The position numbers were made by a program, and so were the translations under genes. Shown here piece after piece: positions 1 to 64,000 of a stretch of 64,000 nt of DNA (within the stretch, counting starts at the first letter, position 1; each line of letters starts with the position of its first letter). This DNA comes from an uncultured Acidimicrobiia bacterium (GTDB lineage Bacteria; Actinomycetota; Acidimicrobiia; Spongiisociales; DATADW01). Where the stretch lies: contig CAWGYV010000016.1 in assembly GCA_963826825.1 (NCBI GenBank), positions 131,117 through 195,116 on the forward strand. The letters are read 5' to 3'. The notes beneath the pieces were generated by a model that searched no databases, had not been told where the DNA came from, and saw only the letters and a list, made by a program, of their open reading frames with translations.

Positions 1-2
1 TC

Positions 3-368
3 CCCAACGAGATCGACGGTGAGCAACTGACCCGCGACAAGGAGATCGCGGCGGCGTACGACTCCGACCCCCTCGTTCTCGCCAAGAGCACCGTCGGGCT
101 GGGCCGGGCCGGATTCGGTGCTGTGCGCGCCAATGCGGCATCACTCGACCGGCTGCGGATCCCGACGTTCGTGTTCCATGGGGGCGCCGACACGGTGGTG
201 CCACCGCAGCACAGCCTCGCCCTCGCCAGGGTACCGACGGTGGAGCGACGGCTCTATCCGTCGCTCCGCCACGAGACCTTCCATGAGCCCGAAGGCGCCT
301 CCGTTCTGGCCGATGTCGTCGATTGGCTGCGTCGGGCCTTGCCCGAGATTCAGAGGCCCACTCCCTGA
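3..368 (+). CDS. alpha/beta hydrolase (lysophospholipase / monoacylglycerol-lipase-like), C-terminal fragment; the 5' end lies outside the window
   Basis: Frame 3 is open from the window edge. The C-terminal region of the alpha/beta fold is recognisable (TFVFHGGADTVVP ... HETFHE). The stop is at 366-368. Confidence 0.6.
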   Translation, partial: PNEIDGEQLTRDKEIAAAYDSDPLVLAKSTVGLGRAGFGAVRANAASLDRLRIPTFVFHGGADTVVPPQHSLALARVPTVERRLYPSLRHETFHEPEGASVLADVVDWLRRALPEIQRPTP

Positions 369-491
369 GGCCTGATCATCTCGCTCGTCGGATCACCGCC
401 ATGGGCCCGCCCGCCGCACCCTCATCTGCCGGACCTAGTGGTACCTCTGGCTTCGGCCGGGGCCCCCAGGCGTGACACCTATCCTTGTCCG

Positions 492-1739
492 ATGCGGCGG
501 CTCGCTGCACTCCTTGCCCTTGGTCTGCTGGTCGCCGCCTGCGGAGGCCAGGCTGCGCCGTCGCGGGGGACTCTTCCCGACCTGACGGTCGACTCGGAGC
601 CCTGCTCGGTGCCGACGGGGGAGGGTCGTGGGGCGTACCTGGTGAGCGTCCTTCCCGACGTCGCTGCCGCCGAGGTTCTCCAGCCGGGAGACCTGATCGT
701 CGAGTTGGCGGGTCGGCCCGTTGTCAACGTCGAGGAGCTGATCGCAGCCGTCCAGGAGGGTGCACCAGGGGACGAGGTAGACATCCACCTCACCAGGGAG
801 GACGAGGAGGTCACCGTCAGCACTTCGCTCGAGGAGAGTCCCGATCAGCCGGGGCGCCCCATACTCGGGGTCAACGCCCGGACGGACTACGCCACGACGC
901 CGTTCGCCGAGACCGAATCGACCGAGCTTGCCGACTCACCGCTCAACCGGCTGGTTGGCATCGACGGCGGCCTCGCCGCTCTCGACCCGGTGGGAAACCG
1001 CTGGCAGAGGCTCGATCAAGAGGAGCCGTCGGGCCAATGGATCTCGCTGGATGGGAGCGTGGTCTCACTGGAGGAGACAGGGGAAAGCGGTCTGGCGCTT
1101 GCCGTCGACGGCGGTGAGCCGGTAGCCATCACAGAAGGGGATCTGGTCGATCCGGTGCTGATCGGTGGTGTGGGGGATCTAGCGCTTCTGAGTACCACCG
1201 GAGGTGAGCAACCCGAGCTCGTCGCCATCAACCCGTCGACCGGAGATGTCGCCTGGCGTTGGGTTCCCGAGGGCGACCTGGCGGGGTTGACCCCGTTGAC
1301 GGCTCTGCGGCACGCCGACGGCTCCTCGGCGCTGGTGGTCCTGACTCCCTCGATCAGCGAGCCGGTGACTGCAGCTGTAATGGTGGTCGACACCCAGGGC
1401 AACGCTGTAGCCGTGCCCGGCGAGGATCTCGCCGGTGCCTTCATCGCTGGGTGGTGGGACCAGCGTGCGGTGCTCGCTCTGCCACTGTCACCAGACGGAA
1501 TCCCGACCGGCGAGGTCATCACGGTGGATGCCGTCGGCGGCCAGGCCACGGTGCTGGCACCCAATTCAGTCCAGCCGGCGGACACGCTGCGAACCTGGGC
1601 TGTCGGCGACGGCCAGCACGCTCTGATGCTGGTTCCAGAACGTCTCGTGGTGGTCGATCTGGTGAACACGGGTGAGGCACAGCCGCTTACCCAGAGCTGC
1701 GAGCTTCAGGTGGCCGATCCCGGCTGGGCCGCTCCTTAG
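492..1739 (+). CDS. PDZ-domain lipoprotein
   Basis: ATG at 492 gives MRRLAALLALGLLVAACGG, a lipoprotein signal with a lipobox. A PDZ-like segment follows (LQPGDLIVELAGRPVVNVEELIAAV). The long C-terminal region is acidic and Gly-rich. Confidence 0.6.
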   Translation: MRRLAALLALGLLVAACGGQAAPSRGTLPDLTVDSEPCSVPTGEGRGAYLVSVLPDVAAAEVLQPGDLIVELAGRPVVNVEELIAAVQEGAPGDEVDIHLTREDEEVTVSTSLEESPDQPGRPILGVNARTDYATTPFAETESTELADSPLNRLVGIDGGLAALDPVGNRWQRLDQEEPSGQWISLDGSVVSLEETGESGLALAVDGGEPVAITEGDLVDPVLIGGVGDLALLSTTGGEQPELVAINPSTGDVAWRWVPEGDLAGLTPLTALRHADGSSALVVLTPSISEPVTAAVMVVDTQGNAVAVPGEDLAGAFIAGWWDQRAVLALPLSPDGIPTGEVITVDAVGGQATVLAPNSVQPADTLRTWAVGDGQHALMLVPERLVVVDLVNTGEAQPLTQSCELQVADPGWAAP

Positions 1740-1792
1740 ACGGAAGACGGCGCTGAGAGGCAGAAGGCCGACGGCAGCCAGAGAGGAACGGC

Positions 1793-4153
1793 TCAGTCGA
1801 TCGGATCTAGCTCGGTTTCGTCGTCTAGCTCGGTTTCGTCGGCTTGCGTCTCGCCCGAGGGCTCTCCGTCATCTTCGGGCTTGCCGTTTGGATGTGGGCC
1901 GCCGTTGGGCGATTCGTCCCCGAAGGGGAGGGTGAGCGCTATCCGCCTTTCGGGATCGACGCTCGACCACCCCGCCGGGCGGCGGGCGACCAGCGAACCG
2001 TGCGGGATACCGACGATCTCGGCGACGTCGTCTCCCGAGATCAACCGCTTCTCCTCGAGAGCGGCGGCCACCGCCAGGACCTGGGGCCGATGGGTGTCGA
2101 GCAACTCCCAGACCTCCTGGTACAGGCGTTGCAGCCGGGTCTCGACCTCCTCCCCCTTCTTGCCGAGGATGGCGCTCACCGGTGAGGTAGGCATTCCGGT
2201 GGGTCCCATGGTGGTACCGGCGAACGAGGTGATGGTGTCGCCCATCGCCATCACGCCCTCCATCGAGGCGGCAAGCGCGGTGGCGGAGCGCATGTCGCCA
2301 CCGACTCCGGCCGAATTGTCACCCTCGAAGAACATCCGCTCCCCGGCAAGCGAGGCGAGCGAAACCATCAGGTCAACCTCGTACTCCGACCGCCACTCGA
2401 ACATCCGATCTTCCTCGGGGATGCTCGATACGAAGCCGCCGACGTCCCCGCGCCTTTCGATGGTGGCGATGTCGATGGCGGCGTGAGCCCGCAGGAGATG
2501 GGCGGCGACTGCGTGCGAGGCCTCGTGGATGGCCACGGCGTGGCGTTCGCGCTCGACGTACTCGGCGTCATCGGGAGGCCCCACCTCTTTGAGTGCCTTC
2601 GCTCTCCACAGGTCGTCCCACTCGATCGTGGTGCGGCCATCACGGATTGCGATGATCAGCGCCTCGTTGACCATGTCCTTGATGCTGGCGCCGGTGGCGT
2701 ATGGGCTGCGGACGGCGAATTTCTCGATCTCCTCATCGGTCAAAGTGTTGGACACCTTGCTGAGGTAGCCGATCAGGGTCTCCTTGCGGCCCGTCTTGGA
2801 CGGATACCCCACCTTGTAGATCCGGTCGATCCGCCCGGGACGGAGCATTGCCTGATCGAGGGCATTTGGCATGTTGGTGGCCATGATGTGGAGGATGCGG
2901 TACTTGGGTGGCGGCTTCGGCCTCATCCCCAGCATCTTGCGGATCTTGTTGGAGATCCCTCGGGGCTTGGTCAGACCGTTCATCTCGGTGAGCAGCGCCT
3001 GGAGCGTCCCCATGCCACCGCCGCCCATCCCGCCCATCATGATCCGGTCCCGCCAGCGGCGTGGCGCCTGGTCGGGACCATCGACTGGGTTGTTCAGATC
3101 GAACTCGCCCACCAGGGTGCGCTGCGCCGGGCTCGAGAGGTAGTGGACTCCGTTGCAGCCCTGGGCAGCGGTGAACCGTTCCAGCGTCGACGCTCCAATG
3201 CCGCCCCCCGGTGTGCCGCCCAGGGCACCGCGCGACCCGAGGCTGTCGGCCTCATCGAAGAACACGATCACCCCACCGTGCTTGAGCGAGAGTTTGCGAA
3301 GCTTGCGATAGAGCGACTTCACCTTGAGGATCCCGACACCCATGAACATCTGGATGAATGCGCCTGGGTCGACGAACACATATGGGCGGCCGGTCTCGCC
3401 GGCGATCCCCTCGGCGATGAGGGTCTTGCCGGTTCCTGGAGGTCCCCAGAGCAGGATCCCACCGGGAATGTACCCGCCCTTGGCCTCGATCTCGTCCGGG
3501 CGCTCCAGGAAAGCGATGTTCTCCTTGATCGAACTGAGGACGTGGTCCTGACCCCAGATGTCCTTGAACCGGGTCTTGACCTCTTCGGGGGAGAGAACGT
3601 CGGTCCCGCCCCGGGAGAGGAACCAGAACAGGAAGACGAACTGGCCGACGATGATGGTGAAGCTCATGATTATCTGCCAGAACATCGGGTTGGTGAAGAC
3701 CCCGATGATGAGCCGGGGGAACTCGCCTATTGCCTGGACAGGAGTCTCGATGCCGGGTACCAACCACATCACCGCGTACGCGTAGATGGCGAGGTATATG
3801 GCCCAACGGAAATAGCGCCGCATCCGGTAGCGGGTCCACGGCTTGAGCCGCCCGGCGAGACTCTCCCAGCCGCCAAGGACTCTGCTCTCCCAGTACGTGT
3901 TGTACCGGACGCTTCGCTCACAGAGCAGGTAGTGGATCTGGCGGAAGATCTCCAGGATGAAGAGACCGGCGATGATGAACCCGATGGGCTCGGAGAGGAA
4001 CTCGCGGAGGGCAACGTCGAGGGGAATGAACGGCGGCTGGACACGGCTCCCCACCAGCACCACTGCCACGATGACGAGCAGGAGCAGGATCTTGACCCGA
4101 TCCCACATGTCGGTCTTGCGTCTTGTGGTCATGCCCTCACGTTGACCAGCCAT
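1793..4153 (-). CDS. divergent FtsH-family AAA+ membrane metalloprotease paralog
   Basis: 786 aa. The N-terminus has about 4 hydrophobic helices. Walker A is GPPGTGKT, Walker B is VIVFFDEADS and the sensor motif is ATNMPNALD. A Gly/Met-rich insertion of about 90 aa lies inside the AAA domain. An M41-type HEXXH motif (HEASHA) is present. The tail is acidic (ETELDDETELDPID). Confidence 0.75.
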   Translation of the reverse strand: MAGQREGMTTRRKTDMWDRVKILLLLVIVAVVLVGSRVQPPFIPLDVALREFLSEPIGFIIAGLFILEIFRQIHYLLCERSVRYNTYWESRVLGGWESLAGRLKPWTRYRMRRYFRWAIYLAIYAYAVMWLVPGIETPVQAIGEFPRLIIGVFTNPMFWQIIMSFTIIVGQFVFLFWFLSRGGTDVLSPEEVKTRFKDIWGQDHVLSSIKENIAFLERPDEIEAKGGYIPGGILLWGPPGTGKTLIAEGIAGETGRPYVFVDPGAFIQMFMGVGILKVKSLYRKLRKLSLKHGGVIVFFDEADSLGSRGALGGTPGGGIGASTLERFTAAQGCNGVHYLSSPAQRTLVGEFDLNNPVDGPDQAPRRWRDRIMMGGMGGGGMGTLQALLTEMNGLTKPRGISNKIRKMLGMRPKPPPKYRILHIMATNMPNALDQAMLRPGRIDRIYKVGYPSKTGRKETLIGYLSKVSNTLTDEEIEKFAVRSPYATGASIKDMVNEALIIAIRDGRTTIEWDDLWRAKALKEVGPPDDAEYVERERHAVAIHEASHAVAAHLLRAHAAIDIATIERRGDVGGFVSSIPEEDRMFEWRSEYEVDLMVSLASLAGERMFFEGDNSAGVGGDMRSATALAASMEGVMAMGDTITSFAGTTMGPTGMPTSPVSAILGKKGEEVETRLQRLYQEVWELLDTHRPQVLAVAAALEEKRLISGDDVAEIVGIPHGSLVARRPAGWSSVDPERRIALTLPFGDESPNGGPHPNGKPEDDGEPSGETQADETELDDETELDPID

Positions 4154-4770
4154 GAGTCCACCACCTCCGAGATCTTCTCCTGGTGTTCAGTGAAGCACTC
4201 GACCGAACATCCAACGGCCACCGAGTAGATGCGGGCGTCTTCCTCGTCGGTCACCGAGATCAGGTACACCGCAGCCTCATTCCCGGTCGCCGGGTCGGTA
4301 TAGACGGCCAGCTGACGCACGCCGTCGAACCCCTCGGCGAACTCGAAAGGCTCCTGAAGCTCGGGGGTGATCTGCAAACCCTCGTATGGCACGGCGACCT
4401 GGCTGAGCAGCCGCTGGGAGATGGCGTCGCGTACCCCCTCGTCAACCCGGCGGATGATCGAGGCCCCCACCGGGAAGTCGGCGGTGAGGAATGGTTCGTT
4501 GACGTTCTCAGGATCGCGGCTCGGTGCGCCGTCGAATGCGATGGCGTACTCGATCGGAAGTCCATCGATATCGGCGGTGAAGACCTGGCTCTCCAACTCC
4601 GCCATCTCCTCCGACTCGTAGAGGTGCCACTCGGTTGGTACCTCGATCAGCGACTGACGATCGGGGTCGGTGTGGGTGGTTATTCCGGCCTCTGGCTGCG
4701 AGCAAGCAGCGAGCAGCACGGCGAAAAGAAACCCGGTGGCCAAGATCCGGGTGAAAGACCGCATCCTCAT
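4129..4770 (-). CDS. lipoprotein of unknown function, overlapping the FtsH-like gene by 25 nt (likely co-transcribed)
   Basis: The internal ATG at 4770 gives MRMRSFTRILATGFLFAVLLAACSQ, a signal peptide with a lipobox. The longer upstream extension is Arg-rich and implausible. Confidence 0.6.
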   Translation of the reverse strand: MRMRSFTRILATGFLFAVLLAACSQPEAGITTHTDPDRQSLIEVPTEWHLYESEEMAELESQVFTADIDGLPIEYAIAFDGAPSRDPENVNEPFLTADFPVGASIIRRVDEGVRDAISQRLLSQVAVPYEGLQITPELQEPFEFAEGFDGVRQLAVYTDPATGNEAAVYLISVTDEEDARIYSVAVGCSVECFTEHQEKISEVVDSWLVNVRA

Positions 4771-4861
4771 CGCTCTCCCGGTGGAGTTGCCTGGAAGTGT
4801 ACGCACCGTAGGGGTCGTTCGGATCAATCTTCGCCGGCGGTTGGTTCGTCCACGTGGGCGA

Positions 4862-6990
4862 TCAGCCCACCTCGAAGGCATCGAGAGCCGGGAAGAACAC
4901 CTCGCCTGCAAGCGCCTCCAGCTCGCCCTCTTGGGCGATGAGGATTCCAACGGCGGCGTATTCGCCCAACTCGGTAGCTGTCACCAGCGCCGGGCTGCCT
5001 TGGATCGACACCTCGTACAAAGGCCAGGACCGCCCTGCACCCTCGTGGGTGTCGTCCGGTTGGGCGGGGAGCGTGAAGCCGAGTTGACCGGAGACCAGAC
5101 CCAGAAGCTGCTCGGAGGTGAGGCCCTCCCCAGCCTGGAGGACAAGGGCAGTCGGGTCCACCGGGGTTTCCAGCCGGGCGAAGCTCCCCGGTGCGACTTC
5201 GTCCCAACCGCGGGGGGCTAGGCCGGAAAGGGGAACACCGAGCAGGACGGTTTCGAACGGTTCCATCACCACCTCGCCGCTCTCCTCGGCGACGAACTGG
5301 GGGGCGCGACCGAGGAGGCGCAGGAAACATCGGGTGTCGCCGCTGGGTCGTCGATGAAGGCGGTTGCGATCTGCGCCGGGCACCCGGCTCCGGAGCTCAC
5401 GCCGTGGCTCAGTGGGTCGAACTCCACGGTCGTAGCGTTACGCAGAGTGCTCGCTGCTTCGGCCGCCCAGTCGGGAGGCGTGATCGGGTCGAAGCCACCA
5501 GAGAGGACGAGCGTCGGGATGTTGCTGCGGACGGGCAGGGTTTCCATGTTGGCTGCCTCGCCCGCTCCCCATACCCGACACATCTCGAAGGCAGGCGGAC
5601 CGGTGTTGAGCGAAGTGGCGGCGAGGCGCCCACCGATCGGAGCGCTGCTTCCGGCCTCATCGACCTCCACCGGATCGGCAAAGGCGATCTCCTCCCGGCA
5701 CTGCACCGAGGCCAGGGCGCCCAGGGAGAGGAACTCGCCCTGTGCGAGGAAATTGCTCATCAGGCTGGAAGCAGTGGCCGTCTCCCTCGCTTCGAGCTCC
5801 GCCACGAGGCCGGGGAGGAGTGGTATCAGATCGTCCGAGTAGAGCGACTGGAAGGTGAGGCCGATCAGCCCAGCCCCGTCGAGCGCCGCCTGGTATGGAT
5901 CACCGGTGAACACGTCGGTAACCGGGACCATCAGCGGTTCCTCGTCGAGCGCGGCGACCAGGGTGTCGTAGCGGGTGGAGAGGTCGGGGTACGCCGCCGC
6001 GCAGGCGGAATCGGCGGTGCAGGAATCGAAGAGCACGTCGAAGGAGCGCTCGGCGTTGTCGGGGAACGCGGTGAGCGCATCCACCGACGGCGGGTAAGTC
6101 GAGTCGAGAATGACGCTGCGGACCTGCTCGGGATGGTCCCGCATCACGGTCAGCGCCAACCTGGTGCCGTAGGAGATGCCGTAGAGGTTCCAGTCTTCGT
6201 AACCGAGGGCCCGCCCGAGATCGGCAACGTCCGCCGCCGATGCCGCCGAGTCGAACAGGCTCAGGTCCACCCCGTCGTCCTGCAGCCGGTCGCGACACGC
6301 CTCGACCGCATCGATCTGGCGGGCCACGTAGTCATCGGGAGGAAGCACATCGTCGAGCAGCTCGAAATCGAGTTGTCTCGATTCGGGGCAAGCCAATGAC
6401 GGCTCGGAATACCCGGTCCCACGCTGGTCGAACATCACGAGATCTCGATTGACCAGGTAGGCCCCGAAGCGATCCTCGAACGAGAACGGGACCGTTTCCA
6501 GGGCATCGCCACCGGGTCCACCCTCGAGATAGATGACCGGGTCGGGCTCGGGGTTCGGGTCATCGGAGGAGAAAATGGCGACGTGCAGTCGTACCTCGGG
6601 GCTCTCGGGATTCGAGCGGTCGGCAGGCACCACCAGATAGCCACAGCGGACCTCGCGCTCCAATGTGACGGCAAAGCGGCAATCGGCCTCCTCGAACCCT
6701 GGTGGCGTGGTGGCAGCCGATCCCTGGTCGGTCGTGGTGTCAGCCGATTGGACGGTCGTTGTCGCCGCGACCGAAGCCGTGGAGGTACCGGATGCGACCA
6801 CGGTGGTAACCGCCGGTTGTTCAGGTGACCGTGTGATCAGGATCGTGCCGGTGACGGCAAAGATCACGGCGACCGCACCGAGTATTACCGCCCAAGTCCG
6901 TCGAGTCATGTGTTTCTTGGCTTCCGATGGGGTGGGGGATTGTGCTTCCGCGGCGAGTCCAGCCCAAAACAAACGAAGAGGTGACGACAC
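4862..6990 (-). pseudogene. secreted S33-family alpha/beta hydrolase (tripeptidyl-aminopeptidase-like), read through a frame disruption at the G6 run at 5297-5302. In the submitted sequence this appears as two ORFs, 5266..6990 and 4862..5266
   Basis: The N-terminal TM helix, the GISYGT nucleophile elbow and a C-terminal His region are present. The main ORF stops at 5266 with a TGATG overlap onto a 135-aa ORF. That downstream ORF aligns, via a frame switch at the homopolymer, with the C-terminal extension of the paralog at 35043..36984 (DVSCASS / QFVAEESGEVVMEPF versus DTTCASRYQEVRVVEEFPG). Confidence 0.55.
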
Positions 6991-7088
6991 CGGGTTCCTG
7001 GTGAAGGTCCGTCTCGCCGTGGAGAAGCGGTCTATAGGATCGGCCAGGTGGTGTCCGAACTAGAACGGAGAAGCTGATCGACGACCTC

Positions 7089-7649
7089 GTGGTCAGCCTC
7101 ACTGGACGGCTGCTGGTCGCCACCCCGGCCCTTTTCGATCCAAACTTTGCCGGCGCCGTCCTCCTCGTCTGCCAGCACGACGATGACGGGGCCCTGGGAC
7201 TTGTGCTCAACCGCCCGTCGTCTGCCCCCGCCGGGGAGTTTCTCCCCGATTGGGCGCCACTGCTCGTCGAGCCGGCTGTGGTCTTCGTAGGGGGGCCGGT
7301 CCAACAGGAGATGGCCATCGGACTGTGTCGAAGCGATCTGTTGCTTCCCAGCGACGCCGACGACGAAGGGCTGGTCAGGGTGGCTGTCGGCTTGGCGCTG
7401 GTCGATCTGAGCCTTTCACCAGACGAACTCTCCGACGCCAGACCGCTGCGGGTCTTCACCGGCTACGCCGGATGGTCCCCGGGGCAACTGGAGAGCGAGG
7501 TGGAGGAGGGGGCCTGGTTCGTGATCACCACCGAGGCCGACGATGCGCTGACGGGCGACCCTCTCGGGCTCCGGCGCCGGGTGCTGCGCAGGCAGCGGAG
7601 CCGCGTCTCGATCTTCTCCGACTATCCGGCCGATCCGACGCTCAACTGA
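7089..7649 (+). CDS. YqgE/AlgH-family protein (UPF0301)
   Basis: 186 aa. The family-typical N-terminus LTGRLLVATPALFDPNFAGAVLLVCQHDDDGALGLVLNRP is present. Confidence 0.75.
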   Translation: MVSLTGRLLVATPALFDPNFAGAVLLVCQHDDDGALGLVLNRPSSAPAGEFLPDWAPLLVEPAVVFVGGPVQQEMAIGLCRSDLLLPSDADDEGLVRVAVGLALVDLSLSPDELSDARPLRVFTGYAGWSPGQLESEVEEGAWFVITTEADDALTGDPLGLRRRVLRRQRSRVSIFSDYPADPTLN

Positions 7650-7686
7650 CTGACGCGATCTCGGGCACGGTGCTGGCTACGCTCGG

Positions 7687-8409
7687 ATGGTGATCACCCA
7701 GACGGTTCCGCGGCTCCGTCGGGCGCTGGTTCACCGCGCACCGGGGATCGGTTTGGAGCGGGCGCTGTGGGATGCCGGGCGGCAGGTGGTTGTCGGCGTC
7801 GATGAGGTGGGACGCGGCGCCTGGGCCGGCCCGCTTAGCGTCGGAGCCGCCGTCATCCCGGCCGACCGCCGTGTCTACAAGGTGCGCGACTCGAAGCTGC
7901 TCACCGAGGCCGAGCGTGAGGCTCTGTTCGACAGGATCGCCGACTGGTGCCAGGCCTGGGCCGTCGGCCATGCCACCGCCGAGGAGTGCGACACGCTGGG
8001 GATGTCCGACGCGCAGCGTCTCGCAGCCGAGAGGGCGATCACCGCACTGGGATTGACGCCAGACGCTGTCCTTGTCGACGGGAAGTGGGACTTCGTCGGC
8101 GGAGACCAGGTTCGCCGGATAGTGCGGGGCGACCTCACCTGCCTGTCGATCGCCGCGGCATCGATCCTGGCCAAGGTCACCCGTGACCGGATGATGCGCG
8201 CCGAGGCAGAGCACTATCCGCTCTACGTATTCGACGAGAACAAGGGCTACCCGTGCCCGCGACACAAGTCGGCTCTGCAGGCCTGGGGACCATCCGCCAT
8301 CCATCGCAAGAGCTGGGTATTCATGGACCATTTGGTCTGGACCGGTCTCGGCAGATACCGCCGCCCCGACCCTCAGGGGACACTGTTCGACGACGCCTTC
8401 ATCGGTTGA
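7687..8409 (+). CDS. rnhB: ribonuclease HII
   Basis: 240 aa with the VGVDEVGRGAWAGPL and DSK motifs. The length is typical. Confidence 0.85.
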   Translation: MVITQTVPRLRRALVHRAPGIGLERALWDAGRQVVVGVDEVGRGAWAGPLSVGAAVIPADRRVYKVRDSKLLTEAEREALFDRIADWCQAWAVGHATAEECDTLGMSDAQRLAAERAITALGLTPDAVLVDGKWDFVGGDQVRRIVRGDLTCLSIAAASILAKVTRDRMMRAEAEHYPLYVFDENKGYPCPRHKSALQAWGPSAIHRKSWVFMDHLVWTGLGRYRRPDPQGTLFDDAFIG

Positions 8410-9886
8410 ACGCCGCGATGACCGGGGCAAACCGTTCCACGGCTTCGACGTCTGGCAGATCGGGCATGGTGACGATCGCGGTGCCGACTCCAGCCTCGGC
8501 GAGGCGCCGGAAACGGCCGATGTGGTCCTCGATCGTGCCGGCGTTCACCGCCGAGGCGTAGCGATCCGGCGAGATCCGCGCCGGCCGGAGCCGGTCCACT
8601 AGCCGATCCACCTCGGCCTGCTCCCGTCCAACCAGTGCGGTCGAGAGATGGGTTACTTCGATCTCCTCAGGGGGACGCCCCACATCCGAGCAATGGCGGT
8701 GCAGGATTTCCACCTTTGTAGCCACCTTGTCGGCGTCGCCCATCAGGTTGCACCCGTCGGCGAGCTCGGCGACGACACGCAACGTGTGCCGCTCACCAGA
8801 CCCCCCAACGACGATGGGGAGCCTCTCTTGGAGCGGTCTCGGATAGCACCCGGTCTCGGGGAGCGTGATCGTCTTCCCGGTGTAGGGCCGCGAGCCGGGT
8901 CCCCACAAGGCGCGCAGCACCCCGATCGTGTCCGCCAAAAGCAGATAGCGGTCGGCGACCGTTGGGAATGGCAGTCCGAAGGCGAGGTGCTCGCGCTCCC
9001 ACCAGCCGATTCCCAAACCGAGCCGGGCCCGACCACCAGAGAGCACGTCGATGGTGGCGACGGTCTTGGCCAGGAGCCCGGGTGCCCGGAAGGTCACCGG
9101 GGTGACCAGCGTTCCCAACCCGATGCCAGTGGTGATCCCCGACAAGAAGGCGAGCGTCGTGGTGCTCTCGGGCAGATCTTCCCAAACCCTCCCCACCTGG
9201 GGGATTTGCAGGAGGTGGTCCATGACCCACAGACCCTCGAACCCCGCCTGCTCGGCGGCGACCGCCGCCGCGGCTAGGTGATCGGCGAGTCTGGCCGCGC
9301 CGCCGTCCCATGCAAAGCGCGAGATCTGCAGGCCGAACCGAAGCGGCTTGGGGTCCTCGGATTGACGCCGCGCCGCCTCGTCCGATGTCCCGAACCCTGG
9401 GAGCACGAGTCGGACCGGGCCAGGAATGAGGACACCGTCCCATGACTCCGCGTCGATCCTCTGGCGCTCTCCCGGCCAGCGGCGCAGCTGAGATCCGATC
9501 ACGCGGTCGGGGACTGGGTCGGGCCGGTTCCTGTTGCGGGTGCGGCAAACCGCCGGTGGGGTGTCGAAGGCGACCACAAACGCCGGCATACCCGCAGCCC
9601 CGGCCCGCTCCCGCCAGGCCGACCGCCGCTCGGCGTCCATCCCCAGGGTGTCCACGACGGTGAACAGCCGCCTCGCCATCCGATGGTCGAGCACCCGTTC
9701 TAGGAGGTCGAATGCGGCCTCTCCGGCTGCCTGGTCGTGCTCGCCCTCACCAACGAGGCTCCGCAACCGATCAGATGACACCACCTGGTCGGGGCGGAAC
9801 CATTCCTCCGCCCACGCCGACTTCCCGGCTCCCGACGGGCCGGCGAGGATGACCAGCGATGGCACCGGAATCCTGAGGTCGTCCAT
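8399..9886 (-). CDS. fusion protein: N-terminal P-loop kinase domain (AAA_33 / polynucleotide-kinase-like) plus C-terminal LLM-class F420-dependent oxidoreductase
   Basis: ATG at 9886 is preceded by GGGAGA. The kinase part has LVILAGPSGAGKS ... SSDRLR ... VVDTLG. The linker is GFGTSDEAARRQSEDPKP. The luciferase-like monooxygenase domain then follows (LRFGLQI ... GLWVMDHL ... GLGIGW). The 857-aa ORF call extends upstream into patatin antisense and is rejected. Confidence 0.6.
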   Translation of the reverse strand: MDDLRIPVPSLVILAGPSGAGKSAWAEEWFRPDQVVSSDRLRSLVGEGEHDQAAGEAAFDLLERVLDHRMARRLFTVVDTLGMDAERRSAWRERAGAAGMPAFVVAFDTPPAVCRTRNRNRPDPVPDRVIGSQLRRWPGERQRIDAESWDGVLIPGPVRLVLPGFGTSDEAARRQSEDPKPLRFGLQISRFAWDGGAARLADHLAAAAVAAEQAGFEGLWVMDHLLQIPQVGRVWEDLPESTTTLAFLSGITTGIGLGTLVTPVTFRAPGLLAKTVATIDVLSGGRARLGLGIGWWEREHLAFGLPFPTVADRYLLLADTIGVLRALWGPGSRPYTGKTITLPETGCYPRPLQERLPIVVGGSGERHTLRVVAELADGCNLMGDADKVATKVEILHRHCSDVGRPPEEIEVTHLSTALVGREQAEVDRLVDRLRPARISPDRYASAVNAGTIEDHIGRFRRLAEAGVGTAIVTMPDLPDVEAVERFAPVIAAFNR

Positions 9887-10033
9887 GTCTCCCAACCTGG
9901 GTCGGAGTACCTGACGTGCCTGCCAACCCCGGGTTGGGGAGTACCTGGGAGGTAGCTGCCAACCCTGGGTTGGTGTCCCGGGTGATGTTGCCACCAACCC
10001 TGGGTTGGGGCGTGCCTGCCGTATCCTCCGGCC

Positions 10034-10879
10034 ATGGGTCGCACCGCGTTCGTCCTCGGCGGCGGCGGACCGCTCGGCGCCTACGAGGTGGGGATGCTCC
10101 AGGCGCTCATCGAGCACGGGATCGCCGCCGACGTGGTCGTAGGGACCTCGATAGGGGCGATCAATGGTGCTGGCATCGCCGCCGATCCGTCCCTCGAGGG
10201 GGTCGCCAGGCTTCGATCGGTGTGGTTGAGCCTCGACGAGCAGGAGATGTTCGGTGGCGGGCTTTTCGCCACTGCCCTCAACGCTTTCCGTTCCCGCACC
10301 CACCTCTACTCGATAAGCCCGTTGCGAGTCATGCTCTCTGAATGGTTGCCGGAGCGATTCGAGGACCTGGTGGTCGAGTTCCAGTGCGTGGCGGCGTCGA
10401 TCGAGCGCTCCGCCGAGCAGTGGTTCAGCAGCGGGCCCCTCGTCGAGCCGATACTCGCCTCTTCGTCGGTGCCCGGCCTGTTCCCACCGGTCGAGATCGG
10501 CGGCGAGCACTACATAGACGGTGGGATCGTCAACAGCATCCCGGTGCGGCGAGCATTCGACCTGGGGGCAACGACCATCTATGTGCTCCAGGTGGGGCGG
10601 ATCGAGCGGAAGCTCACCGTGCCGCGTCTGCCATGGGAGGTGGCGCAAGTGGCGCTCGAGGTGGCGCGCCGGCACCGCTTCTTCGCAGACATGGCGTCGC
10701 TGCCGCCCGGCGTGGTGGCGCACGTCCTGCCAACCGGGGCGGTGGATCCTCCGGGCCAGCGCTTGCGGCAAATAGATCCTGGTCTGGCGGAACGTCGTTT
10801 CCAACTGGCGTACCAGGCATCGGCCGAGTACCTCGATCGTGCGGATGCCGGCGACATGCGGGGCTCGGTGGTGACATGA
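10034..10879 (+). CDS. patatin-like phospholipase
   Basis: GGGxxG (VLGGGGPLGA), GTSIG nucleophile and the DGG motif (HYIDGGIVN) are present. Confidence 0.8.
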   Translation: MGRTAFVLGGGGPLGAYEVGMLQALIEHGIAADVVVGTSIGAINGAGIAADPSLEGVARLRSVWLSLDEQEMFGGGLFATALNAFRSRTHLYSISPLRVMLSEWLPERFEDLVVEFQCVAASIERSAEQWFSSGPLVEPILASSSVPGLFPPVEIGGEHYIDGGIVNSIPVRRAFDLGATTIYVLQVGRIERKLTVPRLPWEVAQVALEVARRHRFFADMASLPPGVVAHVLPTGAVDPPGQRLRQIDPGLAERRFQLAYQASAEYLDRADAGDMRGSVVT

Positions 10880-10904
10880 CCTTCTTGGGAAGCGGAGACG
10901 TGGA

Positions 10905-11501
10905 ATGACCAGTCCCTCCGATGGGGAGCTGCTTGCGGCGACCGTGCGTGGCGATGCGGATGCATACGCCACGCTCTTCCGTCGTCATGTCGGCGCGGTG
11001 ACGGGGTTCGCCCTCCGCCGGGTGCGCAACGCGCACGAAGCGGCCGATCTCGTTGGCGACACCTTCCTGGTTGCACTCGAGGCGGCGCCCCGCTACCGCG
11101 AGGAGCTTCCCACGGCTCTGCCCTGGCTGCTTGGGATCGCCAGAAGGCTGTGGATGGGCCAGATGCGGCGCGACCACCGGATGGAGAGGCTGAGATCGCG
11201 GGTCGGAGGATCGATGCCGCACTTTCACTTGGCCGAGGAAGACGACGTGGTGGCAGCGATAGACGCCTCCCGACAACGACCCGAGATCGAGGCCGCCCTT
11301 GAAATGCTGTCGTGTGGTGAGAGGGACGTGCTCGAGTTGGTTGCGCTGCACGGTCTCAGCCCACAAGAGGCCGCTATAGCGCTGGAGGTGAGCGCCAACG
11401 CCGCTCGGCTCCGGCTCAGCAGGGCGCGGAGGAGGATGCGCTCCATGATCGGCAGCGTTCATCCACCGCTCGAGTGGGCTATGGAGGCAGAGCTTGCCTG
11501 A
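10905..11501 (+). CDS. ECF (sigma-70 family) RNA polymerase sigma factor
   Basis: 198 aa. Region 2 (DADAYATLFRRHVGAVTGFALRRVRNAHEAADLVGDTFL) and region 4 (DVLELVALHGLSPQEAAIALEVSANAARLRLSRARRRMR) are present. Confidence 0.8.
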   Translation: MTSPSDGELLAATVRGDADAYATLFRRHVGAVTGFALRRVRNAHEAADLVGDTFLVALEAAPRYREELPTALPWLLGIARRLWMGQMRRDHRMERLRSRVGGSMPHFHLAEEDDVVAAIDASRQRPEIEAALEMLSCGERDVLELVALHGLSPQEAAIALEVSANAARLRLSRARRRMRSMIGSVHPPLEWAMEAELA

Positions 11502-11904
11502 GCTCACACCCCCCAGGGTGCCGTCCACGCCCCGGTTCAGGAACGAGATCGAGGCGATGCTCCGGACAGCCGTCGTCGAGACCCACGGCCACTCCTCCGG
11601 TGTCCAGCAATCATCGGCCCGCCGCTGGCAGGTCCGGGTCCTCTCGCCGGTGGCTGCCGTGTTTGCTCTTGTCCTGCTGGCGACACCGATGATGTTGCGC
11701 ACCGCCAACGTGGCGGCCACCCCGGAGACGGTCGCCGTCAGCAACCTCAGCCCTTCTACTCCAGAGGTGACGCTCCAACCGGTCGATGCCGGACCTGTGG
11801 AGCTTGGAGCGATCTCGCCGGGGAGGATGCTGGTAGACGGTCATCGTGACCCGCACCGGGCGGGCTTTCCGGGGCGACTCCTCCCCGGGATCGGATATCG
11901 CTGA
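11494..11904 (+). CDS. candidate anti-sigma factor with a single TM helix, coupled to the ECF sigma gene
   Basis: It overlaps the sigma gene stop. The predicted start is TTG. A central hydrophobic helix (VAAVFALVLLATPMML) follows a cytoplasmic N-terminus. The call rests on position and topology. Confidence 0.4.
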   Translation: MPELTPPRVPSTPRFRNEIEAMLRTAVVETHGHSSGVQQSSARRWQVRVLSPVAAVFALVLLATPMMLRTANVAATPETVAVSNLSPSTPEVTLQPVDAGPVELGAISPGRMLVDGHRDPHRAGFPGRLLPGIGYR

Positions 11905-12072
11905 CATGCCGGGCCTCTTGGGGGCATGAACCGGTCAAGCAGGCGACGGCGCCGCCCGCACCAACGGCGCCGTCGCCCCGGATCGGACCCGGCCGGGGCC
12001 ACACATGTGTCGACTCCCCACTTCCCGGCCCCATCCGGGTCCGGCATCCATCCCGCTGCGGGGGCGGCGGAC

Positions 12073-15000
12073 TCATTCGCCTCCGATGGCGTAGACCATC
12101 CCATCGAGGCTCACCACATAGACGATATGGTCGATGACAGCCGGAGCCGCCCGGACCGGGCCTCCGGTCTGCCACGTCCAAAGGGTCTCACCGGTTTCGG
12201 CATCGACCGCGTACAGATTCCCGTCGTCCGAGCCGGCGTAGACGACATCACCTGCCACAGTCACCGCGCCAAACTGTTCCCCGGCTTGGACCACCTCATC
12301 CCAGATGCCTGTATTGGTGGCGAGGTCAATCGCATAGAGGAACGTCCCCTCACCGATGTACATCACGTTGTCGCGGATTGCCGGAGCGGATAGAACCGGT
12401 CTCTCCCGAAGGAGCGATGGGGGTCTGCCGGCGACCAGGCCGTTGCAGACCCCGACCGGGAACATGTACACCTGACTGCCGGTGTTGGAGACGTAGACCA
12501 CCTCATCTGAGATGATCGGGTTGACCTCGATGGGTGCATCGGTCTCCCGGCGGCAAATCTCCTCTCCGGTGGCGGTGTCGATCAGGATGACATTGCCGGT
12601 CGGATCGCTAGTTGCTACGTAGAGCACGCCATCGTGGAGGGCGAGATCGGCGCTGCACCGGCCCCACTGTCCCTCGTCTGGGGAACCGCCACAGCTCAGA
12701 TCCGGTCCCAAGATCAAGAGCGTGCACTGAGCCGTCGCTGGTCGCCGCGTAGACGACACCGTCGGCCACGGCGGGCGACGACCGGATCCGCTCGCCTAGT
12801 GGCACCGCCCAGCGCTCGGTGACCCTGTCGGGAAGTGCCTCGCGGGCGCGCACGATCCCGTCGTCACCGGCTACCACCACGATTGCCGGTGACGCGGCAT
12901 CGGCGGTCTCGATGGTTCCGATGGCGGGGGCTGTGTGTATCGGCCCATCCGCCAGCAGCCGCCAGATGACGCCGCCGGTTCTCTGGTGGAGACCGTAAAG
13001 GGTGCTGTCGTTGCCGGCGACGAGGAGCATGCTCCCGTATGCCACCGGTGCCGCATCAATCGGTTGCTGCGTGGGACGCACCCAGTACTGGCCCAGGGCG
13101 GAGCTGACCGGCTCGGCATCGAAAGCGCCGGTACGGTCGTTCCCCGCCCGGTGCTCTGCGGTCCCGGTGAAGAAGTCGCGTTCCGTCACCTCGGGAAGGA
13201 CCGTTTCCTCGAGGGCGAGGGGAATGGTGGTGGTTGGAGCGGGAGCAGTGGTGGTCGTGGGACCCGGATCGGTGAGACGATCAACCGCCACCGAGGCGGC
13301 ACCCGCCACAACGACGACACCCACCGCAGCGGCGATGACCATGGGCCAGCGCCGGCGGACGGTGCGACGGGGACCGACCAATCCCCTAGCTCGCCTCTGG
13401 GCCGGGCTGAGCACGGTTTCGACACCCGCAAGGCCCGATGCGGCCAGGATCCGGTCAAGGGCTTCATCGTGGTCGGCAGCCGCCACTGCCTCGTCATCCG
13501 GTGGGGGAGCGGACAATGCCGGTTCGACCACGGGGAGCGTCTCCCACTGAGGACGCCAATCAGCCGGCACGGAGGTGGCCATCCGCTGTACCGAGCGGAT
13601 GGCAGGGGCGGCGGCGGGCTTGCCCCATAGATGCCCTGCGGTTGCCGCCCGGGCTGCACCCATCGGGTTGCCGGTTTCGACTGCCAGGCCGAGGGCGGCA
13701 GCCGCAATCTCGTCGTCCTTCTCGTGGATGGCGCGGGCACACATCAGGTCGATGGCCCAGTGATAGAGCTTCGAGTGGAGCATTTGGTCGGCGAGATCGG
13801 CTGCCTCCTGAGCGGGCCATGGGCTCCCCAGCGAGGTCTGGATCTCCATCTGAAGGGCACGGCAACGCGCCCGCCAACGCGACCCGTTTGCACCGGGTGG
13901 GCAGGCGGCGAGAGCGGCGTCGATCTCGGTCGAGGCCTCGTCGACCTGGCCAAGCCCCCGCAGGGATTGGGCGCGCAGGGCCCGTGCAACGTTCTCCCAA
14001 GCAGTCAACCTGCGCTCGACGAGATCGAGGACCCGATTGGAAGCTGTCAGCCCCTCTTCATACCGGTTGGAGGCGATCGCCGCCTCCGCCCTGGCAATCT
14101 CGGAGAGGAAGACCGGCGCCTCGACATTGGCGCTCCCGGCGAGCTCCTCGGCGCGCTCCAGGGCGGCAAGACCCTCGTCCACCAGCCCTGTCGCCAGCAG
14201 AGCCCTCCCCCAGCAAGCCTCCTTGTCTGCCTGCGACGCCTCCGACTCGCTCGCCATTGCCTCGTCACGGAGCCGGGCGAACTCCCGTTCCGCAAGGGCG
14301 AATTCCCCATGGTCGAGGGCAATCCAACCTCGGTTGACCGCGGAGTAGTACCGCTGTACCGGTGTGGCCGACTGTTCGAGAAGGACGTCGGCGCGGTCGA
14401 GCATGGTCTCTGCCTCGGCGGAGAAACCGATCCGATCGACTTGGTGGGCCCGCAGGGTCGAAGAGCGAACCGAGCTTGGCGGTCTCGCCCAGTCGGCTCG
14501 CCTCCCAACAGGCGATTGCGGATATCCGCTCAGCCTCCTGCGGCATCTGGCGGTCACCGGCAACCGCCGACTCGAAACCGAGAGCGTCGATCCGATCGAC
14601 CCCATGGAGCAGCCGAGTGGCGGTCACCAGGTGATCGGAGGCCCGCTCCGAGAGCCCGGCCCAGTGAAGGAAGCGACCACAGATGAGGTGCAAACGCCCA
14701 GTGGTCTCCGGGTCGGTCATGTCGGCGGCCGGCTGCGCCCCGAGGGCGGTCTCGGCGAGGTGGTACGCCTCTCCTGCCGCCCGATGCTGGTTGGCTTCGA
14801 TGGCGGCGGCCGCCAGCCGAGAAAAGGCAGGACCAGGGTGACCTGCGTCGAGGTGGTGGTAACCGATGACCCCGGCGTCGCCACCTGCCGCCTCCACCAC
14901 CGAGGCGAGACGGGCCGCCTCGTGACCCCGTCTGCTCTCGCCGATGGTCAGGGGCCCGGCTGAGGGGGAGTAGATGAACCCGCCCCGCAGTTCGAGGAGC

Positions 15001-15626
15001 CAGCCTGCGGAGGAGGCGGCCTCGGCAACGCCGAGCGCCTCGGTCTCACCGAGCGAGAGGATGACGGCGGCCTCCTCCACGGTGATGGGCTCCCCGGCCA
15101 TCGACGCGGTAGTCACCAGTTCTCGGCCCGCCTCATCGAGCTCATCGAGGGAGCGGTCAGGAACATCTTCGGCACCGGTGGTCTCGATCAGGACTCCGTG
15201 GTCCCTGGCGGCTGCCGCAATGGATTCGAGCCACCAACGGTCGAGTTCGTCCGGTGGGCGGTGGGCTATGACGATCAACCGGACACCGTCGGGGCGGGTG
15301 ATGAGATGGCGGAGTAACCCGAGCGAGGTCGGGTCGGCCCACTGTGCCTCCTCGAGAAGTACTGCCTGCGGCCTCCCACCGGCGGCTAGCGACGAGGCAT
15401 CGATCCCCAATTCGACGGCGATGGCCCCGGGCCGCGATCTGGCCGGCTCACGGCCGGCGGTCCTCCTGAGACCGATCAACCCCGCCTGTCCGATGGCCTC
15501 CACCACAGGGCCGGCGGCGCCGATCGGGGATTGTGCGAGCACGACGACAACCCCAGGGGCAGCCGATTCCAACGCGTCTGTGAGATGCAGGTCGCGAGAA
15601 GGTTCGCCGGTCACGTCGATGGTCAT
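12073..15626 (-). pseudogene. large regulator-like gene: degenerate NTPase/AAA-like domain, TPR-like region, TM helix and extracytoplasmic PQQ-type beta-propeller, broken into three ORFs by two frame disruptions near 14455 and 12700
   Basis: Three consecutive ORFs lie in different frames (15626-14265, 14605-12608, 12759-12073). Each loses protein-like composition exactly where the next gains it. Motifs include LLEEAQWADPTSLGLLRHL, a TM at MVIAAAVGVVVVAGAASVAV, and PQQ repeats (ALDLGTGSELWRF ... VYAVDAETGETLWTW). Confidence 0.5.
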
Positions 15627-15675
15627 TCACCCACTCTCCCGTTGCAGAAGCAAGCTTACGGCGGGGCGGCGCCGA

Positions 15676-16392
15676 TCAGTCGGTCTTCAACGGTTCAATA
15701 TCGTCGGTTGAGTCATCACCGCTGCGGCGCTCCACCAGACGCCGGACGACCTCGATGAGCAGCGCCAGCACCAGTGCTGCTCCGAACGCCAACAGGAAGG
15801 CGACGGTGTGGTTGTCCTGGAAACGTTCCCCGAAGTAGTAGCCGAGCAAGGCGCCATAGCTCGCCCAAAGGAGGCCGGCGAGAGCCACCCAGGCGGCGAA
15901 CGGTCCTCTGAGCTGTCTGGTTAGCCCTGACGCCAATGTGACTGCGCTGCGGCCGCCTGGGACGAAGCGTGCCGTCACCAGCAGCGGCCCACCCCGTTTG
16001 CTCAAGTGGTGAGACGCCCAATCGATCCTGGACTGCATCTTTTCGGAGGCCCGCCTGGTGACCCACGACGAGCCAGACCGCCCGATTTGATATGCGATGT
16101 TGTCCCCGAGGAATGCGCCTATCGCGCCGGCGGCGATGATGATCCACAGGGTCTGTTCTCCGTAACCGGCGGCTACTCCGCCCGTGATGACCGCGGTCTC
16201 GCTGGGGACGACCGGGAAGATGGCATCGAGCAGCGCTATGGCGAGCACTAGGAAGGGGAACCAGCTTGCGCTGGCGAGCGATTCGATCCACCCGATCAGA
16301 TCTTCGAACAAACCGCCGCCTCCAGGGTGCGCCGACGGTACCTGCGCCGCCGAGTTCAGCGGAGGGGTCGGAGACGCCGATCCCAGTACCAT
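15676..16392 (-). CDS. DedA / SNARE-associated (TVP38) family membrane protein
   Basis: The family core motifs are present (LDAIFPVVPSETAVITGGVAAG ... GRSAVTLASG). The true start may lie at an internal initiator. Confidence 0.7.
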   Translation of the reverse strand: MVLGSASPTPPLNSAAQVPSAHPGGGGLFEDLIGWIESLASASWFPFLVLAIALLDAIFPVVPSETAVITGGVAAGYGEQTLWIIIAAGAIGAFLGDNIAYQIGRSGSSWVTRRASEKMQSRIDWASHHLSKRGGPLLVTARFVPGGRSAVTLASGLTRQLRGPFAAWVALAGLLWASYGALLGYYFGERFQDNHTVAFLLAFGAALVLALLIEVVRRLVERRSGDDSTDDIEPLKTD

Positions 16393-16422
16393 CGCAGGCG
16401 AAATGCGGATCGATGGTGGCGG

Positions 16423-17373
16423 GTGAGTGGTTGGCGGGCTGCCCTTGTAGCCGCAATCGTCGGCGGTCTGGTCCTACTTGCCGGATGGGCGATACCTCGC
16501 ATCACCGCTCCAGGCAACGGCACCACCACCACCGCAACCGGCCCGCCGGCGACAGCAGACGTCACCCTGGCCTGCCCACTATCGCTGCGCCCGGCGTGCG
16601 ATTCGCTCGGCGAGGAAGTAGGCGCTGCTGTGCGCACCTGGACCGCGGGTGACCCCATATCCGAGGACGAGGTGCTGGTGGCGCCTCCCGGAGATCTCCC
16701 CGACGGGCTGGCCAGTGCAGGTGAGCTCGCCAGATCGCCTGTCGCCGTGGCGGTATGGCTGGAGCGGGCGAATGTGCTCTCGTCGGGCTGCGGCGGAGAT
16801 CCCGACCTCGCCTGTGTGGAAGGAGCGCTCGGTCAGCAATGGTCGGACCTGGGGGGCAGCGACAGTTGGGGGATATTCAAGCTGGGGCTGGCCGACCCAA
16901 CTCTCACCGAGGCGGGCTTGGCAGCCTGGAGCGCCCTGGCTGGGGACGGGACCCCTGAAGGGCTGGCCGAAAGCCTCCGTCTGGTCGCCAGCGATGACGG
17001 CCGGCTGATGGCCGACATGGTGCTGTTCGGGCCGAGCCGGGCCGATGCCGCGGTGACCACCGAGGTTGCCATCGCCTCGCAACTGGCCAATGCGCCGGGT
17101 CGCGGCGGCCGGTTGGAGGTCACCTACCCCGACCCGGCTCCCTGGGTGAGTTACGTTGTGGCGCCTGGGGGAGGGTCCGATGCCCGGCGGACCGCCGAGC
17201 GCCTGCTCGAACCGGACATCGCCTCATTGCTCGGGCCGGCCGGGCTCCGACCCCCAGCCGGCGATCCTGGTGAGCTGCCCGAGGGCCTGGGACAACCAGG
17301 CGTCCAGTCGCCGCCACTCGACGACGCCACCAGCCAGACGCTTCTCGACAGCTGGCGCGACCTGACACAATGA
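16423..17373 (+). CDS. membrane-anchored secreted protein with a periplasmic-binding-protein-like domain, paralogous to the N-terminus of the next gene
   Basis: A GTG start is proposed at 16423, giving a signal anchor (SGWRAALVAAIVGGLVLLAGWAIP). The longer ORF call overlaps DedA. The protein shares segments with 17381..19162 (SDSWGIFKLGLADPTLTEAGLAAWSALAG versus WGPFRLGKTNPNFSTSGLSATVATFYGATG). Confidence 0.5.
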   Translation: MSGWRAALVAAIVGGLVLLAGWAIPRITAPGNGTTTTATGPPATADVTLACPLSLRPACDSLGEEVGAAVRTWTAGDPISEDEVLVAPPGDLPDGLASAGELARSPVAVAVWLERANVLSSGCGGDPDLACVEGALGQQWSDLGGSDSWGIFKLGLADPTLTEAGLAAWSALAGDGTPEGLAESLRLVASDDGRLMADMVLFGPSRADAAVTTEVAIASQLANAPGRGGRLEVTYPDPAPWVSYVVAPGGGSDARRTAERLLEPDIASLLGPAGLRPPAGDPGELPEGLGQPGVQSPPLDDATSQTLLDSWRDLTQ

Positions 17374-17380
17374 CAGGCAC

Positions 17381-19162
17381 ATGAAGTCATCAACTCTTGG
17401 GTCGCTCCTCGTCGGTCTGCTGCTGATTGGCGCTTGTACCGCCGACTCCAGCGACACCACCATCGCAGGAGGCGTCCCGACCGTCGCCGCCGGGTGCGTC
17501 GAGGTTCCGGTCGCCACCTCACCGGAGAAGTTCACGCTGCTCACCGATCTCGCCGCCGAGTTCAACGCAACAGGGTTCGAGGTGGACGGGCAATGTGCAT
17601 CCGTCACCGTGTACCGGGTCTCCTCGGGAGTGGCGGCAAACCTCCTCTCGGCCGGGTGGCCCGAGGGGATCCCCGAGGGACCGCAGCCAGTGCTGTGGAG
17701 CCCGGCCGCCTCGAGTTGGGGCTCGATCGTCAACCAGAGATTGAGCGAGGCCGACCAGGAGCCGATTGCCAACGACTTCGAGCGGATCATGCTCACCCCG
17801 CTGGTTCTCGGCATGCCCCGGCCGATGGCCGAGGCACTCGGCTGGCCGGAGGCCGAGATCGGTTGGGGCGATGTCCTCGAATTGTCCAGAGACCCCGATG
17901 GCTGGGGTGCGTTCGGCCACCCGGAGTGGGGACCGTTCCGTCTCGGCAAGACCAACCCCAACTTCTCGACATCGGGCTTGTCGGCCACCGTTGCCACCTT
18001 CTACGGGGCCACCGGAAAGACCTCGGGACTCACCCTCGACGACGTCGGTTCGGCCCCGGTGAGGGAGTTCGTCACCGGCGTCGAGGAGGCCGTCGTCCAC
18101 TATGGGGACACCACCCTCACCTTCCTCGACAACATGCTGCGCGAGGACCTGGCGGGAAGGCCGCTGACCTACGTGTCGGCGGTCGCCGTCGAGGAGGTCA
18201 GCATCCTCGCCTACAACCGTGGCGATCCGGCCGACACAGGTGACGAAGGCCTCGAGCCGCCCAATGTGCCGCTGGTGGCGGTCTACCCGAAGGAGGGCAC
18301 GCTCTTCTCGGACAACCCGGCGTACGTGCTCGATGCTCCCTGGGTGACCGACGTGCAGCGTGAGGCCGCCCTCGCATTCCGCCAATCCGTGGTCGAGGAC
18401 CCGGAGAACCAGGCGAAGGTGCTCGAGTTCGGCTTCCGTCCAGGGAATCCCGCTGTTCCTGTGGGCGACCCGATCAACAGCGCCAACGGCCTCAATCCGT
18501 CGCAGCCCGAAACCGAGCTCGAGCTTCCCGCCCCCGAGGTGCTGGTCGGGCTGATCGACAGCTGGGAGCAATACCGCAAGAGGGCGCGTGTCATCATGCT
18601 GCTCGACGTGAGCGGTTCGATGGGCGACCTGGGCGGCGAGGGGTTCACCAAGCTCGACTTGGCGAAGGAGGCGGTCCTGGGGAGCCTCGACGAGTTCCAG
18701 CCGCAGGACGAGGTGGGGCTATGGGTGTTCTCAACCGTCATCGATGGGGAGCGTGACTACGTCGAACTGGTCCCACCGGGTCCGCTGCGCGAAACGCGGG
18801 GTGAGATCGAGCAGTCCGTGCAATCGCTCATCGCCGACGGCGGAACCGGTCTCTACGACTCCACCGCGGCGACTGTGCAGGCCGTGCGTGACGGGCTCGA
18901 CCCGAGCAAGATCAACGCCGTGGTCCTCCTCAGCGACGGGATGTGCGAAGACGACCCTCCCGGCTGCGAACTCGATCCGCTCCTCGATTTCCTCAGTTCG
19001 AGCGAACGGGAGACGGTGAGGGTCTTCCCGGTGGCATACGGCGAGGACGCCGACGTGGAAGCACTCCAGGCTATCGCCGACGCGACGTCGGCCCGCCTCT
19101 ACCTGGCCACCGACCCGCTCACCATCGAGCGTGTCTTCCAGTCGGTCATCTCGAACTTTTGA
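17381..19162 (+). CDS. lipoprotein with an N-terminal binding-protein-like domain and a C-terminal von Willebrand factor A domain
   Basis: The lipoprotein signal is MKSSTLGSLLVGLLLIGACTAD. The vWA region has ARVIMLLDVSGSMGD (MIDAS DxSxS) ... GGTGLYDSTAAT ... AVVLLSDG. Confidence 0.7.
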   Translation: MKSSTLGSLLVGLLLIGACTADSSDTTIAGGVPTVAAGCVEVPVATSPEKFTLLTDLAAEFNATGFEVDGQCASVTVYRVSSGVAANLLSAGWPEGIPEGPQPVLWSPAASSWGSIVNQRLSEADQEPIANDFERIMLTPLVLGMPRPMAEALGWPEAEIGWGDVLELSRDPDGWGAFGHPEWGPFRLGKTNPNFSTSGLSATVATFYGATGKTSGLTLDDVGSAPVREFVTGVEEAVVHYGDTTLTFLDNMLREDLAGRPLTYVSAVAVEEVSILAYNRGDPADTGDEGLEPPNVPLVAVYPKEGTLFSDNPAYVLDAPWVTDVQREAALAFRQSVVEDPENQAKVLEFGFRPGNPAVPVGDPINSANGLNPSQPETELELPAPEVLVGLIDSWEQYRKRARVIMLLDVSGSMGDLGGEGFTKLDLAKEAVLGSLDEFQPQDEVGLWVFSTVIDGERDYVELVPPGPLRETRGEIEQSVQSLIADGGTGLYDSTAATVQAVRDGLDPSKINAVVLLSDGMCEDDPPGCELDPLLDFLSSSERETVRVFPVAYGEDADVEALQAIADATSARLYLATDPLTIERVFQSVISNF

Positions 19163-19929
19163 GCGAGCGCTTCTCCACCGTCGTCCGCAACGACCCCCGG
19201 GTGCGCCGGGGGAGGATCCTGGCCAAGGCGACGGTTTCACCCGCCGGTCTGGTCACCGGAGGCGCGCTCGCTGCACTCGGGCTGTTGACGGGTTTGGTGA
19301 CTCTGCCCTGGGCGATCGGCGCCGGTATCGCGGCATGGATCACATCGGTGATCCTCCACCTCCGCGACCCCAAGCTGGTCGGTTCGCTCCTGGCCCCGCA
19401 GTTCGACCGCGACCTGAGCGTCTTGGACGAGGAGCACCTCCGCTATATGGCGTCGGCGCTGGCGGCACGCGACCGGTTGGGAGAAGCGACCAGTGACCTT
19501 CCGGGCGACACCGGGATCGCCGGGATGAAGGTCCGTGTCGACGACGTGTGCCGTCAGCTATACGACTCGGTGTTGTGGTCGCAGAAGGCCGACGAATTCC
19601 TCGACACGGTCGGCGCCCAGGCCCTCGACCAGCGTCTCGAGGCAATCGACCCCCAATCGGCGGTGGCCGCCGAACTGCGCGAGCAAATGGAGGTGGTCGA
19701 GACTGTGCGGCGGCGGCGAAATGAGACATTGGCTCAGGTGGCGAGCACGATCACCGGGATCGACACGCTGGCGGTCAAGACCGCGGGACTGGCGCTGGGC
19801 GCACCGGGGAGTGGAGCGGAGCAGCGGGCTTCCGAGCAGGTCAAGGTGCTCAGAGAGGACCTGGACAGTTATCTCGATGGGTTGGTCGAGATCGAGCGCA
19901 GCCTGCGGGAGTCGCTTCCCGGCCAGTAG
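19159..19929 (+). CDS. hypothetical membrane protein with a TM hairpin followed by a coiled-coil
   Basis: A TTGA overlap with the upstream stop suggests a TTG start at 19159; an alternative is GTG at 19201. Two adjacent hydrophobic helices (GLVTGGALAALGLLTGLVTLPWAIGAGIAAWITSVIL) are followed by a helical, charged C-terminus. Confidence 0.45.
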   Translation: MSERFSTVVRNDPRVRRGRILAKATVSPAGLVTGGALAALGLLTGLVTLPWAIGAGIAAWITSVILHLRDPKLVGSLLAPQFDRDLSVLDEEHLRYMASALAARDRLGEATSDLPGDTGIAGMKVRVDDVCRQLYDSVLWSQKADEFLDTVGAQALDQRLEAIDPQSAVAAELREQMEVVETVRRRRNETLAQVASTITGIDTLAVKTAGLALGAPGSGAEQRASEQVKVLREDLDSYLDGLVEIERSLRESLPGQ

Positions 19930-20047
19930 CCGGATCTCTTAGTAACGCAGAAGAACGCCTGCCATACGTTGGATGCACGTTCCCGGCGTCGGCGTCCTAA
20001 CATCCTATAGAGTGCCGGATCGGATCGAATTTCCACGGGAGGTCAGG

Positions 20048-21118
20048 ATGTCCCGGAGAACTCTGACGGCCATGGTCGCCCTCTTGGCACTGGTCGCGGC
20101 GGCTTGCGGGGGCCAGACCGGCGGAACCGAAACGACCGCTGCCGGTGGGGCCGCAGGGGAGGAATCTGACGTCATCCGGTTCACCTTCGCCCCGGATCCG
20201 GCATGGGACTGGATGAAGGACCAGGGGATCCTGGAGACGATGGAGCAGGAGTCCGGCTTCAGGATCCTCCAGCTCGCCACATGGGACGAGTTCGCCACCT
20301 TCGCCGGCGGGCACGCCGACGTCATCTCGACGGGGACCTACGAGACCCCTCTGCTGGAAGAGCAGGGAATCGACACGGTCACATTCGGTCAGTTCAACAT
20401 GAACAAGGACGTGCTGGTCACCGCCGACCCCTCTTACCAGACGGCATCGGATCTTCCCGAAGGATGCCGGATCGCCAGCGAGTCGGTCACCGGCAACACC
20501 ATCATCTGGGCCTCGTTGATCAACGAGCTCGATGGCAGGGAGCTCGCCGAGGGCTCGGACGACCTCGGGATCGTCACCGCCGACTACCAGGTGATCCCCA
20601 CGCTGCTGAAGGAGGGTGAGGCGTGCGCCGGAATCCTCGATCCCACGCAGGTGATCCCGGACATGGCGTCGGGTGACCTGACCGTGATGTACGACGGCAA
20701 GTCGGCATCGCAGCTCTACGGCGAGAACATCGTGCCCGGGCACGAGGGCGTTCTCTCCAACGCCTTCGTCTCGCGAGAGGCCTGGTTCGACGCCAACCCA
20801 GAAGCGGCTGCCTTCTTCCTCGAGGTGTGGGACTGCGCCATGGTGCAGTGGGCAGAGCATCGCGATGAGATCATCGACACCTACCCGCAGCATTTTGCAG
20901 TGGACGACGAGTCGCAGGCGCAGTTCATGAAGGACTACTTCGCCAACACCTTCGACTGGTTCGTCGAGAGCCCCTACCTGACCGAGGAGTGGATCGAGGG
21001 GGAGGAGCCCGTCTTCGACCTGGTGCAGGAGGCCGGGATCGTCGCCGAGGACGCCGAGTTCCCCCGGCACGAGCCGATGGAGCCGCCCGATGACTCTCCG
21101 TGCCCCGAAGGCACCTGA
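20048..21118 (+). CDS. ABC transporter substrate-binding lipoprotein (NMT1/THI5 / SsuA-TauA-like family)
   Basis: ATG at 20048 follows a GGGAGG RBS. The signal is MSRRTLTAMVALLALVAAACGG. The family-typical core is present (DVIRFTFAPDPAWDWM ... GHADVISTGTYE). Confidence 0.7.
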   Translation: MSRRTLTAMVALLALVAAACGGQTGGTETTAAGGAAGEESDVIRFTFAPDPAWDWMKDQGILETMEQESGFRILQLATWDEFATFAGGHADVISTGTYETPLLEEQGIDTVTFGQFNMNKDVLVTADPSYQTASDLPEGCRIASESVTGNTIIWASLINELDGRELAEGSDDLGIVTADYQVIPTLLKEGEACAGILDPTQVIPDMASGDLTVMYDGKSASQLYGENIVPGHEGVLSNAFVSREAWFDANPEAAAFFLEVWDCAMVQWAEHRDEIIDTYPQHFAVDDESQAQFMKDYFANTFDWFVESPYLTEEWIEGEEPVFDLVQEAGIVAEDAEFPRHEPMEPPDDSPCPEGT

Positions 21119-21208
21119 CAGCTTGGTACGCGAAGTCGATTTCGGGGCATATCCCGGCGTGGCGGTCCATCGGGTGGTAACCCGAGTCCTGATTGCCCGT
21201 AGGAGACC

Positions 21209-22054
21209 ATGACAACCGTCGAGAAGAGCCTCGAGGAGATCGAGCAGGAGGCCATCGACAGCCTGGTGGCCGGCCGGCGCTCGCGCGACCGGGTCCTCTG
21301 GTCGGTGCTCGGGATGGTTGCCTTCATCGGTTTGTGGGCCTTCTTATCGGCATTCGTCTTCGAGCCATACGTGCTCCCTTCGCCATGGGCAGTGGCTGCC
21401 GAGATGTGGAGCCTGGTGATCACCGGCGAGGTCTTCATCAACTTCGGGGCGAGCTTCGTCAAGACGATGGCGGGGTGGGTGATGGCACTGGCCATCGGCA
21501 TCCCAATCGGCCTGGCGATGGGCCGTTATCGCTACGCCCGTGCCTTCTTCCACGACTTCGTCTACCTGTTCGCCAACGTGCCGCTGCTGGTCTACGCGGT
21601 GATCGCGTTGATCGTCTTTGGGATCAGTCCCTGGGGTCCTGCCTTCGTGGTCGCTCTGGAGGCGTTCACCGGGATCGCCATCAACGTGGCCGCAGGGGTG
21701 GAATCGGTGGACCGGGGACTGCTCGCCATGAGCCGCTCCTTTCGGAGGTCATCCCGCCAGACGGCCCGGGCGATCGTCTTCCCCTCGGTGGTCCCTTTCC
21801 TCTTCGCCAGCGGCCGGGTCTCTTTCGCCAACTCATGGAAGCTGGCCGCCCTGGCCGAAACCTTTGGCGGGTATCTGGGGGTCGGATACCAGTTGGAGAA
21901 GGCATTCCAGATCTTCTCGGTCGTCACCGCTCTGGCGTGGATGTTCTTCTTCGTGATCTTCGTGATCGCTGTGGAGCGCTTCCTCATCGCCCCGGCCGAG
22001 CGCCGGGTATTCGCATGGCGTGATCCGGCAGGGGCGAAGGGAGCCAGGACGTGA
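21209..22054 (+). CDS. ABC transporter permease (NitT/TauT family)
   Basis: 281 aa with about 6 TM segments and a binding-protein-dependent transport signature region. Confidence 0.75.
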   Translation: MTTVEKSLEEIEQEAIDSLVAGRRSRDRVLWSVLGMVAFIGLWAFLSAFVFEPYVLPSPWAVAAEMWSLVITGEVFINFGASFVKTMAGWVMALAIGIPIGLAMGRYRYARAFFHDFVYLFANVPLLVYAVIALIVFGISPWGPAFVVALEAFTGIAINVAAGVESVDRGLLAMSRSFRRSSRQTARAIVFPSVVPFLFASGRVSFANSWKLAALAETFGGYLGVGYQLEKAFQIFSVVTALAWMFFFVIFVIAVERFLIAPAERRVFAWRDPAGAKGART

Positions 22055-22881
22055 CCAGCGCCACGGTCGCCGACCACCCCGAACTCGCCCTCGAGCCCGA
22101 GCCTCGGCCGTGGTACCACTGGCTCACCTCGGATCGTGCCGCTCGGTGGACGGCTCGGATCCTCTTCCTCTTGATGTGGCAGCTAGCGGGGACCGTCTTC
22201 GAAGATATCCCGACGCCGGTGGCCACTTTTGGTTTTCTCATCGAGGAATTCCAACGGGGCGAAGTGTTCCCCAATATCGGGATCAGCTTGGTCCGGGTGA
22301 CGATCGCTCTGACGGTGGTGTTGTTGCTCGGGACGGCAACCGGGGTGGCGATGGCGCGCTGGTGGCGGGTCCGTTACTTCCTCGCCGACCTTGTCCTCGT
22401 GGGGATCACTCTGCCGGCATTCATTTGGGCGCTGCTTGCGGTCATGTGGTGGGGATTCAGCAACATCGGCCCGATCTTCGTTGCCATCGTCTCGGCGACA
22501 CCGCAACTGGTGGTGTCCACCTATCAAGGGGCGACGGCGACCCCCGGCAAGCTGCTCTCGATGTCCGATGCCTACCGGGTGTCCACCAGGCGCCAGGTCC
22601 GCTGGCTGGTGATCCCTTCGATGATGGAGTACATCGCCGCCGGGTTCCGATCGGCGGTGCTTGCGGCGTGGGGTGCGGTGCTGCTCACCGAGTGGTTCGG
22701 CAACGACCAGGGGGTCGGGTTCCGCGCCCACTTCTGGTACGACGCCCGCAGCTTCGAGGGGATGATGGCCTGGGGAGTGGTGATGATGGTCATCATCCTG
22801 GCCTTCGACCGCCTGGTTATGGACCGAGTGGTGCATCGGGCGCGCGCCTGGAGGGTGGGAGGACAGGAGTGGTCGGCATGA
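22051..22881 (+). CDS. ABC transporter permease (second subunit)
   Basis: A GTG start overlaps the upstream stop (GTGA). 276 aa, multi-TM, paralogous to the preceding permease. Confidence 0.7.
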   Translation: MTSATVADHPELALEPEPRPWYHWLTSDRAARWTARILFLLMWQLAGTVFEDIPTPVATFGFLIEEFQRGEVFPNIGISLVRVTIALTVVLLLGTATGVAMARWWRVRYFLADLVLVGITLPAFIWALLAVMWWGFSNIGPIFVAIVSATPQLVVSTYQGATATPGKLLSMSDAYRVSTRRQVRWLVIPSMMEYIAAGFRSAVLAAWGAVLLTEWFGNDQGVGFRAHFWYDARSFEGMMAWGVVMMVIILAFDRLVMDRVVHRARAWRVGGQEWSA

Positions 22882-22894
22882 CGGGAGGTGGCGG

Positions 22895-23656
22895 TTGGCG
22901 CGACTGATCGCTCAAGAGGTGAAAAAGGTCTTCGCTCCCACCCGGGCGGGGCAGGAACCAGTTGTGGCGCTGCGCAACATCAGCTTCCAGGCCGAGGGGC
23001 ACACCTTCGTGACCCTGGTGGGGCCCTCGGGGTGCGGCAAGACCACTTTCCTCAACATGGTCTCCGGGATCGAGCGGCCAAGTGGCGGCACCCTCCAGGT
23101 GATCGGTCGCAACGAGGGCGAGGCGCGCATCGGCTACGTCTTCCAGGACCCCCGTCTCCTGCCCTGGAAGACGGTTCTGCAGAACATGGAGTATGTGCTC
23201 GACGAGGGGTCGAACGAAGAGCGGAGCGAGCACGGGAAGCGTTTCCTGTCGCTGGTCAATCTCGAGGGCAGCGGCGGCATGTATCCCGGCCAGCTCTCGG
23301 GTGGGATGCAGCAGCGCGTTGGTATCGCCAGGGCGCTATCCATCGAGCCGGATCTGCTGCTCATGGACGAGCCGTTCAGCCACCTCGACGCCATCACGGC
23401 ACGCGATCTGCGCGCCGAGCTGCAGCGATTGTGGCTCGCCACGAAGTCCACGGTCCTCTTCGTCACCCACGACGTCATGGAAGCGGTGCTGTTGTCGAGC
23501 CGAGTCATCATGATGAGCAGCCAAGGTGTCGTGTTCCGCGACTTGACGATCGACCTTCCTTTCCCCCGGCTCCAGACCGATCGCGCGGTGGCGATACTGC
23601 AGGCAGAGATCCTCGAGCTCTTCGAGGAGATGGAATCACCGATGGTCGGCGCCTGA
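22895..23656 (+). CDS. ABC transporter ATP-binding protein
   Basis: Walker A is GPSGCGKTT. The signature is LSGGMQQRVGIARAL. Walker B is LLLMDEPFSHLD. The H-loop is VTHD. Confidence 0.85.
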   Translation: MARLIAQEVKKVFAPTRAGQEPVVALRNISFQAEGHTFVTLVGPSGCGKTTFLNMVSGIERPSGGTLQVIGRNEGEARIGYVFQDPRLLPWKTVLQNMEYVLDEGSNEERSEHGKRFLSLVNLEGSGGMYPGQLSGGMQQRVGIARALSIEPDLLLMDEPFSHLDAITARDLRAELQRLWLATKSTVLFVTHDVMEAVLLSSRVIMMSSQGVVFRDLTIDLPFPRLQTDRAVAILQAEILELFEEMESPMVGA

Positions 23657-23712
23657 AAGTGGGGCGGCTCGCCGCCCGCTCAACAGTCGCCATCCCACAA
23701 GGAGGAATTGAA

Positions 23713-24408
23713 ATGCTGCGACATTCCGCCCTTTTCTTGCTGAGACCGGGAAATGGGCCCGAAGAGATGAAGCGGATGCAGATGGGGTCGGCCTATATGC
23801 GGTTCACCGCCGCCGGGCCGGTAGCCATCGACTTCGGCTCCGACCTGTTCGGGGGTTCGCTCCACCTGTACGACACGAAACCGTGGGACAGGACACCCCG
23901 GTGGCGCGCCGCCACCTTCGGCCCTCCGTCGAGCTTCGATGTCGCCCTCCACCTCGACTTCGCCGACGAGGCAGGGCTCGAGGCCTACAACAAGGACGAC
24001 ATCCACCACGAGGTCGCCGTCTACAACGCCGAGGCATCCCAGGGAGAGTTGACGGCGCGGGTCGACTGGTGGTACGACGGCGATGTTCCCCTGATAACGC
24101 CAGGGCACGTGCGTCACGCCGCCATGTTCCTGTGGAGAGACGACGTTGCCGAAGACGCAAAGAGAGCGGCCATCGATGCGGTTCGGCGGCTCGAAGGCGC
24201 CGATGGTGTGGAGCGGGTGACCATCGGGACCGGGGTGGGGTCGCTGAAAACCGACTTCGACTGGCTCCTCGATGTCCAGCTTCCCGATGCGGAGACGGCG
24301 GAGCGGCTTCTGGCTTCGGATGCGTATCTGGAGGCGATTCGGGTCGTCTCCTCGGCGACAAAGCACGAGTGGACCGCCCGGATCACCCACATGATGCACG
24401 GGCACTGA
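23713..24408 (+). CDS. tandem Dabb (stress-responsive dimeric alpha/beta barrel) domain protein
   Basis: ATG at 23713 follows a GGAGGA RBS. It has two repeats of about 100 aa. The upstream part of the 506-aa ORF call is antisense artefact. Confidence 0.6.
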   Translation: MLRHSALFLLRPGNGPEEMKRMQMGSAYMRFTAAGPVAIDFGSDLFGGSLHLYDTKPWDRTPRWRAATFGPPSSFDVALHLDFADEAGLEAYNKDDIHHEVAVYNAEASQGELTARVDWWYDGDVPLITPGHVRHAAMFLWRDDVAEDAKRAAIDAVRRLEGADGVERVTIGTGVGSLKTDFDWLLDVQLPDAETAERLLASDAYLEAIRVVSSATKHEWTARITHMMHGH

Positions 24409-24419
24409 GAGGAGCCTCG

Positions 24420-25382
24420 ATGGGTCGGATCATCGATGTCCATTGCCACTGCACGCTTCAGCGGTTCCAGAAGGCGGTGCTCGTCGATGGCACCGATTGG
24501 CACGGGATGACGAGCGCCGACGGCGAGCTCGGCAACGAGCGCAACCTCTGGGATGTGTCCAAGCGTATCGAGGCCATGGATGAGATGCGGATCGATGTCC
24601 AGCTCGTGTCGCCTACGGATGTCTTCTACCAGTACCACCAGGAGCCCGAGGTCACCGAGCAGATCGCCAGGGAGGCAAACGAGGAGATCGCAGGGATGGT
24701 GCGCGATCACCCTCAGCGGTTCATGGGTCTCGGCACTCTTCCGATGCAGGACCCGAAGCGGGCGGTGGCCGAGATGACCCGTGGGATGGTCGAGCTCGGG
24801 CTCACCGGGTTCATGGTCGATGACCACGTCAACGGTCTCACCTACGACAACCCGATCTTCGATCCGGTGTGGGAGGCGGCCGAGGAGCTTGGCGCCTTCC
24901 TGCTCGTGCACCAATACCAGCCGACCGTCGTCGCCTACCGGACGGGCAAGTACTTCCTGCTCAACTCGATCGGGAACCTCGTCGACCGGACCATCACGTT
25001 TGCCTCGTTCATCTATGGGGGAGTGCTCGACCGTTACCCGCGCCTCACCATCTGCCTGTGCCACGGCGGCGGTTATGTGCCATATGCCCTCGACCGGCTC
25101 GACAAGGGATGGGATGTGTGGCCCGGAGAACGTGGCGCCACCCAGGACCGCCCCAGCTCGTACGTGCGGCGCTTCCTCTATGACACCGTGGTGTACACGC
25201 CGCGCAACCTTCGGTTCCTGATCGATGTGGTCGGCGCCGACCGTGTGATCTTTGGCACCGATTGGCCGGCCCCAATGACCTTTGACGACCCGGTCGGCCG
25301 GCTGGAGCGGATGGAAGAGCTGAGCGAGGAGGAGCGCCACGCGCTGCTCCGGGGCACTGCAGCATGGGTGTTCGGAGCCTGA
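24420..25382 (+). CDS. amidohydrolase-2 family enzyme (ACMSD-like metal-dependent decarboxylase/hydrolase)
   Basis: It starts MGRIIDVHCH. The motifs HCHGGGYVP and FGTDWP are typical of the amidohydrolase_2 TIM barrel. It begins 12 nt after the Dabb stop. Confidence 0.7.
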   Translation: MGRIIDVHCHCTLQRFQKAVLVDGTDWHGMTSADGELGNERNLWDVSKRIEAMDEMRIDVQLVSPTDVFYQYHQEPEVTEQIAREANEEIAGMVRDHPQRFMGLGTLPMQDPKRAVAEMTRGMVELGLTGFMVDDHVNGLTYDNPIFDPVWEAAEELGAFLLVHQYQPTVVAYRTGKYFLLNSIGNLVDRTITFASFIYGGVLDRYPRLTICLCHGGGYVPYALDRLDKGWDVWPGERGATQDRPSSYVRRFLYDTVVYTPRNLRFLIDVVGADRVIFGTDWPAPMTFDDPVGRLERMEELSEEERHALLRGTAAWVFGA

Positions 25383-25383
25383 G

Positions 25384-26412
25384 GTGGCCAGACCAAAGGT
25401 CTTCGTGGTGCAACCGGTGATGGATGTCGGACGGAGCGCTCTGGAGGAGATCGCCGATGTCGAGGTGCACGAAAGCGATCGGATGATCAGCAAGCCCGAT
25501 CTGCTCGCCGGGGTCGAGGGTGCCGACTACATCTGGATGCTGGGCGATACCCCGATAGACGAAGAGGTGATGGAGGCGTCCCCCCGGCTCAAGGGCATCG
25601 CCACCATGGCGCTCTTCCCCAATGTGGTGGACGTGGGAGCGGCTACGAAACGCGGGCTTCCAGTGACAGTGGTTCCGCACGTGATCACCAAGGCAACCTG
25701 CGATCTCACCTGCGCCCTCATCATCGGGCTCGCTTGGCGGCTGGTCGAGGCCGACGAATTCGTCCGGTCGGGCCGATTCCACCAGGAGCAGTCGGTCTCA
25801 TTCCTCACCCCGGGACTGACCGGAAAGGTGCTGGGGATGGTCGGTCTCGGGGCGATCGGAACCGAGATCGTCCGCCGGATGCGTGCCTTCGACATGGACA
25901 TCATCTACACCAAGCGCAACCGGTTGCCGGAGTCGAGCGAGCAGGAACTGGGAGTCGAGTGGGTTCCTCAACTCGATGACCTGCTCGTCCGGTCGGACGT
26001 GGTCTCGGTGATGGCCACCTACAACCCGACGACCCACTTGATGTTCGGCGCCCGACAGTTCGGCCTGATGAAGAGATCGGCCTTCTTCGTCAACACGGCA
26101 CGGGGCCGCATCGTGGACGAGCAGGCGCTGATCGCGGCGCTCGAAGCCGGTGAGATCGCCGGGGCCGGACTCGACGTCTACTGGCAGGAGCCACCGGTGG
26201 GGGAGCCCGCCCCCAGCCCCGAGCTGTTCCGTTTCCCCAATGTGATCCTCACCCCTCATATCGGCAGCGCCACGGTGCCGGCGCGCCAGGCAATGAGCCT
26301 GGCGGTGGTCGACAACCTGCGCGCCATGATCGAGGGGAGAAGACCGCCCAACCTGGTCAACCCCGAGATCTACGGCGAGGAGAGGACCGAGCACACCGAC
26401 CGCCTTGGCTGA
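25384..26412 (+). CDS. D-isomer-specific 2-hydroxyacid dehydrogenase (glyoxylate/hydroxypyruvate-reductase-like)
   Basis: The NAD-binding motif is GMVGLGAIGTEIVRR. The catalytic region is FFVNTARGRIVDEQAL ... LTPHIGSAT. A GTG start sits right after the upstream stop. Confidence 0.8.
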   Translation: MARPKVFVVQPVMDVGRSALEEIADVEVHESDRMISKPDLLAGVEGADYIWMLGDTPIDEEVMEASPRLKGIATMALFPNVVDVGAATKRGLPVTVVPHVITKATCDLTCALIIGLAWRLVEADEFVRSGRFHQEQSVSFLTPGLTGKVLGMVGLGAIGTEIVRRMRAFDMDIIYTKRNRLPESSEQELGVEWVPQLDDLLVRSDVVSVMATYNPTTHLMFGARQFGLMKRSAFFVNTARGRIVDEQALIAALEAGEIAGAGLDVYWQEPPVGEPAPSPELFRFPNVILTPHIGSATVPARQAMSLAVVDNLRAMIEGRRPPNLVNPEIYGEERTEHTDRLG

Positions 26413-26474
26413 GGAGATCAGCGTCGGAGGCGGAAGGACGGAGGCCCGATTCTGTCCCCTCGGAGGGGGGAAGG

Positions 26475-26497
26475 GTCCCGCTGCGGAGCAGCGGGAC
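26475..26497. terminator. bidirectional terminator-like hairpin: a 10-bp perfect stem (GTCCCGCTGC / GCAGCGGGAC) with a GGA loop, between convergent operons
   Basis: The inverted repeat is read directly. It lies 63 nt after the dehydrogenase stop and 41 nt after the toxin gene stop on the other strand. There is no U-tract, which is common in high-GC actinobacteria. Confidence 0.5.
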
Positions 26498-26537
26498 GGG
26501 GGGGCTGCCTAAGCCAACGGTGCTTGTCCGGACTATG

Positions 26538-26849
26538 TCAGCAGTCCGCCATGGCTGCTAGGGCCCGGCATATCTCGGTCCGCGCGTCGCGAAGCATGCC
26601 AACCCGCTCGGTGAGGAAGGACTTCCGGATCGGCTGGAGATTGTCGAAGGCGGCTACGCACTGGACGGGAAGACCCTCGTCCTCGCCCATGCTGATCTCG
26701 GTTGGGATTGCGCGGATGGTCCTCGTGATGGGCGCAGCGAGAAGCCAAGTCAGCACCGGGACCGCTTCACTCCTGGTCACAACCAAGACCGGCCTTCGCT
26801 TGTCCTCGGCCTCTGCCCACCAAACCTCGCCTTGGTTGGGATTCACCAC
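26538..26849 (-). CDS. type II toxin, PemK/MazF-family endoribonuclease
   Basis: 103 aa. The N-terminal GEVWWAE ... RPVLVVT signature is typical of MazF/PemK. It overlaps the antitoxin gene by 7 nt. Confidence 0.7.
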   Translation of the reverse strand: MVNPNQGEVWWAEAEDKRRPVLVVTRSEAVPVLTWLLAAPITRTIRAIPTEISMGEDEGLPVQCVAAFDNLQPIRKSFLTERVGMLRDARTEICRALAAMADC

Positions 26850-27091
26850 GGTTCATCACCGATCATCCGCGTCGTCGCCTCGTCGGACCATCCCACATCC
26901 TCTTGGGTTTGGGGCAATCTGTTGTAGCCCTCGATGATCGCGGCGGCTGTGTGCTGCCGCGCTTGCTCGTCGAGGAGGTGAAGCAGACCCCGTCGCACCG
27001 CCTCTGACCGGGAGGCGAAAACTCCTCGTTCCACCAAGTCATCGATTTGGGCGACCAGGTCTTGGTTGATGCGCGTAACGAGCTGAGTCAT
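26843..27091 (-). CDS. type II antitoxin, ribbon-helix-helix (MazE/CopG-like)
   Basis: The internal ATG at 27091 gives the RHH start MTQLVTRINQDLVAQIDDLVERGVFASRSEAVRRGL. Confidence 0.65.
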   Translation of the reverse strand: MTQLVTRINQDLVAQIDDLVERGVFASRSEAVRRGLLHLLDEQARQHTAAAIIEGYNRLPQTQEDVGWSDEATTRMIGDEPW

Positions 27092-27108
27092 GCGTTTAGC
27101 ATAGCGCC

Positions 27109-27131
27109 ATGCATTGCGACACACAATGCAT
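27109..27131. promoter_or_regulatory. operator-like perfect inverted repeat ATGCATTG-N7-CAATGCAT, just upstream of the antitoxin start
   Basis: It is read directly. It sits 18-40 nt upstream of the ATG at 27091 in a locally AT-richer segment. Confidence 0.45.
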
Positions 27132-27141
27132 AGCTCAGATT

Positions 27142-29250
<2,109 letters not shown>

Positions 29251-29336
29251 CCCTCCCCGATGGGGCCGACAGGGTAACGACCACCTCGGACTGCTCCGCC
29301 GTAATCGGAATCGGGCGCATACAGTCACCACCCACC

Positions 29337-30005
29337 ATGACCACACACCGGCGCTTCCACGCCAGCCTGGAGAAGCTCGAAGCCGACACGCTCGATATGG
29401 GCAAGCAAGTGAGGACCCAGGTCGCCGAGGCCGTTGCCGCCCTCGACAAACGGGACCGGACCCAAGCCGAGGGTGTGGTGGAGGGCGATCGCGCCATCGA
29501 CGACCTGTATTTCGACCTCCACGGGCAATGGATGGTGCTCACCGCCACCCAAGGCCCCATGGGCTCCGATCTTCGGCTGCTCGCCTCTCTTCTCCATCTC
29601 CTCGTCGTGCTGGAGCGTATGGGCGACCAGGCGTCGAACATCGCCAAGATGGTGATCGCCACTGACGGGCTCCCCGACGACCCCTTACTGGTGGGCCTGC
29701 TCCGCGCCATGGGCGAAGCGGTGCTCCCCATCACCGACCGCTCGCTGGCAGGATTCGCGGCGAGAGACGATTCGGCGGTCGAGGAATTGAAGATGCTCGA
29801 CGCCGAGGTTGACGATTTCTACAAGGATGCGATCGATGCAGCCGTGGCAATCGGGCCCGACCGCTCCGTGCTGGAATGGGCGACGCGGATGATCATGGCG
29901 GCGCGGGCATTGGAAAGGGTGGCCGATCAGGCGGTGGACATCGCCGAGGAAACGCGCCTGCTGGTCACCGGCGAACGAGACATCTATCCGAGCGGAATCC
30001 CATGA
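29337..30005 (+). CDS. phoU: PhoU-family phosphate-signalling regulatory protein (orphan; not adjacent to pst genes)
   Basis: 222 aa with two PhoU repeats (DRAIDDLYFDLH ... ; DDFYKDAIDAAV ... ERVADQAVDIAE). Confidence 0.7.
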   Translation: MTTHRRFHASLEKLEADTLDMGKQVRTQVAEAVAALDKRDRTQAEGVVEGDRAIDDLYFDLHGQWMVLTATQGPMGSDLRLLASLLHLLVVLERMGDQASNIAKMVIATDGLPDDPLLVGLLRAMGEAVLPITDRSLAGFAARDDSAVEELKMLDAEVDDFYKDAIDAAVAIGPDRSVLEWATRMIMAARALERVADQAVDIAEETRLLVTGERDIYPSGIP

Positions 30006-31006
30006 AACACAAGTCGACTGCCGCCACCGTGAGCTGGATCCCCTCCGAGGCGATCACCGGCATGCCCCTGTTGCGCGGCGTGTTCGAATGGGGTGTCACC
30101 CACTACGACCAGCCTCCCCCCGACCATCTGGACTTCGCCGACCTGGCGCAGCTTGCTGAAGCCGACACCTTCCGATTCGCCAACCGCATCTCGGGGTGGG
30201 TGGATGTCGAGGATGGGCGCGTGGTCGATGCGGGCTGGGGTCAGGACAGCGAAGGTCTGCTGGGTGGTTCATCGCTCCGTGTCGGCCCATGGGAGACGAG
30301 AGTCGCTGCCGTCGCCTTCCCCGATCGGCGCCAGCCGGTGGACCGGTCGGAACAGCGGGCGCGATTCGTCCAGACGACTGGTGGGCGCGCTGGGATGCCG
30401 GCGCCGCGGCGAGTGTCGCACCCTCCCTTTGTCCAGGTCGTTTCGCCGACGGTGTGGACCACTTTTGCTCTTGAAATCGACGCTGCCGGCTCGGCGAAAG
30501 TGGAACTGGTCGGTGCCAGCTCGTTCCCCCGCCACTGGGTGTTCGGGCCGGACGGGGCGCTGGCTGCGAAGAGCGCCCTCACCGACGTCGAGCATTGGTA
30601 CCACGGCGAGTTCGGCACCCACAGCCCCTGGGGAGAGGAGGACTCCCCAGCGCTGGTGGCCGAGGTCGAGAGCGCGCTGGAGAGACAGATGTCGGCGACG
30701 ATCATGCAGGGTGCCCGTCCCGAGGTGCGCCAACTGCGCCCAGGCGATCTGTTGACCGAGCAGGGCGAGGAGGGTGGCCCCCTCTTCCTCATACTCGATG
30801 GGATGCTGTCGGTGGAGAAAGACGGCGAGACGGTGGGCGAGGTGGGCCCCGGCGCCGTGGTGGGGGAGCGGGCCTACCTGGAAGAAGGGATGCGGACGGC
30901 GACGATGCGTGCCAGGACACCGGTCCGGGTGGCGGTTGCCGAGCCCGATCTGATCGACCGCCCTGCGCTCGAGCAGCTTTGCTCGTGGAGACGCGACGGG
31001 GTCTGA
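30002..31006 (+). CDS. protein with a C-terminal cyclic-nucleotide-binding (cNMP) domain, coupled to phoU
   Basis: An ATGA overlap links it to phoU. The C-terminus has RQLRPGDLLTEQGEEGGPLFLILDGMLSVEKDGETVGEVGPGAVVGERAYL. The N-terminal 230 aa have no recognised domain. Confidence 0.55.
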   Translation: MKHKSTAATVSWIPSEAITGMPLLRGVFEWGVTHYDQPPPDHLDFADLAQLAEADTFRFANRISGWVDVEDGRVVDAGWGQDSEGLLGGSSLRVGPWETRVAAVAFPDRRQPVDRSEQRARFVQTTGGRAGMPAPRRVSHPPFVQVVSPTVWTTFALEIDAAGSAKVELVGASSFPRHWVFGPDGALAAKSALTDVEHWYHGEFGTHSPWGEEDSPALVAEVESALERQMSATIMQGARPEVRQLRPGDLLTEQGEEGGPLFLILDGMLSVEKDGETVGEVGPGAVVGERAYLEEGMRTATMRARTPVRVAVAEPDLIDRPALEQLCSWRRDGV

Positions 31007-31013
31007 CCGGCCG

Positions 31014-32501
31014 TCATCTCCCCGGAGTGAGCAACTGGTCGACCGGTGCGTGGCCATCGGTCAAGATCTCCGCATCGGCGATGAAGTCGACTAGCTCGTC
31101 GCCGGTCAGCACCCTCAGATCGAGGTCATGACGGGAGCCCGCGGCGATGATCTCGCTGGCCGGGATGCGTTCATCGCTCCCCACCACCAGGAAATTGCCC
31201 CCACTTCCGAAACGCTCGGGGAGTGACAACACTGCAACGTGCTCGAAGACAGTTGTGAAGGTGGCGGCCTCGGCGCGGAGGAAGGCCATCTCCGAACCGT
31301 CGATGATGTTCGCCGCGTAGACGCCTTTGGGCCTGAGGACCGCGGCGACCTGATCTACGAACTCGCCGGTGGTTAGGTGCCAGGGGACCGCAACGCCGCC
31401 AAAGGCATCTCCGATCGCAAGATCGGCGCTCGATTGACCCACCCGCCTGATGCCGAGCCTGGCGTCCCCGACGAGCACGTCAACCTCCGGGGACTGCTCC
31501 CATCCCAGTCGCTCTTCGGCGACAGCGACGATCTCGGGGTCGAGCTCGAGCACCACCCCGCTGGACCCTGGTCTGGTCGCTTCCAACCAGCGCGGCATGG
31601 TGAACCCACCACCACCGATGTGGAGCACGTCGATCGGTCCCTCGCTGGTCGCGTCGGCCACCGCCGCCAGCATCCGGGTATAGGAGAACCGGAGTTCGGT
31701 GGGGTCATCGAGGTCGACGTAGGCGTGTCGCAGGGTATCGAGCCACAAGGTCCGGCCCGACGGGTTGTCGACATCCTGCTCGACCCGCAGGCAGTAATAG
31801 GAGGTCTCGGTCTCGCATGGGTTGGCCAGGGCGCCTCCCAGCCACACACCGGCGAGAAACAGGGGGACGATCAGAAATGCAGAGCGGGTGGGGGCCAGCC
31901 ACCACCACAGCGCCAGCCCGCTGATAACTAGTAAAACCGCCAATCCCATCAGTATCTGTGGGGTGGGGAACAGCGGGACCAGGACGAACCCGGTGAGAAA
32001 CGTGCCTGCGATGGCCCCGGTGGTTCCCAACGCCGAGTACCGGCCCACGACGCTCCCCGTCTGACCCAGGTCGGCGAGCACCGCCTTGACCACCGTGGGT
32101 GCAACGGCACTGAGGAGGGCGGCGGGCACGAACACGGTCACCAGCACCAGAAGCACCAGCGTGGGTGGGTTGGCGCTGACCGCTGTCGGGCCGAGCAAAC
32201 GGGCCATCGGCGCGGCCAGCACCGCCGCCACGCCACCGAGGGCGAGTTCCGGCCCGAGCAGCCGCCGGGGCTCCACCCGGTCGGAGAGACGACCGCCTAG
32301 CCATGTCCCAAGGGCGATTCCGGCGAGAACGGTGCCGATGATCGCTGTGAACGTTTCGAGGGTGACCCCCACGTACGGGGCGAGCAGCCGGCCGGCGAGA
32401 ATCTCCATGACCAGCACCACGGCCGAAGTGCCAAAGACCAGGAGACCGCCGAGGAAGGGAGTCACCCGGGGAGTGTGCCGACCGTGGCCCGCACCGCGCA
32501 A
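31014..32501 (-). CDS. fused membrane-domain / spermidine-synthase-like aminopropyltransferase
   Basis: The N-terminal multi-TM domain of about 200 aa is followed by a class I SAM-dependent methyltransferase-like fold (VLHIGGGGFTMPRWL ... VLELDPEIV). Confidence 0.65.
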   Translation of the reverse strand: MRGAGHGRHTPRVTPFLGGLLVFGTSAVVLVMEILAGRLLAPYVGVTLETFTAIIGTVLAGIALGTWLGGRLSDRVEPRRLLGPELALGGVAAVLAAPMARLLGPTAVSANPPTLVLLVLVTVFVPAALLSAVAPTVVKAVLADLGQTGSVVGRYSALGTTGAIAGTFLTGFVLVPLFPTPQILMGLAVLLVISGLALWWWLAPTRSAFLIVPLFLAGVWLGGALANPCETETSYYCLRVEQDVDNPSGRTLWLDTLRHAYVDLDDPTELRFSYTRMLAAVADATSEGPIDVLHIGGGGFTMPRWLEATRPGSSGVVLELDPEIVAVAEERLGWEQSPEVDVLVGDARLGIRRVGQSSADLAIGDAFGGVAVPWHLTTGEFVDQVAAVLRPKGVYAANIIDGSEMAFLRAEAATFTTVFEHVAVLSLPERFGSGGNFLVVGSDERIPASEIIAAGSRHDLDLRVLTGDELVDFIADAEILTDGHAPVDQLLTPGR

Positions 32502-32506
32502 CCCGG

Positions 32507-32977
32507 GTGATGGCGACCATTGATTCTCACCGCCTAGTGGTTTGGGGTGATACGGTCGGCACCGTGACCGTAGACGTTTCCCACACCGGCGACGGCGCCC
32601 GGACCAGGGTCAGCCGCCGGGACGCCATGGCGGTGCGCCGGTATCTGGATCGGCTGGAGCGAGCAGATGTGCTCGACCCGGAGCGGGCAGCGATGGCTTA
32701 CCGCCTTGCCTCGCTGCGACGCCTCATCTCGGATTCCCACGACGAGGCGGAGCGCGCATCGTTGATCGAGGAAAGGGAATCCGTCGAGGAGGCGATGTGG
32801 GCGGCGCGCGATCGCGTGGTGGCCCGCGACCGGAGCCTCGAAGCCGATTTTGTCGCGGTGGCGCTCGGCTACTCGAGCCGAAAGGGGATAAGCCCAGAGG
32901 CGTGGCAGCTCATAGGTGTTCCCGACGAGGTCTTGCAACGCGCCGGTTTGTTGGGGGAGACGACCGCCGGGGAATAG
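32507..32977 (+). CDS. hypothetical protein
   Basis: 156 aa, helical and charged. The start is GTG or ATG at 32507/32510. There is no recognisable domain. Confidence 0.35.
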   Translation: MMATIDSHRLVVWGDTVGTVTVDVSHTGDGARTRVSRRDAMAVRRYLDRLERADVLDPERAAMAYRLASLRRLISDSHDEAERASLIEERESVEEAMWAARDRVVARDRSLEADFVAVALGYSSRKGISPEAWQLIGVPDEVLQRAGLLGETTAGE

Positions 32978-32986
32978 CCGCATCGC

Positions 32987-33499
32987 TCACGCAGCCGGCA
33001 ACACCTCGAAAACCGGGTGGCGGTCGGCAATGGCTGCGATCTCGTCGTCGCTGGAGTCGGGTCCTACACCTTCGAAGAAGGCGCCGATCTCGATCTTCCA
33101 CCGTTCCAGGTAGGCACGCAGTATCGGGACCTTGGCGTCATCGACGATCTCTGCGGCGCTGAAGGGCTCCGCCTTGGAGCCGAGCCGCAACTCGCCACCG
33201 CCGGCCACGCGAAGGTTCCGTACCCAATGGCCCTCGCCCCTGGGCGACACCAGGTAGCGCCGACCCTGGTACTCGAGGAGGTTGACTGGGTTGGTTCGCC
33301 ATTCGCCGCTGCTCCGGCCCCTCACAGCCAGGACGCGGGATCCCATGAAACTCACACCTCGATAGGTGAACCAAGACACAAGCGGATTGAAGACCCGGGA
33401 GCTGAACCAACCGGGTGCCCGGTAGTGGGGCGCCATGGCCCGGATCGTGGCATATCCCACCAAACCGGGCGAGCCTTCGCTCCGAACCATGGTGGACAA
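32987..33499 (-). CDS. F420H2-dependent nitroreductase-family (Ddn-like) deazaflavin-dependent oxidoreductase
   Basis: 170 aa with RGRSSGEWRTNPVNLLEYQGRRYLVSPRGEGHWVRNLRVAGGGELRLG. Confidence 0.7.
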   Translation of the reverse strand: MSTMVRSEGSPGLVGYATIRAMAPHYRAPGWFSSRVFNPLVSWFTYRGVSFMGSRVLAVRGRSSGEWRTNPVNLLEYQGRRYLVSPRGEGHWVRNLRVAGGGELRLGSKAEPFSAAEIVDDAKVPILRAYLERWKIEIGAFFEGVGPDSSDDEIAAIADRHPVFEVLPAA

Positions 33500-33560
33500 G
33501 CGGCGCGGGAGGGCAATTGAGAGGGCCGCTCATTGGTGGAGCCATTCGTCTGCGGGGTAG

Positions 33561-34214
33561 TTGATGCGTGCCAGGAAGGTAGCCAGACGCTCCGGGGAGG
33601 CGCTGTTGCTCGTGGTCGCCGGACTGGCGGCTGCCATCACGGGAATCGTCTTGGGAGAGGTGGTTGTGACCGGCGAGATGCCAAGGGTTGAGACGGTGAT
33701 GGGGACGACACAAGGAACCGCTCCCGTCCAACAGGTCGCATCGCAACCGGATGCGACTTCCACGACCCGGGCCGAACCTCAAATCGCAGCAGAGCGAACC
33801 GCCACATCGGCGGCCCCACCGACGACATCGGCGACCCAACCGACGACGACAGCGACTCCCACCAGCGACTTGGTGAGCACGACCGCAGTCACCACGACCG
33901 TGGTGGCATCGGGGGTGACGGTCACGCTCGAGGGCAATCCGGTCCCCGGGGACGGGGAGTGGGATGCGGCGGTGACGGTGGTGGTAGCCGGACCGGGCGG
34001 CAAGCCTGTGTCCGGCGCCACCGTCACCGCAGTCTGGTCGGGGACGATTCCGGTGGCGGTATCGGAGCCATCCGGATCAGATGGACGCGCCGAGTTCCGA
34101 TTGGAAGGCATTGCAGGCGCCTGGGTGTCCTTCACGGTCATCGATGTGCTGGCGGAAGGGCTCGAATACGACGCCGATGGCTCGATCACGAGCCTCGTCG
34201 TTTCGGGGCAATGA
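33561..34214 (+). CDS. secreted/membrane-anchored protein with a Thr/Pro-rich linker
   Basis: The N-terminus is a signal anchor. The low-complexity segment TSAAPPTTSATQPTTTATPTSD is followed by a Gly/Val-rich beta domain. An ATGA overlap links it to the next gene. Confidence 0.4.
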   Translation: MMRARKVARRSGEALLLVVAGLAAAITGIVLGEVVVTGEMPRVETVMGTTQGTAPVQQVASQPDATSTTRAEPQIAAERTATSAAPPTTSATQPTTTATPTSDLVSTTAVTTTVVASGVTVTLEGNPVPGDGEWDAAVTVVVAGPGGKPVSGATVTAVWSGTIPVAVSEPSGSDGRAEFRLEGIAGAWVSFTVIDVLAEGLEYDADGSITSLVVSGQ

Positions 34215-35038
34215 ACGAGAGGATGGGATCGATGAAAAGACTGGCAACCGTGGGGATTCTCGCTGTCGTGATCACGGCTCTGGGAGCCGGTGCGGCGCTC
34301 GCCGCCCAGGCCGAGAGCAGGCTGACGATCATCCATGCCATTCCGGGCGAGGGAGGGTTCCCGGCGGACATCTACCTCGACGGCGAACTCGTAGTCGAAG
34401 AGATGACTTTTGGCACCGTCACCGAGGCGACCACGGTGGCATCCGGCCCCCACGACGTCGCCATCTACCCCGAGGGCGTCGACCCCGAAACCGAAGAGCC
34501 GGCTCTGGCCGCCGAAATCGACCTCGCTGACGGAGCGGACGCCACCGTGGTGGCCGGTCTGACCAACTCGGGGGACCCGACTCTTGCCGTCTATGTCAAC
34601 AACGCCGACCCGGTGGGGGCCGGCGAGGCGCGTGTCGTCCTCCGACACCAGGCAGAGGCGCCTGCGGTCGATCTCCTGGTCAACGGCGAGCCGGTAGCGC
34701 TCGAGGTGTCCAATGGCGAGGAGGCGACCGCCGAGGTAGAGGCGGGCGCGATCACGCTCTCTCTGGTCCCATCGGCCGAGGGCGAAGGAAACCTCTTCCA
34801 GACCGATGTCGACCTCTCCGAGGGGTCGGCATTCCTCATCTATGGGATCGGGTCGGTCGAGGGTGACAGCTTTGACGTCGCCGTCCAGCAGGTCGCCGGG
34901 CTGCAGACTCCGCCCGAGGGCATCCCAACCGGCACCGGGGGAGCGGCGGGCACCGCGGTCCCGATCTGGTTGCTTGGCGCCATGGGCGCGGCGTTGGTGG
35001 TCGGCTCTCTGGCAGTCGCCCGGCTGGTTCGGCGCTGA
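34211..35038 (+). CDS. DUF4397-type secreted protein with a C-terminal membrane anchor
   Basis: The signal peptide is MKRLATVGILAVVITALGAGAALAA. Repeated beta-rich segments follow. The C-terminal TM is AVPIWLLGAMGAALVVGSLAVARLVRR. An alternative start is ATG at 34232. Confidence 0.5.
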   Translation: MNERMGSMKRLATVGILAVVITALGAGAALAAQAESRLTIIHAIPGEGGFPADIYLDGELVVEEMTFGTVTEATTVASGPHDVAIYPEGVDPETEEPALAAEIDLADGADATVVAGLTNSGDPTLAVYVNNADPVGAGEARVVLRHQAEAPAVDLLVNGEPVALEVSNGEEATAEVEAGAITLSLVPSAEGEGNLFQTDVDLSEGSAFLIYGIGSVEGDSFDVAVQQVAGLQTPPEGIPTGTGGAAGTAVPIWLLGAMGAALVVGSLAVARLVRR

Positions 35039-35042
35039 GGGG

Positions 35043-36984
35043 TCAGGGAGCGGGCATCACTAGGTCGACGGGACGGTTGCCGACCGTCCCGGTCGCCCTG
35101 AGATCGGCCAACTGCCGGTAGTCGTTCCACCGGAGAACGAGTTGGCCGGGAGCGGGGCCCTGCACCCTGATCCGGGCGACTATGGCGCCGGTCACACGAT
35201 CCCAGCTGACGGTCCCGCTCACCCGCACCTGGTTCACCCAGGCGAGCCTGTGGAGTCGGAACTGGACGAGTTCGGACCCGCGCGAGCTGAAGCTGCCTCC
35301 CCTCAACCCGACACCGTCGTAACCGATGGCGTTGAGCCATCGGGGAAAGATGTCGGCCACCGTGTTGGCGGCGGCGGCAACAACCCGGCGGTCGGCCACC
35401 GGGGACTTGACCCGATCGCCCTGCGGCGCCGGATCCACCTCGGCGAGGGAGCCGGGAAACTCCTCCACGACCCGCACTTCCTGGTAGCGGCTGGCGCACG
35501 TGGTGTCGCCGGCATCTCCACCGGTGCTGACGAAACGAACCGTCAGGTCGGATACACACCGGGAGAAGTCGGCCAGCGCCATGATGTGGACACCGTTCGC
35601 CACCTCGATATAGGTCGAGTTTGGAAAGCGATCGGCGACGATCTCCGCACCGGCGGGGGAGGTGAGCGAGTCGAGCTCGCCCGCGATGACCAGGGTGGGG
35701 ACGTTGGGGTAGGGCGTATTGGGTTCGACCGGCGGCACGTGGTTGCTCGGAACCGGCCACCGGATGCACGACGTGTACTCGGCCCAGGGTGAGGCTACCC
35801 AGTCATCGATGGTGTAAGGGTGGAAGACATTGGGTTCGGTCGCCTTCAACTCGGCCAGTTCGGCTTCGTACTGAGGGGGCCGCCGTTCGATCGGAGATTC
35901 GATGTCCCAAAGCTGGGGGTAGTCGTTGCAGAATCGCCGCCATATAGAGGCCTTCGGAGTATTCATCGACGGGGCCGGCGTCGCCCCAGTAGTCCTGCTC
36001 TGCGGCGATGCGGAGCAGTGGCGCCGGGTCGGGGTCGTCCCGGAGATAGGCGCGGGTGGCTGCGTCGAGCTCCCGGTACACCGCGTGCCCATAAGCAGCC
36101 ACCCCGGTCAGGTAGCCCAGCATCGGGGCATCCACCGTCACCCGGCGCCTGATCCCATCGGCGTCGTATGCCGTTCCGGTGAGCGGGCTGGCACGCAGTG
36201 CGTCGGCCAGGCGTGCGATTCGTTCGACCGGGTCACCACCGAGTGCGTCGCACCCCGGATCGCGCTCGCAGACGACCCGGAATGCGTCGCGCAACGCCGC
36301 GTTGAGGTCGCGGTACCAGGGGTCCTGGTCCTCGACCGGGTAGGTGCCGTCGAGTACGACGGTCCGGACGCGGTCGGGATGGCGGACGGCGAAGGCCTGT
36401 GCCATGAAGCTGCCGTAGGAGTCCCCGTACATGTCGACCGCGTCGATGCCGAGCGCATCGAACACCTGGACCATGTCGTCGATGGCGAAGGCGGTGCCGT
36501 AGAGGTCCGAGGTGGCACCGAGCTGGGCACCACAGAGCCCTACGTTGGCGTCGTAGTCCCCTTCGTAGGACTGGAGCTCGGGACAGTCGATCGCTTCGGA
36601 CCGTCCGGTGCCGCGGTTGTCGATGAGGAGCAGATCTCGATGGTCGAGCAGCGGATCGAAGAGGTCGAGGTACGAATCGCGACTCGCAGTGGTTGCGTAC
36701 CCGGGCCCGCCCTCGATGGCGACGATCGTGCCGAGAGTTCGCTCCTGGCGGGCGGGATGGATCTCGAACCCGATGTCGATGGTCCCTGCCGATGGATCGG
36801 CAGGGTCCAGTGCCACCGTTAGGAACCCGCAGCGCGCCCCGGGGACGTCGGGGCACGGCGTGGTCGGAACCGAAGCAGGTGCCGGAGCCAGCTGAGTCTG
36901 GCCTTGCGGCGCGGCGCTGGCGGCCGGAGCCAATAGCGCAGCCAGGACGGCAACGACGATGACCGCTGTCACTTGACGCCTCAC
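35043..36984 (-). pseudogene. second secreted S33-family alpha/beta hydrolase paralog, frame-disrupted at the G5 run at 35915-35919
   Basis: It has a signal peptide, the nucleophile elbow GDSYGS, a His region (GVHIM) and a C-terminal extension of about 170 aa. Two ORFs (36984-35803 and 36092-35043) lie in different frames and join cleanly at the homopolymer. Confidence 0.55.
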
Positions 36985-37152
36985 GGGGCGGGGACAGTAA
37001 CTGAGTGGCTCGCATCGCTCGCCGTTCTGGGTATGGGTGTAGGTCTGGCTTGCCAGGATCGGGGGACTGAAGCAGAACCGCCTTCTCGAGGCAGGAGAGC
37101 CGACTTTACATAACGTGGATTATGGGCGCTTGAGATCAAGAGTCGCAAGAAA

Positions 37153-37174
37153 GGTGAGGCCTCGCCTCAGCCCC
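37153..37174. terminator. short hairpin TGAGGC-CTC-GCCTCA immediately after the uvrA-like stop
   Basis: A 6-bp inverted repeat is read directly. It is followed by an AT-richer stretch (37080-37150) that may hold the promoter of the downstream hydrolase gene. Confidence 0.3.
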
Positions 37175-37176
37175 TC

Positions 37177-39570
<2,394 letters not shown>

Positions 39571-39580
39571 CGATTAGCGC

Positions 39581-39916
39581 TCAGGGCTGCTGCCTCAATC
39601 CGATGGTGTTTCCATCGCTGTCGGCCAACTGCGCCACGAGCAGGCCGTCACCCACGTCATTGGGGTCGCTGGTGACCTGCCAACCCGCAGAACGAAGCTC
39701 ATCGACTCTGGCAGCGATATCGTCCGTCTCCCAGTAGGCAATCGGACCATTGCTGGAGCCATTCGGATCGAGTCCGATCTCGCGACCCTCGGTGCGGTAC
39801 CCGACGTAGTAGGGCGAATCGACATATGGATCGGCACCAAGGAGTTGCGTGAACAGCTCCTTTGCCTTCTCGATGTCCTTGACCGGGTAGACGACCAGTT
39901 GTTCAGTCATTGCCAT
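39581..39916 (-). CDS. VOC-family (glyoxalase / bleomycin-resistance fold) protein
   Basis: ATG at 39916 follows AGGGAG. The 111-aa protein has the single VOC-module fold. Confidence 0.6.
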   Translation of the reverse strand: MAMTEQLVVYPVKDIEKAKELFTQLLGADPYVDSPYYVGYRTEGREIGLDPNGSSNGPIAYWETDDIAARVDELRSAGWQVTSDPNDVGDGLLVAQLADSDGNTIGLRQQP

Positions 39917-39950
39917 TTTCTCCCTCTGTGACATAAGGCGTTTTCAGCCC

Positions 39951-40412
39951 TCAGCTCACCGCTTTCTTTACGAGTGCACCGATCTTCTTCTCGTCGGCGG
40001 CGGTCAACTTCTGCAGTGCGAAGGCGGTCGGCCACATGCTGCCTTCGTCGAGGTTCGCCTCTTCGTTGAAGCCGAGCGTCGCATACCTCGTCTTGAACTT
40101 CGAGGCGGCTTGGAAAAAGCAGACGACCTTGCCGTCCCTGGCATACGCCGGTTGCCCGTACCAGAGCCTTGGCGTGAGTTCTGGCGCGTTTGCCTTGACG
40201 ATCTCGTGGAGCCGCTCGCCCATGGCACGATCGGGTTCATCCATCTCAGCGATCTTCGCCAGTACGGCGTCCTCGCCGCTCGCTTTGGCGCCCGACTTCA
40301 CCTCCTGAGCGCGCTCCTTCATCGCGGCTCGTTCCTCGGCGGTGAATGCCTTGGACGCCTTGCCTTTCGAGGTGGTGGCCTTGGCGGACTCTGTGGCCTT
40401 CTGTGGGCTCAT
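39951..40412 (-). CDS. DUF1801 (YdhG-like) domain protein
   Basis: It has a Lys-rich N-terminus. The C-terminal region ([18 protein letters not shown] ... MWPTAFAL) is typical of YdhG/DUF1801. Confidence 0.55.
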
Positions 40413-40450
40413 CGATCTCTCCTGTGCAGGCGCTCCCGGGATTGGACGGC

Positions 40451-40861
40451 TCAGCTGACCTCGAAGATGCGGATCATGTTGCCGGCGGGGTCACGGAAGG
40501 CGCAGTCGCGGACGCCCCACGGCTGGTCGGTCGGCTCTTGGACGACCTCGGCGTCGCTGGACTGCAGTTGTTCGAACGTGCCATCGAGGTCCTTGGTGGC
40601 CAGGTTGATGCCGGCGTAGGTGCCCTTGGCCATCATCTCGGTGATGGTGCGGCGCTCTTCGTCGGTGATGCCAGGGTCGGCGCCGGGCGGGTGCAGGACG
40701 ATCGAGGTGTCGGGCTGATCGGCCGGGCCGATCGTGATCCAGTGCATCCCTTGGTACTCGACGTCGTTGCGGACCTCGAAGCCGAGAGTGTCGCGATAGA
40801 AAGCCAGGGACTCGTCCGGGTCGTTGTGCGGGAGGTACGTCTGGTGAATGATGATGTCCAT
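40451..40861 (-). CDS. VOC-family (glyoxalase-like) protein
   Basis: The internal ATG at 40861 gives [30 protein letters not shown], a VOC N-terminus. The longer extension is low-complexity. Confidence 0.6.
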
Positions 40862-40867
40862 GGCGGT

Positions 40868-41347
40868 CAACCTATCGCGACTACGGGTTTCGGCGCTTCT
40901 CGATTCCTGACCGGTCTGGTGACCCGTTTCGCCACGCACGGCGGCATCCCCTCACCCTCGATCGCGCCCTCCGCCCGGCGCCGGTAGACGCTGGGCGGCA
41001 CGCCGACAAGCTCGGTGAAGCGTGTGCTGAAGGTGCCCAGCGACGAGCAGCCGACGGCGAAACAGACCTCGGTGACGTTCGAGATCCCCTCGCCGAAGCA
41101 GCGCCATCGCCCGCTCGATCCGCCGAGTCATCAGGTAGCTGTAGGGCGACTCGCCGTAGGCGAGACGGAACTGGCGGCTGAGGTGACCGGCCGACATGTG
41201 CACACCGCGGGCGAGCGCTTCGACGTCCAACGGTTCGGCGTACTCCCGGTCGATCCGGTCGCGGACGCGACGCAGCCAAACGAGATCGCTCAGGTGCGAC
41301 GTGGCTGGTCCACTGGTCACCGGCACGATCGTCCCACGTCGCACCAA
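40868..41347 (-). pseudogene. short AraC-family HTH transcriptional regulator, frame-disrupted at a G/C4 run near 41083
   Basis: The first HTH (LDVEALARGVHMSAGHLSRQFRLAYGESPYSYLMTRRIERAMALLRRG) continues in another frame as SNVTEVCFAVGCSSLGTFSTRFTELVGVPPSVYRR. Removing one G restores a contiguous AraC DNA-binding domain. Confidence 0.55.
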
Positions 41348-41404
41348 AGTTGTCTAACGCCGCTGAACGATCCTCATCGTGCTGACGTCAACACGTCTCG
41401 CCCA

Positions 41405-42301
41405 TCACTCAAGCCTTCGCGGCGACACGACGAGAGAACCCACTCCAATCGCAAATTGCGCCACGAGGAGAACCACGATCGAGACCACGTCGTGGCCGCC
41501 GCCGAGGGCGATGATGGCCGCGGACAGAACGAAGACCCCGCCGCGGGCAATGCGCAGCCGGGCGATGGATATCGGGGCGCGGGTGGCGTCGCACGTCACC
41601 GCGGGCTGGCGGGTCCGTGCCCAGGCGATCAACCCACCGATCAGCCCGAGCGCCGCTATCCACCACTCGATTGCCAGCGGCATCCGCCACGTCTCGGCCA
41701 GAGCCATCAGGTCACCCCAGGCCAGCACCGTGGCCGCCAGCACCGTCGCTGCGGCCACAACGAGGAAGCGGCGGTCGCTGGTGCGCCGGGTGACCCCGAT
41801 CAGGACCAGTGCGAAGGCGATGGCGACGAGCCAGTTGGCCCGGTCACCGCGGGACAGCGCCGCAGCCACCACGCCGACAGCCGCCGCGTCGGTCAACATC
41901 GGCTCGAGACCGATGGTCCCGACCTGGATCCGGGCCGCGACCACGACGACGAGGGTCAGGCCCACCGACGGGTTGGCCAGCAGGGTCCCGCCCCACCCGG
42001 CGACAAACGCGGTCCCGGCAATACCGGAGAGGATCGAGGCGAAGACCGATGTCCATTGCTGGTCGGGGTCGAGCTCCCGGGTCAGCGCCCATCCCATGAA
42101 TGCCGAGGCGGCGGCGATGAAGGCCTCCCAGAGGATCGCTGTCCACCGGTCGCCGGTGACGAGGGCGATCCCCCCTGCGGTGGCGCCGGCCACGAGGGTC
42201 GCCGCAAGCGCAAGCCTGGTTGCGGGGAGCCGGAAGTCGAAGCCCCGACCGAGATGGGTGATCCGGAAGAGGAGAGGCTTTTGCCGGGAGGCGCCGTTCA
42301 C
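41405..42301 (-). CDS. UbiA-family prenyltransferase (integral membrane)
   Basis: 298 aa with about 8 TM helices. The Asp-rich region is LTRELDPDQQ. The start is GTG at 42301. Confidence 0.6.
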   Translation of the reverse strand: MNGASRQKPLLFRITHLGRGFDFRLPATRLALAATLVAGATAGGIALVTGDRWTAILWEAFIAAASAFMGWALTRELDPDQQWTSVFASILSGIAGTAFVAGWGGTLLANPSVGLTLVVVVAARIQVGTIGLEPMLTDAAAVGVVAAALSRGDRANWLVAIAFALVLIGVTRRTSDRRFLVVAAATVLAATVLAWGDLMALAETWRMPLAIEWWIAALGLIGGLIAWARTRQPAVTCDATRAPISIARLRIARGGVFVLSAAIIALGGGHDVVSIVVLLVAQFAIGVGSLVVSPRRLE

Positions 42302-44135
42302 TCGGGGTCCGGTCGCCGCGGCGCTTCTGAGCCTCGCCGACTGCGTACGCAGCGTGGATGAGCCCTACGTGGCTGAACGCCTGTGGGAAATTCCCCAACA
42401 GCGAACCGTCCTGCCCGACCTCCTCGGAGAACAGCCCGAGGTCGTTGGCATGTACCAGCACCCTGTCTATCAGACCAATCGCACGGTCGATCTCGTCGGC
42501 AAGTGCAAGTGCCTCCGCCAACCAGAAGGTGCACAGCAGGAAAGAGCCCTCGTCTCCCTTGAGCCCATCAGTGGCGAGATACCGCATCACCAGCCCACGC
42601 TCGTCGAGCAGCCCACGCTCCACCGCGTCGATGGTCGCCAGGACCTTGGGGTGTCGCGGTTCGAGAAAACCGCAAATCGAGATGAGGAGTACGGATGCGT
42701 CCAGTTCGTCTCTTCCGAACGCCTGCGTGAAAGCGCCGACCTGCTCGTTCCACCCCTCCTCGAGTATCGAGGCACGAATTCTCTCCGCCTCATCGCGCCA
42801 CTCGGCGGCGCGCTCGGCGGCATCGAGGTCGAGTGGCCAACTCGGCAGCGCGGTCGAGGGCGACCCAGCAAAGAAGCTTTGGACGAGAGGAAGTGTCTCG
42901 GCTCGTCGCGCACCTCCCAGATCCCGTGATCGGGCATCTCCCACACCGAGGCGGCGGAGTCGGCGACCTCGGTGAAGAAGCGGCGTAGCCTCCGGGGCCA
43001 GCCTGGGCAGCTCCTCCCGGTAGAGCAGGGCGGCATCGAGCAGGTGGCCGAAGACATCGTTCTGGCGCTGCGACCAGGCTCCGTTCCCCACCCGGACCGG
43101 GCGGCTACCACCCCAGCCGCCAAGATGGTCGAGCGACCGCTCGGAGAGGTCGCGCTCTCCCCCGACGCCGTACATGATCTGTAGCGGCCGTTCCTGGGCG
43201 AGGTCTCCGGCGGCGGCGTACACCATCCAGGTGAAGAACCTGTGCACCTCGTCGGGGCAGGCCGCCACCCACATGGCGTGGAGGATGAGGCTGGCGTCAC
43301 GCACCCACGAGTAGCGGTAGTCCCAGTTGCGCACGCCGCCCGGGTCCTCGGGGAGCGATGTGGTGGGTGCGGCGATCATTGCCCCCGTCGGGGCATAGGT
43401 GAGTGCCTGGAGCACCCGCCCCGAGAACCGCACCTGATCGCCCCAAGGGTCGGTGTAGTTGACGTGCGCCTCCGCCCAACCCCGCCAGGCATCGATGGTC
43501 TCCTGCAACGCCGCCGTGACCTCCCCAGAGCCAAGCGTTGGCGGCATTTCGTCCCATGTCGATCGGTATTGCAGTGCGAACCCGAGCTCTGACCCTTCCT
43601 CCACCACGATCCTCGCCTTGGCTCCGCCGAGCACCGGCTCCAGCGGCACTGGGCTGGAGAGGGCGAGGAGCACCGCTCCCCCTCTGAATACGATCCCACC
43701 GGGGACGGCCACGGACAACGGCATCACCAGCCCGAACTCAGGCCGGGGCCGGCAATAAAAGTGCATCTCGACCCGACCGGCGACACCGCGCACCACCCGG
43801 AGCAACAGGTGAGGAGACTCCCGACCCAGGTCGTGGTGACGGGGTGCCGCCACCATGGCGAGGGCGTCGGAAACGGTCACCTCCCCGGTCTCGGTGGTAA
43901 AGGTGGTTTCGAGCACCATCGTTTCGTCGAGATAGCGACGGGTGGTAGATGCCTCGCCGATGGGACGCAGTTCCCAGCACCCCCCGTCTTCATCGAGGAG
44001 GCGGGCGCACACCGCGGGCGAATCAAATCGCGGCACGCAGAGCCAGTCAACTGCACCGTCCTTGGCGACCAGTGCGCTCGATTGGCAGTCGGAGAGCAGC
44101 CCGTAGTCGGCGATCGGCCGGGACATCAGCGGCAA
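42298..44135 (-). CDS. glycoside hydrolase family 15 protein (trehalase-like N-domain plus GH15 catalytic domain). The 3' end is inferred: a one-base correction in the G4 run at 42304-42307 gives a stop at 42298 with a GTGA overlap onto ubiA
   Basis: GH15 motifs are present (NWDYRYSWVRDAS ; GAWSQRQNDVFGH ; LLGNFPQAFSHVGLIHAAYAV). As submitted, the ORF runs on to 41844 through Arg/Gly/Pro-rich sequence antisense to the ubiA-like gene, which is implausible. Confidence 0.55.
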
Positions 44136-44179
44136 CCTACCGCCGTGGTCGGACCTACCTGGGGCGCAGGGGCGGCGGG

Positions 44180-45379
44180 TCAGCCAGATGGGGGCAGATA
44201 GTGCTCGGCTGGTGGAGGGAATCCGTTGAACCTGCTGGCGTATGCGGTGGTGTAGGCACCGGCGGCGAAGACATCTACCCGGTCACCTGCCCTCAGCTTC
44301 ATCGGGAGGAGACACTGTGTGCTTCGGTAAAGCACATCGGTGGAGTCGCAGGTCGGGCCGGCGAGGACGACTGGGCCTAGTGGTCCGTCGCGGTCGGCGC
44401 GTACCCGATAGCGGACGGCCTCGCCCATGGTCTCGGCCAGACCCCCGTAGATGCCCGCATCGAGAAACACCCAGCGCCTCCAGTCACGGTTCGTCACCAG
44501 GAGCACCTCGGTCTGGAGTACTCCGGCGTCGGCAACCAGGAATCGGCCGGGCTCGAGCACGAGCGCTGGCGGCTGGGGTTCGAGATTGGTGGCGATGGCT
44601 CTCCTTATCGCGGCGGCATACGTGGCGAGAGGCGGCGTCGGTTCGAGGTGTCGCCCGGGGAGCCCGCCCCCCATGTTGACCAGTTCCAACTCGATGCCCC
44701 TGACCTCCAGCCTCTGGCGTAGTTGGGCGACTTGTTGCAGCAGAGGTGTCCACGCCTCGGGGTCGCGTTGCTGGGAGCCGACATGGAACGAGACTCCCGC
44801 CCGCATCCTTGCCCCCGCGGCGCGCACCAGCAGTGCCTCTGCCATCTCTGGCGGGCACCCGAACTTGCCGCCGAGTGCCCAGTCCGAACCGCGGCCGTCA
44901 CAGCGGAGCCGGGCGGCAACCAGCGAACCTGGTGCCAGCGCCACCAGCTTGTCGAGCTCCTCGGGCGCATCGAAGACAAAACGTCTCACACCTAGCTCGT
45001 ACGCCTCGGCGATGTGCGCCGCAGGCTTCACCGAGTTGCCAAAGGAGACCAATTCGGAAGGCGCTCCGGCGTCGAGACAGGCCCGTAGCTCTCCGATCGA
45101 TGCGACCTCGAACCGGGAGCCGAGGCGGGTGAGCAGCTCGACGATCGGCCGGCCGGCATTGGCCTTGACCGCATAGTGGATCTCGACTCCGGGGAAGGCA
45201 TTGGTCAGTTCCCGATATCGGTCGGCGACCTCATCTAGGTCCACAACGAGGAACGGTGTCGGATGGCGATGCTCGGCGAGAAACCGGTCGAGGCGCGACT
45301 GCGATAGGTCGGCGCGGCCCGGTTGGGTAAGCGGCGGCCATCCAATCGGCGGGGTGGCGAGCGCCATCGAGTGATGCAT
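44180..45379 (-). CDS. PLP-dependent decarboxylase of the Orn/DAP/Arg decarboxylase fold (alanine-racemase-like TIM barrel plus beta domain)
   Basis: HYAVKAN marks the PLP-lysine region. The Gly-rich loop is NMGGGLPG. The C-terminus has GPTCDSTD. ATG at 45379 is preferred over the long upstream extension. Confidence 0.7.
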   Translation of the reverse strand: MHHSMALATPPIGWPPLTQPGRADLSQSRLDRFLAEHRHPTPFLVVDLDEVADRYRELTNAFPGVEIHYAVKANAGRPIVELLTRLGSRFEVASIGELRACLDAGAPSELVSFGNSVKPAAHIAEAYELGVRRFVFDAPEELDKLVALAPGSLVAARLRCDGRGSDWALGGKFGCPPEMAEALLVRAAGARMRAGVSFHVGSQQRDPEAWTPLLQQVAQLRQRLEVRGIELELVNMGGGLPGRHLEPTPPLATYAAAIRRAIATNLEPQPPALVLEPGRFLVADAGVLQTEVLLVTNRDWRRWVFLDAGIYGGLAETMGEAVRYRVRADRDGPLGPVVLAGPTCDSTDVLYRSTQCLLPMKLRAGDRVDVFAAGAYTTAYASRFNGFPPPAEHYLPPSG

Positions 45380-45806
45380 ATCGAGACCGATCACCTCGAC
45401 CGACCCGTGATGCGCGATCTTCTGCCTTGACGGTGACCGGGCGGGGTGGCACACTTCCCCGCCACTACAACGCGCTTATCCAGAGCGGTGGAGGGACGGG
45501 CCCTTTGAAGCCGCGGCAACCGGAAGCTCCCCATCAGTAGACACGGGAAGCGACACCGGTGCCAATGCCCGATCGATGAGCTGCCGACGGCGGGATTCCC
45601 GCTCGAGGCGCCGGAGAGCGCGTCGAGAACTGAGGAGGACCGTCGTGACCGATAGCTCGCACCATCCTTTCCGCTCCCCCGCGCCGATCTGTCCTCATGT
45701 GATGTGTGCGCGCTCTCGGGCGGCCGCCCCGTCGGCCGCGGCGGGCTGAGGCTCCGCCGGTCGCCCGAGAGCACTCCGCAACCGCGGAGCCCCACGTCTC
45801 TTTCGA

Positions 45807-47657
<1,851 letters not shown>

Positions 47658-47689
47658 AACTCTGTCATCGAATTGGGCGTGGCGTGTGA

Positions 47690-48472
47690 CTACGTCGCTC
47701 GGAGGCGATAGATGGAGACATGCCCGGTGGAGGAGGCGGTGAAGGCTGAGCCGTCCCAGTCACCCCACCGGGCATCCAACTCCATACCGGCGAGCTGTGC
47801 CATCAGGTCCAACTCGGCCGGCCAGGCGTAGCGGATCACCACGGGTCGCAGCCTCGCGCCAGCCTCGTCGAGAACGATGTGCTGGACCGTGACGATCTGT
47901 TCCACGGGGTCGAGGATCGACGCCTCGAGCCTCACCTGCGTGGCCTCGGTCTCGGCGACAGCGACACGTTGCCCGCGGTCGAACCTGGTGAGGTCGGGCA
48001 CGAAGGCCTCGAGGACGAAGGCGCCATCGGGCTCGAGCCGGCTGGCGACGTTCGAGAAGCACCGCACCTGATCCCGCTGGGTGAGCAGGGCGAACAGCGT
48101 GTTGAACACGATGAAGACGAGGGCGAACTTTCCTTCTACGGGTACATCGGCGAAGTCGCCCATGGTGACCGGGATCCGGTCCCCGCCATGCTTGGTCCGG
48201 AGGCGGGCGACCATGTCGTCCGACACGTCCACTCCGTGGATGTCCACGCCCTTAGAGGCAAGCGGCAACGCCACCCGCCCCGTGCCGATCGCCAACTCGA
48301 GGGCCCGCCCCTCCCCCGCCATTTCGGCCAGCCGGTCGATCATTGCCGGCGGCGCATCCGGATACCATTCGTCGTACACGTCGGCGATCCGTTCGCCGTA
48401 TGTCTCCGGCCCGTACTCGTCCACGGGCGCATCGTGCCAGATTGCGGCTGTGGGAAGGCCCGATTTCGGCAC
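47690..48472 (-). CDS. class I SAM-dependent methyltransferase
   Basis: Motif I is LELAIGTGRVALPL. A post-I acidic residue is present (VDVSDDMV). 260 aa. Confidence 0.75.
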   Translation of the reverse strand: MPKSGLPTAAIWHDAPVDEYGPETYGERIADVYDEWYPDAPPAMIDRLAEMAGEGRALELAIGTGRVALPLASKGVDIHGVDVSDDMVARLRTKHGGDRIPVTMGDFADVPVEGKFALVFIVFNTLFALLTQRDQVRCFSNVASRLEPDGAFVLEAFVPDLTRFDRGQRVAVAETEATQVRLEASILDPVEQIVTVQHIVLDEAGARLRPVVIRYAWPAELDLMAQLAGMELDARWGDWDGSAFTASSTGHVSIYRLRAT

Positions 48473-48489
48473 CGCCCTACCCTGACGGA

Positions 48490-48990
48490 GTGGCCGCTGA
48501 CCCGACTGTCATCGCCGCGCTCGATGGCGCAGGTGTGCCTTACGAGGTGATGCCATGCGATCCCGAGCTCGCCGACACCGCCGCCTTCTGCGAGGCGTAC
48601 GGCATACCCCCGGAGCAATCGGCCAACGCCATCCTGGTTGCCTCACGCCGACCCTTGGGCGAGCGTGCCGTGTGCGTCGCCCTCGCCACCACCCGGCTCG
48701 ACGTCAACCGTACGGTGCGCCAACGCCTCGGGGTGAAGAAGGCTTCTTTCGCCTCGCCCGAGGAGACCGTCGACGTAACCGGGATGACCATCGGGGGGGT
48801 CACGCCCCTCGGCCTCCCTGAGGGGCTGAGGGTGTGGATCGACGCCGAGGTGATGAATCCGGAATGGGTGATCGTCGGAGCCGGCACCCGTGCCGCCAAG
48901 ATCCGGCTCGCCCCGGAAGATCTGGTCCGAGCGTCGGGTGCCGAGGTGATCGAGGGGCTGGCCAGGCCGCTGGAGCCGACACTCAGCTAG
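48490..48990 (+). CDS. YbaK / prolyl-tRNA-synthetase-associated editing-domain protein (aminoacyl-tRNA deacylase)
   Basis: GTG at 48490 is proposed. The YbaK fold region is SANAILVASRRPLGERAVCVALATTRLDVNRTVRQRLG ... GMTIGGVTPLGLPEGL. Confidence 0.55.
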   Translation: MAADPTVIAALDGAGVPYEVMPCDPELADTAAFCEAYGIPPEQSANAILVASRRPLGERAVCVALATTRLDVNRTVRQRLGVKKASFASPEETVDVTGMTIGGVTPLGLPEGLRVWIDAEVMNPEWVIVGAGTRAAKIRLAPEDLVRASGAEVIEGLARPLEPTLS

Positions 48991-49721
48991 GCGCCTCCGC
49001 TTCTCCTTCGAACCAGGATCACGTAGCCGACGACTCCGACCACTGCGAAGGCGAACCACTGGATGGCATAGGCGAGGTGATTGCCCTCGTCGTCGGTTGG
49101 CGGTGGACCCATCGGGACCGGAAGATCTCCGGCGGCCGGGTCCACCGAGGTCAGGTCCACCGATACCGGCGCCAACTCGTCTTCGCTCTGTTGCTGGATC
49201 CGGGGGATGTCGAGCCTGCTGAGCAGCGCCAACTCCCCCTCGGCGGGATCGACTGGCCCGAGCCCGGAGCGCTCCTGGCTGAGCCGGACCAGGCCCTCGA
49301 CGACGACCTGGCCATCCGGAGGTGCCGCCGGCACTGGTGGCTCGTCCATCTCCATCGGTACCCATCCTCGGTTGACCAGCACCGCATCACCGCTGGCGGT
49401 CAGCAGCGGGGTGACGACGTGGAATCCGGCGACTCCATCGAGAGTCCGCGACCGGAGCAGCACCTCGCCCGAAGGGTCGAAGACGCCACTGACGGTGACG
49501 GGGTGGTACTCGATTGCGGCGAGATCCTCCCCCACCGCCTGGAGCATCACCTCGAGATCCTCCGGTGGAAGGGCGAGGCGGGCATTGAGGAGTTGGTTTT
49601 CCTGGCGCGCCTCTTCGAGTCTCCGGAGCTGCCAGAACCCCAGATTGACGAAGAGCCCGGCGATGAGCACGACCGCCGATGTGGCGATGATCCAGCGCGG
49701 GCTGCGGAGGAACGCGTACAT
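48987..49721 (-). CDS. SURF1-family protein (cytochrome oxidase assembly)
   Basis: The internal ATG at 49721 gives MYAFLRSPRWIIATSAVVLIAGLFVNLGFWQLRRLEEA. The C-terminal TM is WFAFAVVGVVGYVILV. The upstream part of the ORF call is low-complexity. Confidence 0.7.
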   Translation of the reverse strand: MYAFLRSPRWIIATSAVVLIAGLFVNLGFWQLRRLEEARQENQLLNARLALPPEDLEVMLQAVGEDLAAIEYHPVTVSGVFDPSGEVLLRSRTLDGVAGFHVVTPLLTASGDAVLVNRGWVPMEMDEPPVPAAPPDGQVVVEGLVRLSQERSGLGPVDPAEGELALLSRLDIPRIQQQSEDELAPVSVDLTSVDPAAGDLPVPMGPPPTDDEGNHLAYAIQWFAFAVVGVVGYVILVRRRSGGA

Positions 49722-50131
49722 AGCTCGGGATGATGATCGTTCCGCCGGCCAAGCGGAGCAGGTCGGGTCAGGCGGCGGTTTCGTCGGAGGCGGCGGCTGA
49801 CGGTCCGTGGAGAAGAGCTCGGGCGGTCTCGACCGGATCGGAATCGGAGGCGAGCCCCACCGGGCGGTCGAGCCACTCCCGGAGCTGTGGGACGCTCGCC
49901 TCTCCCCGCTCGATGAGCAGGCGGGCCAGATCGTCGCTCCACATCCAAGGCATATTGCACCTCCACCTGCCGCATCTCGCTTCGGACTCACCGGCCGACC
50001 ACCTCCGAACGGACGCGAACAGCCAGGGCTCGAGGTTCTCGGCGGTCGCCGGCGGGCTCGCCGGACTGGGCCCAACGTACCCCCCATGTCAACCCCCCGA
50101 TGACCTGGGGAACGACAAGGTCGTCGTTCGA

Positions 50132-51652
50132 TCACTCACCGGCGATGGCGGTCCCACCCGTTCGGCGTGGGTCGGCGGCAGCCACCAGCGTCCGGTCGGC
50201 ATGGCGGAGCGCGGCGGCGGCACCACCGAAGAACATCGATGCCTCGTCGAACGCCCTGGTCGGCAGGGTCACCTTGGAGACGTCGAGCCCCGGCTCGTAG
50301 GCGGCACGGGGGTGTTCCGGCCAGCCTTCGACGTGGAGCCTGGGATGGGCGATGGCGTCCTCCAGCGAAAGCCCGAGCCGGGTGATGTTGAGGAAGACCA
50401 TCGCCATGGCGCTCGTGATCCGGTCGGCGCCCGGCGTGCCCACCGCCATCACCCGCCCATTCCCGTCGATCGCCACCGTGGGCGCCATGTTCGAGGGGAG
50501 GCGGGTCCCCGGTGCCAAGACGTGCACCCCACGGCGGTTGAGCTCCAACTCGCCAAGACAGTTGTTGAGCCAGACCCCTGACTTAAGGACGCCCGACCCA
50601 TAACCGGCCGACATGGTGGCGGCGCACGCCAGTCCGTCGGAGTCGACAGCCGACACGTGGATGGTGGAGGCCGCTCCCATCCCGATCAGCTCTTGGGCGT
50701 TGCTCGCACCGAGCATCTCGGTCACCGCCTCTTCCGGTGACTCCCCGCGGTCGACCCGGGCGGCCCGGTAGGCGAAGACCGCTGCCAGCGCGTCGGCGAA
50801 CCGGGCGACATCCGCTGCCTCCCACGTCCTCGCCGGGCTGTCGCCCATGATCCGCAGCACCGCCGCCACCGCAGCACCCCCAACAGCAGGGGGAGGGACA
50901 GTCGACAAGATCCAGCCGGCGCTCTCCACCCGTAATGGGGTGCGCCGAAGTACCCGGTAGGCGGCCAGATCGTCGATGGTGAGTATCCCGCCCTCGGCCT
51001 CGACCGCATCAGCGATCCGCCGGCCGAGATCGCCACCGTGCAGGCATGCCGGTCCCTCCTCGGCGAGTTGGATCAGCGTGTTTGCCAGGCCTTTGACGAA
51101 CACGGTCGCCCCGGTGGGCAGCGGCATCCCGTCGCCGCCGGTCACTGCCTCCCGGCTGGCATCCTCCCTGCCGAAGATGTCCATCGCACCCTGGGTGAGG
51201 TAGCGGTGGGATGCCGCCGGCAAGGGAAACCCCGTCGTGGCGGCAATGATCGACGGTTCCCAGAGTTCGGGCCATGGCAGCCGTCCGTGCGCATTCGCCA
51301 CGGCGGCAAACGCCGCCACCGACCCCGGCGTGGCGACCGACCCCGGTCCGACCAAGGTCGTCGTTCCACCGCCGTACGCCATCGACACCTCGAACATCGC
51401 CTTGCCGAACCGGTCGGGGGCTAGCCCGCGGCCAGGCATCTCGACCTGCCCGTCGTAGACCACGCTCTCCCCTTCAGCGGAGGTGACCGTGATGAATCCC
51501 CCGGCGCCGAGAGAGCACACCCCCGGCTCCGAGATCGATGCGAACACAGCGGCGGCTATGGCGGCATCGACCGCGTTGCCACCCGCATCGGCGACAGCGG
51601 CGCCAGCAGCGGCTGCCAGCGCCGAGGGAGCGGCGACGGCTACACGACCCAT
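50132..51652 (-). CDS. gamma-glutamyltransferase-family protein
   Basis: 506 aa. The Ntn-hydrolase GGT-like regions align with the GGT family (PGSVATPGSVAAF ... GGDGMPLPTGATVFVKGLANTL ... TIHVSAVDSDGLACAATMSAGYGSG). Confidence 0.55.
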   Translation of the reverse strand: MGRVAVAAPSALAAAAGAAVADAGGNAVDAAIAAAVFASISEPGVCSLGAGGFITVTSAEGESVVYDGQVEMPGRGLAPDRFGKAMFEVSMAYGGGTTTLVGPGSVATPGSVAAFAAVANAHGRLPWPELWEPSIIAATTGFPLPAASHRYLTQGAMDIFGREDASREAVTGGDGMPLPTGATVFVKGLANTLIQLAEEGPACLHGGDLGRRIADAVEAEGGILTIDDLAAYRVLRRTPLRVESAGWILSTVPPPAVGGAAVAAVLRIMGDSPARTWEAADVARFADALAAVFAYRAARVDRGESPEEAVTEMLGASNAQELIGMGAASTIHVSAVDSDGLACAATMSAGYGSGVLKSGVWLNNCLGELELNRRGVHVLAPGTRLPSNMAPTVAIDGNGRVMAVGTPGADRITSAMAMVFLNITRLGLSLEDAIAHPRLHVEGWPEHPRAAYEPGLDVSKVTLPTRAFDEASMFFGGAAAALRHADRTLVAAADPRRTGGTAIAGE

Positions 51653-51661
51653 CCTCCGAGG

Positions 51662-52000
51662 CTACCGAGGGCTGACCTCGGCGACCGACTCGAGCTCCTC
51701 GGCGACGTCGTGGGTCACCTGCTCGGCAACGATCTCGATCCGGCTGCGCCGTCCCTCAGGACCCTCCCAGAACCGGCGTTGGGCGCTCCCGGCCACCCAC
51801 ACCCGCCGACCGGGCTCGAGATCGGCGGTGACATCTTCGCCCGGATCCCACAGCGTCACCGGTAAGACGTCGATACGGCGTCGGGGGGTCTCGGTGCGCA
51901 CCGTCACCAGGTACCGGATCAACCGGGTCCCAGAGTCGAAGACCCGCATCTCGGGTGCCGACGCCAGTCTTCCCGATAGGACAACGAGGTTGAGGTCCAT
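51662..52000 (-). CDS. small OB-fold single-stranded-DNA-binding-like protein
   Basis: 112 aa with an SSB/PriB-like N-terminus (LNLVVLSGRLASAPEMRVFDSGTRLIRYLVTV). There is no acidic tail. Confidence 0.4.
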   Translation of the reverse strand: MDLNLVVLSGRLASAPEMRVFDSGTRLIRYLVTVRTETPRRRIDVLPVTLWDPGEDVTADLEPGRRVWVAGSAQRRFWEGPEGRRSRIEIVAEQVTHDVAEELESVAEVSPR

Positions 52001-52097
52001 CTTTTCCGCTCCTCTCGGGAAGCGCGGGGAACGCTTGGCAACGTAAGACCGGAGTGCGACATTTTCGGGAGCGCCAGGCTCAGCCCCGGTCGTCCTG

Positions 52098-52865
52098 TCA
52101 GGGACTCTCGCTCCATTCGGTGGTGAGCGGGCCGGCCGATCGCATCAAGAGCAGCATGGCGCCCGCGGTGCGCACGAGGTGCGGTGTGCCCGGCGGCCGG
52201 TGGAAGTACCCACCGGGCTGATACCTGTGGACCTTCACACCACCGGCCAAACCAACGGCAGCGGCTAACTCGCCTTCCAGGAGGAACCCCTCCTCGCTCA
52301 CCGGGTGCCGCTGCCATCTCGACCGCTTCCCCCAGTGGACGCCCGCCGCGAGCCACACTCGGGGCCCAGCGCTACCTCCACCGTGGACCGCCTTGACCAT
52401 GAGTCCGGGTGGCAGTTCAGGATCGCCCGCCGGTTCCCAGTCCAGTTCCTCTGTGTCGACCACCGAGCCTGGACCGGGGTCGGTTGCCTCTCCGAAGCTC
52501 AGGGGACCCGCTGAGTGGGCGAGTACCACCGTGTCGATCGGGGCCGAGTACCGACCTGTTACACCTGCGGGCATGCCGACATGTGTCATGGGTCGCAGCG
52601 GTCGACCGTCGAGTTGCAGCCTCCCGCTGACCACGAACATCTCGAGGGCCGCGGTGAAGCCGCCCCGGCCCGAACGCCAGCCGGCTGGGATCCGGATCAG
52701 TTGGGTCGATTCACCCAGGGGGTCACGGGACAGCGTCTTTGTTTCACAGCCCGGTGGCAGCCCGGGGACGGCGAGCGCACGGGCCGACAGGTCGGCCTCG
52801 TGGAAGCCCCCGACGAACTCCTGGGAGCGATCGAGTGTGGCCGGGTCGGCTTGGCGCGCCGTCAC
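52098..52865 (-). CDS. cupin-domain protein
   Basis: 255 aa. Two beta-barrel-like halves have His-containing motifs. This is a composition-level call. Confidence 0.35.
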   Translation of the reverse strand: MTARQADPATLDRSQEFVGGFHEADLSARALAVPGLPPGCETKTLSRDPLGESTQLIRIPAGWRSGRGGFTAALEMFVVSGRLQLDGRPLRPMTHVGMPAGVTGRYSAPIDTVVLAHSAGPLSFGEATDPGPGSVVDTEELDWEPAGDPELPPGLMVKAVHGGGSAGPRVWLAAGVHWGKRSRWQRHPVSEEGFLLEGELAAAVGLAGGVKVHRYQPGGYFHRPPGTPHLVRTAGAMLLLMRSAGPLTTEWSESP

Positions 52866-53019
52866 CGGTTCAAGGTCCCGAGTTCAACCGGCCCCGGGGT
52901 AGGGCGTAGCCGATAGCGTCGTGGAGAGGGCGCACCGCGTGCCACCGTACCCTGGCGCCGCACACGAGAGGATGACGATGGATCCCGAGCCGGGCGGTCG
53001 ACGGTTGGCCGCAACCGAG

Positions 53020-54701
53020 ATGAGCCGCCGCCGGTTCCTTGCTGCCATGAGCAAGGGCGTGGCGGGCATCAGTGCCTCGGGAGCCCTCCTCGCTGCCTGC
53101 AGCGCTGGCGAGGCGACCACGACGACAACGGCTCCTGCGGCGACGTCGCTGACCGGCACCATCACGACCGCCGCCACAGCCACCTCAGCGGCCACGTCCA
53201 CCACCGCGGGGGCATCAGCCAGGGAGTTGAGGATCGACATCCTGGCCGACCCCACCCCGGACGTCGACCCGCTCAACTGGAGCGCGCAGTCGATCCAGAG
53301 GGTCTACCGGCTGACCAACGAGTCGCTGCTCACATGGGACGAGGATCGTGAGATCGTCCCTCAACTCGCCGCCGGCCCGCCCGAGGTCAGCGACGACGGT
53401 CTGACCTACACCGTCACCCTCCGAGAGGGGGTCACCTTCCACAACGACAAGACCTTTACCTCAGAGGATGTGAAGTTCAGCTACGAGACCATCGGCGCAG
53501 AAACGAGCACGTCGCAGTGGAAGCCCCGGGTTTCGATGATCTCGTCGATCGATGTCCCGGACGAACTCACCGTGGTCTTCACCCTGGAGAGCGTCTTCAC
53601 TCCCTTTCCCGTGACTCTTGCCCGTATCCCGATCGTCCCATCCAACGTCCCGTACACAGTGGGCGACACCTATGCGCGGACGACAATCGGGACCGGCCCG
53701 TACCGATTCGTCGAGTGGACCCAGGGCGACCAGATCGTCATGAGGCGGTTCGATAGCTACTGGGACAGCTCGCTTCCAGTGACCGGACAGGTCGTGATGA
53801 AGGTGGTCCCCGAGGACGGCGCCCGCTCGGCCAACCTGGTGTCGGGAACGACCCACATCGTTCCCGACCCCGCCCTGAGCCAGCTCCATGTCCTCGACCG
53901 CGGCGGCGTCACCGTCAGCATCACCGAGGACTCGACCACCCGGGTCTACATGTACCCCAACCTCGACCCTGCTCGATTCACCGGGGCCTCATACGCCGCT
54001 CGGCGCGCCATTGCCGAGGCGATCGGGCGCGGTGGGATCGCCAACGAGGCCTTCTTTGGCACGGCCATCCCCGCAGCGACCCTGCTCTCCAGCCGGGCCG
54101 ACCACTTCGACCCTCAGCTGGGCGACTTCTTCGGCGGACCGGCCGATCCCGACGAAGCGGCGCAATATCTCGAAGAGGCCGGGGGTCCACCGGAGCAGAC
54201 ACTCGGCGCTCTACCTGATCGACGACCCCTACCTGTTGGACACCGCGGTGATGGTCCAGGCCGACCTCGCCGTGGCGGGCATACCCGTGGCGATATTCGT
54301 GGAGAGCACAAGCCAGGTGGTGGAGCGGCTCACAGTGACCAGGGATTACGACCTCGTGCTGCTCGCCGTCGAGGTCCAAGCAGCATCAGGCTTCGGTTCT
54401 GATTACCCGTATTGGAGCGCGACCTCGGACATGCCCGGCAACCTCAACGGTTCGCTCTACGGGTTCCCCGCCGACGAGGAGTACGACGCTCTTCTGCTCG
54501 CCGCGGTGCAGGCGCCCGAGGAGGAGGCCGGGGCTGCCTGGCAAGCGGTGCAGCGCTACGACGTCGAGCAGGGCCTCTATCAGATCCAGATCGTCACCGC
54601 CCGCTACGTGGAAGCGATTGCCGCCTCGGTCACCGGTTACCGGGCGTCATCACTTGGGAGGCCCGTACAACGTCAAGCACGCCGCGGTGAGCGCTTCCTG
54701 A
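53020..54701 (+). pseudogene. ABC transporter substrate-binding protein, family 5 (peptide/nickel type) with a Tat signal. It is frame-disrupted near 54181-54210 and probably again near 54660
   Basis: ATG at 53020 gives MSRRRFLAAM (twin-arginine). The SBP_bac_5 core is present through YLEEAG. The continuation (LYLIDDPYLLDTAVMVQADLAVAGIPV) is in another frame. A G5 run lies at 54181-54185. Confidence 0.5.
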
Positions 54702-54839
54702 TATCGCCCATCCTGGAACCGTTGTGGCGTAACCGAGCGGTCTGTTCGACACCCCAGCCACGCAGGATCGTTGGCGCAGCGAGGCGGCAATATCCTCGAG
54801 CTGTTAACGTAACTGATTCGTTACCGAAGGAGGTAGGAG

Positions 54840-55250
54840 ATGGCGACCGGATCGGGCACCAAGGAAGACCCCTGGGTTCTCCAGACGCCCAGTCTCACCT
54901 CGACATTCCAGATGTACCGTGACGAAGCCGCCGACCCTCCTGTGCTGGTGTGCACGGTGGGGAGCACGGTCCTCCATTACGACCTGCGCATCATCGACGA
55001 CATGCACGCCATGCTCTCCGAACGCGGCGATTGGATGCCGCTGGGCAATGCCGACGAGCAGAAGCAGGCAGCCCGAGGGATCGGTCGAGGCGTGGGCCCG
55101 ATCGGCCGACAACCCGATCGGCGGTTGGTACGGACTCAAGAAGGGCCTACGGGGAAGGGTGGGGAACTACGTCACGCCCGTGCTCGAGGTGATGGGTCTG
55201 GCCGAGTTGGAGCACAACCCGAGGAACAACCGGATCCGCGCCCTCTGACA
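54840..55250 (+). pseudogene. small conserved hypothetical protein, frame-disrupted at the GGGCCC site near 55105
   Basis: The N-terminal half (MATGSGTKEDPWVLQTPSLTSTFQMYRDEAADPPVLVCTV ...) and the C-terminal half (NPIGGWYGLKKGLRGRVGNYVTPVLEVMGLAELEHNPRNNRIRAL) are both protein-like but lie in different frames. Confidence 0.4.
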
Positions 55251-55252
55251 GC

Positions 55253-55735
55253 TCAGATCGGCCGGCGGCGCCGCGAGGTGATCACGCCGGTGTCGAACCC
55301 GCCGAGGTGGAGTCCCCCGGCGAACCGGGCGTGCTCGATCTTGAGGCAGCGGTCCTGGACGACGGCGAGACCCGCATCTCGGGCACGCTCCGCCGCCTCC
55401 TCGTGGCGGAGACCGAGTTGGAACCAGACCACTTTGGCCCCGACATCGATCGCCTCCTCGACCACCGATGGGATCTCCTCGGCCCGCCGGAAGATGTCGA
55501 CGATGTCAGGCGGCTCGGGGAGGTCGGCCAGCGCCGGGTAGCAGCGCAAACCGAGCACCTCTGGGTAGGTGGGGTTGACCGGCCAGATGGTGTAACTGGT
55601 GCGGATCAGGTAGGTGGCGACGAAGTTCGACGAACGCAGCGGGTTGGCCGACACACCGACCAGTGCGACGGTGCGGGCAGTGCCCAGGATCCGGAGACGC
55701 TCTCCCACAGGTGCGTCGGCAGTCTCGATGGTCAC
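55253..55735 (-). CDS. CoA-binding domain protein (YccU-like)
   Basis: A GTG start at 55735 forms a GTGA overlap with the metY stop. The Rossmann-like CoA-binding motifs are RTVALVGVSANPLRSSNFV ... WPVNP. Confidence 0.6.
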   Translation of the reverse strand: MTIETADAPVGERLRILGTARTVALVGVSANPLRSSNFVATYLIRTSYTIWPVNPTYPEVLGLRCYPALADLPEPPDIVDIFRRAEEIPSVVEEAIDVGAKVVWFQLGLRHEEAAERARDAGLAVVQDRCLKIEHARFAGGLHLGGFDTGVITSRRRRPI

Positions 55736-57009
55736 TTGAGCGCCCGATCCAGGTCCCAAAGGATGTCTTCGGGGTCCTCGAGGCCGACCGAGATCCGGAT
55801 CATGTCGTCGCTCACCCCCGATGCGGCCCGGCTCTCAGGCGGCACCTGTTGGTGCGTGGTCGAGGCGGGGTGGATCACGAGTGTCTTGGCGTCGCCCACA
55901 TTGGCCAGGTGGCTGGCCAACTCGACCGATTCGATGAACCTCACACCGGCTTCAAATCCGCCGGTGAGCCCGAAGGTGAATACCGCCCCCGGTCCGCCCG
56001 GGGTGTACTTCTCGGCGAGCCGTCGAGTGGGGCTGTCGTCGAAGATCGGATAGCTCACCCAGTCCACCGCCGAGTGCCCGCGGAGGTGCTCAGCCACCAC
56101 CCGGGCATTCGAGGCGTGGGCCGACATCCTCAGCGGAAGGGTCTCCAACCCCAGCAGCAGGAGGAAGGAGTTGAAGGGCGAGAGGGCGGCGCCGACGTCG
56201 CGCAACAATTCGACCCTCGCCTTGCTCAGCCACCCGTACTCGCGGAAGTTCTCCCAGAACCGGAGACCGTGATAGGCGGGCGACGGTTCGGTGAGCGAGG
56301 CGAACTTCCCGTTGTCCCAGGGGAACCGCCCCGACTCGACGATCACGCCGGCGATGACGACGCCGTGGCCGCCAATGAACTTGGTGGCCGAATGGACCAC
56401 GATGTCGGCTCCCCACTCGATCGGCCGGCACAAGAACGGCGTGGCAAACGTGTTGTCGATCATCAGCGGGATGTCGTGGGAATGGGCCACGTCGGCGATG
56501 GCCTCGATGTCGAGCACGTCGCCGCGGGGGTTGCCGATCGTCTCCCCGTAGATCAGCTTGGTCCGTTCGGAAACGGCTTGATCGAAGGCATCCGGAGACG
56601 AGGGATCGACGAAGTCGACGTCGATACCCATCTTCCTCAATGTGACGTCGAACTGCGTATAGGTCCCACCGTAGAGGTTGCGGGCCGCCACGATGTGGTC
56701 GCCCGCCGAGGCGGTCGTCAGCACGGCGATGAGCTGCGCCGCCTGCCCCGATCCGGTGGCGACCGCACCCAGACCGCCCTCCAGCGAGGCCATCCTCTCC
56801 TCGAAGGCGGCGTTCGTCGGGTTGCCGATCCTGGTGTAGATGTTGCCCCAGTTCTGCAGGGCGAACAGGTCGGCTGCGTGTTGGGCGTCCTCGAACACGA
56901 ACGACGTCGTGGCGTAGATCGGCATCGCCCTGGCGCCGGTCTCGGGGTCAGGTCTCTGGCCGGCATGGATCGCTCTGGTGGCGAAGCCGAAGTCGTGCTG
57001 TTCTTCCAA
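55732..57009 (-). CDS. metY: O-acetylhomoserine sulfhydrylase paralog (intact second MetY copy)
   Basis: 425 aa: AIHAGQ ... IYTRIGNPT ... SATKFIGGHG (PLP-Lys) ... [19 protein letters not shown]. The start is TTG at 57009 with a weak RBS. Confidence 0.8.
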   Translation of the reverse strand: MEEQHDFGFATRAIHAGQRPDPETGARAMPIYATTSFVFEDAQHAADLFALQNWGNIYTRIGNPTNAAFEERMASLEGGLGAVATGSGQAAQLIAVLTTASAGDHIVAARNLYGGTYTQFDVTLRKMGIDVDFVDPSSPDAFDQAVSERTKLIYGETIGNPRGDVLDIEAIADVAHSHDIPLMIDNTFATPFLCRPIEWGADIVVHSATKFIGGHGVVIAGVIVESGRFPWDNGKFASLTEPSPAYHGLRFWENFREYGWLSKARVELLRDVGAALSPFNSFLLLLGLETLPLRMSAHASNARVVAEHLRGHSAVDWVSYPIFDDSPTRRLAEKYTPGGPGAVFTFGLTGGFEAGVRFIESVELASHLANVGDAKTLVIHPASTTHQQVPPESRAASGVSDDMIRISVGLEDPEDILWDLDRALK

Positions 57010-57075
57010 GGCTCGGGAGTGTACGGGTGAGCCCTTCGCAGTAGCTTCGCAAGGCGCACAAGAGGAGGTGATCCA

Positions 57076-57541
57076 TTGCTCGATGAGGGAACGGCGCTCC
57101 CCGACTTCGAATCCACGGACGACCGTGGGCGACGGGTGACCCGCGGCGACCTGTTGGGGAAATGGGCAGTCGTCTGGTGGTACGTCGAGGCGGACACCCC
57201 CGGCTGAACGCTCGAAGGGGAGGGGTTCCGTGACCGAACCCCTGAATTCGAAGCAGCCGGCGCCGCCATCTTCGGGGTGTCATACGACTCGCCCGCAGGA
57301 CAACCGCGCCTGGTCGGAGATGATGGGATTCGACTTCCCGTTGCTGTCCGACCCCGACCATGCCATCGGGCGCGCCCAAGGTGTCGAGCGGGAACCCGAT
57401 GACCGTCGCTTTGGCTGGCCGCGACGGGTTACCTACCTGGTCGACCCCGACGGGATGGTGCGACGCGCCTACCTGGTTACCGACAACGCGGCTCACGCCG
57501 AGGAGGTGCTCGGCGACCTCCGGTCTCTCGGCGAGCAATGA
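57076..57541 (+). CDS. bcp: Bcp/PrxQ-type peroxiredoxin with an in-frame TGA at the peroxidatic Cys position (candidate selenocysteine) and one frame disruption near 57290
   Basis: The AGAGGAGGTG RBS is 5 nt before TTG at 57076. The sequence GTALPDFESTDDRGRRVTRGDLLGKWAVVWWYVEADTPG is followed by TGA at 57205-57207. The in-frame continuation TLEGEGFRDRTPEFEAAGAAIFGVSYDSP aligns with TPGCTxxxCGxRDxxxEF of Bcp. After a one-base shift the C-terminus reads NRAWSEMMGFDFPLLSDPDHAIG ... RVTYLVDPDGMVRRAY. Total length is about 154 aa, a typical Bcp size. Confidence 0.55.
57212..57251 (+). other. SECIS-like bulged stem-loop beginning 5 nt after the in-frame UGA
   Basis: The structure is UCGAA-GGGGA-GGGGUUC-[CGUGACC]-GAACCCC-UGAA-UUCGA. 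It has a 7-bp perfect upper stem, a 7-nt apical loop containing GU, and a 5-bp lower stem with internal loops. The apex is about 27 nt downstream of UGA. Confidence 0.45.
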
Positions 57542-57548
57542 GCAACCG

Positions 57549-58994
57549 TCACCCTCCGACGATGGTGCGCGACTGCTCCCTCAGGTACTGGGTCAGGTAG
57601 TGGGGACCCCCGCCTGCCTTGCCGCTGGTCCCCGACCCCTTCCAGCCACCGAACGGCTGCACGCCGGGCCAGGCGCCGGTGGTTGCCCCCGCCCTGCGGT
57701 TGAGGTAGACGACTCCGGCCTCGATCCCGGTGAGGAATCGGTCGATCTCGTCCCTGGTCGCGGCTGTAGAACCCTGCCGTCAGCCCGTACTCGGTGTCGT
57801 TGGCCCGGGCCAGTCCCTCGTCCATGTCGTCCACCGCAGCCACCGCCACGAATGGAACGAAGAGCTCCCGCTTCCAGATCCACGACGACTCCGGAGCGGT
57901 CACCACGGTCGGCTGGACGAAGTTCCCCCGCTCGAGATCGCCCTCGGTGATGACCTCCCCTCCGGCGAGTATCGAGCCGGTCGACCGTGCCTCGGCCACC
58001 GCTTCGCCGAAGCGCTCGACGGCTCGCCTGTCGATCACCGGCCCGAGGTACACCGACCGGTCGAGCGGGTTACCCACCGCCACCTTCTCCGCCTTGGCGA
58101 TGAGGCCGTCGATGAACTCGTCCAGCACCGGACGCTCCACGTAGACCCTCGAGGCGGCGGAGCATTTCTGACCTCCGAACCCGAAGGCGGAGCGCATCAC
58201 CCCGTCGGTGGCCTCGTCGATGTCGGCGGCAGCGGTGACGATCACCGGGTTCTTGCCACCCATCTCACAGATGGCCGGCTTCGGATAGCTGGCGGCGAAG
58301 CTGCGGTGGATCCCCATCCCCACCTCGTATGAGCCGGTGAACGTGATCCCGTCAACATCGGGGTGGTGCACCAGCGTGTCGCCGGCAATTGGTCCCGAGC
58401 CCGTGACCAGGTGAACGGCACCCGCCGGCACACCGGCCTGCCGTAGCGCCTCGTAGAGCTTCACCGCCATCAGCGCTCCGGCATTGGACGGCTTGAGCAC
58501 CACGGTGTTCCCGGCAACCAGGGCGGCGCCCGCCGGCCCCGCCGCAAGCGCCATCGGGAAGTTGAAGGGACTGATCACCGCCCATACGCCATACGGTCGC
58601 ATCACGTCCCAGGTGGCCTCATCGGGCGACAGCCGGTTCATGGCCTGCGTGTAGCCGTCTTGGTCCTCGATCTCGTGGCAGTAGTAGCGGATGAGATCGG
58701 CCGACTCCTCGACGTCGCCCAAAGCCTCGAGGCGGTTCTTCCCCACTTCCATGGTCATCAGCGCCGCCAACTCGAATCGCTGGTCGCTGATGACGTCCGC
58801 CGCCTCGCGCAACAGCCTGGCGCGCTCCTGCCATGGGGTCGCCGCCCAGGCGGGGCGAAGGAGCGGGCGGCGTCGACGGCGGCGTCGACGTCCTTCGCGG
58901 TGGCTTGGGCGAAACGTCCCAGGACGACGTCGTGATCGATCGGGGATCGCTCCTCGTGCTCGCCGTCGCCGGAGCGCGCCTCGCCATCGATCAT
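57549..58994 (-). pseudogene. aldehyde dehydrogenase (NAD(P)-dependent ALDH superfamily) with frame disruptions near 58852-58855 (G4 run) and near 57770
   Basis: The N-terminal piece is MIDGEARSGDGEHEERSPIDHDVVLGRFAQATAKDVDAAVDAARSFAP. The core is AWAATPWQERARLL ... FTGSYEVG ... EMGGKNP ... the catalytic Cys in GQKCSAASR. The true C-terminus (DEIDRFLTGIEAGVVYLNRRAGATTGAWPGVQPFGGWKGSGTSGKAG) is in a third frame. Confidence 0.55.
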
Positions 58995-59168
58995 CAGCGG
59001 GTGGCTCTCCCCGAGACGAGCTCCGCGCCGCCTCTATACCGTGGTCGTATCCGTCGTGGAGGTCGGCATCATCCGCCGACATGGTTGCGTACGTGACCCG
59101 AAAGCTCATGGCGGCGAACCCTAGGTCGCCAGGTCTGGGCGACGACCCGATCGATACCATCGACTGAG

Positions 59169-60267
59169 ATGTCGGAACCCAACCTGTCGATGCCCGTGGT
59201 CTGGACCGACCGGCACCGCCTCCATGAGCCGAAGGGTGAGGTTTGGCTCGGGGTGTGGATCGAGGGGACCGAGGTTCCGGCAAGAGGTGAACGCATCCGC
59301 CAGGCCCTGGAGGAGGCCGGCGCCTCGTTCGTCGATCCTCGCGCCTACGACGACGGCCCCATTCGAGGCCGTCCACGACCCCGCCTTTCTCTCGTTTCTC
59401 GCCAACGCATACGACGAATGGGTGGCAGGCGGATACCTCGACGAGCCAGGGCAGGACCGCGTCGTGCCGTATGTCTTCCCGCTCCCCCAGCTGACATCGG
59501 GGAGGGCGCCACGCCGGCCCGCAGCGGCCTCGGCGCGCACTGGGATGTTCGCCATGGACACGATGACCCTGATCGGTCCCGGCACCTGGGAGGCGGCCAG
59601 AGCCGTCGCCGAGGCCGCGCTGACCGCAGCCGACCTGGTCGCCGACGGCATCCCTGCCGCATACGCCGTCTGCCGGCCACCGGGACACCACGTCGGCCGC
59701 GACTTCTACGGAGGGTCTTGCTACCTGAACAACGCCGCCATCGCCGCACAGCGGCTGCGCTCCCGCGGCATCCCAAGGGTTGGGATCATCGACCTCGACG
59801 CCCACCACGGCAACGGGACTCAGGAGATCTTCTACCGGCGTGTCCGACGTGGTCTACGCCTCGGTCCACGTCGATCCGGGTGCGGGATGGTTTCCCCACT
59901 TCGTCGGGTACGACGATGAGACCGGCGATGAGGACGGTGCAGGGGCGAACCTGAATCTTCCGTTGCCACCGGGGACCGGCGATTCCGAGTGGCTGCGAAG
60001 CGGTCGGTCGGCTGATCGGATTCGTCGCCGACCACTGGCATCGGAGCAGTGGTCGTGTCGCTGGGCGTGGATGCGGCCCGCGACGACCCTGAAAGCCCGT
60101 TGCAGGTCACGGCCGACGGCTATGCGGAAGCGGGCCGGCTGGTGGCAGGGCTCGGCCTCCCCACCGTCTTCGTCCAGGAAGGCGGGTACCACCTGGACAG
60201 CCTCGGCCAACTCGTGCTGGCTACGCTGCTCGCCTTCGAGGGGGAGAAGCGGGAGAGGCATGACTGA
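59169..60267 (+). pseudogene. histone-deacetylase-family (acetoin-utilisation / acetylpolyamine-amidohydrolase-like) enzyme broken by about four frame shifts (about 59357, 59830, 59995, 60045)
   Basis: HDAC motifs are spread over three frames: MSEPNLSMPVVWTDRHRLHEP ; EAVHDPAFLSFL ... CRPPGHHVGRDFYGGSCYLNNAAIAAQRL ... VGIIDLDAHHGNGTQEIF ; DVVYASVHVDPGAGWFPHFVGYDDETG ; AVVVSLGVDAARDDPESPLQVTADGY ... FVQEGGYHLDSL. Confidence 0.5.
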
Positions 60268-62113
60268 GGCCGGTGCGCTGTCCTCGAAGCTGGTTGCGAT
60301 GTGGGTCGGCAAGGACACGCACGGCGGCGTCCCCAGCCAACCCCGCCCCGATCTGCCGCCTCCCCCGCACTGGCGGCTCGAGGCGATCGCCGCCACAGAA
60401 CGCCCCCATCACCTCGCCCTCTCGCCCGACGGCGCCACCGTCGCCTTCGCCCTCGACCGCGACACGTCCGACATGTGGTCGGTCCCCGTCGCCGGGGGGA
60501 CCGCCCGACGGTTGAGCGTGGACCGGGTCCCCCATGCCTACTGGGAGGACACCGCCCCGGTATGGTCGCCCGACGGGAGTCGCCTCGCCTATGTGGACGA
60601 GGGAATGCTCTGCGTGGTCCCCGGTGGCGGCGGCCCAGGCAAACGTCTGGTGGAAGCGGGCGATCCGCATTGGGTGGACGAGAACCGGATGATCGTCACC
60701 GTCGATCGGGATCGGCATTCCCGTTTCGCCTGGCTCGATCCTGACGACTCGTGGCCGCAGCCGTTCGGACCTTCCGATGGCGATGTCGGCGAGCTGTCGC
60801 TCTCCCCGGACCGGTCGTGGGCGGTGTTCACCTTCTACCCGCCATCCGACCGCAAGCGAAGCGACATCTGGCGGGTCGAGTTGGCGGACGGCGCCTCCCG
60901 CCGCCTCAGCGGCACCCCCGGCTACCAGGAGCGCGGAGCCGCCATCAGCCCGGACGGTTCGACCATCGCCTTCTTGTCCGAACAGCCGGGATGGAACCAG
61001 GTCCATCTGATGGCTGCCGATGGGTCGGGGCGGCGACAGCTGACCGAAGACCAGGGCAACTTCAGCCAGCTTGCCTGGCACCCCGACGGCGGCTCGCTCG
61101 TGGCGACCAGGCACAACTCCGGGGTATGCGACCTGGTCAGGGTCGATGGCACCACGGGCGAGGTCACCGTGATCGGAGTCGGGGGATGGTGGAGCGACCC
61201 GGCGTGGACGGCTGACGGTGCCCTCGTCGCACTCCACGAGGACCAGCGCACCCCGCCAAGGATCGTCCGCATCGACCGCGACGGATCGATCGCCACACTG
61301 CTGCAACCGGCGCCGGCGGCGGTGATGGCCGCGCCATACGTCGTCCCCGAGGTGGTCAGCTACAAGTCCCTCGATGGCCTCGAGATCCCGGCGTTCCTCT
61401 TCAAGCCGGCCGCCGCCGAGGACAAGCCGGTGGCCGCCATCGTCTATCCCCACGGCGGCCCGACATCGGTCTACGGCGACGAGTGGGACGGTCACGCCCA
61501 GTATTTCGTCGAGAAGGGGTACGCCTGGCTGGCGATCAACTTCAGAGGGAGCGTCGGGTACGGCCTCGAGTTCGAGCGAGCCAACCACGGCGTCTGGGGG
61601 GTCAGGGACACCGAGGACTGCCTCGCCGCCTACGACTTCCTCGCCTCGCTCGATTGGATCGATCCCCGCCGCATCGGGATATTCGGCGCCAGCTATGGGT
61701 CCTACATGGCCCTTTGCTCGCTGGCAATGGACCCCGAGCACCGCTTCGCCTGCGGGGTGCTCAAGTACGGCGACTGCAACATCCTCACCACTTGGGCCCA
61801 GGGCGACCGCGGCGGGGCCGAGGACCTGGAACGGATGATGGGTCACCCCGCAGACAACCCGGAGGCCTATCGGGCCGGCTCACCGGTGCACCACCTCGCC
61901 GACGTGGAGCGGCCGCTGCTCATCGCCCACGGCGAGCAGGATGAGCGGGTTCATCTCAAGCAGTCCGAGGAGCTGGTCGAGCACCTCGACAAGCTCGGCA
62001 AGACGTACGAGTACGTGACCTATCCCACCGAGGGTCACGGGCTGCTCAGAGCGGCGCCCCAGGTGGACTTCTACCGGAGGCTGGAGCGCTTCCTCGACTG
62101 GTATCTGATGTAG
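60260..62113 (+). CDS. S9-family serine peptidase (prolyl-oligopeptidase / acylaminoacyl-peptidase-like: beta-propeller plus alpha/beta hydrolase)
   Basis: ATG at 60260 follows a GGGAGAGG RBS and overlaps the HDAC-like stop. The propeller repeats are SPDGATVAF, SPDGSRLAY, SPDGSTIAF and HPDGGSLVA. The catalytic GxSYG is IFGASYGSYMA. Asp and His lie in the C-terminal region (IAHGEQDERV ... EGHG). Confidence 0.8.
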   Translation: MTEAGALSSKLVAMWVGKDTHGGVPSQPRPDLPPPPHWRLEAIAATERPHHLALSPDGATVAFALDRDTSDMWSVPVAGGTARRLSVDRVPHAYWEDTAPVWSPDGSRLAYVDEGMLCVVPGGGGPGKRLVEAGDPHWVDENRMIVTVDRDRHSRFAWLDPDDSWPQPFGPSDGDVGELSLSPDRSWAVFTFYPPSDRKRSDIWRVELADGASRRLSGTPGYQERGAAISPDGSTIAFLSEQPGWNQVHLMAADGSGRRQLTEDQGNFSQLAWHPDGGSLVATRHNSGVCDLVRVDGTTGEVTVIGVGGWWSDPAWTADGALVALHEDQRTPPRIVRIDRDGSIATLLQPAPAAVMAAPYVVPEVVSYKSLDGLEIPAFLFKPAAAEDKPVAAIVYPHGGPTSVYGDEWDGHAQYFVEKGYAWLAINFRGSVGYGLEFERANHGVWGVRDTEDCLAAYDFLASLDWIDPRRIGIFGASYGSYMALCSLAMDPEHRFACGVLKYGDCNILTTWAQGDRGGAEDLERMMGHPADNPEAYRAGSPVHHLADVERPLLIAHGEQDERVHLKQSEELVEHLDKLGKTYEYVTYPTEGHGLLRAAPQVDFYRRLERFLDWYLM

Positions 62114-62144
62114 CACCCGCCGTAGGCGGGAGAAGGGACGATCG

Positions 62145-63919
62145 ATGACAAGGCGGCTCACCACCATGGGGGCGCTGCTCGCCCTGCTGGCTGCATGCGG
62201 TACCGGGGGGGATACGACCGCGACGACCACGAGCGGATGGGACCGCGCCGGCGACAGCAGACGACCGCGACCGGCGGGACCACCGGAGAACCGAGCGACA
62301 CCACCGCATCCGCAAGCGGTGCAACCGGGGGCACGGTCCGCATCGGCTACGGCGGCTCCCCCGACAGCCTCAACCCGGGCCTCGGCCTGCTCTCCGAGGC
62401 ATACATCATGTACGAGTTGGTGTACGACACACCGATAACCATCGACCTCGACGGAAACTACGTTCCCGAACTGGCCGAGGAGTGGTCGGTGTCTGATGAC
62501 GGGCTCACCTGGACGCTCGACCTGGTGGAAGGAGCCACCTTCCACGACGGAACGCCGCTCACCGCCGAGGACGTCAAGTACTCGCTCGAGTTGTGGCGGG
62601 ACCACGAGGACTGGGCCTATCTCTCCGCCTACGGAGACGTATTTGAAGATATCCAGGCGCCCGACGAGCAGACGGTCACCATCACCTTGACCAACCCGGT
62701 GGGCAACTTCGAGTCGCGCATGGTGTTCATGTACGTCGTGCCCAAGGCGATCTGGGAGGAGGTCGAGGATCCGGTCGCCTTCGACAACGCCGAGATGATC
62801 GGATCGGGGCCCTTCAAACTGGCGGAGTACCGGCAGGGCGAGTTCGTCCGGCTAGAGGCCAACGATGACTACTTGGGGGCACCGCCCAATGTCGATGAGG
62901 TGATCTTCCAGACGATCCAGAACGCCGACGCCCGGGTCTCGGCGCTGACCACCGGTCAAGCGGACATGATCACCGAGTTCCCGAAGACGGCGGTGGCCAC
63001 GCTGCGCAACGACCCCAACATCACGGTCGTGAGTGGAGAGCCCCTGTCGCCCAGCCTGGTCGACATCTTCTTCAACCTGGTCGAACCGGAGCGATGCCCC
63101 GAGGACGGCGTCTGCAGCGGCCACCCGGCGCTGCGTGACCTGGCGGTGCGCACCGCCCTGGCCCATGCCGTCGACAAGCAGCAGATGATCGACGTGGTCC
63201 AGCTCGGACTCGGGACGCCCGGCCTGTCCCTCCTCGCTCCCGGTTACGGGCCGTACTTCAACTCTGAATTGCAGGACTACGCATTCGACATCGCCGAGGC
63301 AAACCGGATCCTCGACGAAGCGGGGTACGCCGACGAGGACGGAGACGGCGTACGCGAGTGCCTCCCCGATCAGGACTGCGACGACCTCACCTTCAGATTC
63401 AATTTCAACACCGACGCCGACACCGCCCCCCGCGAAGCGGAGCTCCTTTCGGGATGGTGGGCGGAGATCGGCGTGGCGCTACAGATCCAGGGACTCGACG
63501 GCGACACTCTGACCTCGGTGTGCTGTCCCGCATTCGACTTCGACATCATCCGTTGGAGCTGGGGAGGGGATCCCGACCCGGCCTTCCTGTTGGGCATCGT
63601 GTTGTGCGACGAGCTGGATACCGGGTTGTCGGAAACGGGCTACTGCAACGAGGAGTACGACCAGCTCTACGCCGACCAGGGGATCGAGACCGACCCCGAG
63701 GCGCGCCGCCAGATCATCTGGGAGATGCAGGAGATCCTGATGCGGGACCTCCCCTACATCATCCCCTACTACGACCAGACGGTGCAGGCGTACCGAAACG
63801 ACACATTCACCGGCTGGCAGGACTCGGCGACCCGCCTCTCGCTCGAGGATCCGACCTCACTGACGGTCATCCGGCCGGCGGGTATGAGTAGTGAGTACTG
63901 GGTAGTGAGTAATGAGTAG
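62145..63919 (+). pseudogene. ABC transporter substrate-binding lipoprotein, family 5 (peptide/nickel type), with a frame disruption in the low-complexity linker (G7 run at 62203-62209 or shortly after)
   Basis: The lipoprotein signal MTRRLTTMGALLALLAACGTGG is in one frame. The full SBP_bac_5 body (TVRIGYGGSPDSLNPGL ... TLDLVEGATFHDGTPLTAEDVKYS ...) is in another frame that starts 50 nt downstream. Confidence 0.55.
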
Positions 63920-63975
63920 TGGGTAATGGGTAGAACTCGATACTCAATACTCAATACTCATTACCCGCCCGGGAA
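63887..63975. repeat. tandem heptanucleotide repeats (NTGAGTA / NTGGGTA, 7 copies) followed by 3 inverted copies (TACTCAA), flanked by an outer inverted repeat CCGGCGGGTA / TACCCGCCCGG: a long imperfect hairpin at the 3' end of the SBP gene
   Basis: It is read directly at 63887-63975. The left arm overlaps the last about 11 codons of the SBP ORF (SSEYWVVSNE). The window ends 25 nt later. Confidence 0.5.
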
Positions 63976-64000
63976 TAGACGGCCCGAACTTCCCACGATC

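Follow-up and report, generated by a model that had tools for sequence, protein, structure and literature searches.

The gene at 57076-57541 on the forward strand of the window (the whole 64-kb stretch of DNA that was analysed) very probably encodes a 154-residue selenoprotein of the BCP/PrxQ type, in which U44 is the peroxidatic residue of a T41-P-G-U44 motif, and the C at 57296, which breaks the coding frame, is most likely an error. Selenocysteine (Sec) peroxiredoxins of the COG1225/Bcp type with a TxxU motif are established, and the present gene adds a member; what is known of Sec decoding and of peroxiredoxins is unchanged by it. An initial annotation of this DNA had proposed a Bcp/PrxQ selenocysteine peroxiredoxin with a SECIS element, and this proposal is backed by the conservation of the TGA codon and of the hairpin that follows it, by compensatory changes in the hairpin stem, and by the presence of TGT or TGC at the same codon in Cys homologues.

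Results

The probable selenoprotein gene, a BCP/PrxQ-type peroxiredoxin of 154 codons, occupies positions 57076-57541 on the forward strand. In frame 1 it reads ...WAVVWWYVEADTPG, followed by TGA at 57205-57207 and then by TLEGEGFRDRTPEFEAAGAAIFGVSYDSP. Past about 57296 the coding goes on in frame 2, as (E)DNRAWSEMMGFDFPLLSDP...LGEQ, and ends at the stop codon 57539-57541. The Shine-Dalgarno sequence, the gap of 5 nt and the TTG at 57076 that had been annotated are all present in the sequence. The features of the gene are as follows.

57061-57070, forward strand: Shine-Dalgarno sequence AGAGGAGGTG, read off the sequence, 5 nt from the start codon; kept in the related loci L001, L002, L003, L005 and L006
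57076-57078, forward strand: start codon TTG; the start-to-TGA spacing is conserved
57076-57204, forward strand: codons 1-43, the N-terminal part, ending in ...WWYVEADTPG and holding Thr41 of TxxU (translation, Pfam AhpC-TSA)
57205-57207, forward strand: in-frame UGA, codon 44, the predicted selenocysteine codon at the position of the peroxidatic Cys (conservation, alignment with the Cp of XcBCP)
57208-57295, forward strand: codons 45-73 with base 1 of codon 74, still in frame 1, TLEGEGFRDRTPEFEAAGAAIFGVSYDSP (translation, alignment of relatives)
57212-57251, forward strand: whole SECIS-like hairpin, in which the lower stem encloses the upper stem-loop (MFE structure)
57212-57216 and 57247-57251, forward strand: lower stem UCGAA/UUCGA (MFE structure)
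57221-57243, forward strand: putative SECIS core, (A)GGGGUUC / GAACCCC(U) (MFE, conservation, covariation)
57222-57228 and 57236-57242, forward strand: upper stem of 7 bp, or 8 bp counting A57221-U57243 (MFE)
57229-57235, forward strand: apical loop CGUGACC, 7 nt (MFE)
57296, forward strand: one extra C, GCCCG[C]AGGAC, which shifts the frame; absent from L001, L002, L003, L005 and L006
57297-57541, forward strand: remainder of codon 74 to codon 154, …EDNRAWSEMMGFDFPLLSDP…PRRVTYLVDP…LGEQ, with R117 as the conserved catalytic Arg (translation)
57539-57541, forward strand: stop codon TGA (translation)

A matched start codon (ATG, GTG or TTG) lies exactly 43 codons 5' of the TGA in the 22 genome loci that were found with the protein. 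In three further loci, L027, L029 and L030, translation from the codon at -43 likewise gives Met as the first residue. In comparison with L001-L003, dN/dS is 0.17-0.36 for codons 1-43 and 0.11-0.14 for the part 3' of the UGA, which is thus under purifying selection as strong as that upstream.

The protein matches the Pfam family AhpC-TSA (PF00578) with an E-value of 1.2e-28 (100 bits against a cutoff of 26). Its closest matches in the PDB are all BCP/PrxQ proteins; in the best of them, a BCP/PrxQ from Xanthomonas, the segment 'stpgCtteg' is aligned to 'dtpg[UGA]tleg'. The TGA at 57205-57207 is thereby aligned with the Cp of XcBCP and takes the place of the catalytic Cys of Bcp, as the initial annotation had stated. 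T41, U44 and R117 are aligned with the active site of XcBCP, and R117 is invariant in 24 of 24 sequences. The proline of the PxxxT motif is Val in the window (WWYVEADTPGU) and Pro in many relatives (WWYPKA.TPGU). The best NCBIfam models are PrxQ (75 bits) and BCP (72 bits), both under their equivalog cutoffs. Judged by sequence, the protein is closest to the BCP/PrxQ subfamily rather than to AhpC/Prx1, Tpx, Prx5 or Prx6. Membership in PrxU was rejected, with a score of 38.2 bits for NCBIfam NF040737 against a cutoff of 270; the earlier label of 'PrxU-type' is therefore replaced by the BCP/PrxQ-like family 'Prx, TxxU'.

Once the frame is repaired, the protein has no Cys at all, which agrees with the earlier remark that the resolving Cys is missing. 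The Cp+5 residue is Glu, and the position of Cys84 of XcBCP is occupied by Ser. The resolving Cys that defines a 2-Cys BCP, located either at Cp+5 in helix α2 or in helix α3, is thus absent, and the catalytic cycle must therefore be of the 1-Cys (1-Sec) type. Such 1-Cys BCPs exist.

The MFE structure contains the stems and the loop of the bulged hairpin at 57212-57251 that had been described before; its distance from the UGA is 4 nt and not 5 nt. The first G of the upper stem is 17 nt past the U of the UGA. The 23-nt core has a ΔG of -12.1 kcal/mol (z = -2.45), and the 61-nt fold does not surpass shuffled sequences in stability (z = -0.6). The chance of a 7-bp stem in the 40 nt after a given codon had been estimated at a few percent, in agreement with the base rate in the window, where 2.6% of positions precede a perfect stem of at least 7 bp in that range. 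As a single sequence, the hairpin goes only weakly beyond chance, and its significance comes from its conservation in other genomes. A search of 57150-57320 against Rfam at E ≤ 10 returned no SECIS family and only two chance matches; this null result is uninformative, since bacterial SECIS elements are reportedly ill covered by the models in Rfam (bioRxiv 10.64898/2026.04.03.716425).

The 22 genome loci found with the protein, at 40-91% identity, come from Acidimicrobiia and Alphaproteobacteria. L013, L012, L016 and L018 are located on OZ241886.1, CATQHS010000001.1, OZ253564.1 and CAWAGG010000006.1, respectively; CAVTEU010000007.1 and CAWACT010000003.1 are further long contigs with orthologues. 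The three further loci mentioned above were reached from C-terminal gene fragments, giving a total of 25. The comparison of TGA with TGC in orthologues, which had been suggested as a check, was carried out, and TGA and the hairpin are kept in all those examined: codon 44 is TGA in 25 of 25 related loci. Many of the distant loci were picked by the pattern DRTPEFEA, which overlaps the peptide encoded by the hairpin and thus introduces a selection bias. TGA and the hairpin are also found in loci that were obtained without the hairpin-coded peptide, namely L009, found with another pattern, and L029, found via P0019, whose start is 3' of the hairpin. Moreover, a search with the 21-nt core GGGGTTCCGTGAYCGAACCCC returned 80 metagenome contigs, and in all of them (80/80) the core is preceded by an in-frame TGA at a distance of exactly 17 nt. 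This TGA always stands for the Cp of a BCP gene, where none of the contigs has a Cys codon. The closest Cys homologues (P0002 and P0007; loci L031 and L032), with an identity of about 50%, have TGT or TGC at codon 44, and the conserved hairpin was not found in them.

Among 24 distinct sequences, the upper stem is paired in 98.2% of cases, and in every sequence it begins 17 nt past the UGA. In two of its seven pairs both partners differ: G-C at 57224/57240 is replaced by A-U, and U-A at 57226/57238 by C-G, so that GGGGUUC/GAACCCC becomes GGAGCUC/GAGCUCC in L009, L027 and L030. These compensatory changes shift the encoded residues from G-F..T to E-L..A. Since the covariation comes from three related sequences, the number of evolutionary events behind it may be as low as one or two. 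The lower stem, which may or may not contribute to the element, shows pairing in 82.5% of cells and no covariation. The loop has the consensus CGKGAYM, in which some members have G instead of the U, so that GU becomes GG. Synonymous codons are frozen inside the hairpin only: GGG is used in 21/21 cases, TTC in 21/21, CGT in 21/24, CGA in 22/24 and ACC in 21/21. Pro56, the next codon past the hairpin, uses four codons, and conserved Gly and Arg residues elsewhere use 3-4 codons each, with a preference for GGC and CGG.

The frame disruption that had been noticed near 57290 consists of a single inserted C, located exactly at 57296. This C is private to the window when compared with L001, L002, L003, L005 and L006, and dropping it restores ...SYDSPEDNRAW..., which is identical to L005 over that stretch. 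Nine private 1-nt insertions were counted in 12.4 kb of the window, the other eight being at 52896, 53000, 54207, 55071, 57752, 59019, 62238 and 62258; L005, L006 and L002 have 13-16 each, at sites of their own. For the window and the sibling MAG assemblies alike, the rate is about one private 1-nt insertion per 1-1.4 kb, and the ALDH, SBP_bac_5 and Cys_Met_Meta_PP genes nearby are broken by such insertions as well. L005, which is 96.5% identical, lacks the C at 57296 and has two different private insertions in the same gene, while L006 has another. The errors in these assemblies are indels, not substitutions. Since the C is private and the siblings have similar counts of insertions, an assembly error is likelier than gene decay; the sequence comparison suggests that the extra C most likely arose in assembly or base calling, this assembly being rich in indels, and not by a real mutation. 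Of the two earlier suggestions, a decaying gene has thus become the less likely, and an error-prone region is borne out by private insertions at about one per kb.

The search for Sec-insertion genes covered the window plus 780 kb of related loci, a small part of the genomes. ARAGORN found no tRNA-Sec there, and nothing credible was found in the same sequences for the G1 motif of SelB, the GxGCGCK motif of SelD or the PLP motif of SelA. Rfam did not bear out a 102-nt 'tRNA-Trp' that adjoins the gene in L017, and this candidate was set aside. A scan for further in-frame TGA codons in the window that are flanked by coding signal on either side produced no other convincing selenoprotein gene. Another hairpin whose loop resembles that of a SECIS, at about 33893 on the reverse strand, was rejected as a chance occurrence because its TGA is out of the coding frame. 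Sec machinery has been reported in Actinomarinales, a marine order that also belongs to Acidimicrobiia (bioRxiv 10.64898/2026.04.03.716425). In a literature search for selenocysteine in Acidimicrobiales and in the named MAG families, this preprint was the sole report for the class, and none was found for the present lineage.

Discussion

From these data, a course of expression and catalysis can be proposed. Translation is initiated at the TTG at 57076 behind the strong Shine-Dalgarno sequence, as the sequence and the conserved start position show. At the UGA at 57205-57207 it would not terminate, the downstream mRNA hairpin acting as a bacterial SECIS element. Conservation, covariation and frozen synonymous sites point to a hairpin that would recruit SelB-GTP-Sec-tRNA(Sec), by which selenocysteine would be inserted. 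By analogy with the chemistry of the family, the product would be a '1-Sec' peroxiredoxin without a resolving cysteine. The selenolate of U44, placed by Thr41 and Arg117, would reduce the peroxide and be converted to a selenenic acid, and an external thiol reductant, for example thioredoxin, or a low-molecular-weight thiol would probably recycle it. Without selenium or the Sec machinery, the product would end after 43 residues.

Two other readings attribute the unusual features of this gene to damage or error. In the one, an ordinary Cys-BCP gene would have acquired its TGA by nonsense mutation or by faulty sequencing, and the hairpin would be a product of chance in G+C-rich coding DNA. TGC differs from TGA by one base, the assembly is error-prone, and the hairpin alone is statistically unremarkable. 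However, the TGA is common to all 25 loci and all 80 contigs, which come from independent projects and, judging by the contig names, from both short-read and long-read assemblies, and substitutions are not the kind of error that these assemblies contain. In addition, the conservation of the hairpin, its covariation and the frozen synonymous sites are unexpected by chance. This reading is effectively refuted already by the conservation of the TGA, and we give it practically no chance of being right. In the other, the family consists of true selenoproteins and the copy in the window is a recent pseudogene, with a real C at 57296 in a decaying gene; this copy would then be dead. The assembled sequence does bear the frameshift, and the insertion is outside any long homopolymer (GCCCG[C]AGG) and is thus not the most typical error of long reads. 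Nevertheless, the C is private, and L005 and L006 are broken at other sites of the same gene. Nine insertions in 12.4 kb are implausible as decay in genes that are under purifying selection between relatives, and the sequence 3' of 57296 is otherwise intact and conserved. We consider the pseudogene unlikely.

A functional gene might also be read through its UGA without selenocysteine, either by a near-cognate tRNA (Cys or Trp) or by hairpin-stimulated read-through without SelA, SelB, SelC and SelD, or the UGA might serve in a termination-based regulation. This would agree with the lack of any Sec machinery gene in the window and the 780 kb of loci, and with an apical loop unlike that of E. coli fdhF, in that a bulged U is missing and some members have GG for GU. 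However, the position of the hairpin and the conserved G in its loop presumably fit the geometry of a bacterial SECIS, as given by the bSECISearch consensus. The UGA coincides precisely with the catalytic Cys of a thiol peroxidase, a classic Sec/Cys pair. An enzyme with Trp at its catalytic position would be dead, which is at odds with the strong purifying selection on the protein. The same gene ends in an ordinary TGA stop (57539-57541), so a genome-wide reassignment of this codon does not apply. Furthermore, Sec-containing peroxiredoxins with TxxU are an established family (PMC9312934, PMC1794560). Decoding of the UGA by anything other than selenocysteine thus seems to us exceedingly improbable. 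A related proposal is that these Acidimicrobiia do without canonical selA, selB, selC and selD, and that the hairpin drives a non-canonical recoding, with insertion of Cys or another residue or with a divergent substitute for SelB. If true, it would be a new recoding mechanism and not ordinary Sec insertion; we regard it as very improbable. Far more likely than such non-canonical recoding is a near-monophyletic Sec-BCP clade with an almost invariant 21-nt SECIS core, which spans genome MAGs of Actinomycetota and Pseudomonadota.

Each of the 80 metagenome contigs that the search yielded carries a member of the Sec-BCP clade. The nearly invariant 21-nt core of the clade, at a fixed +17 position, can thus serve as a search key that retrieves the clade from metagenomes (80/80 returned contigs). 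The clade is systematically mis-called in public annotations. For close relatives, the public gene calls are C-terminal fragments of 87-116 aa or a split into 43 + 114 aa; the calls in the searched collection consist of a stub of 43 aa together with a C-terminal fragment, or of the fragment alone, while the true product would be a selenoenzyme of 154 aa. The gene would also imply that selenocysteine is used by soil Acidimicrobiia related to the window, which would extend the precedent of the marine Actinomarinales.

Among bacterial selenoprotein families, Prx (COG1225/Bcp, PF00578, TxxU) is an established one (PMC9312934, PMC13188914, PMC1794560, PMC5029168; surveys of Zhang and Gladyshev). 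According to the same four PMC sources, it is among the more widespread bacterial selenoproteins, with 78 organisms in a 2016 survey, and it is prominent in marine metagenomes. The present protein has in common with it the AhpC-TSA fold, Sec in place of the peroxidatic Cys (here in T41-P-G-U44), a SECIS hairpin directly 3' of the UGA, and abundant Cys homologues. It differs in that its members come mainly from uncultured Acidimicrobiia and from some MAGs of Alphaproteobacteria. The Cys-type BCP/PrxQ proteins, such as X. campestris BCP (PDB 3gkk, 5iiz) and E. coli Bcp, have the same fold and length, the TPG-[C/U]-T motif, the conserved Arg and the FRD..EF helix (E ~1e-22). In contrast to them, the protein described here has Sec at Cp and no resolving Cys at Cp+5 or in α3, with Ser for Cys84 of XcBCP, and its WWY takes the place of the (Y/F)FYP of typical BCPs.

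PrxU of Eubacterium (Peptoclostridium) acidaminophilum is a Sec peroxiredoxin that has been characterised experimentally, according to Sohling et al. 2001 as cited in PMC13188914. Both proteins are peroxiredoxins with a peroxidatic Sec that is decoded from UGA, in our case by prediction. However, PrxU belongs to another Prx subfamily, and its model has 233 positions compared with 154 residues here. The hairpin can be compared with the SECIS element of E. coli fdhF: both are stem-loops in the coding region, at a fixed short distance from the UGA, that double as coding sequence and have a conserved G near the 5' side of the apical loop. They presumably differ in the upper stem, which has no bulged U here, and in the 7-nt loop (CGKGAYM), in which U is changed to G in some members. 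We also take the essential G23 and U24 of the fdhF loop to be about 3 nt closer to the UGA than the G and U of the present hairpin, which are at +26 and +27.

Gene structure and protein family

The peroxiredoxin gene at 57076-57541 (+) of this G+C-rich window very probably encodes a selenoprotein. The main interpretation of the initial annotation, a selenocysteine (Sec) peroxiredoxin of the Bcp/PrxQ type, is borne out by a conserved UGA, a covarying hairpin, frozen synonymous sites and a low dN/dS downstream of the UGA. The gene comprises:

57061-57070 (+), Shine-Dalgarno sequence AGAGGAGGTG, read from the sequence, with a gap of 5 nt before the start
57076 (+), start codon TTG, read from the sequence
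frame 1 (+), translated as LLDEGTALPDFESTDDRGRRVTRGDLLGKWAVVWWYVEADTPG, TGA (57205-57207), then TLEGEGFRDRTPEFEAAGAAIFGVSYDSPA
frame 2 (+), from about 57296, where the homologous reading resumes as (E)DNRAWSEMMGFDFPLLSDP...PRRVTYLVDP...LGEQ, with the stop at 57539-57541

The repaired protein, a 154-residue translation in which an extra C at 57296 is removed and the UGA at codon 44 is read through, matched Pfam AhpC-TSA (E = 1.2e-28, 100 bits), and its top NCBIfam matches were PrxQ and BCP. Among solved structures, the top matches were Xanthomonas campestris BCP/PrxQ (XcBCP) entries (E about 1e-22). In the XcBCP alignment, 'stpgCtteg' lies over 'dtpg-UGA-tleg', and R117 is opposite the catalytic Arg. 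The resolving Cys is absent, as was noticed initially: the repaired protein has no Cys anywhere, with Glu at five residues past the peroxidatic position and Ser at the position of XcBCP Cys84. Within the BCP/PrxQ subfamily, the gene product is a variant of the 1-Sec type.

The interrupted reading frame

The extra C at 57296 (GCCCG[C]AGGAC) is not found in the related loci L001, L002, L003, L005 and L006 in a six-way alignment. Its deletion yields ...SYDSPEDNRAW..., the same as in L005 along this stretch, a locus with 96.5% identity to the window across 12.4 kb. Within the same peroxiredoxin gene, L005 has two other private insertions and L006 has one. Over the 12.4-kb syntenic block, private 1-nt insertions number 9 in the window, 13 in L005, and 16 in both L006 and L002. 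Those of the window (51114-63527, compared with four syntenic relatives) are at 52896, 53000, 54207, 55071, 57296, 57752, 59019, 62238 and 62258, together with a 2-nt insertion and a 1-nt deletion. The aldehyde dehydrogenase gene at 57549-59100 (-) is convergent with the peroxiredoxin gene, the two stops being 7 nt apart. It is interrupted at 57752 and 59019, and its C-terminal ...FGGWKGSGTSGKAGG... segment is in another frame; an SBP_bac_5 gene is interrupted at 54207. Because purifying selection acts on these genes, yet independent 1-nt insertions recur at intervals of roughly 1 kb, the extra C and similar insertions are best explained as assembly or base-calling errors. The region as a whole resembles an indel-rich and probably long-read assembly. 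That the extra C is a real and very recent mutation is improbable, as sibling assemblies carry similar loads of 1-nt insertions at other sites. The frame disruption reported initially is present; of the two causes proposed for it, an error-prone region agrees with the nine private insertions in 12.4 kb and decay of the gene is less favoured.

A second Cys_Met_Meta_PP gene of the window is also split across two frames. This PLP gene of Cys/Met metabolism, at 45935-47657 (+), has profile positions 1-133 in ORF 45935-47041 and 132-381 in ORF 46767-47657, apparently through another 1-nt frameshift. It is a paralogue (about 68% identity) of the MetY-like gene adjoining the peroxiredoxin gene, and a SAM riboswitch (RF00162, 65 bits) is located upstream of it at 45473-45582 (+).

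The hairpin downstream of the UGA

The minimum-free-energy fold, which equals the hairpin as first drawn, consists of:

57212-57216 / 57247-57251 (+), lower stem
57222-57228 / 57236-57242 (+), upper stem, extendable by A57221-U57243
apical loop CGUGACC (+)

The UGA is 21 nt from the apical loop, which has 7 nt and an invariant G at its second position, in agreement with the bacterial SECIS consensus of bSECISearch. A 61-nt stretch showed no excess stability against dinucleotide shuffles (z = -0.6); the 23-nt core alone gave z = -2.45. A perfect stem of at least 7 bp follows, in the same distance range, 2.6% of all window positions and likewise 2.6% of all TGA trinucleotides in the window, which matches the initial estimate of a few percent. 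Taken alone, the hairpin in a single sequence would be weak evidence.

At about 33870-33925 (-), a TGA is followed after 22 nt by another hairpin, of 9 bp, whose loop GGUGACU resembles that of a SECIS. It was rejected as a second selenoprotein gene and regarded as a chance match, the TGA being out of frame with the Thr/Val-rich coding frame.

Conservation and selection

When one genome per species was searched with the repaired protein, 26 loci were obtained, of which 22 had a full-length match (Acidimicrobiia MAGs L001-L019, Alphaproteobacteria MAGs L020 and L021, and unclassified MAG L022). In 22/22, a TGA exactly 43 codons past the start is followed by an open homologous frame, although selection of the distant loci relied in part on a pattern, DRTPEFEA, that overlaps the peptide encoded by the hairpin. 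Together with the XcBCP alignment, this confirms the initial placement of the TGA at the peroxidatic Cys of a Bcp/PrxQ gene. Three independent samples agree, the same TGA and hairpin being present in L009, picked by a different pattern, in L029, reached through P0019 (a 93-aa gene-call fragment beginning past the hairpin), and in L027 and L030, reached through the C-terminal gene fragments P0024 and P0022. In the reverse direction, metagenome contigs scanned with the 21-nt core GGGGTTCCGTGAYCGAACCCC alone returned 80 contigs; in 80/80 an in-frame TGA lies exactly 17 nt upstream of the core, at TPG-U-T of a BCP gene, and none of these core-bearing contigs has a Cys codon at that position. Both the TGA, as opposed to TGC, and the hairpin are thus kept in orthologues. 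The core is common to the BCP genes of L020, L021, L022 and the metagenome loci L034-L113; judged from these sequences, the putative SECIS core is almost invariant and common to different phyla.

In a hairpin alignment of 26 sequences (24 distinct), 98.2% of upper-stem cells are paired. Two of the seven upper-stem pairs have two-sided changes (G-C to A-U and U-A to C-G) in L009, L027 and L030, whose stem is GGAGCUC/GAGCUCC in place of GGGGUUC/GAACCCC, and which consequently have correlated amino-acid changes, G-F..T to E-L..A. Because these three loci are related, the covariation may represent just one or two events. The lower stem has 82.5% of cells paired and zero covariation, and its role is uncertain. 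Synonymous sites give stronger evidence than covariation.

Codon use in the hairpin and elsewhere in the gene
Gly50 (hairpin): GGG, 21/21
Phe51 (hairpin): TTC, 21/21
Arg52 (hairpin): CGT, 21/24
Arg54 (hairpin): CGA, 22/24
Thr55 (hairpin): ACC, 21/21
Pro56 (third base just beyond the stem): all four codons used
Conserved Gly and Arg elsewhere in the gene: 3-4 codons, GGC and CGG/CGC favoured

Fixation of the rare codons CGT and CGA is confined to positions that form the loop and the 3' arm. For the window against L001, L002 and L003, dN/dS is 0.11-0.14 downstream of the UGA and 0.17-0.36 upstream, and this downstream purifying selection shows that the downstream part is translated.

Cys homologues and gene calls

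In a collection of 5.8 billion proteins, the nearest full-length proteins are Cys forms of about 50% identity (P0002, P0003, P0005, P0007 and P0010; ...WWYPKAGTPGCTVEGRELS...), and closer relatives (82-91% identity) are present only as 87-116-aa fragments beginning past the UGA. Calls that are fragmented or split at the UGA are what gene callers usually produce from a selenoprotein gene. Public calls cut the gene at the UGA in L027 (4009-4920), L028 (2777-3688) and L030 (664-1140, called as a 43-aa and 114-aa pair). Upstream, the call ends at the UGA and is a stub of 43 aa or an ORF of 186 aa whose N-terminus is spuriously extended; downstream, an 'AhpC-TSA' protein of 114-116 aa is called from the GTG immediately past the UGA. 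The Cys-form loci L031 and L032 have TGT/TGC at codon 44, and no shared hairpin was found in them. Of the 186 tips of a crude neighbour-joining tree, 90 form one clade, made up of 82 distinct Sec forms and 8 Cys forms. The Sec forms come close to monophyly, the Cys forms being nested among them, a pattern that suggests a single origin, horizontal spread and occasional reversion to Cys.

The Cys-form genes of L031 (5041-8337) and L032 (5283-8326) are in an oxidative-stress neighbourhood, with genes for an ECF sigma factor and for a putative anti-sigma factor upstream, and VIT1, MsrA and MsrB downstream. Unlike these, the Sec gene of the window is flanked by the MetY-like gene and the aldehyde dehydrogenase gene.

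Sec machinery and proposed mechanism

No selA, selB, selC or selD was found in the 64-kb window or in 780 kb of related loci, which cover just a small fraction of the genomes. In Actinomarina (Actinomarinales, Acidimicrobiia), all 84 complete genomes are reported to encode selA, selC, selD and a divergent selB (bioRxiv 10.64898/2026.04.03.716425), the one Sec-machinery precedent within the class that the literature search yielded. A 102-nt 'tRNA-Trp (cca)' called by ARAGORN at L017 5108-5209 (-), some 200 nt upstream of the Sec-BCP gene, is probably spurious, since Rfam detects no tRNA at this site.

This analysis itself establishes how the gene is built, that a UGA is conserved at its catalytic codon, that a conserved and covarying hairpin follows at a fixed distance, and, through purifying selection, that the downstream part is translated. 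From what is established about Sec decoding in bacteria (see the summary in PMC9312934), SelB loaded with Sec-tRNA(Sec) would bind to the hairpin, and UGA44 would be decoded as selenocysteine. By known peroxiredoxin chemistry, U44 would reduce peroxide with T41 and R117 and, as there is no resolving Cys, an external thiol system would have to reduce its selenenic acid directly.

Comparison with known selenoproteins

Three points are of modest interest: that the gene comes from soil Acidimicrobiia, that its 21-nt SECIS core is almost unchanged across phyla, and that public gene calls systematically mis-annotate it. 'Peroxiredoxin (Prx)', COG1225 (Bcp) / PF00578 with the motif TxxU, is listed as a bacterial selenoprotein family with experimental support (PMC9312934, PMC13188914). 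Among about 5,200 genomes surveyed, it ranked seventh of the families in spread, being present in 78 organisms (PMC5029168), and several Cys-to-Sec conversions have been inferred in it (PMC1794560). The PrxU-type label of the initial annotation does not hold, the gene being outside the PrxU equivalog (38 bits with the NCBIfam PrxU model against a cutoff of 270). It has all the sequence-level characteristics of the Prx (COG1225/Bcp, TxxU) selenoprotein family and thus belongs to an already known family.
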